Of a DNA stretch of 64,000 bases, positions 1 through 64,000 are shown one piece after another; position 1 is the stretch's first letter; every line of letters starts with the position of its first letter. The notes beneath the pieces are model-generated. The model searched no databases. It was not told where the DNA came from and saw nothing but the letters and a program-made list of their open reading frames with translations. The translations under genes and the position numbers were made by a program. Origin of the DNA: Clostridia bacterium (GTDB lineage Bacteria; Bacillota; Clostridia; UMGS1883); contig JBJDXJ010000026.1 of NCBI GenBank assembly GCA_051866635.1, positions 1 through 64,000 of the forward strand, written 5' to 3'.

Positions 1-84
1 CCGTGTTTCACCAAAAGCTGCGTTATATATACCGGAGAAGCAGTCATATTCAAACTTCCGTCTGGGCTGATAAAATGAATACTA

Positions 85-294
85 TCATAAAAATCCAAGA
101 GCTCTTTCATCAATGTCGGGAAGACCCAAATCAAGGAGTATTATGTCAGGATTATGTGAGGACGCCTGCATAATTGCATCGGTTCCGTCATTAGCAGTTA
201 AGAACTTATAATCATGTGCTTTCAGGGTTGTTGTTATGAGATTTCTTATAGGCAAATCATCCTCAACAACCAATACGGTAATTACTTTATTCAA
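85..294 (-). pseudogene. kdpE: Truncated KdpE/OmpR-family response regulator (N-terminal half of the receiver domain only)
   Basis: VLVVEDD...PDIILLDLGLPDID is a typical KdpE receiver start and overlaps the kdpD stop. Similarity ends abruptly after LPDID (ERALGFL*), so there is no remaining receiver or winged-helix domain. Confidence 0.8.
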
Positions 295-2266
295 CTATGT
301 CTACCTCCTTTATTGGCAGTGTGAAGTTAAATGATGCTCCGTGTGGAACATTGTCGCACACAGAAATTTCACCATTGTGAGCAGATATGATAGATTTACA
401 AAGATAAAGACCTAATCCAAGGCTTCTTCTGCTGTCGGCAATTTTATTGGCACCGCTGTAAAACATGTCAAATACTTTTGTTTTTGCATCGTCCGGAATA
501 CCGGGGCCGTTATCTGCAATACATACGCTGAGCATATTTCCCTGTCTTTGAGTGCTTATTGTTATTTCAGAACCTGTAGGGGTGTACTTTATTGCATTGT
601 CAACTATATTAATAATAACCTGCACAATAAGCCTTGCATCCACCTCCACAAGAACAATATCATCGTTGTCACAAACTGTTATATAGTGACCTGTACTGCG
701 TTTGTTTATATGGTTTAACGCTTCTGAAATAATCTCATCCATTAATTCGGCTGATTTATTCAGCTTAACATATCCGTCTTCAAGCCTTGTAACGGATAAA
801 AGATTTTCAACAAGATTGTTAAGCCACATGGAATCATTATATATATCGGTATATATCTGCTTTTTAGTATTCTCGTCAAAGGTATTACCGTTTGAAAGAA
901 GATTATCGGCATTACCTGAAATAGATGTTAGGGGCGTTCTTAAATCGTGGGAAATTGCACGCAAAAGATTTGCCCTTAACTGCTCGTTTTTTGCAAGGAT
1001 AGCTGCCGCTTCCTTTTCCCTTGCATTTTTTTCGTTTTCAAGACTGATGGCACATTCGCCCAATATTGAAAGAAGTACGCTGTTTTCAAAAGAATCAAGG
1101 GTATCATTATTTATTTCGATACCAACCACGCCATAAACAACAGCATTAACCCTTATAGCTAAATAAAGGCATTTTGCATAGGAAAAAGTATCTGTTGTTG
1201 CCCCTGCCTGATGGTTATTATCCAAAACCCACAATGCAACATTCTTTTCCTTTTTTGCAAGCTCTGCTATATCAGTATCATCCCCATCTACGTTGTAACT
1301 GTAGGGATTTTCCAAACTTCCGTTTTCGCAAGGAAAAATAAATATATTTCTTCTAAGAAGTTTTACAAGCTGATTTGCAGTAAATGCTATAATCTGCTCT
1401 TTTCCGTCTGCCCTTTGAAGAATCTGGTTAGTGTCAAACAGTATCTTCGTACGGTAAGCCGCCTGAGCAGACTGCTTTGCATTGTTCTTTAGCCTGATGG
1501 CAATGGTACTCGATATAAACGCCGATATAAACATTATAATAAATGTTACAGGATATCCGTTTCCGTATGCCTTTAAGGTAAAATGCGGAACAGTAAAGAA
1601 AAAATTGAAAAGTATTACACTTACAACAGATGACAAAAGGCTGTATGCTCTGTGTTTTGTAAGTATTGAAATAAGCATTACACCTAAAATGTAAACTGTA
1701 ATTATGTTTGCCTCGGTAAAACCGCACTTAAAAAAGAGATACCCCAATAAGGTGGCAAGAATCAACATTCCCACACTTACCACAAGGTCACTTAAGGATA
1801 TTCTGAATTTGTTCCGATTTTTATTTTGAGGCGTTTTGTGTCCGGGAATTTCTATACCATCGGGGATGATATGTATATCAATATTCGGGGCATGAGCAAT
1901 CAACTTATCCGTAAGTGTGGGTTTTCTTATTATGTTCTTTTTCACAACAGAGCTTCTGCCGATAACTATTTTTGTTACACCTGAAAGCCGTGCAAATTCC
2001 GCAATCTGGTACGGAACATCATCACCGCAGACAGTTTCAACCTTGGCACCAAGCTTCTGTGCCAGCTTCATGTTTTGTCTGAGCCTTTCTTTATCAGTTT
2101 CGTCAGTTGTAGAAAAATCAGGTGTTTCAATATACAGAGCAGTAAAACTCCCTTTAAATGCATCAGCCATTTTTGCCGCAGTTTTTATGATTTTAGGGTT
2201 TGAAGGTGCAGAAGAAAGGCAGACAAGTATATGTTCGTCTTTTTCTGTATTAAATTCTGTATTCAA
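287..2266 (-). CDS. kdpD: KdpD-like sensor histidine kinase (Usp - 4TM - GAF - HisKA - HATPase), lacking the N-terminal KdpD domain
   Basis: Usp region (ILVCLSS...FTALY), four TM helices, H-box SHDLRTPLTSI, N-box NAIKY, G boxes DNGPGI and GLGLYLCK. Confidence 0.9.
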   Translation of the reverse strand: MNTEFNTEKDEHILVCLSSAPSNPKIIKTAAKMADAFKGSFTALYIETPDFSTTDETDKERLRQNMKLAQKLGAKVETVCGDDVPYQIAEFARLSGVTKIVIGRSSVVKKNIIRKPTLTDKLIAHAPNIDIHIIPDGIEIPGHKTPQNKNRNKFRISLSDLVVSVGMLILATLLGYLFFKCGFTEANIITVYILGVMLISILTKHRAYSLLSSVVSVILFNFFFTVPHFTLKAYGNGYPVTFIIMFISAFISSTIAIRLKNNAKQSAQAAYRTKILFDTNQILQRADGKEQIIAFTANQLVKLLRRNIFIFPCENGSLENPYSYNVDGDDTDIAELAKKEKNVALWVLDNNHQAGATTDTFSYAKCLYLAIRVNAVVYGVVGIEINNDTLDSFENSVLLSILGECAISLENEKNAREKEAAAILAKNEQLRANLLRAISHDLRTPLTSISGNADNLLSNGNTFDENTKKQIYTDIYNDSMWLNNLVENLLSVTRLEDGYVKLNKSAELMDEIISEALNHINKRSTGHYITVCDNDDIVLVEVDARLIVQVIINIVDNAIKYTPTGSEITISTQRQGNMLSVCIADNGPGIPDDAKTKVFDMFYSGANKIADSRRSLGLGLYLCKSIISAHNGEISVCDNVPHGASFNFTLPIKEVDIVE

Positions 2267-2300
2267 ACAAGCACCCCCATAAAAGTAAGATTACCGAATT

Positions 2301-2329
2301 ATTATACATTGTTTTCAAACTTTTCTCAA
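2301..2329 (-). promoter_or_regulatory. sigma-A promoter for kdpDE
   Basis: TTGAGA-17bp-TATAAT on the minus strand, about 35 nt upstream of the kdpD start. Confidence 0.6.
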
Positions 2330-2358
2330 TGAATTATTTATATTTTTTTGTTTTCTAT

Positions 2359-2487
2359 TTACTTTTCACCCTCATCATAGTCGGTTCCTTTGTAGTTTTC
2401 GTCAAAAAATCCTCCGATTTTTCCTACAACAAAAAATCCTGCTATTATACATATTATAAAACATATAAGTAAAATAACATCCCGCAT
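2359..2487 (-). CDS. Small 42-aa single-pass membrane protein (not in the ORF track)
   Basis: GGAG RBS, then MRDVILLICFIICIIAGFFVVGKIGGFFDENYKGTDYDEGEK*. Hydrophobic N-terminal half, acidic tail, co-oriented 33 nt downstream of ktrA. Confidence 0.65.
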   Translation of the reverse strand: MRDVILLICFIICIIAGFFVVGKIGGFFDENYKGTDYDEGEK

Positions 2488-2520
2488 AGCATCATCTCCA
2501 AATTTGAAGGCTATATTATG

Positions 2521-3168
2521 CTATATATGGAAGCACTTCTGTATATCCTTATGCTCTCCCAAAACAAGCATTGTCTGTCCTTCTCCCAAAACTGTATCAG
2601 AATGGATTGTTAAGTTAAGCTTGCCCTGTGTCTTTATTGCCATGATATTTATTCCGAATTTCTTACGAATGTCAATCTGTCCTATTGTCTTTCCAATCCA
2701 GTTTTCAGGCGTTGTTACTTCAAAGAGAGCAAACTCATCATCAAGCTTGATAAAATCAAGAATGTGATCTGAACTGTAGCGGATTGCCGCCCATCTTGCA
2801 ACTTGCTTTTCAGGGTAAATAACTTCGTCTGCACCGTTACGACGCAAGAATTTTTCCTGCACATCTCGCTCTGCTCTTGAAACAACAAACTTTGCACCAA
2901 TCTCCTTTAAAAGGGAGGTTGTTTCAAGAGAGCTCTGAAAATCTCTGCCGATTGTAACAAAGCAAATATCGTAATTGCTTACACCAAGTGACCTGAGAAA
3001 CTCCTCGTTGGTACTGTCACCTATTTGTGCATTTGTTACATAAGGTAAAATTTTGTCGACTCTTTCTTCAAGCTTATCTATTGCCATCACCTGATGACCA
3101 AGCTCATTAAGTTTTTTTGCTATATGTCTGCCAAACCTTCCGATTCCGATAAGTAATACGGATTTCAT
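2521..3168 (-). CDS. ktrA: KtrA/TrkA potassium uptake regulatory subunit (RCK_N + RCK_C)
   Basis: GxGRFG nucleotide-binding motif, VIYPE hinge, RCK_C with GKTIGQIDIRKKFGINIMAIK. Confidence 0.9.
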   Translation of the reverse strand: MKSVLLIGIGRFGRHIAKKLNELGHQVMAIDKLEERVDKILPYVTNAQIGDSTNEEFLRSLGVSNYDICFVTIGRDFQSSLETTSLLKEIGAKFVVSRAERDVQEKFLRRNGADEVIYPEKQVARWAAIRYSSDHILDFIKLDDEFALFEVTTPENWIGKTIGQIDIRKKFGINIMAIKTQGKLNLTIHSDTVLGEGQTMLVLGEHKDIQKCFHI

Positions 3169-3180
3169 ATGTACTCCTCC

Positions 3181-4509
3181 TTAACCTACAGTGATTCTTT
3201 CCTGAGGTTTTTTTGATAAATTTTTATGTGCAGAAGATATTGTCGCAAATATGATTGTAAGCCCGCCTACTCTGCCGAAAAACATCAATAACATAAGAAC
3301 TATTCGTGAGATTATACCAAGTGACGGTGTAATACCTAACGTAAGTCCCACAGTACCTATAGCAGATGCCGATTCAAACATACAATCAATCAAAGGCAAG
3401 TTTTCCACTCCGCTTATTATAAGTCCACCGGACAAGAACAGCACAATATACATTAAAAGTATTGCGGATGCATTTTTAATGGCGGAATCTGCAATTCTTC
3501 TGTCAAAGCACTCAACATCATCTTTTCTTCTGAAAACTGATATTGCAGAAAATATCAATACTGCCGCAGTTGTTGTTTTCATACCGCCTGCAGTAGAACC
3601 CGGTGAACCACCTATAAGCATAAGTATAATGGTAACTGTGTGACCTATGCTGCTAACACTCGTCATATCCACCGTGTTAAAACCGGCAGTTCTCGGGGTT
3701 ACGGACTGAAACAATGATGCAAGAACACGACTTGTTCCACATATTTTGCTAAACTCTCCGAAATAAAAATATATTGCCGGAACAATTATAAGAAAAAGGG
3801 TTGTTGAAAGTACAACCTTTGTCTGCATACGGTATTTCTTTATATGGTGCTTGTTGGTGACTATATCTTCCCACACTAAGAAGCCTATACCGCCGACTAT
3901 AATAAGAAGCATTATAACAATATTTACAATTGGGTGTGTAGAATAAGTTGTCAGAGATGAAAACTTTGAAACCTGTCCCATCAGGTCAAATCCCGCATTA
4001 CAAAACGCAGATACGGAATGAAAGAATGCCATCCATAACCCCTTTATTTTAAATTCCTTACAAAATACAGAAGAAAGCAAAACTGTACCGATAATTTCGA
4101 TGATAAATGTTGATTTTAATATAAAACCCGTAAGCTTTACTATACCGCCAACCTTCGGTGCTGAAATTGCATCCTGCAGGGTGCTTCGTTGCATAAGACC
4201 GATTTTTTTCCCTGCAATCATCGCCATAGCTACCGACACTGTTACAACTCCAAGCCCGCCTATCTGGATAAGGAGAAGTATTATTGCCTGACCGAAGGTA
4301 GACCAGTATGTTGCAGTATCATGTACTACAAGACCGGTTACACATACCGCCGATGTGGCTGTGAATAATGCATCGGAAAAAGGTGTCAGATGTCCACTTG
4401 CAGATGAAATCGGGAGCATTAAAATCAACGTGCCTAATAAAATAGCACCGGCAAAACCGAATATAATAACCTGTGATGAAGAAAGATGTTTTTTTATTCC
4501 TGAATCCAT
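3181..4509 (-). CDS. ktrB: KtrB/TrkH potassium uptake membrane subunit
   Basis: Four selectivity-filter motifs SAVCVTGL, SAFCNAGF, TPRTAGF, SAIGTVGL, plus GGSPGSTAGG. The start could alternatively be GTG 4521. Confidence 0.92.
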   Translation of the reverse strand: MDSGIKKHLSSSQVIIFGFAGAILLGTLILMLPISSASGHLTPFSDALFTATSAVCVTGLVVHDTATYWSTFGQAIILLLIQIGGLGVVTVSVAMAMIAGKKIGLMQRSTLQDAISAPKVGGIVKLTGFILKSTFIIEIIGTVLLSSVFCKEFKIKGLWMAFFHSVSAFCNAGFDLMGQVSKFSSLTTYSTHPIVNIVIMLLIIVGGIGFLVWEDIVTNKHHIKKYRMQTKVVLSTTLFLIIVPAIYFYFGEFSKICGTSRVLASLFQSVTPRTAGFNTVDMTSVSSIGHTVTIILMLIGGSPGSTAGGMKTTTAAVLIFSAISVFRRKDDVECFDRRIADSAIKNASAILLMYIVLFLSGGLIISGVENLPLIDCMFESASAIGTVGLTLGITPSLGIISRIVLMLLMFFGRVGGLTIIFATISSAHKNLSKKPQERITVG

Positions 4510-4568
4510 AGAAAGACCCACCGTTCCCTTTATACATTTAGCTTTACTTCATTTTAACCGAATATTAT

Positions 4569-4614
4569 TTAAGATTGTGTTAACGCTTAAGGTACAACAT
4601 TAAGATTGTATTAA
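4569..4614. promoter_or_regulatory. Tandem direct repeats, putative OmpR-family (KdpE) binding sites upstream of ktrBA
   Basis: TTAAGATTGTGTTAA (4569-4583) and TTAAGATTGTATTAA (4600-4614), 31-bp period, each TTAA-N7-TTAA. Confidence 0.55.
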
Positions 4615-4673
4615 AATCCAATCACCACATAAAAGAAAAGAGAGGCTCTAAAAAGTCTCTAAAGAAATAAGTT

Positions 4674-4766
4674 AGACCATTTGGGACAGTCCCCCTTATG
4701 GCAAATTGGGAGACAATTTGCCAAAGAAACCTCTAAAGGTTTGTTGGGACAGTCCCGAAATGGTCT
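4674..4766. repeat. ~90-bp multi-hairpin palindromic element (REP/MITE-like)
   Basis: Outer imperfect IR AGACCATTTGGGACAGTCCC ... GGGACAGTCCCGAAATGGTCT encloses hairpins GGCAAATTG/CAATTTGCC and AAACCT/AGGTTT. Confidence 0.6.
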
Positions 4767-4827
4767 TTTTGTTATATCAGTGTTGACTTTTTTTACAACC
4801 CCTTATACTGAAAACTTATTTATTTTA

Positions 4828-6072
4828 TCATGATGCACATTTGGCACATGGTGTAAGATTAGCTTTAATAGCTTTTTCAAGCGTCGTTTCAAAGCTGTTC
4901 TTACCACCGCATTCTTTATCAAAATGGTATCTTTTGCCTGTAGGTGTTATGTATACAGAAACGGATTGATAATTTTCATCACCTGTTTTTTCATTTTCAG
5001 ACGAGTGATTTTCACCTGTCATATAGTCAATTACAATATCAGGCTGAACATTGTAACAGTAGACACAAAACATTATCCCCTCGCCTCTATCTTCTACAGA
5101 GTAGGCTTCAATAAGAACGCCGTCTGCCAAAAGGTTGTCATTTGAAAATACAGGTGTAACACGGTACATCACCCTGTTACCTGTTTCAGTTATATAATCT
5201 GCAACCGCATTTTCAAAGGGAAGCATACCTTCAATATTCAAATATCTTGTGCCTGTAATAAGGTTCTTTTCATTTGCATTTTCACCCGTCAGCTGAAACG
5301 CTATTAAATGGCATCTGTTGTAAAGGTATTCACCCTCCACATTTTCGTAGGTATTGTTTATCCAGCCTGTGGGCGTTACAGAGCTTATGCTTTTTCTGGC
5401 TTCTATTGGCATCAAATCTGTTGTCAGTGAGGCAAAACAGACATCACATCTGCCTAAATTGTCAAGTTCACTGTAATATTCAAAGGAAGCGGTTATAATT
5501 TCGTAATCCTTAAAAAATGGCTTGTTGTCGTTGATTTTTACGTAAGCATCACCAAAATATTCCGGAACTGCATTTATAAGATAATTATACTCTTCCTCAT
5601 CAAAGCCGTTCTTTATTATAAATACGGTTTTTGTGTCATTATCCCATGCAACAGCCAGATTAAAGCTTTCAGCCACAAAACGGATAGGTAGCATTGTCCG
5701 TTCATTTATAACAGTAGGTACAACATCCAACATTTCTGCTTTACCGTTAAGGTATGCAATACTACTGTCAATTGACAGTAGTACCGTGTCATCTTCCATA
5801 GATAAAATCACCGAACGTGTACTGTTATCCCAATTTGCACCTCCACCAAATGCTTCAACAATTGCCCTTATTGGAACTAATGTACGTCCGTCTACAATAA
5901 GAGGCACGGTACCACGTCCTTCGTCAATTTCTTCGTTTACACCGTTTATCTGCATTATTGGATTGTCAATCTGTAAGCTGACTATTACATCCTCACAATT
6001 AGCTGAAGCTGAAATGAAACATGCAAGGAATACACATATGAAAAATGTCGTAATTGCAATTCGTTTTTTCAT
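4828..6072 (-). CDS. Secreted DNA/RNA non-specific endonuclease with copper-amine-oxidase-like N-terminal domain and C-terminal Cys/His metal-binding motif
   Basis: Signal peptide; GRTLVPIRAIVE and ERTMLPIRFVAE CAO-N repeats; EndA-like core YNRCHLI...NLITGTRYLN...YRVTP; C-terminal YITPTGKRYH..C...PCAKC. Confidence 0.85.
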   Translation of the reverse strand: MKKRIAITTFFICVFLACFISASANCEDVIVSLQIDNPIMQINGVNEEIDEGRGTVPLIVDGRTLVPIRAIVEAFGGGANWDNSTRSVILSMEDDTVLLSIDSSIAYLNGKAEMLDVVPTVINERTMLPIRFVAESFNLAVAWDNDTKTVFIIKNGFDEEEYNYLINAVPEYFGDAYVKINDNKPFFKDYEIITASFEYYSELDNLGRCDVCFASLTTDLMPIEARKSISSVTPTGWINNTYENVEGEYLYNRCHLIAFQLTGENANEKNLITGTRYLNIEGMLPFENAVADYITETGNRVMYRVTPVFSNDNLLADGVLIEAYSVEDRGEGIMFCVYCYNVQPDIVIDYMTGENHSSENEKTGDENYQSVSVYITPTGKRYHFDKECGGKNSFETTLEKAIKANLTPCAKCAS

Positions 6073-6108
6073 TTTTATCACCAAAATCCAAGTCGTTTTA
6101 AAATTTTA

Positions 6109-6136
6109 AAAAGGGAGCCTTTCTTAGCTCCCTTTT
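6109..6136 (-). terminator. Intrinsic terminator after nadA
   Basis: AAAAGGGAGC/GCTCCCTTTT inverted repeat with a U-tract on the minus strand. Confidence 0.7.
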
Positions 6137-6141
6137 ATGTA

Positions 6142-7059
6142 TCAGTTACCAAATTCTATCATTTTGTCAATGCATCTTCGAGCTTTCTTTATAGTATCAT
6201 CGTCAAGCTCTATCACTTCGCCGCCATCTCCTTGAAGTATGTTATAAACATCAACAAGAGTTGTTACCTTCATATCGGGGCATATCAGCTTAGGTGACAG
6301 AACATAGAACTTCTTATCGGTACATTCAAACTGCAAAAATTCAGCAATTGCAATTTCGGTGCCGATAATAAACTCTTTTGCGTCACTCTTTTTTGCATAA
6401 TCGATAATAGCCGTTGTGGAACCTACAAAATCCGCCTGTGCCACAACCTGAGGAATACACTCAGGATGCACCAAAAACTTGGCATCAGGGTGCTTCCTTT
6501 TTGCCTCTCTTGCTTCCTCCCCGGTAATTCTGCCATGGATTGGACAACCGCCGTGAAGGAGCTTAAATGTTTTATCCGGCACGTTCTTTGCCACAAAACT
6601 GCCTAAATTGCAATCAGGGATGAAAAGGATTTTATCATTGGGGATATTCTTCACAATCTGTACAGCAGATGCACTTGTAACGCACACATCACAGATTGTC
6701 TTTAACTGTGCAGTTGTATTGATATAAGCAACAACTGCATAATCAGGATAATTTTTCTTAACTGATTCAATGTATTCACGGCTCATCTGTTCTGCCATGG
6801 GGCAGCCTGCAATGGGAGAGGACAAAATAACAGTTTTATCAGGGGAAAGTATCTTAACTGTTTCAGCCATAAACCTTACACCGCACATGATAACTGTTTT
6901 TGCATCTGTCTTAGAAGCCATAACACTAAGCTGGTAACTATCCCCCGTAAAATCGGCAATTTCGGTAATGCTCTTTGCCTGATAGCTGTGAGCCAGAATA
7001 CAAACATCTTTTTCTTTTTTTAAACGGAGAATTTCGTCACGGATAGTTAAAATGTCCAT
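6142..7059 (-). CDS. nadA: Quinolinate synthase
   Basis: ILAHSYQ, GDS, CGVRFMAET, AGCPMA, YINTTA, VHPEC, CPDMK motifs (three Fe-S cysteines). Confidence 0.95.
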   Translation of the reverse strand: MDILTIRDEILRLKKEKDVCILAHSYQAKSITEIADFTGDSYQLSVMASKTDAKTVIMCGVRFMAETVKILSPDKTVILSSPIAGCPMAEQMSREYIESVKKNYPDYAVVAYINTTAQLKTICDVCVTSASAVQIVKNIPNDKILFIPDCNLGSFVAKNVPDKTFKLLHGGCPIHGRITGEEAREAKRKHPDAKFLVHPECIPQVVAQADFVGSTTAIIDYAKKSDAKEFIIGTEIAIAEFLQFECTDKKFYVLSPKLICPDMKVTTLVDVYNILQGDGGEVIELDDDTIKKARRCIDKMIEFGN

Positions 7060-7079
7060 AATGAACTCCTTTCAATATA

Positions 7080-7520
7080 TCAGTGTTCGCCGTGGGCATC
7101 ACATTGACCGCAGGATGCACAGTCAGGGAACATTGTCTTATCATATTCAATACCGTTTTTGTCGTAATAATCCTTGATTGCCGCCTTAATTGCCTCTTCC
7201 GCAAGAACAGAACAATGGATTTTCTGAGCAGGAAGACCGCCTAAAGCGTCTACAACCTCTTTGTTTGAAAGCTTCAATGCTTCTTCTACTGTTTTGCCCA
7301 TAATCATTTCAGTAGAAATACTGCTTGCGGCAATTGCACTTCCGCATCCAAAAGTTTCAAATTTAACATCCTTAATAATATTATCTTCAATCTTAAGATA
7401 AATCTTCATAATATCGCCACACTTTACATTGCCAACTTCGCCTACTCCGTCAGCATTTTCAATGCAGCCTACATTTCTGGGATTAGTAAAATGGTCCATT
7501 ACCTTTTCAGTGTATAACAT
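7080..7520 (-). CDS. iscU: Fe-S scaffold protein IscU/NifU
   Basis: Y..KVMDHF.NPRN, CGD, GCGSAIA, KIHCS. Start taken at ATG 7520 (MLYTEK) behind a GGAAG-rich RBS. Confidence 0.93.
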   Translation of the reverse strand: MLYTEKVMDHFTNPRNVGCIENADGVGEVGNVKCGDIMKIYLKIEDNIIKDVKFETFGCGSAIAASSISTEMIMGKTVEEALKLSNKEVVDALGGLPAQKIHCSVLAEEAIKAAIKDYYDKNGIEYDKTMFPDCASCGQCDAHGEH

Positions 7521-8697
7521 ATTCTCTTCTTCCTTCCTGCAAATCACGCCATACGGGTGACATATTTCTGAGTGTTTCAACAACTTTGGGTACAACAGTC
7601 AATATATGGTCTATTTCCTCATCTGTATTGTAATGAGAAAGTGAAAGCCTTAAAGAACCGTGTGCAATATCGTGGGGACGACCGATTGCCAGAAGTACAT
7701 GGCTTGGGTCAAGGGAGCCTGATGTGCAGGCAGAACCCGAAGATGCACAAACGCCCATGGCATCAAGTCTTAATAAAAGTGCTTCACCTTCAATAGCTTC
7801 AAAGCAAATATGAACATTACCCGGAAGCCTTGATTTACTATCACCGTTTAAAATTGAATGAGGAACCTTAAGAAGCCCTTCAATTAATCTGTCACGCATT
7901 TTTGTAAGTTTTTCGGCATTTTTATCAATATTTTCGCATGCCTCACTAAATGCCGCCGCCATGCCCATAATTGCAGGTAAGTTTTCCGTACCGGCACGCT
8001 TACCACGCTCCTGTGCACCGCCTTCAATTATGTTTGAAAGAAGTATGCCTCTTCTTGCATAAAGAACACCTACACCCTTAGGGCCATGGAACTTGTGAGC
8101 TGAAAGTGAAAGCATATCAATATTCTGCTCTTTTACATTAATTTTGATATGACCTGCCGCCTGAACAGCATCAGTATGGAAAAGTACACCTTTTTCCTTA
8201 CAAACCGCACCAATTTCGGAAATGGGCATAACGGAACCAATCTCGTTATTTGCGTACATAACTGTAACAAGACATGTGTCATCCCTTATGGCGTCCTTTA
8301 CCTGCTCCGCTGTTACCATACCGTTTTCATGAACATCTAAAAGTTCAATTTCAAACCCTTGCTTTTCAAGCTTTTTCAAGGTATGAAGCACTGCATGATG
8401 TTCAAAAGCAGTTGAAATAATGTGCTTTTTATTCTTTTTTGCACCTATGTTTGCGGCAGAAATGATAGCCTGATTATCAGCCTCACTGCCACCTGATGTA
8501 AAAATAATTTCAAAGGGCTCACATCCGAGGAATTTTGCCATGGTACATCTTGCACTGTCCAGATGCTCCTTTGCTTCCTGTCCTACCGAATGGAGGCTCG
8601 AAGGATTGCCGTAAACCTTATCCATGTAAGGCAACATAGCTTTTATAGCCGTTTCACTCATGCAAGTTGTTGCGGCATTGTCTGCATAAACTCTCAT
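7507..8697 (-). CDS. iscS: Cysteine desulfurase IscS/NifS
   Basis: DNAATT, HTDAVQ, SAHKFHGPKG (PLP lysine), SSGSACTS catalytic Cys loop. Confidence 0.95.
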   Translation of the reverse strand: MRVYADNAATTCMSETAIKAMLPYMDKVYGNPSSLHSVGQEAKEHLDSARCTMAKFLGCEPFEIIFTSGGSEADNQAIISAANIGAKKNKKHIISTAFEHHAVLHTLKKLEKQGFEIELLDVHENGMVTAEQVKDAIRDDTCLVTVMYANNEIGSVMPISEIGAVCKEKGVLFHTDAVQAAGHIKINVKEQNIDMLSLSAHKFHGPKGVGVLYARRGILLSNIIEGGAQERGKRAGTENLPAIMGMAAAFSEACENIDKNAEKLTKMRDRLIEGLLKVPHSILNGDSKSRLPGNVHICFEAIEGEALLLRLDAMGVCASSGSACTSGSLDPSHVLLAIGRPHDIAHGSLRLSLSHYNTDEEIDHILTVVPKVVETLRNMSPVWRDLQEGRREYVIH

Positions 8698-8740
8698 AAT
8701 CTATATTCCTTTCACTTGCTATTCGTATACTGTCCACAAA

Positions 8741-8776
8741 ATTATATTGCAATAAACCTAGTTTGTCAATAGGTTT
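8741..8776 (-). promoter_or_regulatory. Consensus sigma-A promoter of iscS-iscU-nadA overlapped by a palindromic Rrf2-type operator
   Basis: TTGACA-17-TATAAT on the minus strand (8769-8741). The IR AAACCTA-N9-TAGGTTT (8754-8776) covers the -35 box. Confidence 0.75.
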
Positions 8777-8793
8777 TACAAACTTTGTAGATT

Positions 8794-9210
8794 TTATCCC
8801 TGTAATTTGCCTAAAACAAGATCCGCAAGAGTGACACTTTCAAGGTAATTATCAATAACGCTGTCAAGACCCTGCCATAAAGGCAGAGTCTTACAGCTTG
8901 CTTCGTTAATACATGTATTTGGCTTACAGTCAAGACAGCTTACGGGAGTAAGTGACCCTTCTGTTATTTTCAGGATGCTTCCCACAGTATATTCTTCAGG
9001 CTTTTTTGAGAGCTTATACCCACCGCCTTTGCCACGGACACCTATTAATATATTTGACTTTGTAAGAGGTGCAATAATACTTTCAAGGTATTTTTCGCTT
9101 ATATTCTGTCTTTTTGCAATATCATCAAGTTTGATAAAATCACAACTGTTTTGTTCTGCTATATCAATCATAACTTTTAGGGCATATCTGCCACGTGATG
9201 TGATTTTCAT
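8794..9210 (-). CDS. Rrf2-family regulator (IscR-like)
   Basis: GRYAL, ISEKYLE, RGKGGGY wing; three Cys in C-X5-C-X5-C spacing (SCLDCKPNTCINEASC). Confidence 0.9.
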   Translation of the reverse strand: MKITSRGRYALKVMIDIAEQNSCDFIKLDDIAKRQNISEKYLESIIAPLTKSNILIGVRGKGGGYKLSKKPEEYTVGSILKITEGSLTPVSCLDCKPNTCINEASCKTLPLWQGLDSVIDNYLESVTLADLVLGKLQG

Positions 9211-9236
9211 ATTATCGCTCCCTTCTTTGTATATTT

Positions 9237-10367
9237 TTAAACTCTTTGTGAAAAAGCCTCAATCTTTTCTCTCTTAAATTCACCGAATGTACCATTGTCA
9301 AGATTATCCCTTATTTCTTGCATAAGATTATTGTAAAAATGAAGATTATGCAATACACAAAGCCTCATTCCAAGCATCTCCTTTGCTTTGAACAAATGCC
9401 TGATATAGCTACGGGAATAGTTTTTGCAAGCCGGACACTGACAACCTTCCATTAAAGGCTTATCGTCCTTGGCAAACTTATTATTGTTAAGATTTAAAAC
9501 TCCCTTGTCCGTAAATAAATTGGCATGCCTTGCGTTACGGCTTGTTATAACACAGTCAAAAAAGTCAATACCGCGGTCTACTGCTTCCAATATATTTATT
9601 GGTGTACCGACACCCATAAGATACCTTGGTTTATCCTTAGGCATATAGGGTTCCACCGCATCAATAATCCTATACATTTCATCGGCACTTTCACCTACTG
9701 CCAAACCACCTATGGCATATCCGGGCAAATCAAGTTTTGCAATTTCCTTCATATGCCATATTCTTAGATCTTCATAAGTGCCGCCCTGGTTAATTCCCCA
9801 AAGCATCTGATGGGGATTAACTGTATCAGGAAGGGAATTAAGCCTTTCCATTTCCTTTTTACACCTTACAAGCCAGCGGTATGTTCTTTCGCAAGAGTCC
9901 TTTACGTATTTATAGGGTGAAGGATTTTCAATACATTCATCAAAAGCCATGGCAATTGTAGAACCTAAGTTTGACTGAATTTGCATACTTTCCTCAGGTC
10001 CCATAAAAATCCTTTTACCGTCAATATGCGACTGAAACTGAACGCCCTCTTCCGTAATTTTTCTGAGCTTTGCAAGGCTGAAAACCTGAAATCCGCCACT
10101 GTCGGTGAGTATTGGTCTGTCCCAATTCATGAATTTATGAAGTCCGCCCATTTCTTTTATCAAATCATCTCCGGGACGGATGTGAAGATGATATGTGTTA
10201 GAAAGCTCAACCTGACAGCCCACTTCCTTTAAATCAAGGCTTGATACCGCACCCTTTATTGCCGCACTTGTGCCCACGTTCATAAATACAGGTGTCTGTA
10301 CGGTGCCATGTACTGTTTCAAACTGCCCGCGTCTTGCTTTTCCTTCCTGCTTTAATAATGTATACAT
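9237..10367 (-). CDS. tgt: tRNA-guanine transglycosylase (bacterial, preQ1-inserting type)
   Basis: TPVFM, TDSGGFQ, FDEC, GGLAVGE, YLMGVG, CQCPAC..H zinc site. Start at ATG 10367. Confidence 0.96.
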   Translation of the reverse strand: MYTLLKQEGKARRGQFETVHGTVQTPVFMNVGTSAAIKGAVSSLDLKEVGCQVELSNTYHLHIRPGDDLIKEMGGLHKFMNWDRPILTDSGGFQVFSLAKLRKITEEGVQFQSHIDGKRIFMGPEESMQIQSNLGSTIAMAFDECIENPSPYKYVKDSCERTYRWLVRCKKEMERLNSLPDTVNPHQMLWGINQGGTYEDLRIWHMKEIAKLDLPGYAIGGLAVGESADEMYRIIDAVEPYMPKDKPRYLMGVGTPINILEAVDRGIDFFDCVITSRNARHANLFTDKGVLNLNNNKFAKDDKPLMEGCQCPACKNYSRSYIRHLFKAKEMLGMRLCVLHNLHFYNNLMQEIRDNLDNGTFGEFKREKIEAFSQRV

Positions 10368-10397
10368 AGAAATCTCCTTAACGTAATATCTTGTTAC

Positions 10398-10426
10398 ATT
10401 ATATATAAAAGCCCGTCTTTTGTCAA
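10398..10426 (-). promoter_or_regulatory. Consensus sigma-A promoter for tgt
   Basis: TTGACA-17-TATAAT on the minus strand. Confidence 0.75.
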
Positions 10427-10453
10427 CTGACAACACCTGTGTTTGTTACATAG

Positions 10454-10735
10454 TCATTTTACTGCACTTCCCTTTCTGTCATAGCTTCTGTTTATAAAGT
10501 AAACCACAATATTTATAATTACCATTACAAGATTTATTCCGTATACAATCAACACATAATTAAAGTTATGTGTACAAAACTTTGCCGATATACCTGCAAT
10601 ATATCCTATTGTTATCATCATTATAAAACCAAGGCTCATGGACTTTGCCGTCTTTGCCTTTATGTTTTTATAAACTGATATAGGCCATGAAAGCCCAAAA
10701 CATACAAGCATCACCGTTTCTAAAATTTCTGCCAT
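10454..10735 (-). CDS. Small 3-TM PQ-loop/SemiSWEET-like membrane protein
   Basis: 93 aa with three hydrophobic helices; CFGLSWP...K.AKSMS pattern of PQ-loop-like families; GGGGG RBS. Confidence 0.65.
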   Translation of the reverse strand: MAEILETVMLVCFGLSWPISVYKNIKAKTAKSMSLGFIMMITIGYIAGISAKFCTHNFNYVLIVYGINLVMVIINIVVYFINRSYDRKGSAVK

Positions 10736-10858
10736 AATTATCCCCCTAAATTTACATTATTTGTCCGAACAATGTCATTATACAATTGACAATTGATAAA
10801 ATCAAATATATAATATTTATGTAATTAATAACTTATATTTATGAAAAGAGTGGTATAT

Positions 10859-11737
10859 ATGGAACTTACACAGATACGGTATTTCCTCGAAGCCGCACAA
10901 ACACAGCACATAACAAAAAGTGCCGACAAACTGCACATAGCACAGCCGGCACTTACAAAATCAATACACAATCTTGAAAAGGAATTAAATGTCCCTCTTT
11001 TCACAAGAAAAGGCAGGAATGTTATTTTAACACCATACGGTCAGCTTCTTAAAGAAAGACTCCTCCCCCTTATTAATTCAATTGACAACCTTTCTGAGGA
11101 GTTTCATCATATGACTCAAACCGAAAATCACACAATCCGTCTTTTGGTTTTAGCCGCTTCAACCATAATTACTCAGGCAATTATCGAATATAAAAAGAAA
11201 TATCCCAACATCAATTTCCACGTTTTGCAAAATCCCGAAAACGAGCTTTTTGATATTGAGATAACAACAAATCTTTTTTATAATAAAACGCCTTCTGATA
11301 ACATATTTGTCTGCTCAGAGGACATATTTTTAGCAGTCCCCAACAATGAAAAATATAAAGATATCGAAAGTATAGACCTTTACGATACAAAGACGGAAGG
11401 CTTTATATCCCTGTTCGGTTCAAAACAGCTCCGCACTATCTGTGACAAATTCTGCCGTCACGCAGGCTTCGAACCAAATATTATTTTTGAAAGTGACAGC
11501 CCCGATGCAGTAAAGAATATGATAGGTGCCAATTTGGGGATAGGCTTTTGGCCCCAGTTTACATGGGGAAAAGTAAATAACAGCCAGATTAAACTTTTAA
11601 AAATTACAAATCCAATCTGCAAAAGGGATATAATCATAACACATAAAAGCATAAAAAAGGATAATACCCACACAGAAAACTTTTACAAATTCTTACGCCA
11701 ATACATAGAGGATGCAAAATCGGCAGGGGCAGTTTAG
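10859..11737 (+). CDS. LysR-family transcriptional regulator
   Basis: N-terminal HTH (ITKSADKLHIAQPALTKSIHNLEKEL, LFTRKGR, LTPYG); divergent from the PQ-loop gene. Confidence 0.92.
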   Translation: MELTQIRYFLEAAQTQHITKSADKLHIAQPALTKSIHNLEKELNVPLFTRKGRNVILTPYGQLLKERLLPLINSIDNLSEEFHHMTQTENHTIRLLVLAASTIITQAIIEYKKKYPNINFHVLQNPENELFDIEITTNLFYNKTPSDNIFVCSEDIFLAVPNNEKYKDIESIDLYDTKTEGFISLFGSKQLRTICDKFCRHAGFEPNIIFESDSPDAVKNMIGANLGIGFWPQFTWGKVNNSQIKLLKITNPICKRDIIITHKSIKKDNTHTENFYKFLRQYIEDAKSAGAV

Positions 11738-11740
11738 TAA

Positions 11741-11834
11741 AATTAATAATTAATAATGAATGATGAATAATTTCGGAAAATTTTCGCTTCTAATGCGAAA
11801 ATTCACAATAATTATTAATTATTCATTATTCAGT
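11741..11834. repeat. Inverted arrays of AT-rich heptamers around a central hairpin
   Basis: AATTAAT AATTAAT AATGAAT GATGAAT ... ATTAATT ATTCATT ATTCAGT, with inner AATTTTCGC/GCGAAAATT; lies between convergent lysR and queA. Confidence 0.65.
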
Positions 11835-11858
11835 CTTCATTTGTTTATTGGATTTCCA

Positions 11859-12887
11859 TTATCCAATAAACATCGCGTCGCCGAAAGAGAAAAATCTATA
11901 TCGTTCCCCAACTGCAGTTTTATATGCGTTAAGTATTGTTTCCTTACTTGAAAGGGCACTTACCAGCATAATAAGAGTCGACTTGGGAAGATGGAAGTTT
12001 GTAATGAGTGCATTAGTTATTTTGAACTTATATCCGGGATAGATAAATATATCCGTCCAGCCTGATTTTGCCTCAAGCCGTCCGTTTTCAGCGGCACTTT
12101 CCAGCGTTCTGCAACTTGTTGTACCTACGGCGATTATTCTTCCGCCGTTATCTATAGTATCATTGACTGTTTTTGCACATTCTTCCGTTACCACATAAAA
12201 CTCAGAATGCATTTTATGTTCTTCTACATTATCAACCTTAACGGGTCTGAAGGTGCCAAGCCCCACATGAAGTGTAAGAAATGCTAATTTTACGCCCATG
12301 TCCTCAATTTCCTTCAAAAGCTCCGGAGTAAAATGCAGTCCCGCTGTAGGTGCCGCGGCACTGCCTTCATGTACAGAATATACTGTCTGATACATTTCCT
12401 TGTTCTCCAGCTTTTCAGTAATATATGGCGGAAGAGGCATTTCACCCAGTTCATCAAGTACGTTTTCAAACAAGCCTTCGTACTCAAATTCCACAATACG
12501 GTTGCCGCTTTCTAAAACTTCCTTAACTTCGGCAATAAGCTTACCGTCACCAAAAACAAACCTTGCCCCTTCTTTGGCTTTTCTGCCGGGTTTTAATATA
12601 ACTTCCCATACATTCGTGCTTTTACGTGTAAGAAGCAAAAATTCAATAGCACCGCCCGTATTCTCCTTCACACCGTACAGACGTGCAGGAATAACTCTTG
12701 TATCATTTAAAACAAGACAGTCGCCCTTTTTAAGGTATTTTTTAATGTTGTAAAAATAATCGTGTCCTATTTGTCCGTCTTCTTTACCAACAGTCATGAG
12801 CCTTGCCGCAGCTCTGTCCTCCAAGGGGTGCTGTGCAATAAGCTCCTGGGGAAGATAATAATCAAATTCTTCTGTTGTCATAGTCAT
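11859..12887 (-). CDS. queA: S-adenosylmethionine:tRNA ribosyltransferase-isomerase
   Basis: [62 protein letters not shown]. Confidence 0.96.
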
Positions 12888-12932
12888 TTATCAGCCCTTT
12901 GTTAATTATATATAATATAGGTAATGTATTTT

Positions 12933-14219
12933 TCAATTTATAGTGATGTCAGTGAAATAGAAATTCAATATATCTTTATATGTATATCCCATTTTTGCCA
13001 TGGAATACGCACCCCACTGACTCATACCAACCCTGTGTCCCCATCCGTGACCGTTAAATGTATATTGGTCATAGCCTTCGGTATTTGTTAATATTGGCGG
13101 ATATGAAAAAAATTTAATACCCGTGCTTGTAAGGTAACTTTCAGGTCTTTCCACAAAACTTACCCCACTTGAGCTTAACACATAATAACTTTCTGCAACA
13201 GAATTTTGCTGAAAAAGTGAGTTTGATGATTTTTCGATTGTATATGTCTGACTATTGAGTGACAATGTGGTTCTTGCCTGGGACTTTGTAATAGTTTTGT
13301 TGCCCAAAGTGCCCACAAAAGTCATTTTCATAACACTTTGATTTGCACTTACTTCGTCAATTGTAATATCTAAAAGATTGCCTATATTAATACCTTTACT
13401 TGCAAGAATCTGTTCAATTTCGGTTTTTGTATAACTTTTGGACCAATTATACTTTGTTGCATACTGAGGGCTTTCGTATATATCCTGCTTTCCCCTAAGA
13501 TACCCCTCACTACTGACCCAGACGTTTTCGCTGTCTTCTGTATATCCGCCGTCACAGGAGAAATAGTACAAAGGCACTATTCTTCCGTTATACAAAACAG
13601 TTACACCCTTTGTTTCCTCTGCCGCTTTTCTTGTGCTTTCAGCTTCACTTTCAACACCGCCGTAAACCTGACAGTCAATGGTTGCACATAAATCAAACCC
13701 ATTACCTGTATGCTTGTTTCTGATTGTGAAAGCGTAATTTCTGGCACATACAGCCTGTGCCTTTAATGCTTCAATAGGCCATGATGCACTCATCTCCTTG
13801 CCAAGCACACTCGCCACGTAGTCTTCTGTATTTACAATATTTATTACGGTCAACAAATTGTTTTGGTTTCTTATTTCAAAAACACCCTTGTAACCCTTGT
13901 TGTTATATTTCATAACGGAGTCACTTTCAAGCCTTATAACATTACTGCCTGAAAAATAGTCTGATGTTACCAAACCGTTTAAGGCAGTTATATTGACATT
14001 TGTATATGCAGGTATAGTTGTTATATAGGAATAATATACACCATCATACACATTAATATCACTTTGCGAATAAAAGGTCGCATTACTTAACGCACTTTCA
14101 CCGTAATTCAAACCGATACGCAGTGTTTCTTTATAGTCTGATGCTTCTGTAGAAACACCAATTGACAAAATCATTATTATAGCAATAACAACAGCTGTTA
14201 CCCTTTTCATACCAGCCAT
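12933..14219 (-). CDS. SpoIID/LytB domain peptidoglycan lytic transglycosylase
   Basis: Signal peptide; EM.ASWPIEALKAQAV.AR, CQVY, GHGWGHRVGMSQWGA, ILNFYF. Confidence 0.9.
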   Translation of the reverse strand: MAGMKRVTAVVIAIIMILSIGVSTEASDYKETLRIGLNYGESALSNATFYSQSDINVYDGVYYSYITTIPAYTNVNITALNGLVTSDYFSGSNVIRLESDSVMKYNNKGYKGVFEIRNQNNLLTVINIVNTEDYVASVLGKEMSASWPIEALKAQAVCARNYAFTIRNKHTGNGFDLCATIDCQVYGGVESEAESTRKAAEETKGVTVLYNGRIVPLYYFSCDGGYTEDSENVWVSSEGYLRGKQDIYESPQYATKYNWSKSYTKTEIEQILASKGINIGNLLDITIDEVSANQSVMKMTFVGTLGNKTITKSQARTTLSLNSQTYTIEKSSNSLFQQNSVAESYYVLSSSGVSFVERPESYLTSTGIKFFSYPPILTNTEGYDQYTFNGHGWGHRVGMSQWGAYSMAKMGYTYKDILNFYFTDITIN

Positions 14220-14316
14220 CCTTTCAATTATTTCTGAGGTGAAAAACTCCTTTTATCATACTATCATACTTCGACAAAAAATTCTACCCCCAATTTGAAA
14301 ATATGTCAAATTTTAT

Positions 14317-14345
14317 TTGACATTAATGGCTCAAGATGGTATTAT
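14317..14345 (+). promoter_or_regulatory. sigma-A promoter for asd-dapA-dapB
   Basis: TTGACA-17-TATTAT with TG upstream of the -10 box. Confidence 0.65.
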
Positions 14346-14402
14346 ATACGAAAGACTCTAAAGACTCTTGGAAATCAAATCATATTAAAGGTAGTGTTAG
14401 AA

Positions 14403-15401
14403 ATGAACAAGAAATTAACAGTAGCCGTTGTTGGTGCAACAGGCATGGTAGGCAGAACTTTCCTTAAGGTTCTTGAAGAAAAGAAGCTTCCTGTAGAAAC
14501 ATATTATCTCTTTGCTTCTAAAAAGAGTGCAGGCAGCAAAATAACCTTTATGGGCAAAGAATATGTTGTTGAAGAATTGACAGAAACATCCTTTGACCGT
14601 GGTATTGACATTGCTCTTTTCTCCGCAGGTGGTTCCACAAGTGAAAAGTTTGCTCCTATCGCTGCTTCTAAGGGCTGCATTGTAATAGATAACTCCTCTG
14701 CATGGAGAATGGATAAAGAGGTTCCTCTTGTAGTTCCCGAAGTTAACCCCGAAGATATTAAGTGGAATAAGGGTATTATTGCAAACCCCAACTGTTCTAC
14801 AATTCAGGCAATGGTTGCTCTTAAGCCTCTTGATGACAAGTATAAAATCAAAAGAGTGGTATATTCTACATACCAGGCTGTTTCCGGTGCAGGTGTAGGC
14901 GGTTGGAACGATTTGGAAAACGGTCTTAAAGGCGAAGCACCCAAGAAGTTCCCCCATCCCATCGCAGGCAACTGTCTGCCTCACATTGACGTTTTCCTTC
15001 CTAACGGTTACACTAAGGAAGAAGAAAAGATGATTAACGAAACAAGAAAGATTTTGAATAGACCCGACATGAAGATTACTGCTACAACAGTACGTGTTCC
15101 CGTATTTAACAGTCACAGTGAATCTATCAATGTTGAATTTGAAAAACCTTTTGATCTTGACGAACTTCGTGAAGTTCTTAAGAATGCTCCCGGCGTAATT
15201 GTTCAGGACGACACAGATAATAATGTATACCCCATGGCAATCACTGCTACAGGTACTGATGAAACTTACGTAGGCAGAATCAGACGCGACGAAAGCGTTG
15301 AGAACGGTGTAAACCTTTGGGTTGTTGCCGATAACATCAGAAAAGGTGCTGCTTCAAATGCAGTTCAGATTGCTGAAAAGCTTATTGAATACATGAACTA
15401 A
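14403..15401 (+). CDS. asd: Aspartate-semialdehyde dehydrogenase
   Basis: GATGMVG, DNSSAWRM, NPNCST catalytic Cys, YQAVSGAG, DNIRKGAA. Confidence 0.96.
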   Translation: MNKKLTVAVVGATGMVGRTFLKVLEEKKLPVETYYLFASKKSAGSKITFMGKEYVVEELTETSFDRGIDIALFSAGGSTSEKFAPIAASKGCIVIDNSSAWRMDKEVPLVVPEVNPEDIKWNKGIIANPNCSTIQAMVALKPLDDKYKIKRVVYSTYQAVSGAGVGGWNDLENGLKGEAPKKFPHPIAGNCLPHIDVFLPNGYTKEEEKMINETRKILNRPDMKITATTVRVPVFNSHSESINVEFEKPFDLDELREVLKNAPGVIVQDDTDNNVYPMAITATGTDETYVGRIRRDESVENGVNLWVVADNIRKGAASNAVQIAEKLIEYMN

Positions 15402-15425
15402 AATCATTAAGAAAGGATTATTGCT

Positions 15426-16316
15426 ATGACAAATAAGCCTATTTTCACAGGTTCCGGTGTTGCTCTCGTAACACCTTTCAACCCGGATTTCTCAATTGAT
15501 TTTGACACATTGGGCAAGTTGGTTGAATATCAGATTGAAAACGGCACAGACGCAATTATTGCATGCGGTACTACGGGCGAAAGTGCTACTTTAGATGATA
15601 AAGAGCATTTAAGTGTTGTTGAATACGTCATTAAAAAGGTTGATGGCAGAATTCCTGTTATAGCCGGCACAGGCAGTAATGATACACGTCACGGTGTTGC
15701 ACTTTGCAGAGAAGCTGCCGCATTGGGTGCTGACGCACTTCTTACCGTTACTCCTTACTACAATAAAACAAGCCAGCGTGGTTTAATAAAGCATTTTGAG
15801 CTTATGGCATCTGCATCTGATTGTCCTATGATTGTTTATAATGTTCCAAGCAGAACAGGTTTGAATGTTCTTCCTGAAACAATGGTTGAGCTTAGTAAGC
15901 ACGAAAACATCGTAGGCATCAAGGAAGCAAGCGGTAATCTTTCTCAAGTGGCAAAGCTCGCTTCCCTTGTAGGTGATAAAATTGATATCTATTCAGGTAA
16001 TGATGACCAGAATGTTCCTATCTTGTCCCTTGGCGGTGTAGGTACAATTTCTGTACTTGCCAATGTTGCACCTCGTAAGACTCACGATATGATTGCTTCT
16101 TTCCTGAACGGCGATGTGGAAACTGCAAGAAAACTTCAGCTTGAAGCAATAGAGCTTTGTGATGCTCTCTTCTGTGAAACTAATCCCATTCCCGTAAAGA
16201 AAGCATGTGAACTTTTGGGTCTTTGCCCCGGAACGCTCAGAATGCCTCTTTATGAGATTTCAGATAAAAATCAGGAAGTACTTAAGAAGGCTATGTTAAA
16301 TTACGGCATTTTATAA
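15426..16316 (+). CDS. dapA: 4-hydroxy-tetrahydrodipicolinate synthase
   Basis: GTTGE, PYYNK, YNVPSRTG, GIKEASG. Confidence 0.96.
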   Translation: MTNKPIFTGSGVALVTPFNPDFSIDFDTLGKLVEYQIENGTDAIIACGTTGESATLDDKEHLSVVEYVIKKVDGRIPVIAGTGSNDTRHGVALCREAAALGADALLTVTPYYNKTSQRGLIKHFELMASASDCPMIVYNVPSRTGLNVLPETMVELSKHENIVGIKEASGNLSQVAKLASLVGDKIDIYSGNDDQNVPILSLGGVGTISVLANVAPRKTHDMIASFLNGDVETARKLQLEAIELCDALFCETNPIPVKKACELLGLCPGTLRMPLYEISDKNQEVLKKAMLNYGIL

Positions 16317-16329
16317 TTTTAAATTTTAT

Positions 16330-16370
16330 CCTTACAAAAACACAGATGTACAATCTGTGTTTTTGTGAGG
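16330..16370 (+). terminator. Intercistronic 18-bp hairpin between dapA and dapB (partial terminator or stabiliser)
   Basis: CCTTACAAAAACACAGAT-gtaca-ATCTGTGTTTTTGTGAGG. Confidence 0.5.
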
Positions 16371-16397
16371 TTTACCCTACCGAAAGGATTGTTACCA

Positions 16398-17159
16398 ATG
16401 ACAAAAATTTTATTAAGCGGATGTAGCGGCAAAATGGGCAGAGTAATCGTTGCTCTTGCTCAGAATTATGAAAACTGCGAAATCGTCGGAGGCATTGATT
16501 TAGTGGACGATGGTACGCTTTCATTTCCTGTTTTTTCATCACCTGATAAAGTTAATGTGGAAAGTGACGTAATAATTGACTTTTCCCATCCCTCTTGCCT
16601 CGAAGGCATTATAAATTACGGTGCAGAAAATAAAATCCCTGTAGTTGTATGTACAACAGGTTTAAGCCTTGAACAGAAGAACTTTATTTATGAAAAGTCA
16701 AAATTTGTTGCTATTTTCTTCTCTGCAAATATGAGCCTCGGTGTTAACCTTATGGCAGATTTAGCAAAGAAAGCCACAATGGTTTTGGAAGATAAGTTTG
16801 ACATAGAGATTGTTGAAGCACATCACAACCGTAAATTGGATGCACCCAGCGGGACTGCTTTATATATTGCAGATTCTATAAATGAAGTCTGCAAGGAATG
16901 TAAAGAGTACGTATATGACCGTCACAGTGTCCGTAAAAAGCGTGAAAAGCAAGAAATAGGTATTCATGCAATCCGTGGCGGCACTATAGTCGGTGAGCAT
17001 ACTGTTATTTTTGCCGGTAACGATGAAATTATTGAAATTAAACACACTGCTCTTTCACGTGATGTTTTTGCAGAGGGTGCAATTTCAGCGGCAGTATTCT
17101 TAGAAGGAAAAACACCGGGTATGTATGACATGAACGATTTAATCGCTTCTAAAAACTAA
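16398..17159 (+). CDS. dapB: 4-hydroxy-tetrahydrodipicolinate reductase
   Basis: GCSGKMG, IDFS, CTTG, EAHHNRKLDAPSGTA, GEHTV. Confidence 0.95.
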   Translation: MTKILLSGCSGKMGRVIVALAQNYENCEIVGGIDLVDDGTLSFPVFSSPDKVNVESDVIIDFSHPSCLEGIINYGAENKIPVVVCTTGLSLEQKNFIYEKSKFVAIFFSANMSLGVNLMADLAKKATMVLEDKFDIEIVEAHHNRKLDAPSGTALYIADSINEVCKECKEYVYDRHSVRKKREKQEIGIHAIRGGTIVGEHTVIFAGNDEIIEIKHTALSRDVFAEGAISAAVFLEGKTPGMYDMNDLIASKN

Positions 17160-17198
17160 TTAATTTTGCTATTAAATTATCTGTATTTATACGGATTT

Positions 17199-17265
17199 AA
17201 TATATTTATACGCCTTACCGGCCCACGGTAAGATTAAGCGTTTAAAATATTCGTGGGCAGAAAGG
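17199..17265 (+). ncRNA. Candidate cis-regulatory pseudoknot in the pfl 5' leader
   Basis: Stem CTTACC/GGTAAG extended by ACGC/GCGT. Loop GCCCAC is complementary to GTGGGC (17253-17258), directly before the AGAAAGG RBS. Confidence 0.55.
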
Positions 17266-17276
17266 TTTTGATTCAA

Positions 17277-19373
17277 ATGACAAACTACAAACAGTGGGAA
17301 GGTTTTGACAAAGGTACATGGGTTAAAGAAATCAATGTACGTAGCTTCATCAGACACAACTACACTCCCTACGATGGCAACGAAGACTTCCTTGAATCTC
17401 CTACAGAAGACACTTTAGCTCTTTGGAATCAGGTTCTTGAACTCAGTAAGCAGGAAAGAGAAGCAGGCGGAGTTCTTGACATGGATACAAAGATTATTTC
17501 TACAATCACTTCTCATGGTCCCGGATATCTTAACAAGGACATTGAAAAAATTGTCGGTTTCCAGACAGACAAGCCCTTTAAGCGTGCTCTTATGCCCTAT
17601 GGCGGTATCCGTATGGCTGAAAAAGCTTGTGCAGACAACGGCTACACAATCGACCCGGAAGTAAAGGAATTCTTTACAACACACAGAAAGACTCACAATG
17701 CAGGTGTATTTGATGCTTACACACCTGAAATGAGAGCTTGCCGTTCCAGCCATATCATCACAGGTCTTCCCGATGCTTACGGCAGAGGCAGAATTATCGG
17801 TGACTACCGCAGAGTTGCTCTTTATGGTGTTGACCGTCTTATCGAAGACAAGATGGAACAGAAGGCTACAACACGCTCTGCTATGTATTCTCAGGTAATC
17901 CGTGACAGAGAAGAATTAGCTGAACAGATTCGTGCTCTTGAAGCTCTTAAGCAGATGGCAGCAAGCTACGGCTATGACATTTCTCAGCCCGCAGCCAACA
18001 CACAGGAAGCTATTCAGTGGCTCTATTTTGGTTACCTTGCAGCTGTTAAGGAACAGAACGGTGCAGCAATGAGCCTTGGCAGAACTTCTACTTTCATCGA
18101 TATTTATGCTGAACGTGACCTTAAAAACGGCGTATTTACAGAAAAGCAGATTCAGGAATTTGTAGACCACTTCATTATGAAGCTTCGTCTTATCAAGTTT
18201 GCTCGTACACCTGAATACAATGCACTCTTCTCCGGTGACCCCCAGTGGGTAACAGAATCCATTGGTGGTGTTGCAATTGACGGCAGACACATGGTAACAA
18301 AGATGAGCTACCGTTACCTTCACACACTTAGAAACTTAGGTCCTGCTCCCGAACCCAACCTTACTGTTCTTTGGTCAACACGTTTGCCCGAAAACTTTAA
18401 GAAATTCTGTGCTAAGACTTCTATCGAAACAAGCTCTGTGCAGTATGAAAACGACGACCTTATGAGATTTACACATGGTGATGACTACGCTATCGCTTGT
18501 TGCGTATCTTCCATGAGAGTTGGTAAGGAAATGCAGTTCTTCGGTGCAAGAGCTAACCTTGCTAAGTGTCTTCTCTACGCTATAAACGGCGGTCGTGATG
18601 AAGTTTCCGGTAAGCAGGTTGGTCCTGAATACCGTCCTATTACAAGCGAATATCTTGACTATGATGAAGTAATGCACCGTTATGATGAAATGATGCGTTG
18701 GCTTGCAGGTGTATATGTAAATACACTTAACATCATTCACTATATGCATGATAAGTACTGCTACGAAAAGATTCAGATGGCTCTCCACGATAAGAAAGTT
18801 ACACGTTGGTTCGCAACAGGTATCGCAGGTCTTTCCGTTGTAGCCGACTCTCTTTCCGCAATTAAGTACGCAAAGGTTAAGGTTATCCGTGACGAAACAG
18901 GTCTCGCTGTAGACTACAAGGTTGAGGGCGACTTCCCCAAGTACGGTAACAATGATGACAGGGTTGACAATATTGCATATGATATTGTACACCGTTTCAT
19001 GGAACATGTAAGGAAGAATCATACATACCGTGATTCTATCCCCACAACAAGTATTCTTACAATTACTTCTAACGTTGTTTATGGTAAGAATACCGGTGCT
19101 ACACCTGATGGCAGAAAGAAGGGCGAACCCTTCGCTCCCGGTGCTAACCCCATGCACAGAAGAGATACACACGGTGCTGTAGCATCCCTTTCTTCTGTAG
19201 CTAAACTTCCCTTCATCGATGCTCAGGATGGTATTTCCAACACATTCTCTATCATCCCCGGTGCACTTGGTAAGGACGATAAGATTTTTGCAGGCGACAT
19301 CGAAGTTGATCTCGACTGTTCTAACGGTGCTTGCGGCACACCTACCCTTTTTGAAGGTCTTGACGCAGAATAA
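17277..19373 (+). CDS. pflB: Pyruvate formate-lyase catalytic subunit without the glycyl-radical domain; novel CX4C tail
   Basis: [17 protein letters not shown], active-site [19 protein letters not shown]. Ends [13 protein letters not shown] plus a foreign tail, with no RVSGY motif. Confidence 0.93.
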
Positions 19374-19414
19374 TTTGCATTTAATTAAATTTTAATTTTA
19401 GGAGGATAAACATT

Positions 19415-19657
19415 ATGGCAGCAACACAGAATCAAATTGACAACCTTGTATCACTTTTGGACGGTTATGTAGAAAAAGGCGGACATCACCTTAACGTAAA
19501 CGTATTTACAAAAGAAACTCTTCTTGACGCTCAGGCACATCCCGAACGTTATCCTCAGCTTACAGTTCGTGTAAGTGGTTACGCAGTTAACTTCATCAAG
19601 CTCACAAAGGAACAGCAGGATGAAGTTATCTCCAGAACATTCCACGACTCTATCTAA
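19415..19657 (+). CDS. Stand-alone glycyl-radical domain of PFL (GrcA/YfiD-like)
   Basis: Own AGGAGG RBS; GGHHLNVNV...[15 protein letters not shown] glycyl-radical motif. Confidence 0.93.
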
Positions 19658-20403
19658 TGAACGGACGTATTCACTCCAGCGAAAGCTTCGGTACTGTTGA
19701 CGGTCCGGGAGTACGATATGTACTGTTTATGCAGGGTTGTCCCATGCGTTGCAAGTATTGTCACAATCCCGACACATGGGAAGTATCAGGAGGATATGAT
19801 ATAACAGCATCCGAAGTTATCGCTGAATACAATCGTAACCGTGCTTTTTACAAAAAAGGCGGTATTACCGTTACAGGCGGAGAACCTTTGATGCAGGTTG
19901 ATTTCTTGATTGAGCTTTTCACTTTGGCAAAAAAAGAAAACATTCACACTTGTATTGATACTTCAGGTATAACATTCAAGCCTGATAATATGGAATATAT
20001 AAAAAAGCTGGACATTTTGATGGGATTAACAGACCTTGTTATGCTTGATATAAAGCATATTGACCCTATATGTCACAAGGAGCTAACAAAGCAGGATAAT
20101 TCAGGTATTTTGGCATTTGCTAAATATTTAGAAGGAAAAAATATCCCACTTTGGATAAGGCATGTTATTGTTGAAGGCATCACAGACGATAAAAATGACT
20201 TAATTAAATTAGGTAACTTTATCGGTAAACTGCATAATCTTCAGGCACTTGACGTTCTTCCCTATCATACAATGGGCGTGAATAAGTATAAGGAGCTTGG
20301 TATCCCCTATCCATTGGAGGGTATGCCTGCACTTACACCACAGGATGCATATAAGGCAAAGGAATTCATTATGGAAGGCATCCGTATGGTACATCACAAA
20401 TAA
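19657..20403 (+). CDS. pflA: Pyruvate formate-lyase activating enzyme (radical SAM)
   Basis: SFGTVDGPG, CPMRCKYCHNPD, TGGEP; TAATG overlap with the upstream gene. Confidence 0.95.
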   Translation: MNGRIHSSESFGTVDGPGVRYVLFMQGCPMRCKYCHNPDTWEVSGGYDITASEVIAEYNRNRAFYKKGGITVTGGEPLMQVDFLIELFTLAKKENIHTCIDTSGITFKPDNMEYIKKLDILMGLTDLVMLDIKHIDPICHKELTKQDNSGILAFAKYLEGKNIPLWIRHVIVEGITDDKNDLIKLGNFIGKLHNLQALDVLPYHTMGVNKYKELGIPYPLEGMPALTPQDAYKAKEFIMEGIRMVHHK

Positions 20404-20406
20404 GAT

Positions 20407-20443
20407 AAAATCCCCCCGACAGATTTACTGTCAGGGGGATTTT
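20407..20443. terminator. Bidirectional terminator between pflA and the sugar ABC operon
   Basis: AAAATCCCCC.GACAG/CTGTC.GGGGGATTTT hairpin. Confidence 0.75.
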
Positions 20444-20456
20444 GCATTGTTTAAAA

Positions 20457-21500
20457 TTATTTCTTTTTGTTTTTTCTAAGTAAAACAACGCTCTGTATAA
20501 CAAGGAATAAACAAATCATCGCCGCAACGGTAATATTTGTCCACCAAGCCTCGTCCAAACCTAAGGAGGAAACGATGTTCTTTATTGTACTTAAACTTAA
20601 TACACCAAAGAAAGTACCTATAATATTGCCTACGCCACCTGTTAGCATTGTACCGCCAATGATTGACGATGCAATGGCATTCATTTCAGCACCGCTGGCA
20701 TGAGAAGGTGAACCTGAACCCACGTGCATGAAATATACAAAACCGCCTATGCCTGCCAAAATACTGCACAAAAGATGTGCTGTGAACTTTGTCCGTTTAA
20801 CATTGATTCCAAGCATATTTGCACTGTGGTAATTTCCGCCTACTGCATAAAAGTTACGGCCTGTTTTTGACCATTTCAAAAATACAAAAAGTAGAAGTAC
20901 AATCACTACTGCCACAATTACCCCGGGTTCCACATAAGCGGGAACATATTTCCCCAGCTTATTGACGCTACCCATCCCGGGTACGTAAACACGTGTTCCC
21001 TTCAATGCTTTAAAGGCTTCGTTTTGCACATTAAACTGAGTAGAGTTGACAATTGTTGTCATACCCTTTGCAAAAAACATTCCCGCCAGTGTTACAATAA
21101 AGGGTTGAATTTCTAAGTACGCAACAAGATAACCTTGTACTATACCGAAGGCAACGCCTATTCCAAGTGCCAAAAGCATTGCAGTTGGAACATTGCCTCC
21201 GCCGTAATCAAGATGTACGGCACAGCTCATACATACAAGTGCTGTTAAAGTACCGACGGAAATATCAATACCGCCTGTAATCATTACAATGCTCATACCG
21301 CAGGAAAGAATAATCAATGCGGCATTATCGTTAAGTATGTTAAAGAAGGTCTGTGGTTTTGTAAAGCCTGAACCCAATAACACAACTGCACTTACATACA
21401 TAACAAGAAATACTACAATTGTAATTAAAAGAAGCAGGTTTGTATCGGTAATACCGCCCTTCTTTTTTAAAGAACCTTTACCAGTAGCCATTTTTGACAT
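20457..21500 (-). CDS. Sugar ABC transporter permease (YjfF-like)
   Basis: GGIDISVG, QPFIVTLAGM, GRNFYAVGGN, IIGGTMLTGG. Confidence 0.88.
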   Translation of the reverse strand: MSKMATGKGSLKKKGGITDTNLLLLITIVVFLVMYVSAVVLLGSGFTKPQTFFNILNDNAALIILSCGMSIVMITGGIDISVGTLTALVCMSCAVHLDYGGGNVPTAMLLALGIGVAFGIVQGYLVAYLEIQPFIVTLAGMFFAKGMTTIVNSTQFNVQNEAFKALKGTRVYVPGMGSVNKLGKYVPAYVEPGVIVAVVIVLLLFVFLKWSKTGRNFYAVGGNYHSANMLGINVKRTKFTAHLLCSILAGIGGFVYFMHVGSGSPSHASGAEMNAIASSIIGGTMLTGGVGNIIGTFFGVLSLSTIKNIVSSLGLDEAWWTNITVAAMICLFLVIQSVVLLRKNKKK

Positions 21501-21501
21501 A

Positions 21502-22593
21502 TTAACCTACCTCCTTTACATTCTTTACAGGAGCTATCTTCTTCCAGAGCTTACCTGTTTTTTCACGTACAACAGGAGCACTCATAACAACAAGAATTAT
21601 AACTACTACTGCCTTATAAGCAGGCAATGCATCGGAAGCAACGTTAAATTTAAAGAGCGTTGTTGTCAAAAACTGAATAACATATGCACCTAAAATTGAC
21701 GCTTTCATATCGAATTTTCCGCCACCAAGAGCATTTCCGCCAAGTGCAACTGCCAAAATGGCATCCATTTCAATGTCCTTTGCTATTACAGAATAGTTGA
21801 TTGTTGAAATACGGCTTACCTTAATAAGTGCGGCAACAGCAACGCAAAGACCCATAATAACATAAGATAAGAACTTAATAAACTGTGGATTAAGACCGTT
21901 AAGACGTGAAGATTCTGAATTAATACCTACCGCCTGAACATATAAGCCCAAATTTGTAAATTTCAGCACCAGTGCAATAACAATCATACAAGCTATTGCT
22001 ATAAACACAGGTGTAGGAACAGGTATTCCGGGAATAAAATTACCGAAATATCCGAAAACGGGCTCTTTTATAATCGGAAGCTGATTACCGTTAATCCATG
22101 CGGCAATAGAACGTCCTGCCGTAAAAAGTATAAGGGTTGCCACCATTGGCTGAATTTTAAAATATGCAACAAGTGTTCCGTTAAAAGCACCGAACAACAT
22201 ACTGACAAGGCATGCGATTAAAAATGCCACAATAATAGGTGCCTGCATTGTCTCAGGTCTTGCACCTGCATTACCGCAAAGAATACGAAGTATAACACTG
22301 CCTGCAATAGCAATTGTAGCACCTACAGAAATGTCCTGACCGCCTGATGCCGCAGTAACCAATGTCATACCGATAGCTAAGATTACAAGCTCCGAAGCAT
22401 TGTTCAGAATAGTTATTAAATAACCTGACAATACAGGGTCCCCTGCACTGTTCTGACCTAATGTAATTTTAAAGAAAGAAGGGTCTGCAATTAAATTAAA
22501 TATTACCAGAATGAGCAGTGCCGCAATAGGGATGAAAATCTGTTGGCGTACCAGTGATAATAAGAAATTCCCCTTTGGCTGTTTCTTTGCCAT
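21502..22593 (-). CDS. Sugar ABC transporter permease (YtfT-like)
   Basis: GQDISVG, IQPMVATL, EMDAILAVALGG. Confidence 0.88.
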   Translation of the reverse strand: MAKKQPKGNFLLSLVRQQIFIPIAALLILVIFNLIADPSFFKITLGQNSAGDPVLSGYLITILNNASELVILAIGMTLVTAASGGQDISVGATIAIAGSVILRILCGNAGARPETMQAPIIVAFLIACLVSMLFGAFNGTLVAYFKIQPMVATLILFTAGRSIAAWINGNQLPIIKEPVFGYFGNFIPGIPVPTPVFIAIACMIVIALVLKFTNLGLYVQAVGINSESSRLNGLNPQFIKFLSYVIMGLCVAVAALIKVSRISTINYSVIAKDIEMDAILAVALGGNALGGGKFDMKASILGAYVIQFLTTTLFKFNVASDALPAYKAVVVIILVVMSAPVVREKTGKLWKKIAPVKNVKEVG

Positions 22594-22594
22594 A

Positions 22595-24106
22595 TCAACC
22601 CTCACCTCCTGCAATAGTAGTCATAATTGTATTTTGTGTCAGCCCATCACCCGAAAGCTCACCTACAACCTTTCTGTCACGCATGACAACAAGTTTGGAA
22701 CATGTTCTGAGCATTTCATCAATTTCGGAAGAAATAAAAGTAATGCTCTTTCCTTCTTTGGCAAGCTTTAAAACAAGCTTCTGAATTTCAATCTTTGTTC
22801 CCACATCAATACCGCGTGTGGGTTCGTCAAGTATAAGATATGAAGGATTTGTCAAAAGCCATCTTGCTAAGATTACTTTCTGCTGATTGCCGCCTGACAG
22901 TGACTTAATAGGCGTGTTTGATGATGCTGTTTTAATTTCCAGAAGTTTTATATATTCATCAGCAAATGCCTCTGCTTTTGCCCTTGAAAATGGTTTGAAG
23001 AAACCTTTCATAACCTGAAGTGCAAGAATAATATTTTCCCTTACAGACAAATCGCCCACAATGCCGTCACGTTTTCTGTCTTCGGGCAGATAGCCAATGC
23101 CGTGCCTCATTGCATCCAAAGGTTTTGAAATTTTAACCTTTTCACCGTTTACAAAAACTTCTCCTCCGGTGGTTTTATCAGCACCGAAAATTGCCCTGAC
23201 ACATTCACTTCTGCCGGAACCTAAAAGCCCTGTGAAACCATTTACTTCACCTTTATGCACAGAAAAATCAAATGGACTGATACCTGATGTGCTTGTAAGG
23301 TTTTTAACCTCAAGAACGGGAATCTCATTATCAAAATCTTCTGCCTTATTATCGTGATTTTTAATTTCCGAAAGGTCGTCCAGTTCCTTACCCAGCATTT
23401 TTGATACAAGTTGCACTCTGGGAAGTTCTGCTATAGGATATTCGCCTACTAATTGCCCGTCACGAAGAACAGTAATGCGGTCACAGACCTCATATACCTG
23501 ATCAAGAAAGTGTGTAACAAATATTATACCTACGCCGTTAGCTTTCAGCTCACGCATTAATTTGAACAGCTTTTCAACTTCCTGTTCATCCAAGGAAGAT
23601 GTGGGTTCGTCAAGAATTAAAACTTTACAATCCATATCAACTGCACGGGCAATTGCCACCATCTGTTGTACTGCAATAGAGCAAGTTCCCAACTGCTGAG
23701 TGGGCTTTGCAGGAATACCCAATTCTTCCAGAATACGTCCGGCATCTGCGTTCATTTTTTTCCAGCTTACTCCTGCACCTTTTTTTCTGGCAATGTACAT
23801 ATTCTCCGCCACTGTAAGATTAGGACAAAGGGTAATTTCCTGATAAACAGTGCTTATACCTGTTCTTTGTGCATCTTGAGGGGATTTAATATTAACAGGA
23901 TTGTCCTCTATATAAATCTCACCACCATCTTTTTCATGCACACCTGTGAGAACTTTTATAAGTGTTGACTTACCGGCACCATTCTCACCCATAAGGGCAT
24001 GAATTTCCCCTCCTCGCAATGTAAAATCCACGTTATGGAGAGCTTTTACACCGGGGAAATATTTGCAAATTCCTCTCAGCTTTAAAACAGCGTTGTCTTT
24101 TTCCAT
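22595..24106 (-). CDS. Sugar ABC transporter ATP-binding protein (tandem NBD, YtfR/RbsA-like)
   Basis: GENGAGKST, LDEPTS, LSGGNQQK, LDEPTRGID. Confidence 0.92.
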   Translation of the reverse strand: MEKDNAVLKLRGICKYFPGVKALHNVDFTLRGGEIHALMGENGAGKSTLIKVLTGVHEKDGGEIYIEDNPVNIKSPQDAQRTGISTVYQEITLCPNLTVAENMYIARKKGAGVSWKKMNADAGRILEELGIPAKPTQQLGTCSIAVQQMVAIARAVDMDCKVLILDEPTSSLDEQEVEKLFKLMRELKANGVGIIFVTHFLDQVYEVCDRITVLRDGQLVGEYPIAELPRVQLVSKMLGKELDDLSEIKNHDNKAEDFDNEIPVLEVKNLTSTSGISPFDFSVHKGEVNGFTGLLGSGRSECVRAIFGADKTTGGEVFVNGEKVKISKPLDAMRHGIGYLPEDRKRDGIVGDLSVRENIILALQVMKGFFKPFSRAKAEAFADEYIKLLEIKTASSNTPIKSLSGGNQQKVILARWLLTNPSYLILDEPTRGIDVGTKIEIQKLVLKLAKEGKSITFISSEIDEMLRTCSKLVVMRDRKVVGELSGDGLTQNTIMTTIAGGEG

Positions 24107-24131
24107 GTTATCGCCTCCATTATATCTAATT

Positions 24132-24168
24132 AAAAACACGCGGTGCGGATTCACTCCGTACCGCGTGT
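24132..24168 (-). terminator. Hairpin with U-tract after the substrate-binding protein gene
   Basis: ACACGCGGTACGGA/TCCGCACCGCGTGT followed by T-run on the minus strand; a typical stoichiometry element in ABC operons. Confidence 0.6.
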
Positions 24169-24186
24169 GCAGTTCAAATATAAAAC

Positions 24187-25176
24187 TTAGATACCGTAGT
24201 TATCTACATCTTCCTGAGTGATTGTAGTAGCATCAAAGCCCTTTTCTTCCATAACTACAACTTTTTCAGCGGGAGCAGAACCACTTTCAAGACCTGCGAT
24301 AATTTCATCAATATATCCTGCCTGGAAGGGGTTACACTGACCGTCATAGTTCCAGTTACCAGCAAGGAGTTCTTCAAGAGCCCACTTATTGCAGTCAAAG
24401 CCCATGATAATAACATCACCATCAACACCATGTGTGATGCCTGCTGCGTCAAGAGCTGCTACAGCACCCTTAGCCATGTCATCGTTTTCAGCATAAATAA
24501 CATTGAAAGCTTCACCGGAGTCGATAACAGCCTGTACAATCTGTTGTGCTGTTTCAGCATTCCATTCAGCTGTCTGCTGTGTTACAAGATTCCAGTTTTC
24601 ATTTTCCTGAACCATTGTGTCAAGTGCACCTGTACGGCCAATCTGTGCAGATGAACCCATAACACCCTGGATATGGATAACGTTATATGTTTCTAAATTC
24701 TGACCAGCCAACCAATTTACAGCTGTTTCGCCTTCAAGTGCCATATCGGAAACGATAGAAGCAACATACAAGCTTTCATCAGCGTCAATTGTTCTGTCGA
24801 AAAGAATTACCTGAATACCTGCATCTGCGGCATCCTGCAACACTGTATCCCAACCGGATGTACCTGCGGCGGAAATTAATAAGTAGTCAACTTCGTCCTG
24901 AATGAACTTCTGTGCATATGCAATCTGTTCATCATTCTTAAGGGAGTATGCAAAAGAAGCATCATAGCCGTTTTCTTCACAGAATACACGCTTCATATCT
25001 GCATCGTTAGCTGTACGGTAACCTGATTCATTAGGGTCGTTATTGATAATACCAACTTTAATGAGTTCAGAGACAGGAGCTGTATCCTCAACTACAACTT
25101 CCTCGCCTGTGTTGGAACATGCAACAAGTGCAAATACCATTACCAGTGCCAACATAATACTGAGTAACTTTTTCAT
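24187..25176 (-). CDS. Sugar ABC substrate-binding lipoprotein (YtfQ-like)
   Basis: Lipobox LVAC; ESGYRTAN, LFDR, AENDDMA periplasmic-binding-protein type I motifs. Confidence 0.85.
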   Translation of the reverse strand: MKKLLSIMLALVMVFALVACSNTGEEVVVEDTAPVSELIKVGIINNDPNESGYRTANDADMKRVFCEENGYDASFAYSLKNDEQIAYAQKFIQDEVDYLLISAAGTSGWDTVLQDAADAGIQVILFDRTIDADESLYVASIVSDMALEGETAVNWLAGQNLETYNVIHIQGVMGSSAQIGRTGALDTMVQENENWNLVTQQTAEWNAETAQQIVQAVIDSGEAFNVIYAENDDMAKGAVAALDAAGITHGVDGDVIIMGFDCNKWALEELLAGNWNYDGQCNPFQAGYIDEIIAGLESGSAPAEKVVVMEEKGFDATTITQEDVDNYGI

Positions 25177-25247
25177 CTTACATCCTCTTCTTTCTTTTTT
25201 GATTGGGTAGGCAAACAATTTGCTCTTCCCTATGTCTACATTAAACC

Positions 25248-25277
25248 ACTATTTTGTTTTTTTGTCAACTATTTTGT
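25248..25277 (-). promoter_or_regulatory. Direct repeat flanking the -35 box of the sugar ABC promoter
   Basis: ACAAAATAGT twice with 20-bp period (minus strand), overlapping TTGACA at 25263-25268. Confidence 0.5.
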
Positions 25278-25294
25278 GCAAAATTTATTATTTT

Positions 25295-26428
25295 TTATAA
25301 ATTATTCATATTGTTTTTATAACTTTTGCACAATTTGTAATTTTTCAGGAAGGCTTTCTGTTCACCGGTTATTCTGAAACTTTCAACCGCCTTTTGTATG
25401 GCTTTATTGTGGACCCATAAAGGTAAAGAAAATTCAGTTATATAAGGTGAAACTTCTTCCCACTGTTTTGAAAGTGCCGTTGCAAAATACCATGCAATCA
25501 TCATGTTAACGTAATACTCGTCACTTTTTATTTCTGACACAATCTTCGGGTATACAGGATCAAAATCATCATCCAGAAAATGTGTCATCAGCATACCTAT
25601 GGCAAACCGCACGGTATAAACCTTATCTGAATTTAACCAGTTTTTTATTTCCCCTAAAAGTTCCCTCTTGTGTTTTTTAAAGCATTTCGGTCTTAACATA
25701 TCACAAGTTGCCCAGTTGTCAACATATGGTAAAAATTCATTGACTTTTTGAATACATAAGTCATAATCCTTAATATTTTCAAGTAAAAAAGCATGAAGAT
25801 TATTTTCTTCATAATATTTGTGCGGAAGAACTTCTAAAAACCTATTGGCATCATCTTCTTTAAGTTCTTTTGCAAATTTTCTTAAAACGGGTGTACGTAT
25901 GCCGATAATCAAATCTTTCTTTACATTCGGCATTAATTTTGCATGAAAATCCCTGTATTTTAAATCCTGCATCTCAAAAAGGCTGTTTCTTATGTTGCTG
26001 TTTATAATGCTGCTTATTTCACTTTCACCAAAAACTTCTATACCGTTTTCTTTCAGAAGTTTTGCAGTAATTCCGTCACCTTGTATAACAGTATGAGTGA
26101 AAGTCCCGTCATAAATCTCCCCACTGCCGCAAGAAGGGCTTCTCTCTTTAAGTACAGCTTTTTTTATATTGAACATTTTGCAAATTTTAAGTGCTTCGCA
26201 GGCACCTTTCATATATTCCTTTGTTACATCAATACCATCTTTATTTATAACTTTTTCTTTTATTATTTCACTTGGTGTTCTCGGTGTGGGAAGTCCGCCG
26301 TAAATTTCAGGGCAAAAAGGGATAAGATTGAAGTTTTCTTCTATTCCTTTTAAATCATATTCAACACTTTTCCCGTCATAACGGCAGGCAAATCCTAAAA
26401 GGCACGCACTTATTAAAACATTTTCCAT
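25295..26428 (-). CDS. Fusion: DUF523/TudS thiouracil desulfidase domain + AlkD-like DNA alkylation repair domain
   Basis: N-terminal SACLLG..CRYDG, CPE..GGLPTPR, LKERSPSCG. C-terminal GIRTP.LR, NWATCD, YYVNMMIAWY.ATAL. Confidence 0.85.
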   Translation of the reverse strand: MENVLISACLLGFACRYDGKSVEYDLKGIEENFNLIPFCPEIYGGLPTPRTPSEIIKEKVINKDGIDVTKEYMKGACEALKICKMFNIKKAVLKERSPSCGSGEIYDGTFTHTVIQGDGITAKLLKENGIEVFGESEISSIINSNIRNSLFEMQDLKYRDFHAKLMPNVKKDLIIGIRTPVLRKFAKELKEDDANRFLEVLPHKYYEENNLHAFLLENIKDYDLCIQKVNEFLPYVDNWATCDMLRPKCFKKHKRELLGEIKNWLNSDKVYTVRFAIGMLMTHFLDDDFDPVYPKIVSEIKSDEYYVNMMIAWYFATALSKQWEEVSPYITEFSLPLWVHNKAIQKAVESFRITGEQKAFLKNYKLCKSYKNNMNNL

Positions 26429-26462
26429 AACTTACAACTCCTGTAACTGAAAACAGGCAGCA

Positions 26463-29105
<2,643 letters not shown>

Positions 29106-29118
29106 AATTTGCCTCCTA

Positions 29119-30630
29119 TCACAGGTTTAAAAATTTATTCTTACTGTCAGTAAGAGCATCTTTTATCATCTGTTCTGTTTCGCCGTCAATATCCTTAGTT
29201 TCATTGATTTTCTCAATAATCTTAGGGAAATTGTTTGTAACATTTTCAAAAAGGAACTGTTCAAATTCGCTTACACGGTTAACTTCAATATCCTTTAGAT
29301 AATCGTTTACACAAGCGTAAATAATAACTACCTGCAGTTCAACCGGAACAGGCTTATTTCTTCCCTGCTTTAGAACTTCAACAATTCTTTCACCTTGGGC
29401 AAGACGCATTTTTGTATCTTCGTCAAGGTCCGAGCCGAACTGTGCAAAGGATGCCAATTCACGATACTGTGAATACATAAGTTTAAGCTTACCGGCAACC
29501 TTCTTCATAGCCTTAATCTGTGCACTGCCGCCAACACGGCTTACACTGATACCGGGGTTTACTGCCGGCATAATACCGGAATGGAAAAGCTCAGTTTCAA
29601 GGAAAATCTGACCGTCTGTAATACTTATTACATTGGTTGGAATATAAGCACTTACATCCCCTGCCTGTGTTTCAATAATGGGAAGCGCAGTAAGTGAACC
29701 GCCACCACATTCGGGTGCAAGACGGGCAGCCCTTTCCAAAAGTCTTGAATGAAGATAGAATACATCACCGGGATACGCTTCTCTTCCCGGGGGACGACGT
29801 ATAAGAAGGCTCATTGCTCTGTATGCAACAGCGTGTTTTGATAAATCATCATAAATAATAAGTGCATCCTTACCCTGATACATAAAATGTTCGCCCATAC
29901 TGCAACCTGCATAAGGCGCAATATACTGCAGGGGTGCACTGTCACTTGCAGTGGCACTTACAACGATTGTATAATCCATAGCACCGTTCTTTTCAAGTGT
30001 TTCAACGATTTGTGCCACGGTAGATTTTTTCTGTCCTATAGCAACGTAAATACAGATAACGTCCTTACCCTTCTGGTTAATGATTGTATCTGTGGCAATA
30101 ACTGTTTTACCTGTCTGCCTATCGCCAACAATAAGTTCACGCTGACCTCGGCCGATGGGAATCATGGAGTCAATAGCCTTAATACCTGTCTGAAGGGGTA
30201 CGGAAACGGACTTACGTTCAATAATACCTGCCGCACGCATTTCGATAGGGCGGTATTCGGTGTACTTTATTTCACCTTTACCATCAATAGGGTTACCCAA
30301 GGCATCAACAACTCTGCCTATAAGGGCATCGCCCACACCTACTTCAACAACTCTGCCTGTTCTTTTAACAATACTGCCTTCTTTAATACCGGCATCACTA
30401 CCCAAAATACAAAGGCTGACAGTGCCTTCGTTAAGGTTTAAAGCCATTGCCTTTTCACCGTTTTCAAACTCAACCAGTTCGTTTGACATACAGTTTTCAA
30501 GACCTGTTGCAGTGGCAATACCGTCACCTACTTCGATAATACGTCCTGTTTCTGTTTCCTTTGTTTTATCGGAGTAGTTCTTTATCTGTTCTTTTATGAT
30601 GCTTGCAATTTCATCTGAATTAAGTCGCAA
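29119..30630 (-). CDS. atpA: F1 ATP synthase alpha
   Basis: [18 protein letters not shown]; TTG start at 30630 with a GGAG RBS. Confidence 0.97.
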
Positions 30631-30647
30631 ATCAATCACTCCAATAG

Positions 30648-31181
30648 TTAATTTTTACTGATATGTCTTTCAATAGATAGCAATTTACTCTTAACAGAAG
30701 CATCTATGCCGGAGTTATCGGTTTCAATAATAATACCACCGATAATATCCTCACGAACTTCAAATTTTGCGTTAACTGTTTTTTGGGAAGACATACTTAT
30801 TTTTCGGATAATTTCCTTTTGCTTCTCTTCGCTTAAAGGTATTGCCGTAACAATTGTTGCATTTTCAATATTATTATCCTTTAAATATTGTTTTTCATAT
30901 TCCTTTATACATGGAATAGCTATATCAAAAATCCTTTTCTTTGCAAGGATTTTCAAAAAATTCATGGCATAATCATGAATTTGTCCCGAAAAAGCTTTTT
31001 CAAGTAAAGCTACTCTTTCCTCGCCTGTTAAAGCGGCAGAAGACATAAGAGACACATATTCCTTGTTTTCTTCTAAAACTTTTTCAACAACTTTCAAGCT
31101 GTCATATACATCCTTTGTACAATTTTCCTCGTTTGCACAATCGTACAAAGATGATGAATACAGCACAACTCTCTCATTCAT
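30648..31181 (-). CDS. atpH: F1 ATP synthase delta
   Basis: Position in the operon; TAIPL...IIGGIII...IDASV C-terminus. Confidence 0.9.
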
Positions 31182-31677
31182 TTGAAGCACCTAACCCTTC
31201 CAGGGCACTTTCAATCAGTTCATGATGCTTCTTTTCGTCAATATCCTTTTTAATAATTTTTTCTGCAATTTCTACAGCCATTGACGAAATTTCACCCTGA
31301 AGTTCATTAAACGCACTTTCCTTTTGTGCATCTATACTCTTCTGTGCTTTCGTAATCATGTCCTGTGCCTTTTCTTCAGCCTCTTTTACGATAGAGTCTG
31401 AACGCATCTGGGCATTATTAACGGCATCTGAAACTATTCTTCCTGCTTCGCTCTGTGCGTTTGAAAGCTTTTCCTGATAGGAAGTACGCATATCTTCCGC
31501 ATCTTTTTGTGCCGTTTCAGCTTTAGAATAGGAAGAATTTATTTCATCTTCACGCTCTTTCAGCATCTTCTGTATAGGCTTAAAGAAAAGCTTCTTAACA
31601 AGAAGAAATAATATCAGTAAGTTTACCCAGGTGAATATGAGAGTCCATGTATCCAGTGTAACAAACGGTTTTACCAT
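31174..31677 (-). CDS. atpF: Fo subunit b
   Basis: N-terminal TM (NLLILFLLVKK.FFKPI) followed by a coiled coil. Confidence 0.92.
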   Translation of the reverse strand: MVKPFVTLDTWTLIFTWVNLLILFLLVKKLFFKPIQKMLKEREDEINSSYSKAETAQKDAEDMRTSYQEKLSNAQSEAGRIVSDAVNNAQMRSDSIVKEAEEKAQDMITKAQKSIDAQKESAFNELQGEISSMAVEIAEKIIKKDIDEKKHHELIESALEGLGASNE

Positions 31678-31705
31678 GGAATTCACTCCTTATGAATACT
31701 AATTA

Positions 31706-32005
<300 letters not shown>

Positions 32006-32033
32006 TTATATGAAATTTTAATTATATACTTTG

Positions 32034-32759
32034 TCAGTCGCCTGCACCGGAAACGTTAACCATTGTGAGCATTGAAATGATATATGCCTGTAAAAATCCC
32101 GTAAACAGGTCAAAATATATTGATAAAACTGCCGGTATTCCCGCCTGCAGTATAGGCATTGTTGCAATAAAATCAACAGGAATCCATCCCAATATCATAC
32201 TGCTTCCTGCCGCCAGAGCCGCATAAATGAGCTTTGTAATAACAATACCTGCGGCTATATTACCAAAATGACGAAACGCCATAGAAACAGGGTTTGCTAT
32301 TTCACTTATAATATTTATAGGGGTAATTACCGGCACAGGCTCGGTATAACTTTTAAGCCAGCCGCCTACACCGTGAGTGCGGATATTTGTGACAATGACC
32401 ATAACAGTTGTTAAAAGTGCCATTGCCGCTGTTGTGGAAAGGTCACCTGTAACAGCTCTTAAGCCTGTAAGACTTATAAGAGAACCGAACATTGAATAAG
32501 CAAAGAGGGCACATATATATGGTGTAAAGTTTGACCATTTCTCACCCATAACACCTGTTACAAGGTTCATAAGCATATTGTATATTTTTTCTGCCACAAG
32601 CTGTTTTTTTGACGGATTTCTTAAACTTAGATTTCTGGTGAGAATAAAGCAAAGCAAGCTTACAAATAAGACCACAATCCATCCGTTTACAACAGTTTCC
32701 GTGATAGAGATATTGCCTATTTTAAATAAAACTTTAGGTCCTGTTATTTGTATATTCAC
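32034..32759 (-). CDS. atpB: Fo subunit a
   Basis: PVSMAFRHFGNI conserved Arg helix; LQAYI. Confidence 0.93.
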   Translation of the reverse strand: MNIQITGPKVLFKIGNISITETVVNGWIVVLFVSLLCFILTRNLSLRNPSKKQLVAEKIYNMLMNLVTGVMGEKWSNFTPYICALFAYSMFGSLISLTGLRAVTGDLSTTAAMALLTTVMVIVTNIRTHGVGGWLKSYTEPVPVITPINIISEIANPVSMAFRHFGNIAAGIVITKLIYAALAAGSSMILGWIPVDFIATMPILQAGIPAVLSIYFDLFTGFLQAYIISMLTMVNVSGAGD

Positions 32760-33157
32760 GGATTAATCACCTCTTCTTTTCCGTTCTCTTTTGAACGGAT
32801 ATGACCTACAAAACTTATAACAAACCTTTGATAAAAAAGCGGTATAACCGCTGATATCCAATTGAATACGGGGAGCTTTATTGCCACAATTATCATAACA
32901 GCCGCCGCAAGGAGCCTTAAGGTATAGGTCGCCGATACCCTTGCCTGAGCATTTTTAGGATCTTTTTCAACGTTTTTAGAAACGGAAATTGCCAAAGACA
33001 AGAAGCTTAAGGACACAAAGCTACAACCGAGCAGTGCTCCGAAAACAACTTCTTTTGAAAAATATCCTGCTAAAGCAAAAATAAGAACCATGACAATTCC
33101 TAAGATGAAATTGCCAATTGTTACCCGTAACACATCAGTTTGAACGCTTTTTGTCAT
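32756..33157 (-). CDS. atpI: ATP synthase protein I
   Basis: Four TM helices with Y..R motif, immediately upstream of atpB. Confidence 0.75.
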   Translation of the reverse strand: MTKSVQTDVLRVTIGNFILGIVMVLIFALAGYFSKEVVFGALLGCSFVSLSFLSLAISVSKNVEKDPKNAQARVSATYTLRLLAAAVMIIVAIKLPVFNWISAVIPLFYQRFVISFVGHIRSKENGKEEVINP

Positions 33158-33392
33158 CTTCCTTATCCTCCATTTCCTTTTTCACGGTTTTAATAAAAGA
33201 TGCCATTGTTGTAAACGATGCCGCTACGCCTAAAAGCATACCTACAATCACAACCCAAGTACCTGTATTAAAAGTATTATTTATCCAAAGGGCAAATATT
33301 ACGCATAATATGATTGGTGAAACCATGCTTAACCCAAACTGAGTAATCCAAGCTGCCGCACGCATATGCTTATATTTATCTTTATCAGACAT
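33135..33392 (-). CDS. AtpZ/AtpR-like small membrane protein
   Basis: Two TM helices (QFGLSMVSPI...GMLLGVAA); first gene of the atp operon. Confidence 0.75.
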   Translation of the reverse strand: MSDKDKYKHMRAAAWITQFGLSMVSPIILCVIFALWINNTFNTGTWVVIVGMLLGVAASFTTMASFIKTVKKEMEDKEDDKKRSN

Positions 33393-33576
33393 TACAGCCT
33401 CCGTAATTGTTTACTTTCCAGTTATTTTATACCTTTTTTCATTTGTAGTCAATAAAATCTGCTTTGTTTTTATAATTTTTTCACAATTTTCTATTTTCAA
33501 ACCAAAATACCTCCCAAATAAAAATCATTTTTTGTAACAATTTTCACCCGGGAGGTTAATTAAACATAGTATTTAA

Positions 33577-34770
33577 TTATTCTGTCAAAGCCTTTGTGTC
33601 AATGGCAATCATCATTTCCTCGTCTGTGGGAACAACCATTACCTTAACTGTAGAATCAGATGTAGAAACAGTCTTAAGTTCACCTTTGCATTTATTTGCT
33701 TCTTCGTCCATCTTTGCACCCATGTATGTAAAGTTTTTCATAACTTCATTACGTACCCAGCCGTTGTTTTCACCAACACCGCCTGTAAAGATAACAACAT
33801 CAACACCGTTCATTGCGGCAATGTAGCTACCAACAATCTTTCTGATGGAATATGTAAACATATTGTATGCCAAAGTTGCTCTTTCGTTACCGTCCTTGCT
33901 TGCAGCTTCAAGGTCACGGTAGTCGTTGGAAACACCGCTGACACCAAGCATACCACTCTTCTTGTTCATGATTGTGTCAAATTCCTTAGCACTTACGCCA
34001 AGCTTATCAATAAGATATGTAACAATAGCAGGGTCGATATCACCGCAACGTGTACCCATGGGAAGACCTGCAAGAGGTGTAAAGCCCATTGAAGTATCAA
34101 CTACCTTACCGTTTTCAATAGCGGCGATACTGCTACCGTTGCCTAAGTGGCAAGTGATAATCTTAAGAGAGGAAATATCCTTACCTAATACTTCAGCCGC
34201 CTTCTTGGAAACATACTTATGGCTTGTACCGTGGAAACCGTATCTTCTTACCTTGTATGTTTCATAATATTCATAAGGAAGTGCGTACATATAAGCTGTA
34301 GAGGGCATTGTCTGATGGAAAGCTGTATCAAAAACAGCTACGTTAGGTACATTAGGCATTGCCTTTTCGCATGCTTCAATACCGATAATGTTTGCAGGAT
34401 TATGCAAAGGAGCCAATTCACTGCAAGCTTCGATAGATGCCTTAACTTCGGGAGTTATAACAACACTTTCAGAGAAGTTTTCACCACCGTGTACAACTCT
34501 GTGACCTACAGCACCGATTTCGTCCATAGACTTAATAACGCCTGTTTCGGGTGCTACAAGAGCATCAAGCACAAGCTTTATTGCATCAGAATGGTCCTTC
34601 ATTGGTGCCATTGTAGTAATCTTATCACCGTCAGCACGCTTATATTCAAGCTTGCTTCCGTCTATACCGATTCTGTCACAAAGACCCTTTGCCATTACAA
34701 CCTGATTATCCATATCTATAAGCTGATACTTCAAAGAGGAACTACCAGCATTGATAACTAAAATCTTCAT
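33577..34770 (-). CDS. ackA: Acetate kinase
   Basis: INAGSSSLK, GHRVVHGG, APLHNP, YGFHGTSH, HLGNG, TDEE. Confidence 0.97.
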   Translation of the reverse strand: MKILVINAGSSSLKYQLIDMDNQVVMAKGLCDRIGIDGSKLEYKRADGDKITTMAPMKDHSDAIKLVLDALVAPETGVIKSMDEIGAVGHRVVHGGENFSESVVITPEVKASIEACSELAPLHNPANIIGIEACEKAMPNVPNVAVFDTAFHQTMPSTAYMYALPYEYYETYKVRRYGFHGTSHKYVSKKAAEVLGKDISSLKIITCHLGNGSSIAAIENGKVVDTSMGFTPLAGLPMGTRCGDIDPAIVTYLIDKLGVSAKEFDTIMNKKSGMLGVSGVSNDYRDLEAASKDGNERATLAYNMFTYSIRKIVGSYIAAMNGVDVVIFTGGVGENNGWVRNEVMKNFTYMGAKMDEEANKCKGELKTVSTSDSTVKVMVVPTDEEMMIAIDTKALTE

Positions 34771-34795
34771 TTTTATTTATTCCTTTCAAACATAA

Positions 34796-35800
34796 TTAGT
34801 CAAGTGCCTGTGCCTGTACAGAAGTGATAGCAATAACGCCAACAACATCTTCCGCACTGCAACCGCGGGAAAGGTCGTTAACAGGCTTTCTGATACCCTG
34901 AAGGATGGGGCCGTATGCTTCAGCATTTGCAAATCTCTGAACAAGCTTATAACCGATATTACCTGCATTAAGGTCAGGGAATACAAGAACATTCGCCTTG
35001 CCTGCAACAGTGCTTTCGGGGCACTTCAAAGCCGCAACGGAAGGAACGATAGCCGCATCAAGCTGAAGTTCACCGTCAACCTGTAATTCGGGAGCCTTTT
35101 CCTTAACAAGCTTTGTAGCAATCTGCATTTTTTCAACAAGATCGCTCTTTGCTGAACCGTATGTAGAATAGCTGAGCATAGCTACCTTAGGTTCTGCACC
35201 GATAAATGCCTTAAATGTCTTTGCAGAGGAAATAGCAATTTCACTAACCTGTTCTGCATCGGGGTTTTCGTTAAGACCGGAGTCAGCAAAAATAAGGTTA
35301 CCTCCTTCACCGTAAGGACAGTTGGGAACGCACATCATAAAGAATGCACTTACTAATTTTGTTCCGGGTGCAGTCTTAAGAATCTGAAGTGCGGGACGGA
35401 TAACATTTGCAGTAGCATTGCAAGCACCTGCAACCATACCGTCAGCATCTCCCTTATGTACCATCATTACGCCAAAGTAAAGAGGATCCTTCATAAGCTT
35501 TACAGCCATTTCTTCAGTCATACCCTTCGCCTTACGCATTTCAAGAAGAGTCGATGCATAATCGTCAAATTTATCGCTCTGTAAAGGGTCAACAATAGTT
35601 GCCTTAGAAATATCGCAATTTTGCTCATTTGCCATCTTGCAAATTTCATCTTTTTGTCCTAAAATAATAATATCAGCGATTTCTCCGTTTGATGCATCAG
35701 CAGCAGCCTTAACGATTCTCTTGTCAAAACCTTCTGCAAGAACAATCTTTTTCTTGTTCGCCTTTGCCTTTGCAATCATATTGTCTAAAAACTGACTCAT
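34796..35800 (-). CDS. pta: Phosphotransacetylase
   Basis: LSYST.GS, DGELQLDAA, GNIGYK, PVNDLSRG. Confidence 0.96.
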   Translation of the reverse strand: MSQFLDNMIAKAKANKKKIVLAEGFDKRIVKAAADASNGEIADIIILGQKDEICKMANEQNCDISKATIVDPLQSDKFDDYASTLLEMRKAKGMTEEMAVKLMKDPLYFGVMMVHKGDADGMVAGACNATANVIRPALQILKTAPGTKLVSAFFMMCVPNCPYGEGGNLIFADSGLNENPDAEQVSEIAISSAKTFKAFIGAEPKVAMLSYSTYGSAKSDLVEKMQIATKLVKEKAPELQVDGELQLDAAIVPSVAALKCPESTVAGKANVLVFPDLNAGNIGYKLVQRFANAEAYGPILQGIRKPVNDLSRGCSAEDVVGVIAITSVQAQALD

Positions 35801-35895
35801 AACAATACCTCCATATAATAATTATCATATGGGAATATTATACTACTCCAATAACAAACTTTCAACTAATTTTTACAAAAAAGAGTGTGATTTTC

Positions 35896-37026
35896 ATGAA
35901 AATTTGTGCCACAGTTGCAGAATTTAATCCATTTCATAACGGTCATGGCTATCTTGCCGGTGCTTTCAGGGAAGAGTATGACGGCATGATTGCCGTTATG
36001 AGCGGTAACTTCGTCCAAAGAGGTGAGGCAGCCGTATATAACAAGTTTGCACGTGCAAAAGCTGCAATTGCCAACGGTTTTGATTTGGTTATTGAATTAC
36101 CGATTATATATGCTCTTTCTTCGGCAGAGTTTTTTGCAACGGGAGCAATAAAAATTTTAAACAGCACCAATGTTGTTGATTCTTTAGTTTTCGGTTCGGA
36201 GCTTGGTGAAATAGAACCACTTCGGGAAGTGGCTATGTTGGCATTGGACGAAACAAGTGAATTTAAAGATACATTAAAGTTCCATCTTTCTTCCGGAGAG
36301 CCTTATCCCAAAGCGTTGGCAAAAGCATATGCCACAGTAGGGATTGACGAAAAGCTGGTAACCTCACCTAACAACATTTTAGGTATTGAATATATAAAAG
36401 CACTTATTAAAACAAAATCCACCATAACACCTATGACGTTAAGACGTTTCGGCGCTTCTCATGATTCATTTATTGCTTCTAATTCGGTGGCATCTGCATC
36501 ACATATAAGAAGCCTTATAGAAAAGGGCAGTTTTACACAAAACTTTATGCCTACTTTCCCCTACCCCGTCCCGGTATTTGACAAGCAGTTTTCAAATATA
36601 ATCCTTTATGCTTTAAAGTCTGCAAAATTTGAAGACCTTATTAAAATACCTGATTGCAGTAGTGAATTGGCATCAAGATTTCTTTCAGCATCCAAATTGA
36701 CAAACGTAAACGATATTGTTTCCTATGTAAAAACAAAAAACTATACCGAAAGCAGAATAAGACGCATATTGTGGAATTTGGTTTTAAAGAACAATATTTC
36801 ACCATCAACTGACCCTACCTATATCCGTATTCTGGCACAGAATAAACAGGGAAGCAAAATTTTGTCACAGATGAAAGCTGTTTCAACACTTCCCATTGTA
36901 CAGAAAAGTGTTGAGTTAAAGAAAGATAATATATTTATATTGGAATCAACTGCAACCGACATTTATAACATTGCGACAGGTCATCCTTCAGGCGAGGATT
37001 TTCGTCACACACCTGTACAAATGTAG
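35896..37026 (+). CDS. tmcAL: tRNA(Met) cytidine acetate ligase (YlbM family)
   Basis: AEFNPFHNGH, MSGNFVQRGE, PNNILGIEY, SASHIR. Confidence 0.9.
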   Translation: MKICATVAEFNPFHNGHGYLAGAFREEYDGMIAVMSGNFVQRGEAAVYNKFARAKAAIANGFDLVIELPIIYALSSAEFFATGAIKILNSTNVVDSLVFGSELGEIEPLREVAMLALDETSEFKDTLKFHLSSGEPYPKALAKAYATVGIDEKLVTSPNNILGIEYIKALIKTKSTITPMTLRRFGASHDSFIASNSVASASHIRSLIEKGSFTQNFMPTFPYPVPVFDKQFSNIILYALKSAKFEDLIKIPDCSSELASRFLSASKLTNVNDIVSYVKTKNYTESRIRRILWNLVLKNNISPSTDPTYIRILAQNKQGSKILSQMKAVSTLPIVQKSVELKKDNIFILESTATDIYNIATGHPSGEDFRHTPVQM

Positions 37027-37034
37027 TTTTAGGA

Positions 37035-37071
37035 AAATAAAAAGGGTGCGATAAATCGCACCCTTTTATTT
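37035..37071. terminator. Bidirectional terminator tmcAL/hup
   Basis: AAAAGGGTGCGA/TCGCACCCTTTT with A/T tracts on both sides. Confidence 0.8.
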
Positions 37072-37083
37072 ATGAGTAAAAAA

Positions 37084-37356
37084 TTACTTTACTGCATCCT
37101 TAAGAGCCTTACCTGCCTTGAAAGCGGGAGCCTTACAAGCAGCGATTTCGATTGTTTCGCCTGTAGCAGGGTTCTTACCTGTACGAGCAGCTCTTTCTCT
37201 AACTTCGAATGTACCGAAACCAACGAGAGCAACCTTGTCACCGTTCTTAAGTGCTTCTGTTACAGCGTCAACTGTAGCAGCAAGGGCAGCATCAGCATCC
37301 TTCTTAGAAAGGCCTGCCTTAGCAGCAATAGCATTTACTAATTCTGTCTTGTTCAT
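37084..37356 (-). CDS. hup: DNA-binding protein HU
   Basis: [29 protein letters not shown]; GGAGG RBS. Confidence 0.96.
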
Positions 37357-37624
37357 TACATTTTCACCTCCATCATATTGTAGTGCGTCAATATATATCG
37401 CACCCACAGGGCACGATTTAATTTCTGGTCAACGCGACTTCATCGTTATTATAACACAATCAAATTGGGAATTTCAATAGGTTTTTCATAAAATTTATCA
37501 TTTTTTTGAGTTTTTTTGGTATTTATTTTCAACATTTGTTTTATTTATTCCTTTTTCAATATTTTATTGACTTTCTTTTTGTGCTGTGTTACAGTTCATT
37601 TGTGCTTTTTAAGGAGTGATATAT

Positions 37625-39400
37625 ATGCAAGTTAAAGCTGAAGATAGTCTGATAGAAAGTTTTAAGCGAAACAAAAACCACAGTTTAAAAACCTTACTGT
37701 CACTTTATAAGGGCAACTATATAAAAATGTTATTTGCTCTTGTGTTTTTCATTATCAAACGTTCACCGGAATGGGTATTGCCAATTGTTACTGCCAACAT
37801 TATAAATATTGCCACTTCCCCCTCTGAGCATACATTAAATCAGCTTATTTTAAACACTGCAGTAATGGTTTTCTTTATCCTTCAAAACGTACCTACGAAT
37901 TATATATATTTTAGAACATACCGCTATGTAATCCGAAGTGTTGAGTCAAAGCTAAGACAGGCACTTGTGCGGAAAATGCAACAGCTTTCAATCACTTATC
38001 ATAAAGAAATGCAATCAGGAAGATTGCAGTCAAAAATCATGCGTGACGTTGAAGCGGTTGAAACATTATCAACACAATTCTTTATCGGCATGCTGCAAAT
38101 TGTAATGGATTTGGCAGTTGCACTTTTTATAACAGGTACAAAAAATATTGCCGTACTGTTTTTCTTCCTTTTAACTGTTCCCTTTGCTGTTTTGCTTATA
38201 ACTCTTTTCCGTAAACGTATCCGTAAACGTAACAACGAGTTCAGGCGTGAAATGGAAGAAACAAGTGCAATGGTTATGGAAATGGTTGAATTAATTCCCG
38301 TAACCCGTGCACACGGATTGCAGAATTATGAAATACACCGTATGGGTACACAGATGAAAAAGGTTGCTTCAAAGGGTTTAAAGCTTGACGTTATCCAGGA
38401 GCTTTTCGGTTCTATGACATGGGTAACTTTCCAGATTTTCCAGCTTGCCTGCCTATCTTTTACAGGATATTTGGCATTTACAAACAGAATAACTGTTGGC
38501 GAAGTTGTGCTTTACCAAAGCTATTATTCCATAATTGTGCATCAGGTATCCAATTTAGTAGGGCTTCTTCCGTCTATGAGTAAGGGGCTGGAATCTGTCC
38601 GAAGTATCGGTGATGTTCTCTCTGCAATGGATGTTGAAAATAATTCAGGAAAAAAGAACCTCCGTGATATAAAAGGCGATATTGACTTTTCTTCCGTTTC
38701 CTTCACTTATCACAATGCGGAAAGTCCTGTTCTTGACGACTTTTCATTGAAAGTACATCAGGGTGAAACCGTGGCACTTGTAGGTGAAAGCGGTGCAGGT
38801 AAAACTACAATACTTAATCTTATAATGGGCTTTAACCAGCCCACGAAGGGGCTTATTACAATTGACGAAAACGATATAACAAAAATTAATCTTAACTCCC
38901 TCCGCCATCATCTTGCGGTTGTACCCCAGAACACTATTTTGTTTTCAGGCACTTTAAGGGACAATATTACTTATGGAATGGATAATGTAACGGAAGATAA
39001 ACTTAGTGAAGTTTTGGATGCGGCAAACCTTACAGAACTTGTCTCATCCCTCCCCGATGGATTGGACACCATGATTAATGAACACGGTTCTAATCTCTCC
39101 GGCGGACAAAGACAGCGTATCTCCATTGCACGAGCACTTATCCGTGACCCAAAAATTATTATTTTAGACGAAGCCACCAGTGCACTTGACACTATTTCCG
39201 AACGAAAAATACAAGCATCCATCGACACACTTTGCAAAAACCGAACAACATTTATCGTTGCACACCGTCTTTCCACCATACGTAACGCAGACAAAATTGC
39301 CGTTATAGAAAACGGTAAATGTGTTGAACAGGGCTCTTTCGAGGCTCTTTTAGCAAAGAAAGGTAAATTTTATGAACTTAATAAAATGCAGATTGGGTAA
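37625..39400 (+). CDS. ABC exporter, fused permease/ATPase
   Basis: TM domain plus GESGAGKT, LSGGQRQR, LDEATSALD, AHRLSTI. Confidence 0.92.
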   Translation: MQVKAEDSLIESFKRNKNHSLKTLLSLYKGNYIKMLFALVFFIIKRSPEWVLPIVTANIINIATSPSEHTLNQLILNTAVMVFFILQNVPTNYIYFRTYRYVIRSVESKLRQALVRKMQQLSITYHKEMQSGRLQSKIMRDVEAVETLSTQFFIGMLQIVMDLAVALFITGTKNIAVLFFFLLTVPFAVLLITLFRKRIRKRNNEFRREMEETSAMVMEMVELIPVTRAHGLQNYEIHRMGTQMKKVASKGLKLDVIQELFGSMTWVTFQIFQLACLSFTGYLAFTNRITVGEVVLYQSYYSIIVHQVSNLVGLLPSMSKGLESVRSIGDVLSAMDVENNSGKKNLRDIKGDIDFSSVSFTYHNAESPVLDDFSLKVHQGETVALVGESGAGKTTILNLIMGFNQPTKGLITIDENDITKINLNSLRHHLAVVPQNTILFSGTLRDNITYGMDNVTEDKLSEVLDAANLTELVSSLPDGLDTMINEHGSNLSGGQRQRISIARALIRDPKIIILDEATSALDTISERKIQASIDTLCKNRTTFIVAHRLSTIRNADKIAVIENGKCVEQGSFEALLAKKGKFYELNKMQIG

Positions 39401-39440
39401 CAAAAAAGACTTTTGCCGAGGCAAAAGTCTTTTTTGTTAC
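39397..39440. terminator. Bidirectional terminator (perfect 21-bp IR)
   Basis: GTAACAAAAAAGACTTTTGCC-ga-GGCAAAAGTCTTTTTTGTTAC between convergent genes. Confidence 0.8.
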
Positions 39441-39441
39441 T

Positions 39442-41163
39442 TTATCCTAATACCTTTTCTTCAAAACTTTTTATATCATAGCCTTTTTCTTCAAGCCACA
39501 TTACGGTTTCTTTGTATTTTGTTGTAAGGTCAAAATGTATACTACATGTATAAACATCTTTACCACCGCAAGTACATTCAATATAGCATCCACCTATATA
39601 ACTTTCATCACTATCTCCATGCAAATCAGTATAGCTTAATTTTTCCACATCTCTTTTTGCACATTCAAGAAATTCGTTAAGCTCTGCAATTGTTCCTTCT
39701 ATTTCATAGCCGTTAACACTGACAGCAACAACGTCATTAACATCATTACGGAAAACTTCTTCGCAAGCATATTTATATTCGGGATATTTATACAGTTTTT
39801 CCATTATTTTGTCTCGCTTTTCATTGCTTATGGGGTACCGCCTTGCAACAGTTTTTCCGTTTTTAAGCTCATATACGATGTGTATTCTGGTATCCGCATC
39901 TTGGTACCAACCTCGGGTATCATAATTAAAAAGCATAATGTTCTCTTTCCCCGTAAGCTCGGAATGAACATTTACTATGTACTCGTTTATTTTTTCGCTG
40001 TCTGTAAAAGGTTCAACGTCTTGATAGTAATAGTTATAAATAGCCGCAGTTTCAATATCGTTTACATCGGGAACATAAGTTTCGTAACCGAAAACACTTG
40101 TGAACATTATAAATCCAACCATTAAGAAAAATATAACGCCAAATACAAGATATCCCTTGTAAGTGTGCCATACCTTAATTTGTTTTCTTAAAAGCATTTC
40201 ACTTCCGAAATAGATAACTGCACCTAAAACTGCCACAACAATAAATACCATTATGGGTTTTTCGCTTATAAGTGAAGAAAAGAGTGCAAATACAGAAAGT
40301 GTTCCAACAAATGTTACAGCATACTTAAATATGGGGTTTAATACTTTAAATGCCGCCACATCTTCACTTGTTTCAACATTTCTCTTTTTGTAAATAAAAT
40401 AGTTTACCACATACATTAAAGCTGCCACTACAGTAAATGCAATTATGGAAGAAAAATCTTTAAAATTGCCGCCGTATGAAATATAGCTTGAAAAATCCGC
40501 AAGGGTAGCTACAGGGTTCATTTCAATGGCAATGTTTGCAATTGATGTTGACTGTGCACTTCCGTACAAAAACTGATCAAGCAAAACATCAACAACCGAA
40601 CCCACTACCGGAAGTGCGATATATATAAATAAATTAAGTGCCGCCAAAGCAAAGCTGTTGCCTGTAATCATTGCAACAAATGTGGAAAAGGCAAACATTA
40701 TGAAAACAGTTAAAAGATTTACCCCAACCCACACAAAGGCAGATTCTACGCTAAAAAGCGTATGGTATTTTGTAAGGGACATTAAAATTAATACAATTCC
40801 GTTTAAAATTATGGGCAAGCCCATAAGTGTGAATGCCGCAGCTAAAGTTGAAATGTAGTTTTGCATTCTTGTTACAGGCATTGAATGAGCAAAAACAGAA
40901 GCCTTTTTTGAATGTACAAACCTGTAAACCAAAAGTGCAACAATCGTCGGCACAACAAAACCCATAAGCATACTGGGAATTAAAAAGCCGTCTGTCAATA
41001 TAAGGTCATTATCCCACGATTGATAAATATATGAATCATAGGCGAGCATTATCATAAGCCCTGTACACATAAACATCAGCAAAAAATACAAAACAGAGCC
41101 TATGGAAAACCTTTTTACGGTTGATTTGTATATTCCTTTATTAAAGAATGTTTTTATAGTCAT
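39442..41163 (-). CDS. ABC transporter permease (YtrC/D-like) with soluble C-terminal domain
   Basis: Multiple TM helices, HSMPVTR motif, downstream of the ATPase. Confidence 0.75.
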   Translation of the reverse strand: MTIKTFFNKGIYKSTVKRFSIGSVLYFLLMFMCTGLMIMLAYDSYIYQSWDNDLILTDGFLIPSMLMGFVVPTIVALLVYRFVHSKKASVFAHSMPVTRMQNYISTLAAAFTLMGLPIILNGIVLILMSLTKYHTLFSVESAFVWVGVNLLTVFIMFAFSTFVAMITGNSFALAALNLFIYIALPVVGSVVDVLLDQFLYGSAQSTSIANIAIEMNPVATLADFSSYISYGGNFKDFSSIIAFTVVAALMYVVNYFIYKKRNVETSEDVAAFKVLNPIFKYAVTFVGTLSVFALFSSLISEKPIMVFIVVAVLGAVIYFGSEMLLRKQIKVWHTYKGYLVFGVIFFLMVGFIMFTSVFGYETYVPDVNDIETAAIYNYYYQDVEPFTDSEKINEYIVNVHSELTGKENIMLFNYDTRGWYQDADTRIHIVYELKNGKTVARRYPISNEKRDKIMEKLYKYPEYKYACEEVFRNDVNDVVAVSVNGYEIEGTIAELNEFLECAKRDVEKLSYTDLHGDSDESYIGGCYIECTCGGKDVYTCSIHFDLTTKYKETVMWLEEKGYDIKSFEEKVLG

Positions 41164-42037
41164 ATCCTAAACCTCCCAACTCATAAATAAATACTTCCTC
41201 CAATGTGAGGCTGATTCTTTCAAATAATACAGGAGAATACTTTTTCATTAAGCGGTCACATTCCTCTGCGGAACCTTTTACAATAATGTTATAAACACTG
41301 CCTGTATTTGAAATGTGTAAAATATCCCCTCCTACTTGTATTTCATTGGGCTTTTCGCCGTCAAAAACAACCTGGTACTTATGCACATTGCCCTTTAAGT
41401 CGTCAAGGGGCTTTTCTGTTATCAATTTCCCTTTATGTATAATACCAACATAATCGCAAATATCCTCAAGCTCTCTAAGATTATGGCTGGACACCAAAAC
41501 TGTCATCTGTCTGTCTACAACCAATGCAATAACAAGGTTTAAAACCTGCTTTCGCATTACAGGGTCAAGTCCGTCAAGTGGTTCGTCAAGTATTAAGACC
41601 TCAGGTTCACAAGACAAACTCAGCCAGAATGCCACCTGTTTTTTCATACCCTTTGAAAGTTTTCGTATCTGCCTTTTTTCGTCAATGTTAAAAATTTCTT
41701 TTATTTTATTATACATATCACGGTTAAAGGTGGGATACATGCTTTCATAAAAGCCTGCCATTTGCTTTATTGTAAAAGTATTAAAATAAAACCAATCATC
41801 GGCAATGCTTAATATTTTGCTTTTCACCTTTGGGTTTTCATAAATTGTCTCACCATCTAAGGTTATTTCACCACTCTCTTGTCTGAGAGCACCTGTTATA
41901 TGGTTGATTAAAGTTGTTTTGCCTGCACCGTTAGGTCCTACCAGACCGTAAATAGTACCCTTAGGCACATTAAGACAAATTTCGTCCAAAACTTTAAAAT
42001 CTCCGAAATGTTTAGTAACATTATTTACCTTTATCAT
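41141..42037 (-). CDS. ABC transporter ATP-binding protein (YtrB-like)
   Basis: GPNGAGKTT, LSKGM, LDEP.DGLD, SSH. Confidence 0.92.
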   Translation of the reverse strand: MIKVNNVTKHFGDFKVLDEICLNVPKGTIYGLVGPNGAGKTTLINHITGALRQESGEITLDGETIYENPKVKSKILSIADDWFYFNTFTIKQMAGFYESMYPTFNRDMYNKIKEIFNIDEKRQIRKLSKGMKKQVAFWLSLSCEPEVLILDEPLDGLDPVMRKQVLNLVIALVVDRQMTVLVSSHNLRELEDICDYVGIIHKGKLITEKPLDDLKGNVHKYQVVFDGEKPNEIQVGGDILHISNTGSVYNIIVKGSAEECDRLMKKYSPVLFERISLTLEEVFIYELGGLGYDYKNIL

Positions 42038-42408
42038 TTACTATCCTCTCTTTCATACTCTTTTTCGATTATTTTTTCAATTTCTTTTCGGTCAACGCCT
42101 AAAAACTCAAGCTCTTTAACTATTTTTTCAAGATTGTCAAAAAGCTTTAAAACAGTTTCATCGTCAGCCTTTTTAAAGGGAGATACAAAATTGCCCTTGC
42201 CCTGTACTGAATAAATAATACCGCCAAATTCTAATTCCTTGTATGCTTTCTGCACAGTATTGGGGTTTACTGTTAAAGATAATGACAATTCCCTGACACT
42301 GGGCAACTTGTCGTTCTCTTTCAGTGCACCTGATATTATAAGTTCTTTTATTCCCTCTTTAATCTGTTCATGTATGCTCCTGCCGCTTTTGTAGTCAAGC
42401 TTTATCAA
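42034..42408 (-). CDS. GntR/YtrA-family regulator
   Basis: LPSVREL...VNPNTVQKAY.ELE..G....GKG; short C-terminus. Confidence 0.92.
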   Translation of the reverse strand: MIKLDYKSGRSIHEQIKEGIKELIISGALKENDKLPSVRELSLSLTVNPNTVQKAYKELEFGGIIYSVQGKGNFVSPFKKADDETVLKLFDNLEKIVKELEFLGVDRKEIEKIIEKEYEREDSK

Positions 42409-42425
42409 AATTCTTCCTCCTTTCC

Positions 42426-42479
42426 TAACTGTATTATTTGTACTAATACAGTTATATCACACACTAAAACACTTGTCAA
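42426..42479 (-). promoter_or_regulatory. sigma-A promoter with YtrA-type operator palindrome
   Basis: TTGACA-17-TATAAC. Perfect IR TAACTGTATTA-N7-TAATACAGTTA (42426-42454) overlaps the -10/+1 region. Confidence 0.8.
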
Positions 42480-42493
42480 TAACTTTTGCAAAA

Positions 42494-42517
42494 AAAAAGA
42501 GGCTTTCGCCTCTTTTT
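42494..42517 (-). terminator. Terminator after the GerMN gene
   Basis: AAAAAGAGGC/GCCTCTTTTT hairpin with a long U-tract. Confidence 0.75.
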
Positions 42518-42544
42518 CAACACAGATTTCAAATTAATAATTAT

Positions 42545-43069
42545 TTAGTCTACCTCTGTTTCTGCATGTATAGCTTCACTTCGCACCATATTGGGTTCAA
42601 ACTCAAAAGTATCGCCTAAATAAAAGTGTCCGCCAAATTCTGCTTCACTGTCACCTTCAATATTAATCTTCACTTTTTCTACTCTCTCCAAATCACAAAG
42701 GGAATTTACAAGTGAGTAAATGGCAATACTTTCCCGCATTGTGCCGCCTGTGTTATATGTTCTGAATTCCTCTGACAAATCAATTGTACAAATACCGTTT
42801 TCTACAGATACTGACAAAACCTTAACATCACCGGAAATAGATGCATTAAGACCTTCCTTTGTGGGGCCTTTTATAACTTCACGGCAAATAGTCTCAACAA
42901 GATTTACAAGGTCATTAATATCTGCATTAATTTCCCTTATTTCCACATCATAGTACATGGAATCATCAGGAAAGTATAATTTGACACTTTCCGTTTTGTT
43001 TTCCTTCCTGCAACCTACAGCTGTCAAAACCAATAAAGCACACAATACTATAAATAAAAATTTTTTCAT
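42545..43069 (-). CDS. GerMN domain lipoprotein
   Basis: Lipobox AVGC; LYF, GP, IDLS.EF, YSLVNSL, VKINIEG pattern. Confidence 0.85.
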   Translation of the reverse strand: MKKFLFIVLCALLVLTAVGCRKENKTESVKLYFPDDSMYYDVEIREINADINDLVNLVETICREVIKGPTKEGLNASISGDVKVLSVSVENGICTIDLSEEFRTYNTGGTMRESIAIYSLVNSLCDLERVEKVKINIEGDSEAEFGGHFYLGDTFEFEPNMVRSEAIHAETEVD

Positions 43070-43130
43070 AATCACACACCCCTTCTTATACTAATTATAA
43101 CCTTATTTTCTATATATTGCAACAGGAAAA

Positions 43131-43174
43131 AAACTGCAAATTGTATACACCAAGATGCATACAATTTGCAGTTT
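43131..43174 (-). terminator. Terminator after the multidomain lyase gene
   Basis: 16-bp IR AAACTGCAAATTGTAT/ATACAATTTGCAGTTT. Confidence 0.7.
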
Positions 43175-43179
43175 CTGTT

Positions 43180-46100
43180 CTACTCGGTAAGCTTCATATA
43201 ATCAACTTGGATTTCCCCTTCACCGTAAAAGGTCAGGAAAAATACTCTTTGCCTCATAACACCTTCCGGCTGTACATCAAATGCAATTTCCATCCATTCA
43301 CCATTTGTTGATGGAATAATGCCTGTAACAAAGGGTGCATAAACAGTATGCTCATTTTGAAGAACTACCCGTACTTCGCTTGTTGTTTTAACTTTTAAAA
43401 CAACCTTATTTCTTACTGACGGAGGATAATACCCGTTAGTTACGGCAATCTGTGTTCCCTTTTGGTCAAGTGATACTGTCACATAACCATCTTGCTTTTC
43501 TGCTTTGCCGTAGTTTAATGCAGTATAGGTTTCGATCTGCCATACAGTACTGCTTTCACCCATCTTTTCAAATTGGCTCATATCAACCTGTGCATCTTCA
43601 GGGGTGAAAAGCAAATCGGAAAAGCCTACATAAAAATCGTTCATCATGCCTTCGGGATAGTGGTATTCGTGTGCTTCTTTTAAGTAGCGATATTTTTCCT
43701 CATTCATATCAACTGCTTCTTCGTATTTGTAGTAATTGTACAAAATGCCGAAAGTGATATATATTGCACCTCGGTTTGTGTCGTTAATATCGCAGTACAA
43801 GCTTCCCACATCTATAGTGGGGTGTGAAACATCGTAGCCAAGGTTGTATTTGCCTATATAACTTGCCGCCTGAAGAAGCCTTTCGTCGGCAAAGCGGAAC
43901 ATATTAACTGCGTCCTCTTTTGTGGAATATTCACCTGTAACAGGGTCAACCTTTGTGCCCTGGCGGTAGGTCATCATTGCACATATTGACAGTGCACCTA
44001 CATTGCCGTAGGCGTGACCTTGGTCTCTGCCCATTTCTGCATGGACAAAGGTTGGTTCAATCTTATCGCCGTTCAATGCATCAAAATCCACTATGCGGAA
44101 CACCTGTGTTATTCCACCGCCGCTTCCTGTCATCGTGTTAATGCTTCCGCCGCCCTTTGAGTTTACAGTTGTTCGTTCAACTGCCGTTTTATAAAGCTCT
44201 GTATCATTTCTGAAAATCGCATTTGCCATAGTACCCATATTGCCTATACTGTGCTGATTCATCCAGTACCACCAGCAGTCGTGCTTTGGCTGTATGGTCT
44301 TAAGCATACCTACAAACTTTTCATTATCCGCATCTGTCCATTCAAGCATAGGATTTTCACAGCTCGTATATTTCATAAGCTCTGCCGCAAAAGTCATTTT
44401 AAAGGCAATTTCACCGTGGTCAATTCTGTCTGAGCCTAATGTTGTGTATACATCTCTCAGCTCTGACCACATTCTCAGTATTGTCATTGCATTACTGCGG
44501 TATGCTTCGTCACCTGTAATCACATACATAAGAGCTTGGTTTACAACACTTCTGGAATCCATGCTCATATTTTTAAGTCTGGCTTCGCTTTTTAATGCTG
44601 TAGTGTCGCCGTTTGAGTCGTAGGCGTATATTCTCACATTTTTATTTGTTGCGGCGGCAAGGTTATTAAAACTTGTAAGCCAAGGCTCTTTACCTTCTCT
44701 GACCTTTGTCTGCATACGTAAAATATCGTCTTTTGTAATTAAAACTCCGGGATGTACAAAGCCTTCTGTGCTGACCTCCTCATATACGGAAGGGATATAG
44801 TCCGTAAGGTATTCGCCTGCCGAATCTGCCTTGTCAGGTTGTACCAAAGTTTCCGTCTTTACTTTTGCAACTTTAAATACGGTCCAGTAGTAGGGACTAC
44901 TGCTCATTGTAAGGGTGCCGTTATAAGCCAGATAGTTTTTATTATCCCTTCCTTGAATAATAAAGCCATTTTCTGTTTCTTCAAAAATCCACTGTTCGTT
45001 TGTGCCTGCTCCCCCGTGCCAAAGTATAACATTTGCACCTATTTCTTTACTGCCCCCTGCAATATTCAGATTATGCCCTGTTTCACGGTTTACAAGGGTG
45101 TAGTATTTCCCTTCAATATTTGTAACAAGCCACTGCGCGTTACGGCGTGAGGAATTCCCTTCAAAGGCTATTTTATCAGTTGCCGCAAGGTATCCGTCCT
45201 TGCATCTTAGAACATAGTACCAATTATTATCAAGCTCAGCATATTTTTCATATGGGTCAACTGCTTCTTTTCCCATTTGCACCAGTGTATTTTCCGTTTC
45301 GATAATTTCCCAATCTGTAAAATCAGAAAGAGAATGAAGGGTAAAATCATCATTTAAAAACCATTCGGACTGGTAGCCGATTATACCTGTTTTACCCTTT
45401 GTTTCAACAACGTACCAAAGCTGATTCATGCTTTTTCCGCCCGAGTACAGTATAACTTTTGCACCTTTTTCCGTACTGAAGTTTTCAACGTCAAAGCATT
45501 TTCCGCTCTTTACGTTAAAAATTGCGTATGTATTATTCGTCTTGGGCGAAGGTGCAAACCGCCAAAGTGCACTATCATCTGCCGTTTCTTTTAATACGGC
45601 ACTGCCATCATTTTCTGCAAGGAATTTACCGCACGACTTTATGTAATATGTTTTATCAGTATCAATTTCTATTGCACTTTTGCGTATTTTGTCAATTTCC
45701 TCTTTTTCCAGTGTTGTTTCCTTTGCGGTAATCACTCCGTCAAATTCACCAACCACATATTCGTAGGATATTTCTTTTTCGCAATCGCCCGACTTTATGT
45801 GGGCAGTTAAAACTACATCCTGTAATTCTTTTTCAGAGGTAAAAATGCCTTCAACAGTCATCGCCTTATCGTTTGAGCTTGTCCATGTAACCGATGAATT
45901 TCCGTCATCAAAGGAATAATATGAAAAAGTGTTGTCATTATTCTTTTTCAAATAAACCCTTGCGGAAAGTGAGTCAACCTTTTTTTCGTCAGTTAAGTGT
46001 TTAAATGCAATTTCGTTAAGCTCCATTTTATCCAAAGCGAAAGGCACAAAGAAAAACTCGTCAATTGCACCGTTAAAATACTCTGTAGGTTCGGTGTTTT

Positions 46101-46692
46101 TGTTATAATAACCGATGAAGTTGTTTTTGGTTATACCCACATCTTTTATTCTGCCCAAAGCCTCTCCGGATGTAACCAATCTGCCATTTATATAAAGCTC
46201 AATATAATCACCACGCTGAACAGTTGCGTAATGCACCCATTCGCCCATTTTATACACGCCAAAGCTCGTAGCCTGACCGCCTCCGTTCATGACGGTTCCT
46301 GTTCTCACATTATTACTGCCTTCCCATTGCCAGGTGCCAAAATACAGACAGCTTCCCTCATCGTTTCCGAAGTCGTAAACTCTCTGCCACACATTAGGCT
46401 TAATATTGTCAAAGCGTACCCATCCGCCTATTGTGAAATCCTCCACACCTTCCCCAATGCCCTCGGGAAGTTCTAAATACGCATCAGTGCCGTTGAAAAG
46501 TCCTGCCTTACCTTCCAAGCCATCGGTGTATGTAAAATCGCCGTGCACCGTTACATTTTCCGGCACATTTTCTTCAAAATCAAGATAGATTATACTGTCT
46601 TGTTTTAAATCAAAGGTTTCATTGTCATTGGCAAATGCAAACACAGGTGCCGCCATTACCAATACCAAAATTAAAGAAATTAGTTTTTTCAT
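43180..46692 (-). CDS. Secreted multidomain glycan-degrading protein: LamG - Ig-like - 2x ricin-B lectin - alginate-lyase-like (alpha/alpha) domain - CBM-like
   Basis: Signal peptide; LamG (WQRVYDFG, W.H, LYING, F.GAIDE); QxW repeats (NQLW, NAQW, NEQW); FVHPGV...EPW, W.NQ and EMGRDQGH lyase motifs. Confidence 0.75.
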   Translation of the reverse strand: MKKLISLILVLVMAAPVFAFANDNETFDLKQDSIIYLDFEENVPENVTVHGDFTYTDGLEGKAGLFNGTDAYLELPEGIGEGVEDFTIGGWVRFDNIKPNVWQRVYDFGNDEGSCLYFGTWQWEGSNNVRTGTVMNGGGQATSFGVYKMGEWVHYATVQRGDYIELYINGRLVTSGEALGRIKDVGITKNNFIGYYNKNTEPTEYFNGAIDEFFFVPFALDKMELNEIAFKHLTDEKKVDSLSARVYLKKNNDNTFSYYSFDDGNSSVTWTSSNDKAMTVEGIFTSEKELQDVVLTAHIKSGDCEKEISYEYVVGEFDGVITAKETTLEKEEIDKIRKSAIEIDTDKTYYIKSCGKFLAENDGSAVLKETADDSALWRFAPSPKTNNTYAIFNVKSGKCFDVENFSTEKGAKVILYSGGKSMNQLWYVVETKGKTGIIGYQSEWFLNDDFTLHSLSDFTDWEIIETENTLVQMGKEAVDPYEKYAELDNNWYYVLRCKDGYLAATDKIAFEGNSSRRNAQWLVTNIEGKYYTLVNRETGHNLNIAGGSKEIGANVILWHGGAGTNEQWIFEETENGFIIQGRDNKNYLAYNGTLTMSSSPYYWTVFKVAKVKTETLVQPDKADSAGEYLTDYIPSVYEEVSTEGFVHPGVLITKDDILRMQTKVREGKEPWLTSFNNLAAATNKNVRIYAYDSNGDTTALKSEARLKNMSMDSRSVVNQALMYVITGDEAYRSNAMTILRMWSELRDVYTTLGSDRIDHGEIAFKMTFAAELMKYTSCENPMLEWTDADNEKFVGMLKTIQPKHDCWWYWMNQHSIGNMGTMANAIFRNDTELYKTAVERTTVNSKGGGSINTMTGSGGGITQVFRIVDFDALNGDKIEPTFVHAEMGRDQGHAYGNVGALSICAMMTYRQGTKVDPVTGEYSTKEDAVNMFRFADERLLQAASYIGKYNLGYDVSHPTIDVGSLYCDINDTNRGAIYITFGILYNYYKYEEAVDMNEEKYRYLKEAHEYHYPEGMMNDFYVGFSDLLFTPEDAQVDMSQFEKMGESSTVWQIETYTALNYGKAEKQDGYVTVSLDQKGTQIAVTNGYYPPSVRNKVVLKVKTTSEVRVVLQNEHTVYAPFVTGIIPSTNGEWMEIAFDVQPEGVMRQRVFFLTFYGEGEIQVDYMKLTE

Positions 46693-46753
46693 GCTATCGC
46701 CTCCTTTTTATATTTTACCATAGCTACTCTATGTTTCAATATCCTATTTACAC

Positions 46754-51827
<5,074 letters not shown>

Positions 51828-51951
51828 TTATTCTCCGCCTTTCGTTTTTAAGCATACAGCTGTAAGCTATCGATTTTATTCTACATATAATCGCTCTATT
51901 TTTCAACCTCTGTTTTTCATTTTAAATGCACCTTTTTGTAATATTACACGC

Positions 51952-51979
51952 AAAAACGGACGGCTTTCGCCGTCCGTTT
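51952..51979 (-). terminator. Terminator after PFOR
   Basis: AAACGGACGGC/GCCGTCCGTTT with a U-tract. Confidence 0.8.
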
Positions 51980-51997
51980 AGAGTCAGTCGTTTTAAA

Positions 51998-54900
51998 TTA
52001 GTTCTGTTCTGCCAGCTTTGCAAGCTTTGCGTACTTTTCCTTTGCAGTCTTTTCAGCAAATGCAAAGAGTTCTTTTGCTCTTTCGGGGTTGCTTCTTGCA
52101 AGAGAAGAATATCTTACTTCGTTCATGATAAATTCTTCATAGCTTGCCTTAGGCTCCTTGCTGTCAAGCTGGAAGGGGTTCTTGCCTTCTTCTGCAAGAC
52201 GAGGATCGTAACGGAAGAGGTGCCAGTAGCCTGCTTCAACAGCTCTCTTTTCTTCTGCCTGAGCCGCTGTCATGCCACCCTTGATACCGTGGTTGATACA
52301 AGGTGCGTAGCAGATTACCAAGGAGGGACCGTCATAGCTTTCAGCTTCGATAAATGCCTTCAAGCACTGTGCAGGGTTAGCACCCATAGCAACCTGTGCT
52401 GTGTATACATAGCCGTAGCTCATTGCGATAGCAGCTAAATCCTTTTTCTTAACCTCTTTACCTGCAGCGGCAAACTGTGCAATAGCACCTGTAGGTGTAG
52501 CCTTGGAAGCCTGACCGCCTGTGTTCGAGTAAACTTCTGTATCAAATACTACAACATTTACATCCTGATGAGATGCGATAACATGGTCCAAGCCACCGAA
52601 ACCGATATCGTAAGCCCAACCGTCACCGCCGAAGATGTATACACTCTTCTTGGAGAGGTATTCTTTCTTCTTAAGAATTTCTTCAGCTTCGGGAGTACCC
52701 ATCTTTGTAAGAACTTCAACAAGCTCTGCTGCGGCTACCTTGTTTGCACTGCCGTCTGTCTTAGTTACCAAGTATTTATCAATAACAGCCTTTGCAGAAT
52801 CATCTGCTGTTTCCTTAACAGCTTCAACCTTCTTAATAAGCTGTTCACGGAGTGTGTTCTGTGCCAAGAACATACCGTAACCGTATTCAGCATTATCTTC
52901 AAAGAGGCTGTTAGCCCATGCAGGACCTCTGCCTTCCTTGTTAGTTGTGTAAGGAGTTGCCGGTGCACTACCGCCCCAGATAGAGGAACAGCCTGTTGCA
53001 TTGGCAATATACATTCTGTCGCCGCAAAGCTGTGTAACAAGTTTTGCATAAGGTGTTTCACCACAGCCTGCACAAGCACCGGAGAATTCAAGATAAGGCT
53101 GTCTGAGCTGACTGCCCTTAACTGTTGTTATCTTAAACTTGTCAAGAACTTCCTGTTTGTCGGGAAGTGTTACAGCATAGTCAAAGCTTGCCTGAGTGGG
53201 AAGCTGTTCTTCAAGAGGCTTCATTTCAAGACACTTAGCAGGACATACAGATGCACAAGCACCACAACCTGTACAGTCAAGCACGCTTACTGCAATACCG
53301 AAATTCATGCCGTCAAGCTGTTTCATACCAACATACTTCATACCTTCGGGAGCATTCTTTGCTTCTTCATCAGTAAGAGCTACGGGACGGATACAAGCAT
53401 GGGGACATACGTAAGAACACATAGTACACTGCAAGCACTTATCCTTTTCCCATGTGGGAACATCAATTGCAATGCCACGCTTTTCGTAAGCCGCACTGCC
53501 GAGGGGAACTTCACCATTTACATACTTTTCAAATGCACTTACGGGAAGTTTGCTACCTGCAAAGGAGTTAATAGGCATAAGGATCTCGTTTACATAGTCA
53601 ACAAGTCTGCCTTCACCCTTAACAGGTTCAGTGAGAACTTCGTCCTTAGCGTCCTTCCAATAATCGGGAACATCAATTTTAACAACCTTTTCGGCACCTG
53701 CATCGATGGCGTCATGGTTCATCTTAACAATTGCGTCGCCCTTCTTGGAGTAAGAAGCCGTTGCAGCGTCCTTCATATACTTAATTGCATCTTCAGCAGG
53801 GATAATGTCAGCTAACTTAAAGAATGCAGACTGCAAAACAGTATTAATTCTGTTTCCGAGACCTATTTCCTTGCCGATAGCAATACCGTCAATTACATAG
53901 AAACGGATATTGTTTTCTGCAATATAACGCTTAACCTGACCGGGGATATGTTTGTCAAGCTCTTCAATTGTAAGCCAAGGACAGTTCAAAAGGAACACAC
54001 CGCCGGGCTTAACGTCTGAAACCATATCGTACTTTCTGATGTAAGATGCCTTATGGCAAGCAACAAAGTCAGCTTTGTTGATAAGATATGTGGAAGTAAT
54101 CTTAGCGTTACCAAATCTCAGGTGAGAAACAGTAAGACCGCCTGACTTTTTAGAGTCATAGTCAAAGTAAGCCTGAACGTTCATATCTGTATGGTCACCG
54201 ATAATCTTTACAGAGTTCTTGTTTGCACCTACAGTACCGTCGGCACCCAATCCCCAGAACTTACAGCTTGTAATATCCTTTGGAGTTGTGTCGGGATTTT
54301 CTTCAATTTTAAGAGATGTATGGGTTACATCATCTTCAATACCGATTGTAAATCTTCTCTTTTCAGTATTCTTAAATGCGGCAATAATCTGAGCAGGAGT
54401 TGTGTCCTTACTTGCAAGGCCATATCTGCCGCCGTAAAGCTGTGCAGACTGGAAGGGAGTGCCTACCAAAGAAGCACACACATCAAGGTATAAGGGCTCA
54501 CCTACACTGCCTGCTTCCTTAGTTCTGTCCAGAACAACAATTTTCTTAACAGTTTCGGGAATTACAGCTGTAAAATGCTTTGCGGAGAAGGGACGGTAAA
54601 GTCTTACCTTAATAACACCAACCTTGCTGCCGTTTGCATTCATATAGTCAACAGTTTCACATATTGTATCGCACACACTGCCCATAGCAACAATTACAGT
54701 CTCCGCATCGGGTGCACCGTAATAGTTAAAGAGCTTATAATCTGTTCCGATTTTTGCGTTTACCTTATCCATATAGCTCTGGCAGATTTCGGGAACAGCA
54801 TCATAATACTTGTTAGATGCCTCTCTCGCCTGGAAGAAAACATCAGGGTTCTGTGCTGTACCACGCTGTGCAGGGTGTTCAGGGTTAAGGCTTCTCTTTC

Positions 54901-55510
54901 TGAACTCGTCAATCTTGTCAAAGGGTGTGATGTCCATAAGGTCCTCGTTAGACCAGCAAGCAACCTTCTGATATTCGTGGCTTGTTCTGAAACCGTCAAA
55001 GAAATGAATGAAAGGCACACTTGCTTCAAGTGTTGTAAGATGAGCAACAGCACCTAAATCCATAGCTTCCTGAGGATTTGTAGATGCAAGCATTGCATAT
55101 CCGGTCTGACGGCAGGCATATATATCCTGGTGGTCACCGAAAATAGAAAGTGCATGGCTTGCCAACGCTCTTGCAGATACATTGATAACAGACGGCAAAA
55201 GTTCGCCTGCTATTTTGTACATATTAGGTATCATAAGGAGCAAGCCCTGTGATGCCGTATAAGTAGTAGTAAGTGCACCTGCTGTAAGTGAACCGTGAAC
55301 TGCACCTGCCGCACCTGCTTCAGACTGCATTTCAGCAATTTTTACAGTATTACCGAATAAGTTTGTCTTTCCCTCCGTTGCCCACTTATCTGTAACTTCA
55401 GCCATTGTGGAAGACGGAGTAATGGGATAGATAGCCGCAACATCAGTAAAAGCATATGATGCCCATGCTGCTGCGTTGTTACCATCCATGGTTTTCATTT
55501 TTCTTGCCAT
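51998..55510 (-). CDS. nifJ: Pyruvate:ferredoxin/flavodoxin oxidoreductase
   Basis: YPITPS, MQSEAGAAG, two CxxCxxCxxxCP ferredoxin motifs, GACAGCGET, GGDGWAYDIG. Confidence 0.96.
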   Translation of the reverse strand: MARKMKTMDGNNAAAWASYAFTDVAAIYPITPSSTMAEVTDKWATEGKTNLFGNTVKIAEMQSEAGAAGAVHGSLTAGALTTTYTASQGLLLMIPNMYKIAGELLPSVINVSARALASHALSIFGDHQDIYACRQTGYAMLASTNPQEAMDLGAVAHLTTLEASVPFIHFFDGFRTSHEYQKVACWSNEDLMDITPFDKIDEFRKRSLNPEHPAQRGTAQNPDVFFQAREASNKYYDAVPEICQSYMDKVNAKIGTDYKLFNYYGAPDAETVIVAMGSVCDTICETVDYMNANGSKVGVIKVRLYRPFSAKHFTAVIPETVKKIVVLDRTKEAGSVGEPLYLDVCASLVGTPFQSAQLYGGRYGLASKDTTPAQIIAAFKNTEKRRFTIGIEDDVTHTSLKIEENPDTTPKDITSCKFWGLGADGTVGANKNSVKIIGDHTDMNVQAYFDYDSKKSGGLTVSHLRFGNAKITSTYLINKADFVACHKASYIRKYDMVSDVKPGGVFLLNCPWLTIEELDKHIPGQVKRYIAENNIRFYVIDGIAIGKEIGLGNRINTVLQSAFFKLADIIPAEDAIKYMKDAATASYSKKGDAIVKMNHDAIDAGAEKVVKIDVPDYWKDAKDEVLTEPVKGEGRLVDYVNEILMPINSFAGSKLPVSAFEKYVNGEVPLGSAAYEKRGIAIDVPTWEKDKCLQCTMCSYVCPHACIRPVALTDEEAKNAPEGMKYVGMKQLDGMNFGIAVSVLDCTGCGACASVCPAKCLEMKPLEEQLPTQASFDYAVTLPDKQEVLDKFKITTVKGSQLRQPYLEFSGACAGCGETPYAKLVTQLCGDRMYIANATGCSSIWGGSAPATPYTTNKEGRGPAWANSLFEDNAEYGYGMFLAQNTLREQLIKKVEAVKETADDSAKAVIDKYLVTKTDGSANKVAAAELVEVLTKMGTPEAEEILKKKEYLSKKSVYIFGGDGWAYDIGFGGLDHVIASHQDVNVVVFDTEVYSNTGGQASKATPTGAIAQFAAAGKEVKKKDLAAIAMSYGYVYTAQVAMGANPAQCLKAFIEAESYDGPSLVICYAPCINHGIKGGMTAAQAEEKRAVEAGYWHLFRYDPRLAEEGKNPFQLDSKEPKASYEEFIMNEVRYSSLARSNPERAKELFAFAEKTAKEKYAKLAKLAEQN

Positions 55511-55597
55511 TTTGTATTCCTCCTTATATTTAAACGAATTTTGTTATCTCTACTTATAATACCTCTTTTACGCCTATCAGTCAAGCATCTTTTATGA

Positions 55598-55635
55598 AAA
55601 AATGGCAGAAAATCTTTGAATTTCCTGCCATTTTT
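55598..55635 (-). terminator. Terminator after the GT2 gene
   Basis: AAAAATGGCAG/CTGCCATTTTT IR. Confidence 0.6.
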
Positions 55636-55642
55636 GTGCATT

Positions 55643-56665
55643 TTAGTTAAATTTATAGATTTTCTGTGCCAATCTGTAAAGACTGACTGTGAGCTTTCTT
55701 CCCTGATAACCGGGAAAAGAAGATATTACATTTAACGAGCGATACTTCAGAGTTGCATAAAGATGTGCATCTTTTTCCTTTATATACTCCCACAGCTTTT
55801 CCTTTTTCTCAATATTTTCCTGACCGTCTGCAATGTAGAGGAAAATAGTTGACACAACCATCATCATGGAAAGAGACGAGAACATGTTTTTATACAACAC
55901 GTGACTTTGTTCTTTTACCTTGTTTAAATCGTGACAATCAAGCATTATGTAAGTAATCTTAACCTGTTGGTCAACCCTTGATGCCATAACCTTTTCATTT
56001 ACGCTCTGATCGCTTCTGCCTATATAATAACGGTACATATCTGTATTTATGTAATATATGCTTTTAACATAAGGAAGAGGATAATAAACATATATATTAT
56101 CCACATAGAACGTATGCTCCGGAAGGGAAAGGTTACAATCAATAAGCATCTCCCTCCTGTATGTCACCGCATGCATCATAAGATATTGGCTTGTTTTTAG
56201 CCCCTTTGTTTCCTCCCATGTGCATACCTTTTCAACAGGGAAAACGCTTGTATAACGCATAATTTTGCTGGAATCGTCCTCTACATGTTCATACACATAA
56301 TTTGTGGCAATCATGTCGGGAATAATATTGTCTTTTGTGAGTTCTCTTATCTTATTAAGATATAACAAAAGTGACGCCTCATCAACCCAGTCATCAGAGT
56401 CCACCACCTTATAATAAAGTCCTGTTGCCTGACTAAGTCCTGTATTAACGGCACCGCCGTGGCCCTTATTTTCCTGGTGTATAGCCCTGACAACAGATGG
56501 ATATTTTGCCGCATATTCATCTGCAATACGTCCTGTATCATCCTTTGAGCCATCATTTACAATAAGTATTTCAACATCGTCTCCGCCTTTTAACAACGAT
56601 TGTATGCATCTGTCCATGTATTCTGCCGAATTATAGCACGGTACAGCAAAAGATACTAATTTCAT
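55643..56665 (-). CDS. GT2 family glycosyltransferase
   Basis: VPCYNS, VNDGSKD, N.GHGGAVN.G, VDSDD. Confidence 0.9.
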   Translation of the reverse strand: MKLVSFAVPCYNSAEYMDRCIQSLLKGGDDVEILIVNDGSKDDTGRIADEYAAKYPSVVRAIHQENKGHGGAVNTGLSQATGLYYKVVDSDDWVDEASLLLYLNKIRELTKDNIIPDMIATNYVYEHVEDDSSKIMRYTSVFPVEKVCTWEETKGLKTSQYLMMHAVTYRREMLIDCNLSLPEHTFYVDNIYVYYPLPYVKSIYYINTDMYRYYIGRSDQSVNEKVMASRVDQQVKITYIMLDCHDLNKVKEQSHVLYKNMFSSLSMMMVVSTIFLYIADGQENIEKKEKLWEYIKEKDAHLYATLKYRSLNVISSFPGYQGRKLTVSLYRLAQKIYKFN

Positions 56666-56741
56666 ACATATTCCCTCTTTCTTTGTTGTAGCTTTATATT
56701 ACCACTTTCCTGTAATATTGTCAAAGTTTTTTATTGAGCAC

Positions 56742-56770
56742 TTGACATACACATAGCTTTAGGGTATACT
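56742..56770 (+). promoter_or_regulatory. sigma-A promoter for queT
   Basis: TTGACA-17-TATACT. Confidence 0.75.
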
Positions 56771-56782
56771 AAAGTCAATAAC

Positions 56783-56868
56783 TGACAGTTCGAAACCATC
56801 CTGTCATTAAACAAAACTATGGATTTGCAAAAGTAGGATGGGTATTTTATGCCCATCTTTTTCTTTTG
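56783..56868 (+). ncRNA. PreQ1-I riboswitch with transcription terminator
   Basis: Stem TGACAG/CTGTCA, loop starting TTCG, A-rich tail ending AAAACTA, then terminator GATGGGTA/TGCCCATC-TTTTT; upstream of queT. Confidence 0.85.
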
Positions 56869-56891
56869 TCGTCCCAAAAGGAGTAAAAAAC

Positions 56892-57398
56892 ATGAAAATC
56901 AATGCAAAACATCTTTCCCGCGGTGCGATCATCGCAGCACTTTATGTAGTTCTTTGTGTCTTGTTCAGACCAATCAGCTACGGTCCCATTCAGCTTCGTA
57001 TTTCCGAAGCACTTTGCGTGCTTCCCATTCTTATGCCGGAAGCCTCCTTAGGGCTTTTTGCAGGTTGCTTTATATCAAACCTTTTAGGCGGAACATCAGT
57101 GGCACTGCTTGATATGGTGTTAGGTTCTTTAACAACACTTTCTGCCGCAATTCTCACAAGAAGAATACACAACAAATCAGGAAATGCCGTTTTATCCCTT
57201 CTTCCCCCTGTTCTCCTCAATGCAATTATTGTGGGTACATACGTACCGTTTTTATATGCAGACCCTTCCATGGATGCAACAGCATTAATTGTTCTCTCCA
57301 GTATAGTCACTGTGGGTATCGGTGAAGCCTTGGTTATTTACATTTTGGGACTGCCTTTATGTAAATGCCTTCAAAAATCCAAAATTTTCAAATCGTAA
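56892..57398 (+). CDS. queT: QueT family queuosine-precursor transporter (ECF S-component)
   Basis: IIAALYV...PISYGPIQLRISEAL..LP; GC.ISN; D...G; PPV..NA motifs; preQ1 riboswitch upstream. Confidence 0.9.
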   Translation: MKINAKHLSRGAIIAALYVVLCVLFRPISYGPIQLRISEALCVLPILMPEASLGLFAGCFISNLLGGTSVALLDMVLGSLTTLSAAILTRRIHNKSGNAVLSLLPPVLLNAIIVGTYVPFLYADPSMDATALIVLSSIVTVGIGEALVIYILGLPLCKCLQKSKIFKS

Positions 57399-57425
57399 CA
57401 TTTTGTTAATTTTTATTTAACAATT

Positions 57426-57456
57426 AGCCCCGAGCCATTGACTTGGGGCTTTTTTT
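57426..57456 (+). terminator. Terminator after queT
   Basis: AGCCCCGAG/CTTGGGGCT followed by TTTTTT. Confidence 0.75.
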
Positions 57457-57508
57457 AGTGTATTATATGATTAGTAAATGTATTTCTTTTTTTCAGGAGG
57501 TAAAAAGT

Positions 57509-58651
57509 GTGAATTTTAAAAAGCTTGTTACGGGAATATTGGTTTCCTGTTTTTCGTTTTCTCTTCCCTTTTCCGCATTTGCACAAAGCGGTACTGTATC
57601 GGCTAACGTGTTGAATGTACGCTCTTCCTCTTCTACAGCTTCTGAAATTTTGGCAACAGTTTCAAACGGAGAAGTTGTTGAGCTTTTGAATTTCGATGGT
57701 TCCTGGTATAAAGTTCAGCTTTCAAACGGTGTCATGGGCTATGTATTAAGTGATTATATTGTTCCGGGTCCTGTTTATTACGGCGTTGTTTACGCATCGT
57801 CACTTATGGTCCGTTCCGAACCTAATGCTAATGCTGATATTATTGCAAAGTTTACAAACGGCACTACAATTGAGCTTTTAGCACTTGAAGGAGAATGGTA
57901 CAAAATCCGTATTTCCGATACACAGTACGGATATGTGTGTGCCGCATATGTTGCGACATCTACTCCTCCTGTTGCAAGTGCAACCGATAGTAGCTATGCA
58001 ACTGAAACTCAGGAAGTAACTTCAGATGCAGTTGACCCCACACAGCCTTACACAATATACGGATATGTTGATGCATCCGCTTTAAATATCCGTAAATCCA
58101 CCGGAATTTCCACAGACATAATTGCAAAGGTTCCCTGCGGTACACAGCTGGAGCTTTTGGCATATGACGGAAGCTGGTACCGTGTGAAGCTCAGCGACGG
58201 TTCCATAGGTTATGCAAGTGCCGACTACATATCATTAGAACCTGTAAGTTCAGCTACGGCACACAGCAAATCCGCAGTTTTAGGTCAAGAGATTGTACAA
58301 ACTGCTTATCAGTATCTTGGGACACCTTATGTTTATGCAACTTCAGGTCCTTCAAGCTTTGATTGCAGTGGCTTTACAATGTACGTTATGGCAATGCACG
58401 GCATAGATCTTCCCCACCATTCGGCAAGCCAGTATAATTACGGAATCAGTGTTGAGAAGGAAAACCTTATAGCAGGAGATTTGGTATTTTTCAATTCCAA
58501 CAGCCGTTCGGGAGTTGCCCATGTGGGCATTTATATAAGTGACGGCAAGTTTATTCATGCCTCCAGCGGCAGTGCGGCTTCCGTTACTATTTCTTCCCTT
58601 TCTGACAATTACTACACCACCCATTATCTTGGTGCAAGACGTGTTATCTGA
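57509..58651 (+). CDS. Secreted peptidoglycan endopeptidase, 3x SH3b + NlpC/P60
   Basis: Signal peptide; three L.VR...WYK...GYV repeats; FDCSGF, HVGIY, FIHAS; GTG start after AGGAGG. Confidence 0.92.
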   Translation: MNFKKLVTGILVSCFSFSLPFSAFAQSGTVSANVLNVRSSSSTASEILATVSNGEVVELLNFDGSWYKVQLSNGVMGYVLSDYIVPGPVYYGVVYASSLMVRSEPNANADIIAKFTNGTTIELLALEGEWYKIRISDTQYGYVCAAYVATSTPPVASATDSSYATETQEVTSDAVDPTQPYTIYGYVDASALNIRKSTGISTDIIAKVPCGTQLELLAYDGSWYRVKLSDGSIGYASADYISLEPVSSATAHSKSAVLGQEIVQTAYQYLGTPYVYATSGPSSFDCSGFTMYVMAMHGIDLPHHSASQYNYGISVEKENLIAGDLVFFNSNSRSGVAHVGIYISDGKFIHASSGSAASVTISSLSDNYYTTHYLGARRVI

Positions 58652-58764
58652 TTTTTTTGCAAAAAACACTTGACTTTTCAGCTATATAATGTAAAATATT
58701 CTATAGTAGAAAATGGTCTTTTTCTGTCTTATGAAGGAGGCTATTTCGCTAAGGAGAGATTTGT

Positions 58765-59307
58765 TTGAGAGTTATATCAGGCAGTGCCCGTGGCTTAAAG
58801 CTGTTAAGTTTGGAAGGTGACGATACACGTCCTACATTGGACCGTGTTAAAGAAGCTCTGTTTTCCATGCTTGCATCTTATATATATTCTGCAAAGGTTT
58901 TGGATCTCTTTGCAGGTAGCGGTGCTTTAGGTGTGGAATCATTAAGCCGTGGTGCTGATTGGGCAGTTTTCGTTGATTCAAACCCCAACGCTATGAATAT
59001 AGTAAAAGAAAATGTAAAGAAAGCCTCTTTTTCAGACAAAAGCTCGTTTTACACATTGGATGCTGAAAGCTATTTAAAAAACACAAAGGATACTTTTGAT
59101 TTAATTTTCTTAGACCCTCCCTACTTTGGGGATTTTTATGAGAAAATCTTAAATCTTATTTCAAAGTACAATGTTTTGAACAAAAACGGTATATTGTCAG
59201 TTGAATGGGACAATACTTTAGGCTCTTTGCCCGTTCCCGATTGCTTCGAGGTTTACCGTGAACGAAAATACGGACGGGTTATGCTGACACTTTTAAAACT
59301 AAAATGA
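58765..59307 (+). CDS. rsmD: 16S rRNA m2G966 methyltransferase
   Basis: RVISG.ARG, RPT.DRVKEALF, LDLFAGSG, DPPY. Confidence 0.95.
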   Translation: MRVISGSARGLKLLSLEGDDTRPTLDRVKEALFSMLASYIYSAKVLDLFAGSGALGVESLSRGADWAVFVDSNPNAMNIVKENVKKASFSDKSSFYTLDAESYLKNTKDTFDLIFLDPPYFGDFYEKILNLISKYNVLNKNGILSVEWDNTLGSLPVPDCFEVYRERKYGRVMLTLLKLK

Positions 59308-59405
59308 AATCACCAATAAATTGAACAATGTTTTCCTTTGAAAACCTGTATCAAATTATTTATAAATGCTTTTTAAATTTTCAAACATATTTAGGAGGAA
59401 TTATC

Positions 59406-59888
59406 ATGGAATTACTTGAAATACTTGACGTCTTGGAAGACAAGGTGGAATCAGCTAAAAATATTCCCATTGTAAATCGTGCGATCATCGATAAAGAAGA
59501 TCTTCTTGCTACTATTGAAGATATGCGTCTGCGTCTCCCTGAAGACCTTAAGCAGGCAAGATGGATAAAGGACGACAGAAAGAGAATCCTTGCAGAAGCT
59601 CAGGAAGAAGCTAATGCTATTATTAAACAGGGCGAAGAACAGGCTGCTCAGTTGGTTGAAGAAAATGTTATCACTAAACGTGCATATGAACAGGCTAACA
59701 GCATTATCGCTTCCGCACAGAAGAATTCCCGTGAACTTCGTCTTGGTGCAAGACAGTATATTGACAAAATCTTAGCTGACAGCGAAGCTACTCTTAACAA
59801 GAGCCAGGAAACAATCCGTGCTATGCGTGTAGAGCTCCGTCAGGACCCCTCTTCCTCAAAGGCAATTGAAAGCGGCGAACAGGAATAA
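59406..59888 (+). CDS. Conserved coiled-coil protein typically encoded after rsmD-coaD in Clostridia
   Basis: LP.DLKQARWI...R.RIL.EA..EA..II..A pattern; AGGAGG RBS. Confidence 0.75.
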   Translation: MELLEILDVLEDKVESAKNIPIVNRAIIDKEDLLATIEDMRLRLPEDLKQARWIKDDRKRILAEAQEEANAIIKQGEEQAAQLVEENVITKRAYEQANSIIASAQKNSRELRLGARQYIDKILADSEATLNKSQETIRAMRVELRQDPSSSKAIESGEQE

Positions 59889-59946
59889 AATAAAGGGCTG
59901 AGGCTTATGCCTCCGCCCTTTATCACGTAGAAAGGTAGGAAATAAA

Positions 59947-60675
59947 ATGTCAGGACATTCCAAATGGGCTAATATTAAAAATAAGAAAGGTAAGGCTGAC
60001 GCACAGCGTGCCAACCTTTTCACAAAAATCGGTCGTGAACTTGCAGTTGCAGTTCGTGCAGGCGGTCCCGACCCCGACTCTAACAGCAAACTTAAGGATG
60101 CTATCGTAAAAGCAAGGGCAAACAACATGCCTAACGACAACATTTCCCGTTGTATTGCAAAGGCAAGCGGTGAAGCCGGTGGTGCTGATTACGAAGAAAT
60201 CACATACGAAGGTTACGGTCCCCGTGGTGTTGCAGTTATTGTTGAAACACTTACAAATAACCGTAACCGTACAGCGGCAGATTTACGTCACTATTTCGAC
60301 AAATACGGCGGAAACCTTGGTCAGAACGGTTGCGTAAGCTTTATGTTTGACAAGAAGGGCGTTATTGTTATTGAAGATGATGGCGATATTGACGAAGACG
60401 AGCTTATGATGTCAGCTCTCGATGCAGGTGCAGATGATTTCACTTCCGAAGACGGATTCTTTGAAATTTTAACTGACCCCGATTCTTTCAGTGCAGTTTA
60501 TGAAGCTCTTTCCGAAGGTAAAGACTTCAACTTCGTAACAGCTGAAGTAAGAATGGTTCCTCAGACAATGGTTGAACTTACAGATGAGGAAGATTTGAAA
60601 AAGATGAACAAGCTTATTGAAATGCTTGACGACAACGATGATGTACAGAACGTATATCATAACTGGGACGAATAA
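59947..60675 (+). CDS. yebC: YebC/PmpR family protein
   Basis: MSGHSKWANIK, YEGYGP, TNNRNRT, DDVQNVYHN. Confidence 0.95.
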   Translation: MSGHSKWANIKNKKGKADAQRANLFTKIGRELAVAVRAGGPDPDSNSKLKDAIVKARANNMPNDNISRCIAKASGEAGGADYEEITYEGYGPRGVAVIVETLTNNRNRTAADLRHYFDKYGGNLGQNGCVSFMFDKKGVIVIEDDGDIDEDELMMSALDAGADDFTSEDGFFEILTDPDSFSAVYEALSEGKDFNFVTAEVRMVPQTMVELTDEEDLKKMNKLIEMLDDNDDVQNVYHNWDE

Positions 60676-60683
60676 AGACTGCA

Positions 60684-60779
60684 ATAAAAAGACCCCAAAG
60701 TTTGAATTTATTCAGGCTTTGGGGTTATTTTTATATAAAGTAAAGACTGTGACATAATCTATCACAGTCTTTACTTTAT
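60684..60779. terminator. Two tandem hairpins terminating convergent yebC and asnS
   Basis: ACCCCAAAG..GAAT/ATTC..CTTTGGGGT, and an 18-bp IR ATAAAGTAAAGACTGTGA/TCACAGTCTTTACTTTAT. Confidence 0.7.
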
Positions 60780-60790
60780 TTAGTTATTTA

Positions 60791-62179
60791 TTAGAATTCA
60801 GCATTACCAACTGTTCTGGGGTAAGGAATTACGTCACGGATGTTGTTGATACCTGTTAAGTACATTACAGCTCTTTCAAAGCCTAAGCCGTAGCCTGCAT
60901 GCTTTGTGCCGCCGTACTTACGAAGGTCAAGATACCACCAATAGTCTTCTTCCTTTAATCCCATTTCCTTCATTCTGGAAGTGAGAACATCATATCTTTC
61001 TTCTCTCTGGCTGCCGCCGATGATTTCGCCTATACCGGGAACTAAGCAGTCCATTGCCGCAACAGTCTTGCCGTCATCGTTAAGTCGCATATAGAAAGCC
61101 TTGATTTCCTTGGGGTAATCTGTTACGAATACAGGACGTTTGAACACTTCTTCTGTAAGATATCTTTCATGTTCTGTCTGTAAGTCACTGCCCCATTCAA
61201 CCTTATATTCAAACTTGTCGTTATTCTTCTTTAAAATTTCAATTGCTTCTGTATATGTTACTTTGCCGAAATCGGAGGAAGCAACGCTGATAAGTCTTTC
61301 CTTAAGTCCTGTGTCAATAAACTTGTTAAAGAAATCAATCTCTTCTTCTGCATTTTCCAAAACATAATTAATCATGTACTTGAGCATATCTTCTGCAAGT
61401 GCCATGTCATCATTTAAATCTGCAAATGCAATTTCAGGTTCAATCATCCAAAATTCAGCCGCATGTCTTGTTGTATTGGAGTTTTCAGCACGGAAAGTGG
61501 GACCGAATGTGTAAACATTTCTGAAAGCCATTGCAAATGTTTCCGCACTAAGCTGACCTGATACCGTAAGGTTTGCACTCTTACCGAAGAAATCCTGGCT
61601 GTAATCTACCTGACCGTCTGCCATAGGAATGTTTTCCATATCCATTGTAGTAACACGGAACATCTCCCCTGCACCTTCACAGTCACTTGCTGTAATTATT
61701 GGTGTATGAGCATACACAAATCCACGTTCGTTGAAGAACTTGTGTATAGCATAAGCCGCCAGACTTCTTACTCTGAAAACAGCGGAGAACATATTTGTTC
61801 TTGGTCTTAAGTGTGCAATAGTTCTTAAATATTCTGTAGTGTGACGCTTTTTCTTAAGAGGATATTCAGGTGTGGAGGCACCTTCAACTTCAATAGACTT
61901 TGCCTTGATTTCAAAGGGCTGTTTTGCCTCAGGTGTAAGAACAAGGACACCTGTTACATTCAAAGCCGCACCAACGTTCTGGGAAGCAATTTCCTTGTAG
62001 TTTCCAAGAAATTCGCTTTCAAAAACAACCTGTATGCTCTTAAAATAAGTACCGTCATTAAGTTCAATAAAACCAAACACGTTAGAGGAACGGATTGTTC
62101 TCACCCAACCTGACACCTTGATTTCCTTATCTGCATATTCTGTAGGGTTTTTAAATATATCTTTTACCAATGTTTTCAT
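60791..62179 (-). CDS. asnS: Asparagine--tRNA ligase
   Basis: [46 protein letters not shown]. Confidence 0.96.
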
Positions 62180-62197
62180 CTTTATTTTTTCCTTTCA

Positions 62198-63205
62198 TTA
62201 CAAGAGGGTAATTCCCGCTTCCTTGCAAACTTTCAAAGTTTCTTCGTCCCATATGCTGGACTGAACTTCACCAATATGTGCACAGCCAATCAAAAGCATA
62301 CAAAGCCTACTCTGTCCGATACCGCCACCGATTGTCAAGGGCAGTTCATCATTTAAAAGCATCTTGTGGAACATAAGCTCTCTCCTGTCGTCACAATTTG
62401 CAATAGTAAGCTGTCTGTCAAGTGATTCTTTATCAACACGGATGCCCATTGAAGATACTTCAAAGGCACAATCAAGCGTATCGTTTCGGAAGAAAATATC
62501 ACCGTTTAATTCCCAATCATCATAGTCGGGTGCTCTGCCGTCATGCTTTTTGCCGCTTTTTAAAGCACCGCCGATGCCCATAATAAACACTGTTCTGTAC
62601 TTTTTGGTGATGGCATTTTCCCTTTCCTTAGATGTTAAATCAGGGTACATATCCTCAAGTTCCTGAGCTGTAATAAACTTTACATCGGGAGAAAGATTTG
62701 TGTTAAGCTGAGGAAAATGAACCTTCAAGCGGTCGTTTGTATTACAAATTGCTCTGACAATCCCCTTTACAACAAGCTTTAAATATTCTATATTTCTTGT
62801 TTCGGGAGTAATAATCTTTTCCCAGTCCCACTGGTCAACATAAATGGAATGAAGATTATCAAGCTCTTCATCACGGCGGATAGCATTCATATCTGTATAT
62901 AAACCGTTGCCGGGTTTGAAATTATACTGTTTAAGTGCCAATCTTTTCCATTTTGCAAGGGAATGTACAATCTGTGCATCCTTACCCACCGCAGGAACAT
63001 CAAAAGACACAGGTCTTTCAACACCGTTAAGGTTATCGTTAAGCCCGCTGTCCGCTGTTACAAAAAGAGGTGCGGAAACACGCTTTAAATTTAATTCATT
63101 ACAAAATTCCTTTTGAAATGTATTTTTAATGTAAGATATCGCTCTTTGAGTTTCGTAGCTATCAAGCTTCGCCTTATAGCCTTCGGGAATGTATACTTTA
63201 TTCAT
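62198..63205 (-). CDS. asnA: Aspartate--ammonia ligase
   Basis: NDNLNGVERPV, VHSLAKWKR, YVDQWDWE, HDGRAPDYDDW, TIGGGIGQSR. Confidence 0.96.
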   Translation of the reverse strand: MNKVYIPEGYKAKLDSYETQRAISYIKNTFQKEFCNELNLKRVSAPLFVTADSGLNDNLNGVERPVSFDVPAVGKDAQIVHSLAKWKRLALKQYNFKPGNGLYTDMNAIRRDEELDNLHSIYVDQWDWEKIITPETRNIEYLKLVVKGIVRAICNTNDRLKVHFPQLNTNLSPDVKFITAQELEDMYPDLTSKERENAITKKYRTVFIMGIGGALKSGKKHDGRAPDYDDWELNGDIFFRNDTLDCAFEVSSMGIRVDKESLDRQLTIANCDDRRELMFHKMLLNDELPLTIGGGIGQSRLCMLLIGCAHIGEVQSSIWDEETLKVCKEAGITLL

Positions 63206-63300
63206 GCAATGCTCCCCCATAATTATATTTTATTTTAATATTATATAACAATTATATGGTAAAGTCAACCAAAACAAAAACTAAACAATGAAAAATGAAC

Positions 63301-63357
63301 AAACGGTCGGAAACACAATTGCCGTACTATGTACCGCTTTTGTTCCTCCGACCGTTT
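63301..63357 (-). terminator. Hairpin after aspS
   Basis: AAACGGTCGGA/TCCGACCGTTT 11-bp IR with a long loop. Confidence 0.5.
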
Positions 63358-63369
63358 TTAATTTAGAGT

Positions 63370-64000
63370 TTAAGGGTTAAGTCTGTTAGGTCCGCGGAAG
63401 ATAAACATGGCATCCTTAATATGAAGACCAAGCATAAGCATTGTCAAGCGGTCAACACCGATACCAAATCCGCCGTGAGGAGGACAACCATACTTAAAAA
63501 ATTCAAGATAGAACTTAACGTCTTCATCCAAGCCCTTTTCCTTAGCCTGAGCTGAAAGAACATCATAACGGTGTTCACGCTGAGCACCTGTTGTAATTTC
63601 AACGCCTCTCCAGATAAGGTCATAACCCTGAGGAATACCATTTTCGTCACGCATATGATAAAAAGCTCTCTTTTCGGGGCCAAAGTCAGTAACAAATAAA
63701 AATTCATGACCGTACTTTTTCTGTACCCATTCAAAGCTCAGTCTTTCTGCATCTGTTGTTAAATCGTTCTTTTCCTCTTCTGGGACAGTGTAGCCGAATT
63801 CCTTTTCCAATTCGTCATACAAATCACAAAGTTTAATTACAGGGAAAGGTGTTGTTGGAACAACAACTTCAACATTAAAAAGCTCTTTAATCTTATCGCC
63901 GTAAGCATCTTTAACTTCTTTAAGCATATAAGTAAGAAGCTCTTCTTCCATCTTCATAACGTCACGGAAAGAGTCGATAAAGCTAAATTCCAAGTCAAAT
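63370..64000 (-). CDS. aspS: Archaeal/eukaryal-type aspartyl-tRNA synthetase (probably Asp-tRNA(Asn) ligase), C-terminal part; the gene runs off the window
   Basis: DLEFSFI, AFYHM, YDL.WRG.EITTGAQREH, YGCPPHGGFGIG.DR, F.R.P.RL.P; no bacterial GAD insertion. Confidence 0.88.
   Translation of the reverse strand, partial: FDLEFSFIDSFRDVMKMEEELLTYMLKEVKDAYGDKIKELFNVEVVVPTTPFPVIKLCDLYDELEKEFGYTVPEEEKNDLTTDAERLSFEWVQKKYGHEFLFVTDFGPEKRAFYHMRDENGIPQGYDLIWRGVEITTGAQREHRYDVLSAQAKEKGLDEDVKFYLEFFKYGCPPHGGFGIGVDRLTMLMLGLHIKDAMFIFRGPNRLNP

Follow-up and report, generated by a model that had tools for sequence, protein, structure and literature searches.

A conserved two-cysteine tail at the split point of a naturally divided pyruvate formate-lyase

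The analysed stretch of 64,000 nucleotides (the window) holds three tightly packed genes on the + strand (17253-20403), which encode a pyruvate formate-lyase (PFL) body, the glycyl-radical protein GrcA3 and the activating enzyme PflA. The body matches TIGR01255 with 1105.2 bits (cut-off 994.2) over model positions 1-665 of 744, and PF02901 with an E-value of 2.8e-225. Its reading frame is open from a GTG at 17253, while the ATG at 17277 suits the lengths of the homologues; one homologue with a 100% identical tail (P0001) also has 698 residues. The adjacent active-site cysteines of PFL (C418/C419 in E. coli) are found in the body within AIACCVSS as C408 and C409 (invariant among 119 sequences). 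Modelled by AlphaFold from a 119-row alignment (mean pLDDT 80), the body superimposes on E. coli PFL (2pfl_A) with a TM-score of 0.91 at 64% identity.

The glycyl-radical motif RVSGYAV is not on the body polypeptide, which ends at TIGR01255 position 665, but is carried by the next open reading frame, and the PFL of the window is therefore a split form of the family. The 80-residue product of this frame scores 168.2 bits (cut-off 158) against NCBIfam NF038360, “autonomous glycyl radical cofactor GrcA3”, covers TIGR01255 positions 663-743 and aligns with E. coli PFL 683-758. The pflA start codon overlaps the grcA3 stop (TAATG). Body and GrcA3 together tile the canonical PFL without loss, the body being cut exactly at the start of the glycyl-radical domain, so that the C-terminal tail of the body is extra sequence at the split point. 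An earlier note, made from the window alone, had described this tail as standing in place of the radical domain. Its coordinates and sequence proved exact (Table 1). That the tail takes the place of the covalent link to the radical domain is supported: the TIGR01255 match ends at the tail and resumes in GrcA3.

Table 1. Features of the split PFL operon and of the C-terminal tail in the window.
Feature	Position	Strand	Basis
PFL large (catalytic) subunit, naturally split, 698 aa	17277..19373	+	TIGR01255, PF02901, CC site, structure match
Acidic C-terminal tail, 30 aa	19281..19370	+	translation; stop TAA 19371-19373
11-residue segment at start of tail	19284..19316	+	in the 40-tail alignment, invariant F; G and D conserved to at least 90%
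Cysteine pair C-S-N-G-A-C; TGT 19317-19319, TGC 19332-19334	19317..19334	+	invariant in 40/40 aligned tails
PTLFEGLD motif, predicted short helix (low confidence)	19341..19364	+	at least 90% conserved; aligns with PTLxEGLD of protein X
Shine-Dalgarno AGGAGG of grcA3, 9 nt 5' of ATG	19400..19405	+	direct sequence reading
GrcA3, detachable glycyl-radical subunit, 80 aa, with RVSGYAV; radical Gly codon 19577-19579	19415..19657	+	NF038360
PflA, radical-SAM activating enzyme	19657..20403	+	TIGR02493 295.6 bits, cut-off 231.75; CPMRCKYC motif

A split intein, a frameshift and a pseudogene were considered as origins of this layout and rejected: the reading frames tile the PFL model fully, GrcA3 has its own Shine-Dalgarno sequence and ATG, and the layout is present in at least 80 species-level loci. 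The split enzyme is the sole PFL of the genome; the other glycyl-radical match, a 791-aa frame on contig 9, reaches 149 bits against the PFL model. Ten sequencing runs gave small word shares, at most 0.07, and no RNA contig crossing the tail/grcA3 junction was found in three of these runs. One DNA contig from a relative does span the junction, and its only indels there lie in the spacer.

The tail starts after ...GALGKDD, where the TIGR01255 match to the large reading frame ends. It contains seven acidic residues and one basic residue (net charge -6), and its cysteines sit 18 and 13 residues from the C-terminus. No Pfam or NCBIfam family scored above any cut-off over the tail or over protein X, the small protein described below. 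The 11-residue segment at its start is common to all split-PFL large subunits, whether their tails are long, short or CC-ending. For a wider comparison we used a scan of one genome per species, in which relatives were encoded by 566 of 600 candidate stretches, the best 80 being retained. The only invariant columns among 40 aligned species-level tails (the window and 39 loci from the scan) are F5, C15 and C20; the residues D, G, A, P, T, L, F, G, L and D are at least 90% conserved. One locus outside the alignment (L036) has the same two-Cys/PTLFEGLD pattern. Compared with the window, the 30 loci with tails of equal length add up to 372 synonymous and 162 replacement differences among their codons; at the two Cys codons the figures are 23 and 6 synonymous and no replacement differences. 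The best 120 database homologues of the tail, all of about 700 aa, all have two Cys and PTLFE-LD, but they were ranked by tail likeness, which makes their conservation circular; the species-level scan is less biased.

Judged by this conservation and these substitution patterns, the tail is real, strongly conserved and under selection. As an add-on that goes with the divided PFL of gut Clostridia throughout, it is probably a working part of the enzyme. The earlier note had left chance resemblance as an alternative, and one could regard the tail as a neutral remnant of the gene split. Apart from the shortness of the motif nothing favours this idea, while the conservation across families, the excess of synonymous changes and the recurrence of the module in trans contradict it, and we give it almost no credence. 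The suggestion that the tail is a degenerate Gly loop was also rejected (hhalign probability of tail against GrcA3, 0.1%).

Three layouts of the split enzyme can be told apart. Forty of the 80 loci (best 80 of 566; L005-L044) have the fused layout with a long tail like that of the window. These come from metagenome-assembled genomes labelled Acutalibacteraceae, Oscillospiraceae, Clostridia, Ruminococcus and, in some cases, Lachnospiraceae, and their tails have at least two Cys in 40/40 and P-[TN]-[LIM] in 39/40. Another 38 of the same 80 loci, mostly labelled Lachnospiraceae, have short Cys-free tails (...VFAGDIELDLNK), and in 38/38 of them an extra gene of about 62-80 codons, encoding protein X, lies between body and grcA3. 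In the third layout (L050 and L057, 2 of the best 80, and G639 at L088 from the class sample) the tail ends ...GCCE.. without a PTL motif. No extra gene lies between body and grcA3 at these three loci; L050 and L057, over 6.1 and 4.4 kb, have no PTL module elsewhere either, nor does the 1 kb around the match at L088. In 78 of the best 80 of 566 loci PTLFEGLD is conserved nearly as well as the cysteines. All-against-all clustering of the open reading frames at these 80 loci and the window returned only body, GrcA3, PflA and X as recurrent genes, with no thioredoxin-like or other redox gene conserved beside the operon.

The N-terminal half of protein X copies the N-terminal helix and strand of GrcA3 (hhalign 96.1%, E 3.7e-9, 33 columns). 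After a variable linker of 12-25 residues follows the C-terminal end, GC-xD-C-x6-C-xxPTLxEGLD, which is homologous to the window tail (hhalign 96.5%, E 7.2e-10, 22 columns); X usually has three Cys (C-x2-C-x6-C). We define the module as a Cys pair whose second member stands three residues ahead of P-[TN]-L-x-[EDQ]-G-[LI]-[DE], located between ALGK of the body and grcA3, and the window tail has this form. Fused variants with long linkers (L085 and L086, ...DCTNMACSVPTLHEGLD) and with extra Cys (L087, GCCCGAGAC) also exist. The earlier note had proposed to align the C-termini of split PFLs for conservation of CX4C, and the outcome is mixed: the cysteine pair is the most conserved feature, while its spacing is not fixed and ranges over adjacent CC, CX2C, CX3C, CX4C (the commonest), CX5C and CX6C, often with extra Cys. 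Orthologous tails without cysteines, named in that note as evidence against its reading, do occur at the 38 loci with short tails; yet the module is found on X at every one of them, and the objection fails in substance. Taken together, these comparisons show the cysteine pair, in cis or in trans, as the sole feature common to all the split PFLs seen. The module itself is family-wide, and the fused tail and the small protein X are interchangeable carriers of it. The GCC-only tails keep the thiols without the PTL helix, and thus the thiols outlast the helix.

Split bodies share 71-90% identity across families. The split body is about 65% identical to one-piece PFLs of the same genus (L092, L093), of the same family (L094) and of E. 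coli, and 61% identical to one from the same order (L095). Among 41 relatives examined, full-length PFL is present in five of the nine other genomes of the genus, and the one-piece PFLs of these congeners have no such tail; split forms are sporadic (G804, G638 and G585, and G795, where a contig end interrupts the sequence). Over an even sample of the class the module was found in 14 of 399 scored genomes: 11 matches lie in frames of about 707-730 aa (window included), two in frames of 73-74 aa, and one is partial. In a sample of the phylum GrcA3 scored above its cut-off in 4 of 401 genomes.

A FastTree phylogeny of the body core, with the tail columns removed, was calculated for 59 split bodies with complete starts and four one-piece PFLs as outgroup; database proteins and 23 loci without a determined body start (cut bodies or unmatched N-terminal motif) are outside this tree. 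The split clade has a support of 0.956. Within it, a six-member clade (support 0.948) contains three fused and three separate forms and is sister (0.997) to 29 fused forms. As the inner nodes are weak, we conclude from the tree no more than that fusion or fission of the module has occurred repeatedly, which implies that the module works in cis or in trans.

What could such a module contribute to an enzyme whose radical domain is detached? According to one rival explanation it is an assembly or recognition element, in which a Cys-stapled loop and an amphipathic helix would bind GrcA3 and/or PflA and replace the affinity and positioning given by the covalent link, the cysteines being structural. 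According to Andorfer et al. 2021 (PMC8683613), the truncated E. coli body tPFL(1-695) has no measurable YfiD binding and a radical installation 32-fold below that of O2-cleaved PFL, and both residues 696-733 of cleaved PFL and the disordered N-terminus of YfiD matter for docking and activation. The natural split PFLs have neither the 696-733 element nor the YfiD N-terminus and carry the tail or X instead, which is the main support for a docking role. The conservation of PTLFEGLD and its predicted helicity point in the same direction, as does protein X of the three-piece operons, which combines the module with a copy of the GrcA3 docking helix and strand. On the other hand, three genomes have a GCC tail alone, with neither PTL helix nor X. 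Moreover, in a loop of purely structural function one would not expect two invariant Cys together with a length that ranges from 0 to 6 residues, and the cytoplasm of strict anaerobes seldom contains structural disulfides. We judge docking less likely than not, though only a little less likely than the thiol arm favoured below.

In the AlphaFold monomer of the body the tail has a pLDDT of 40-52 with a short helix at TLFEGLD, a result that gives the tail no location. Protein X alone is predicted with a mean pLDDT of 56.6 and helices at residues 3-14 and 54-57, the module being of low confidence. When tail residues 667-698 were offered as a separate partner to body 1-666 and GrcA3, the complex prediction gave an ipSAE of 0.00, which counts neither way. 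Residues 667-698 found only matches below 0.9 in the ESM Atlas, to Gly-radical clusters, at most a lead. The low predicted order fits a flexible arm or a partner-dependent fold; flexibility is compatible with these models and not proven by them.

A second rival is a metal or iron-sulfur site, in which the two Cys, with ligands from the second tail of a dimer or from another protein, would bind Zn, Fe or a bridging Fe-S cluster and organise or regulate the radical domain. Related enzymes offer precedents: the radical domain of class III ribonucleotide reductase (RNR) has a Zn(Cys)4 site made of two CX2C pairs, and benzylsuccinate synthase has Fe-S small subunits. Many variants of the module have three or four Cys, and a 14-residue stretch is weakly like the first half of a plant-type [2Fe-2S] ferredoxin loop (BenC, 13.4 bits, E 0.033; PDB 1krh, E 1.1), although these scores are far below any threshold, the BenC cut-off being 430 bits. 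However, 37 of the 40 aligned fused tails have only two Cys and the other three have three; the spacing is not fixed and includes adjacent CC. No Fe-S or zinc-ribbon family matched, and no extra Cys or His marking the split family against one-piece PFLs was noticed in an unsystematic look. We consider a metal site improbable. Two specific forms of it were rejected: the ferredoxin loop (C-x4-C-x2-C...C), since the tail has only two Cys at variable spacing and a Pro at the place of the third, and the class III Zn(Cys)4 site, since there is one Cys pair of variable spacing.

The earlier note had likened the tail to the C-terminus of E. coli NrdA, the class Ia RNR. The quoted ending is correct, as K-12 nrdA ends ...EDAQDDLVPSIQDDGCESGACKI (...DDGCESGACKI), its C-terminal dithiol being C754/C759. 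A true RNR-type shuttle would use CX4C to re-reduce an active-site disulfide, would be obligatory in catalysis or re-activation and would be evolutionarily related to the NrdA tail. RNR and PFL share the barrel fold, as textbooks state, and DDGCESGACKI can be set beside a similar 11-residue stretch of the tail; beyond C-x-x-G-A-C, however, the sequence relationship dissolves. BLASTP of the tail against NrdA gave zero alignments at E<=100, and when the PDB was searched with a profile built from the 40 tails, RNR chains were absent from the matches at E<=10. The variable Cys spacing also argues against a shuttle, as do the one-piece PFLs of the congeners, which have no such tail, so that catalysis itself does not need it. 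The active-site cysteines of PFL are not oxidised in each turnover, the established mechanism having no per-turnover disulfide; thus re-reduction in every cycle, in the manner of RNR, is not needed. From the sequences compared, the split-PFL tail is not an RNR-tail homologue, and a genuine shuttle of this type is very improbable, although the tail may work like the RNR tail in the loose sense of a mobile dithiol.

We tentatively favour, well short of conviction, the explanation that the tail is a flexible tethered thiol arm specific to the split PFL, the cis form of a conserved two-Cys accessory module. The thiol role is weighted highest because the thiols are always kept (in the GCC-only tails, too), their spacing is free, extra Cys are common, and the tethers are flexible and acidic. 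Positions next to the cysteine pair vary, whereas the pair itself is present in every one of the 40 aligned tails; the tail combines acidity with low predicted order, and in X the module is placed on its variable linker. A variable spacing suits reactive or resolving thiols better than a fixed metal-binding geometry.

The proposed mechanism starts from the 698-aa body and the 80-aa radical-bearing GrcA3, the latter activated by PflA. The C-terminus of the body would run from a strand-like conserved segment through Cys-loop-Cys to PTLFEGLD, a short helix both acidic and amphipathic. With GrcA3 missing or in exchange, the active-site Cys-Cys loop and the radical pocket of the body would be exposed, and the dithiol of the arm could keep the active-site cysteines reduced, resolve their adducts or give H to a stray radical. 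Alternatively, the arm could sense oxidation and gate the docking or activation of fresh GrcA3. It might be reset by a cellular reductant such as thioredoxin. This logic would resemble that of the RNR C-terminal dithiol, in a non-homologous protein and without being needed at each turnover. A thioredoxin gene is present in the genome; this allows for such a redox donor and says no more.

Several points weigh against the thiol arm. The conservation of PTLFEGLD at nearly the level of the cysteines points to a specific protein contact and not just to a floppy thiol. The need for a reductant is hypothetical, given that C418/C419 are not oxidised in each cycle, and the low-confidence AlphaFold placement gives the arm no location. 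The poor binding and activation of the spare part by the truncated E. coli body when extra recognition elements are missing (PMC8683613) fit docking equally well. That no thioredoxin-like gene is conserved next to the operon at the 80 loci, and that homology to RNR tails is lacking, also counts against the arm. The stronger proposal, namely an exchangeable thiol “service arm” that mends or shields the exposed Cys-Cys radical site and governs re-arming with fresh GrcA3, as a modular oxygen-resilience system for a glycyl radical enzyme, is speculative and in our judgement doubtful. Thiol, docking and metal roles could also be combined. The split, the tail, the selection on the tail and its modularity can be taken as firm, but not the mechanism.

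Many gut and rumen anaerobes rely on PFL as their central pyruvate-cleaving enzyme, and oxygen destroys the radical of PFL. To our knowledge the sole repair of this radical loss is the GrcA/YfiD spare part. The literature searched (subscription journals and supplements lying outside it) contained no description of a naturally split PFL or of its tail, and no occurrence of the term “GrcA3”. A 2026 GRE review (PMC13450708), in its excerpted text, gives YfiD-type spare parts as the only known case, and a search of that text for “split” found no mention of a naturally split PFL. The earlier note had called the system undescribed, and this holds for the literature searched, with the reservation that NCBIfam names GrcA3, so that curators have seen the small subunit, and that the PDB holds a related large subunit. 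PDB entries 38lb_A (739 aa) and 38la_A (687 aa), “Formate acetyltransferase”, are the best solved-structure sequence matches to the body (1157 bits versus 1000 for E. coli PFL). The 38lb_A chain ends about 50 residues past ALGK with no GrcA3-like part, and for this reason the pair resembles, by sequence, a further truncated body, its tail being present in one entry and missing from the other. Both entries are absent from the Foldseek PDB copy ending 2026-04-08, and no paper for them was found. The back-translation of an 8-residue 38lb motif gave four matches in metagenome contigs, none of them a PFL.

The split PFLs form a natural clade with a permanently detachable radical domain that is always paired with a two-cysteine module. 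They offer a ready-made system for questions of docking, activation and protection of the radical domain that neither the E. coli work (PMC8683613) nor the 2026 GRE review (PMC13450708) settles, and they bear on the engineering of oxygen-tolerant or modular glycyl radical enzymes. If the service-arm reading is true, it would represent an oxygen-resilience system not described before.

The closest known system is E. coli PflB with GrcA/YfiD, together with the engineered pair tPFL(1-695)+YfiD (PDB 2pfl and 6owr; PMC8683613), a member of the same enzyme family at the identity and TM-score given above. In both systems a PflA-activated small protein contributes β10, Gly loop and C-terminal helix in trans, and in E. 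coli docking and activation depend on further elements beyond the radical domain. Unlike in E. coli, the split in the window is constitutive and affects the only PFL of the genome. Placed at about residue 678-682 of E. coli PFL, the cut leaves the preceding helix on GrcA3 as well; GrcA3 is without the 60-residue disordered N-terminus of YfiD, and the body has a two-Cys tail that E. coli PFL does not have. The 80-aa protein of the window is a member of NF038360, a model that covers the small subunit only and neither the tail nor X. Protein X of the three-piece operons (Lachnospiraceae-type loci L045-L084) shares DC..AC-xxPTLxEGLD with the window tail, but is a separate polypeptide with a GrcA3-like N-terminal half and a linker ahead of the module. 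The tail of 38lb differs again: it starts SGNVMFGECD, thus containing a Cys, and does not match the tail profile. As for class Ia RNR, the NrdA tail is likewise an acidic C-terminal extension with C-x-x-G-A-C and a Cys pair in its last 20 or so residues; in the split PFLs, without detectable homology to it, the Cys spacing varies and a conserved helix motif follows the pair. RNR has a per-turnover disulfide for its tail to re-reduce and PFL has none, but both belong to the glycyl/thiyl-radical barrel superfamily, and the logic of a mobile dithiol is possibly common to both.

The body (large subunit) of the split PFL in the window is only ~65% identical to the ordinary one-piece PFL of its congeners G790, G664, G794, G796 and G791 (loci L092 and L093), while it shares 72-90% identity with split bodies from other families. 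It looks as though the resident PFL had been replaced by a horizontally spread split operon. The window's own genome also carries a second glycyl radical enzyme (L001), whose 791-aa frame scores 134 bits with Gly_radical and only 149 bits with the PFL model, and which is probably of the PFL2/dehydratase type. In one related MAG (L014), the split PFL operon is immediately preceded by sequence for the C-terminal portion of a different glycyl radical enzyme.

The flanks of the operon were judged by eye, and neither of the two listed in the table contains a redox partner gene adjoining it. Within the operon, the start of pflA overlaps the stop of grcA3 in the sequence TAATG, and this overlap suggests that translation of the radical subunit GrcA3 is coupled to that of the activase PflA. 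The junction between the tail (the two-Cys C-terminal extension of the body) and grcA3 is bridged by a metagenome contig (run X1) of a close relative, in which indels relative to the window are confined to the spacer of 41 nt, the pattern expected if two real genes are separated by a non-coding gap.

Coordinates of the operon, its surroundings and related features
Feature	Location	Strand	Remark
asd, dapA, dapB look-alikes	window 14295-17159	+	upstream of operon
Split PFL operon	window 17277-20403	+
Indels in spacer	window 19378 and 19394		run X1 contig
TAATG	window 19655-19659		grcA3 stop/pflA start
Two ABC sugar-type permeases + ATPase look-alikes	window 20457-24154	-	downstream, opposite strand
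Second glycyl radical enzyme	G000 contig 9, 1312-2898	-	L001
Glycyl radical enzyme, C-terminal part	L014 70-871
Minimal tail	L050 3085-3153
Minimal tail	L057 3085-3159
Minimal tail	L088 (G639:C7)

In the locus pairs L041/L084, L044/L049 and L042/L047 the bodies are close kin, yet the Cys module is fused to the body in one member and encoded by a separate gene in the other. These pairs constitute a natural fusion/fission series that could serve to map the parts that are needed. The tails of L050, L057 and L088 are minimal (...QGCCEDNID, ...SQGCCEGTVGCE or ...KGCCEFNAE), with adjacent cysteines, without PTLFEGLD and without a gene for X, the separate small Cys-module protein; their adjacent cysteines echo the CC pair of the PFL active site itself.

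Two very recent PDB entries, 38lb_A and 38la_A, both named 'Formate acetyltransferase', match the window's body more closely than E. coli PFL does. What they contain appears to be a truncated body with a tail (38lb_A, 739 aa) and without it (38la_A, 687 aa), and this tail, which starts SGNVMFGECD, differs from that in the window.
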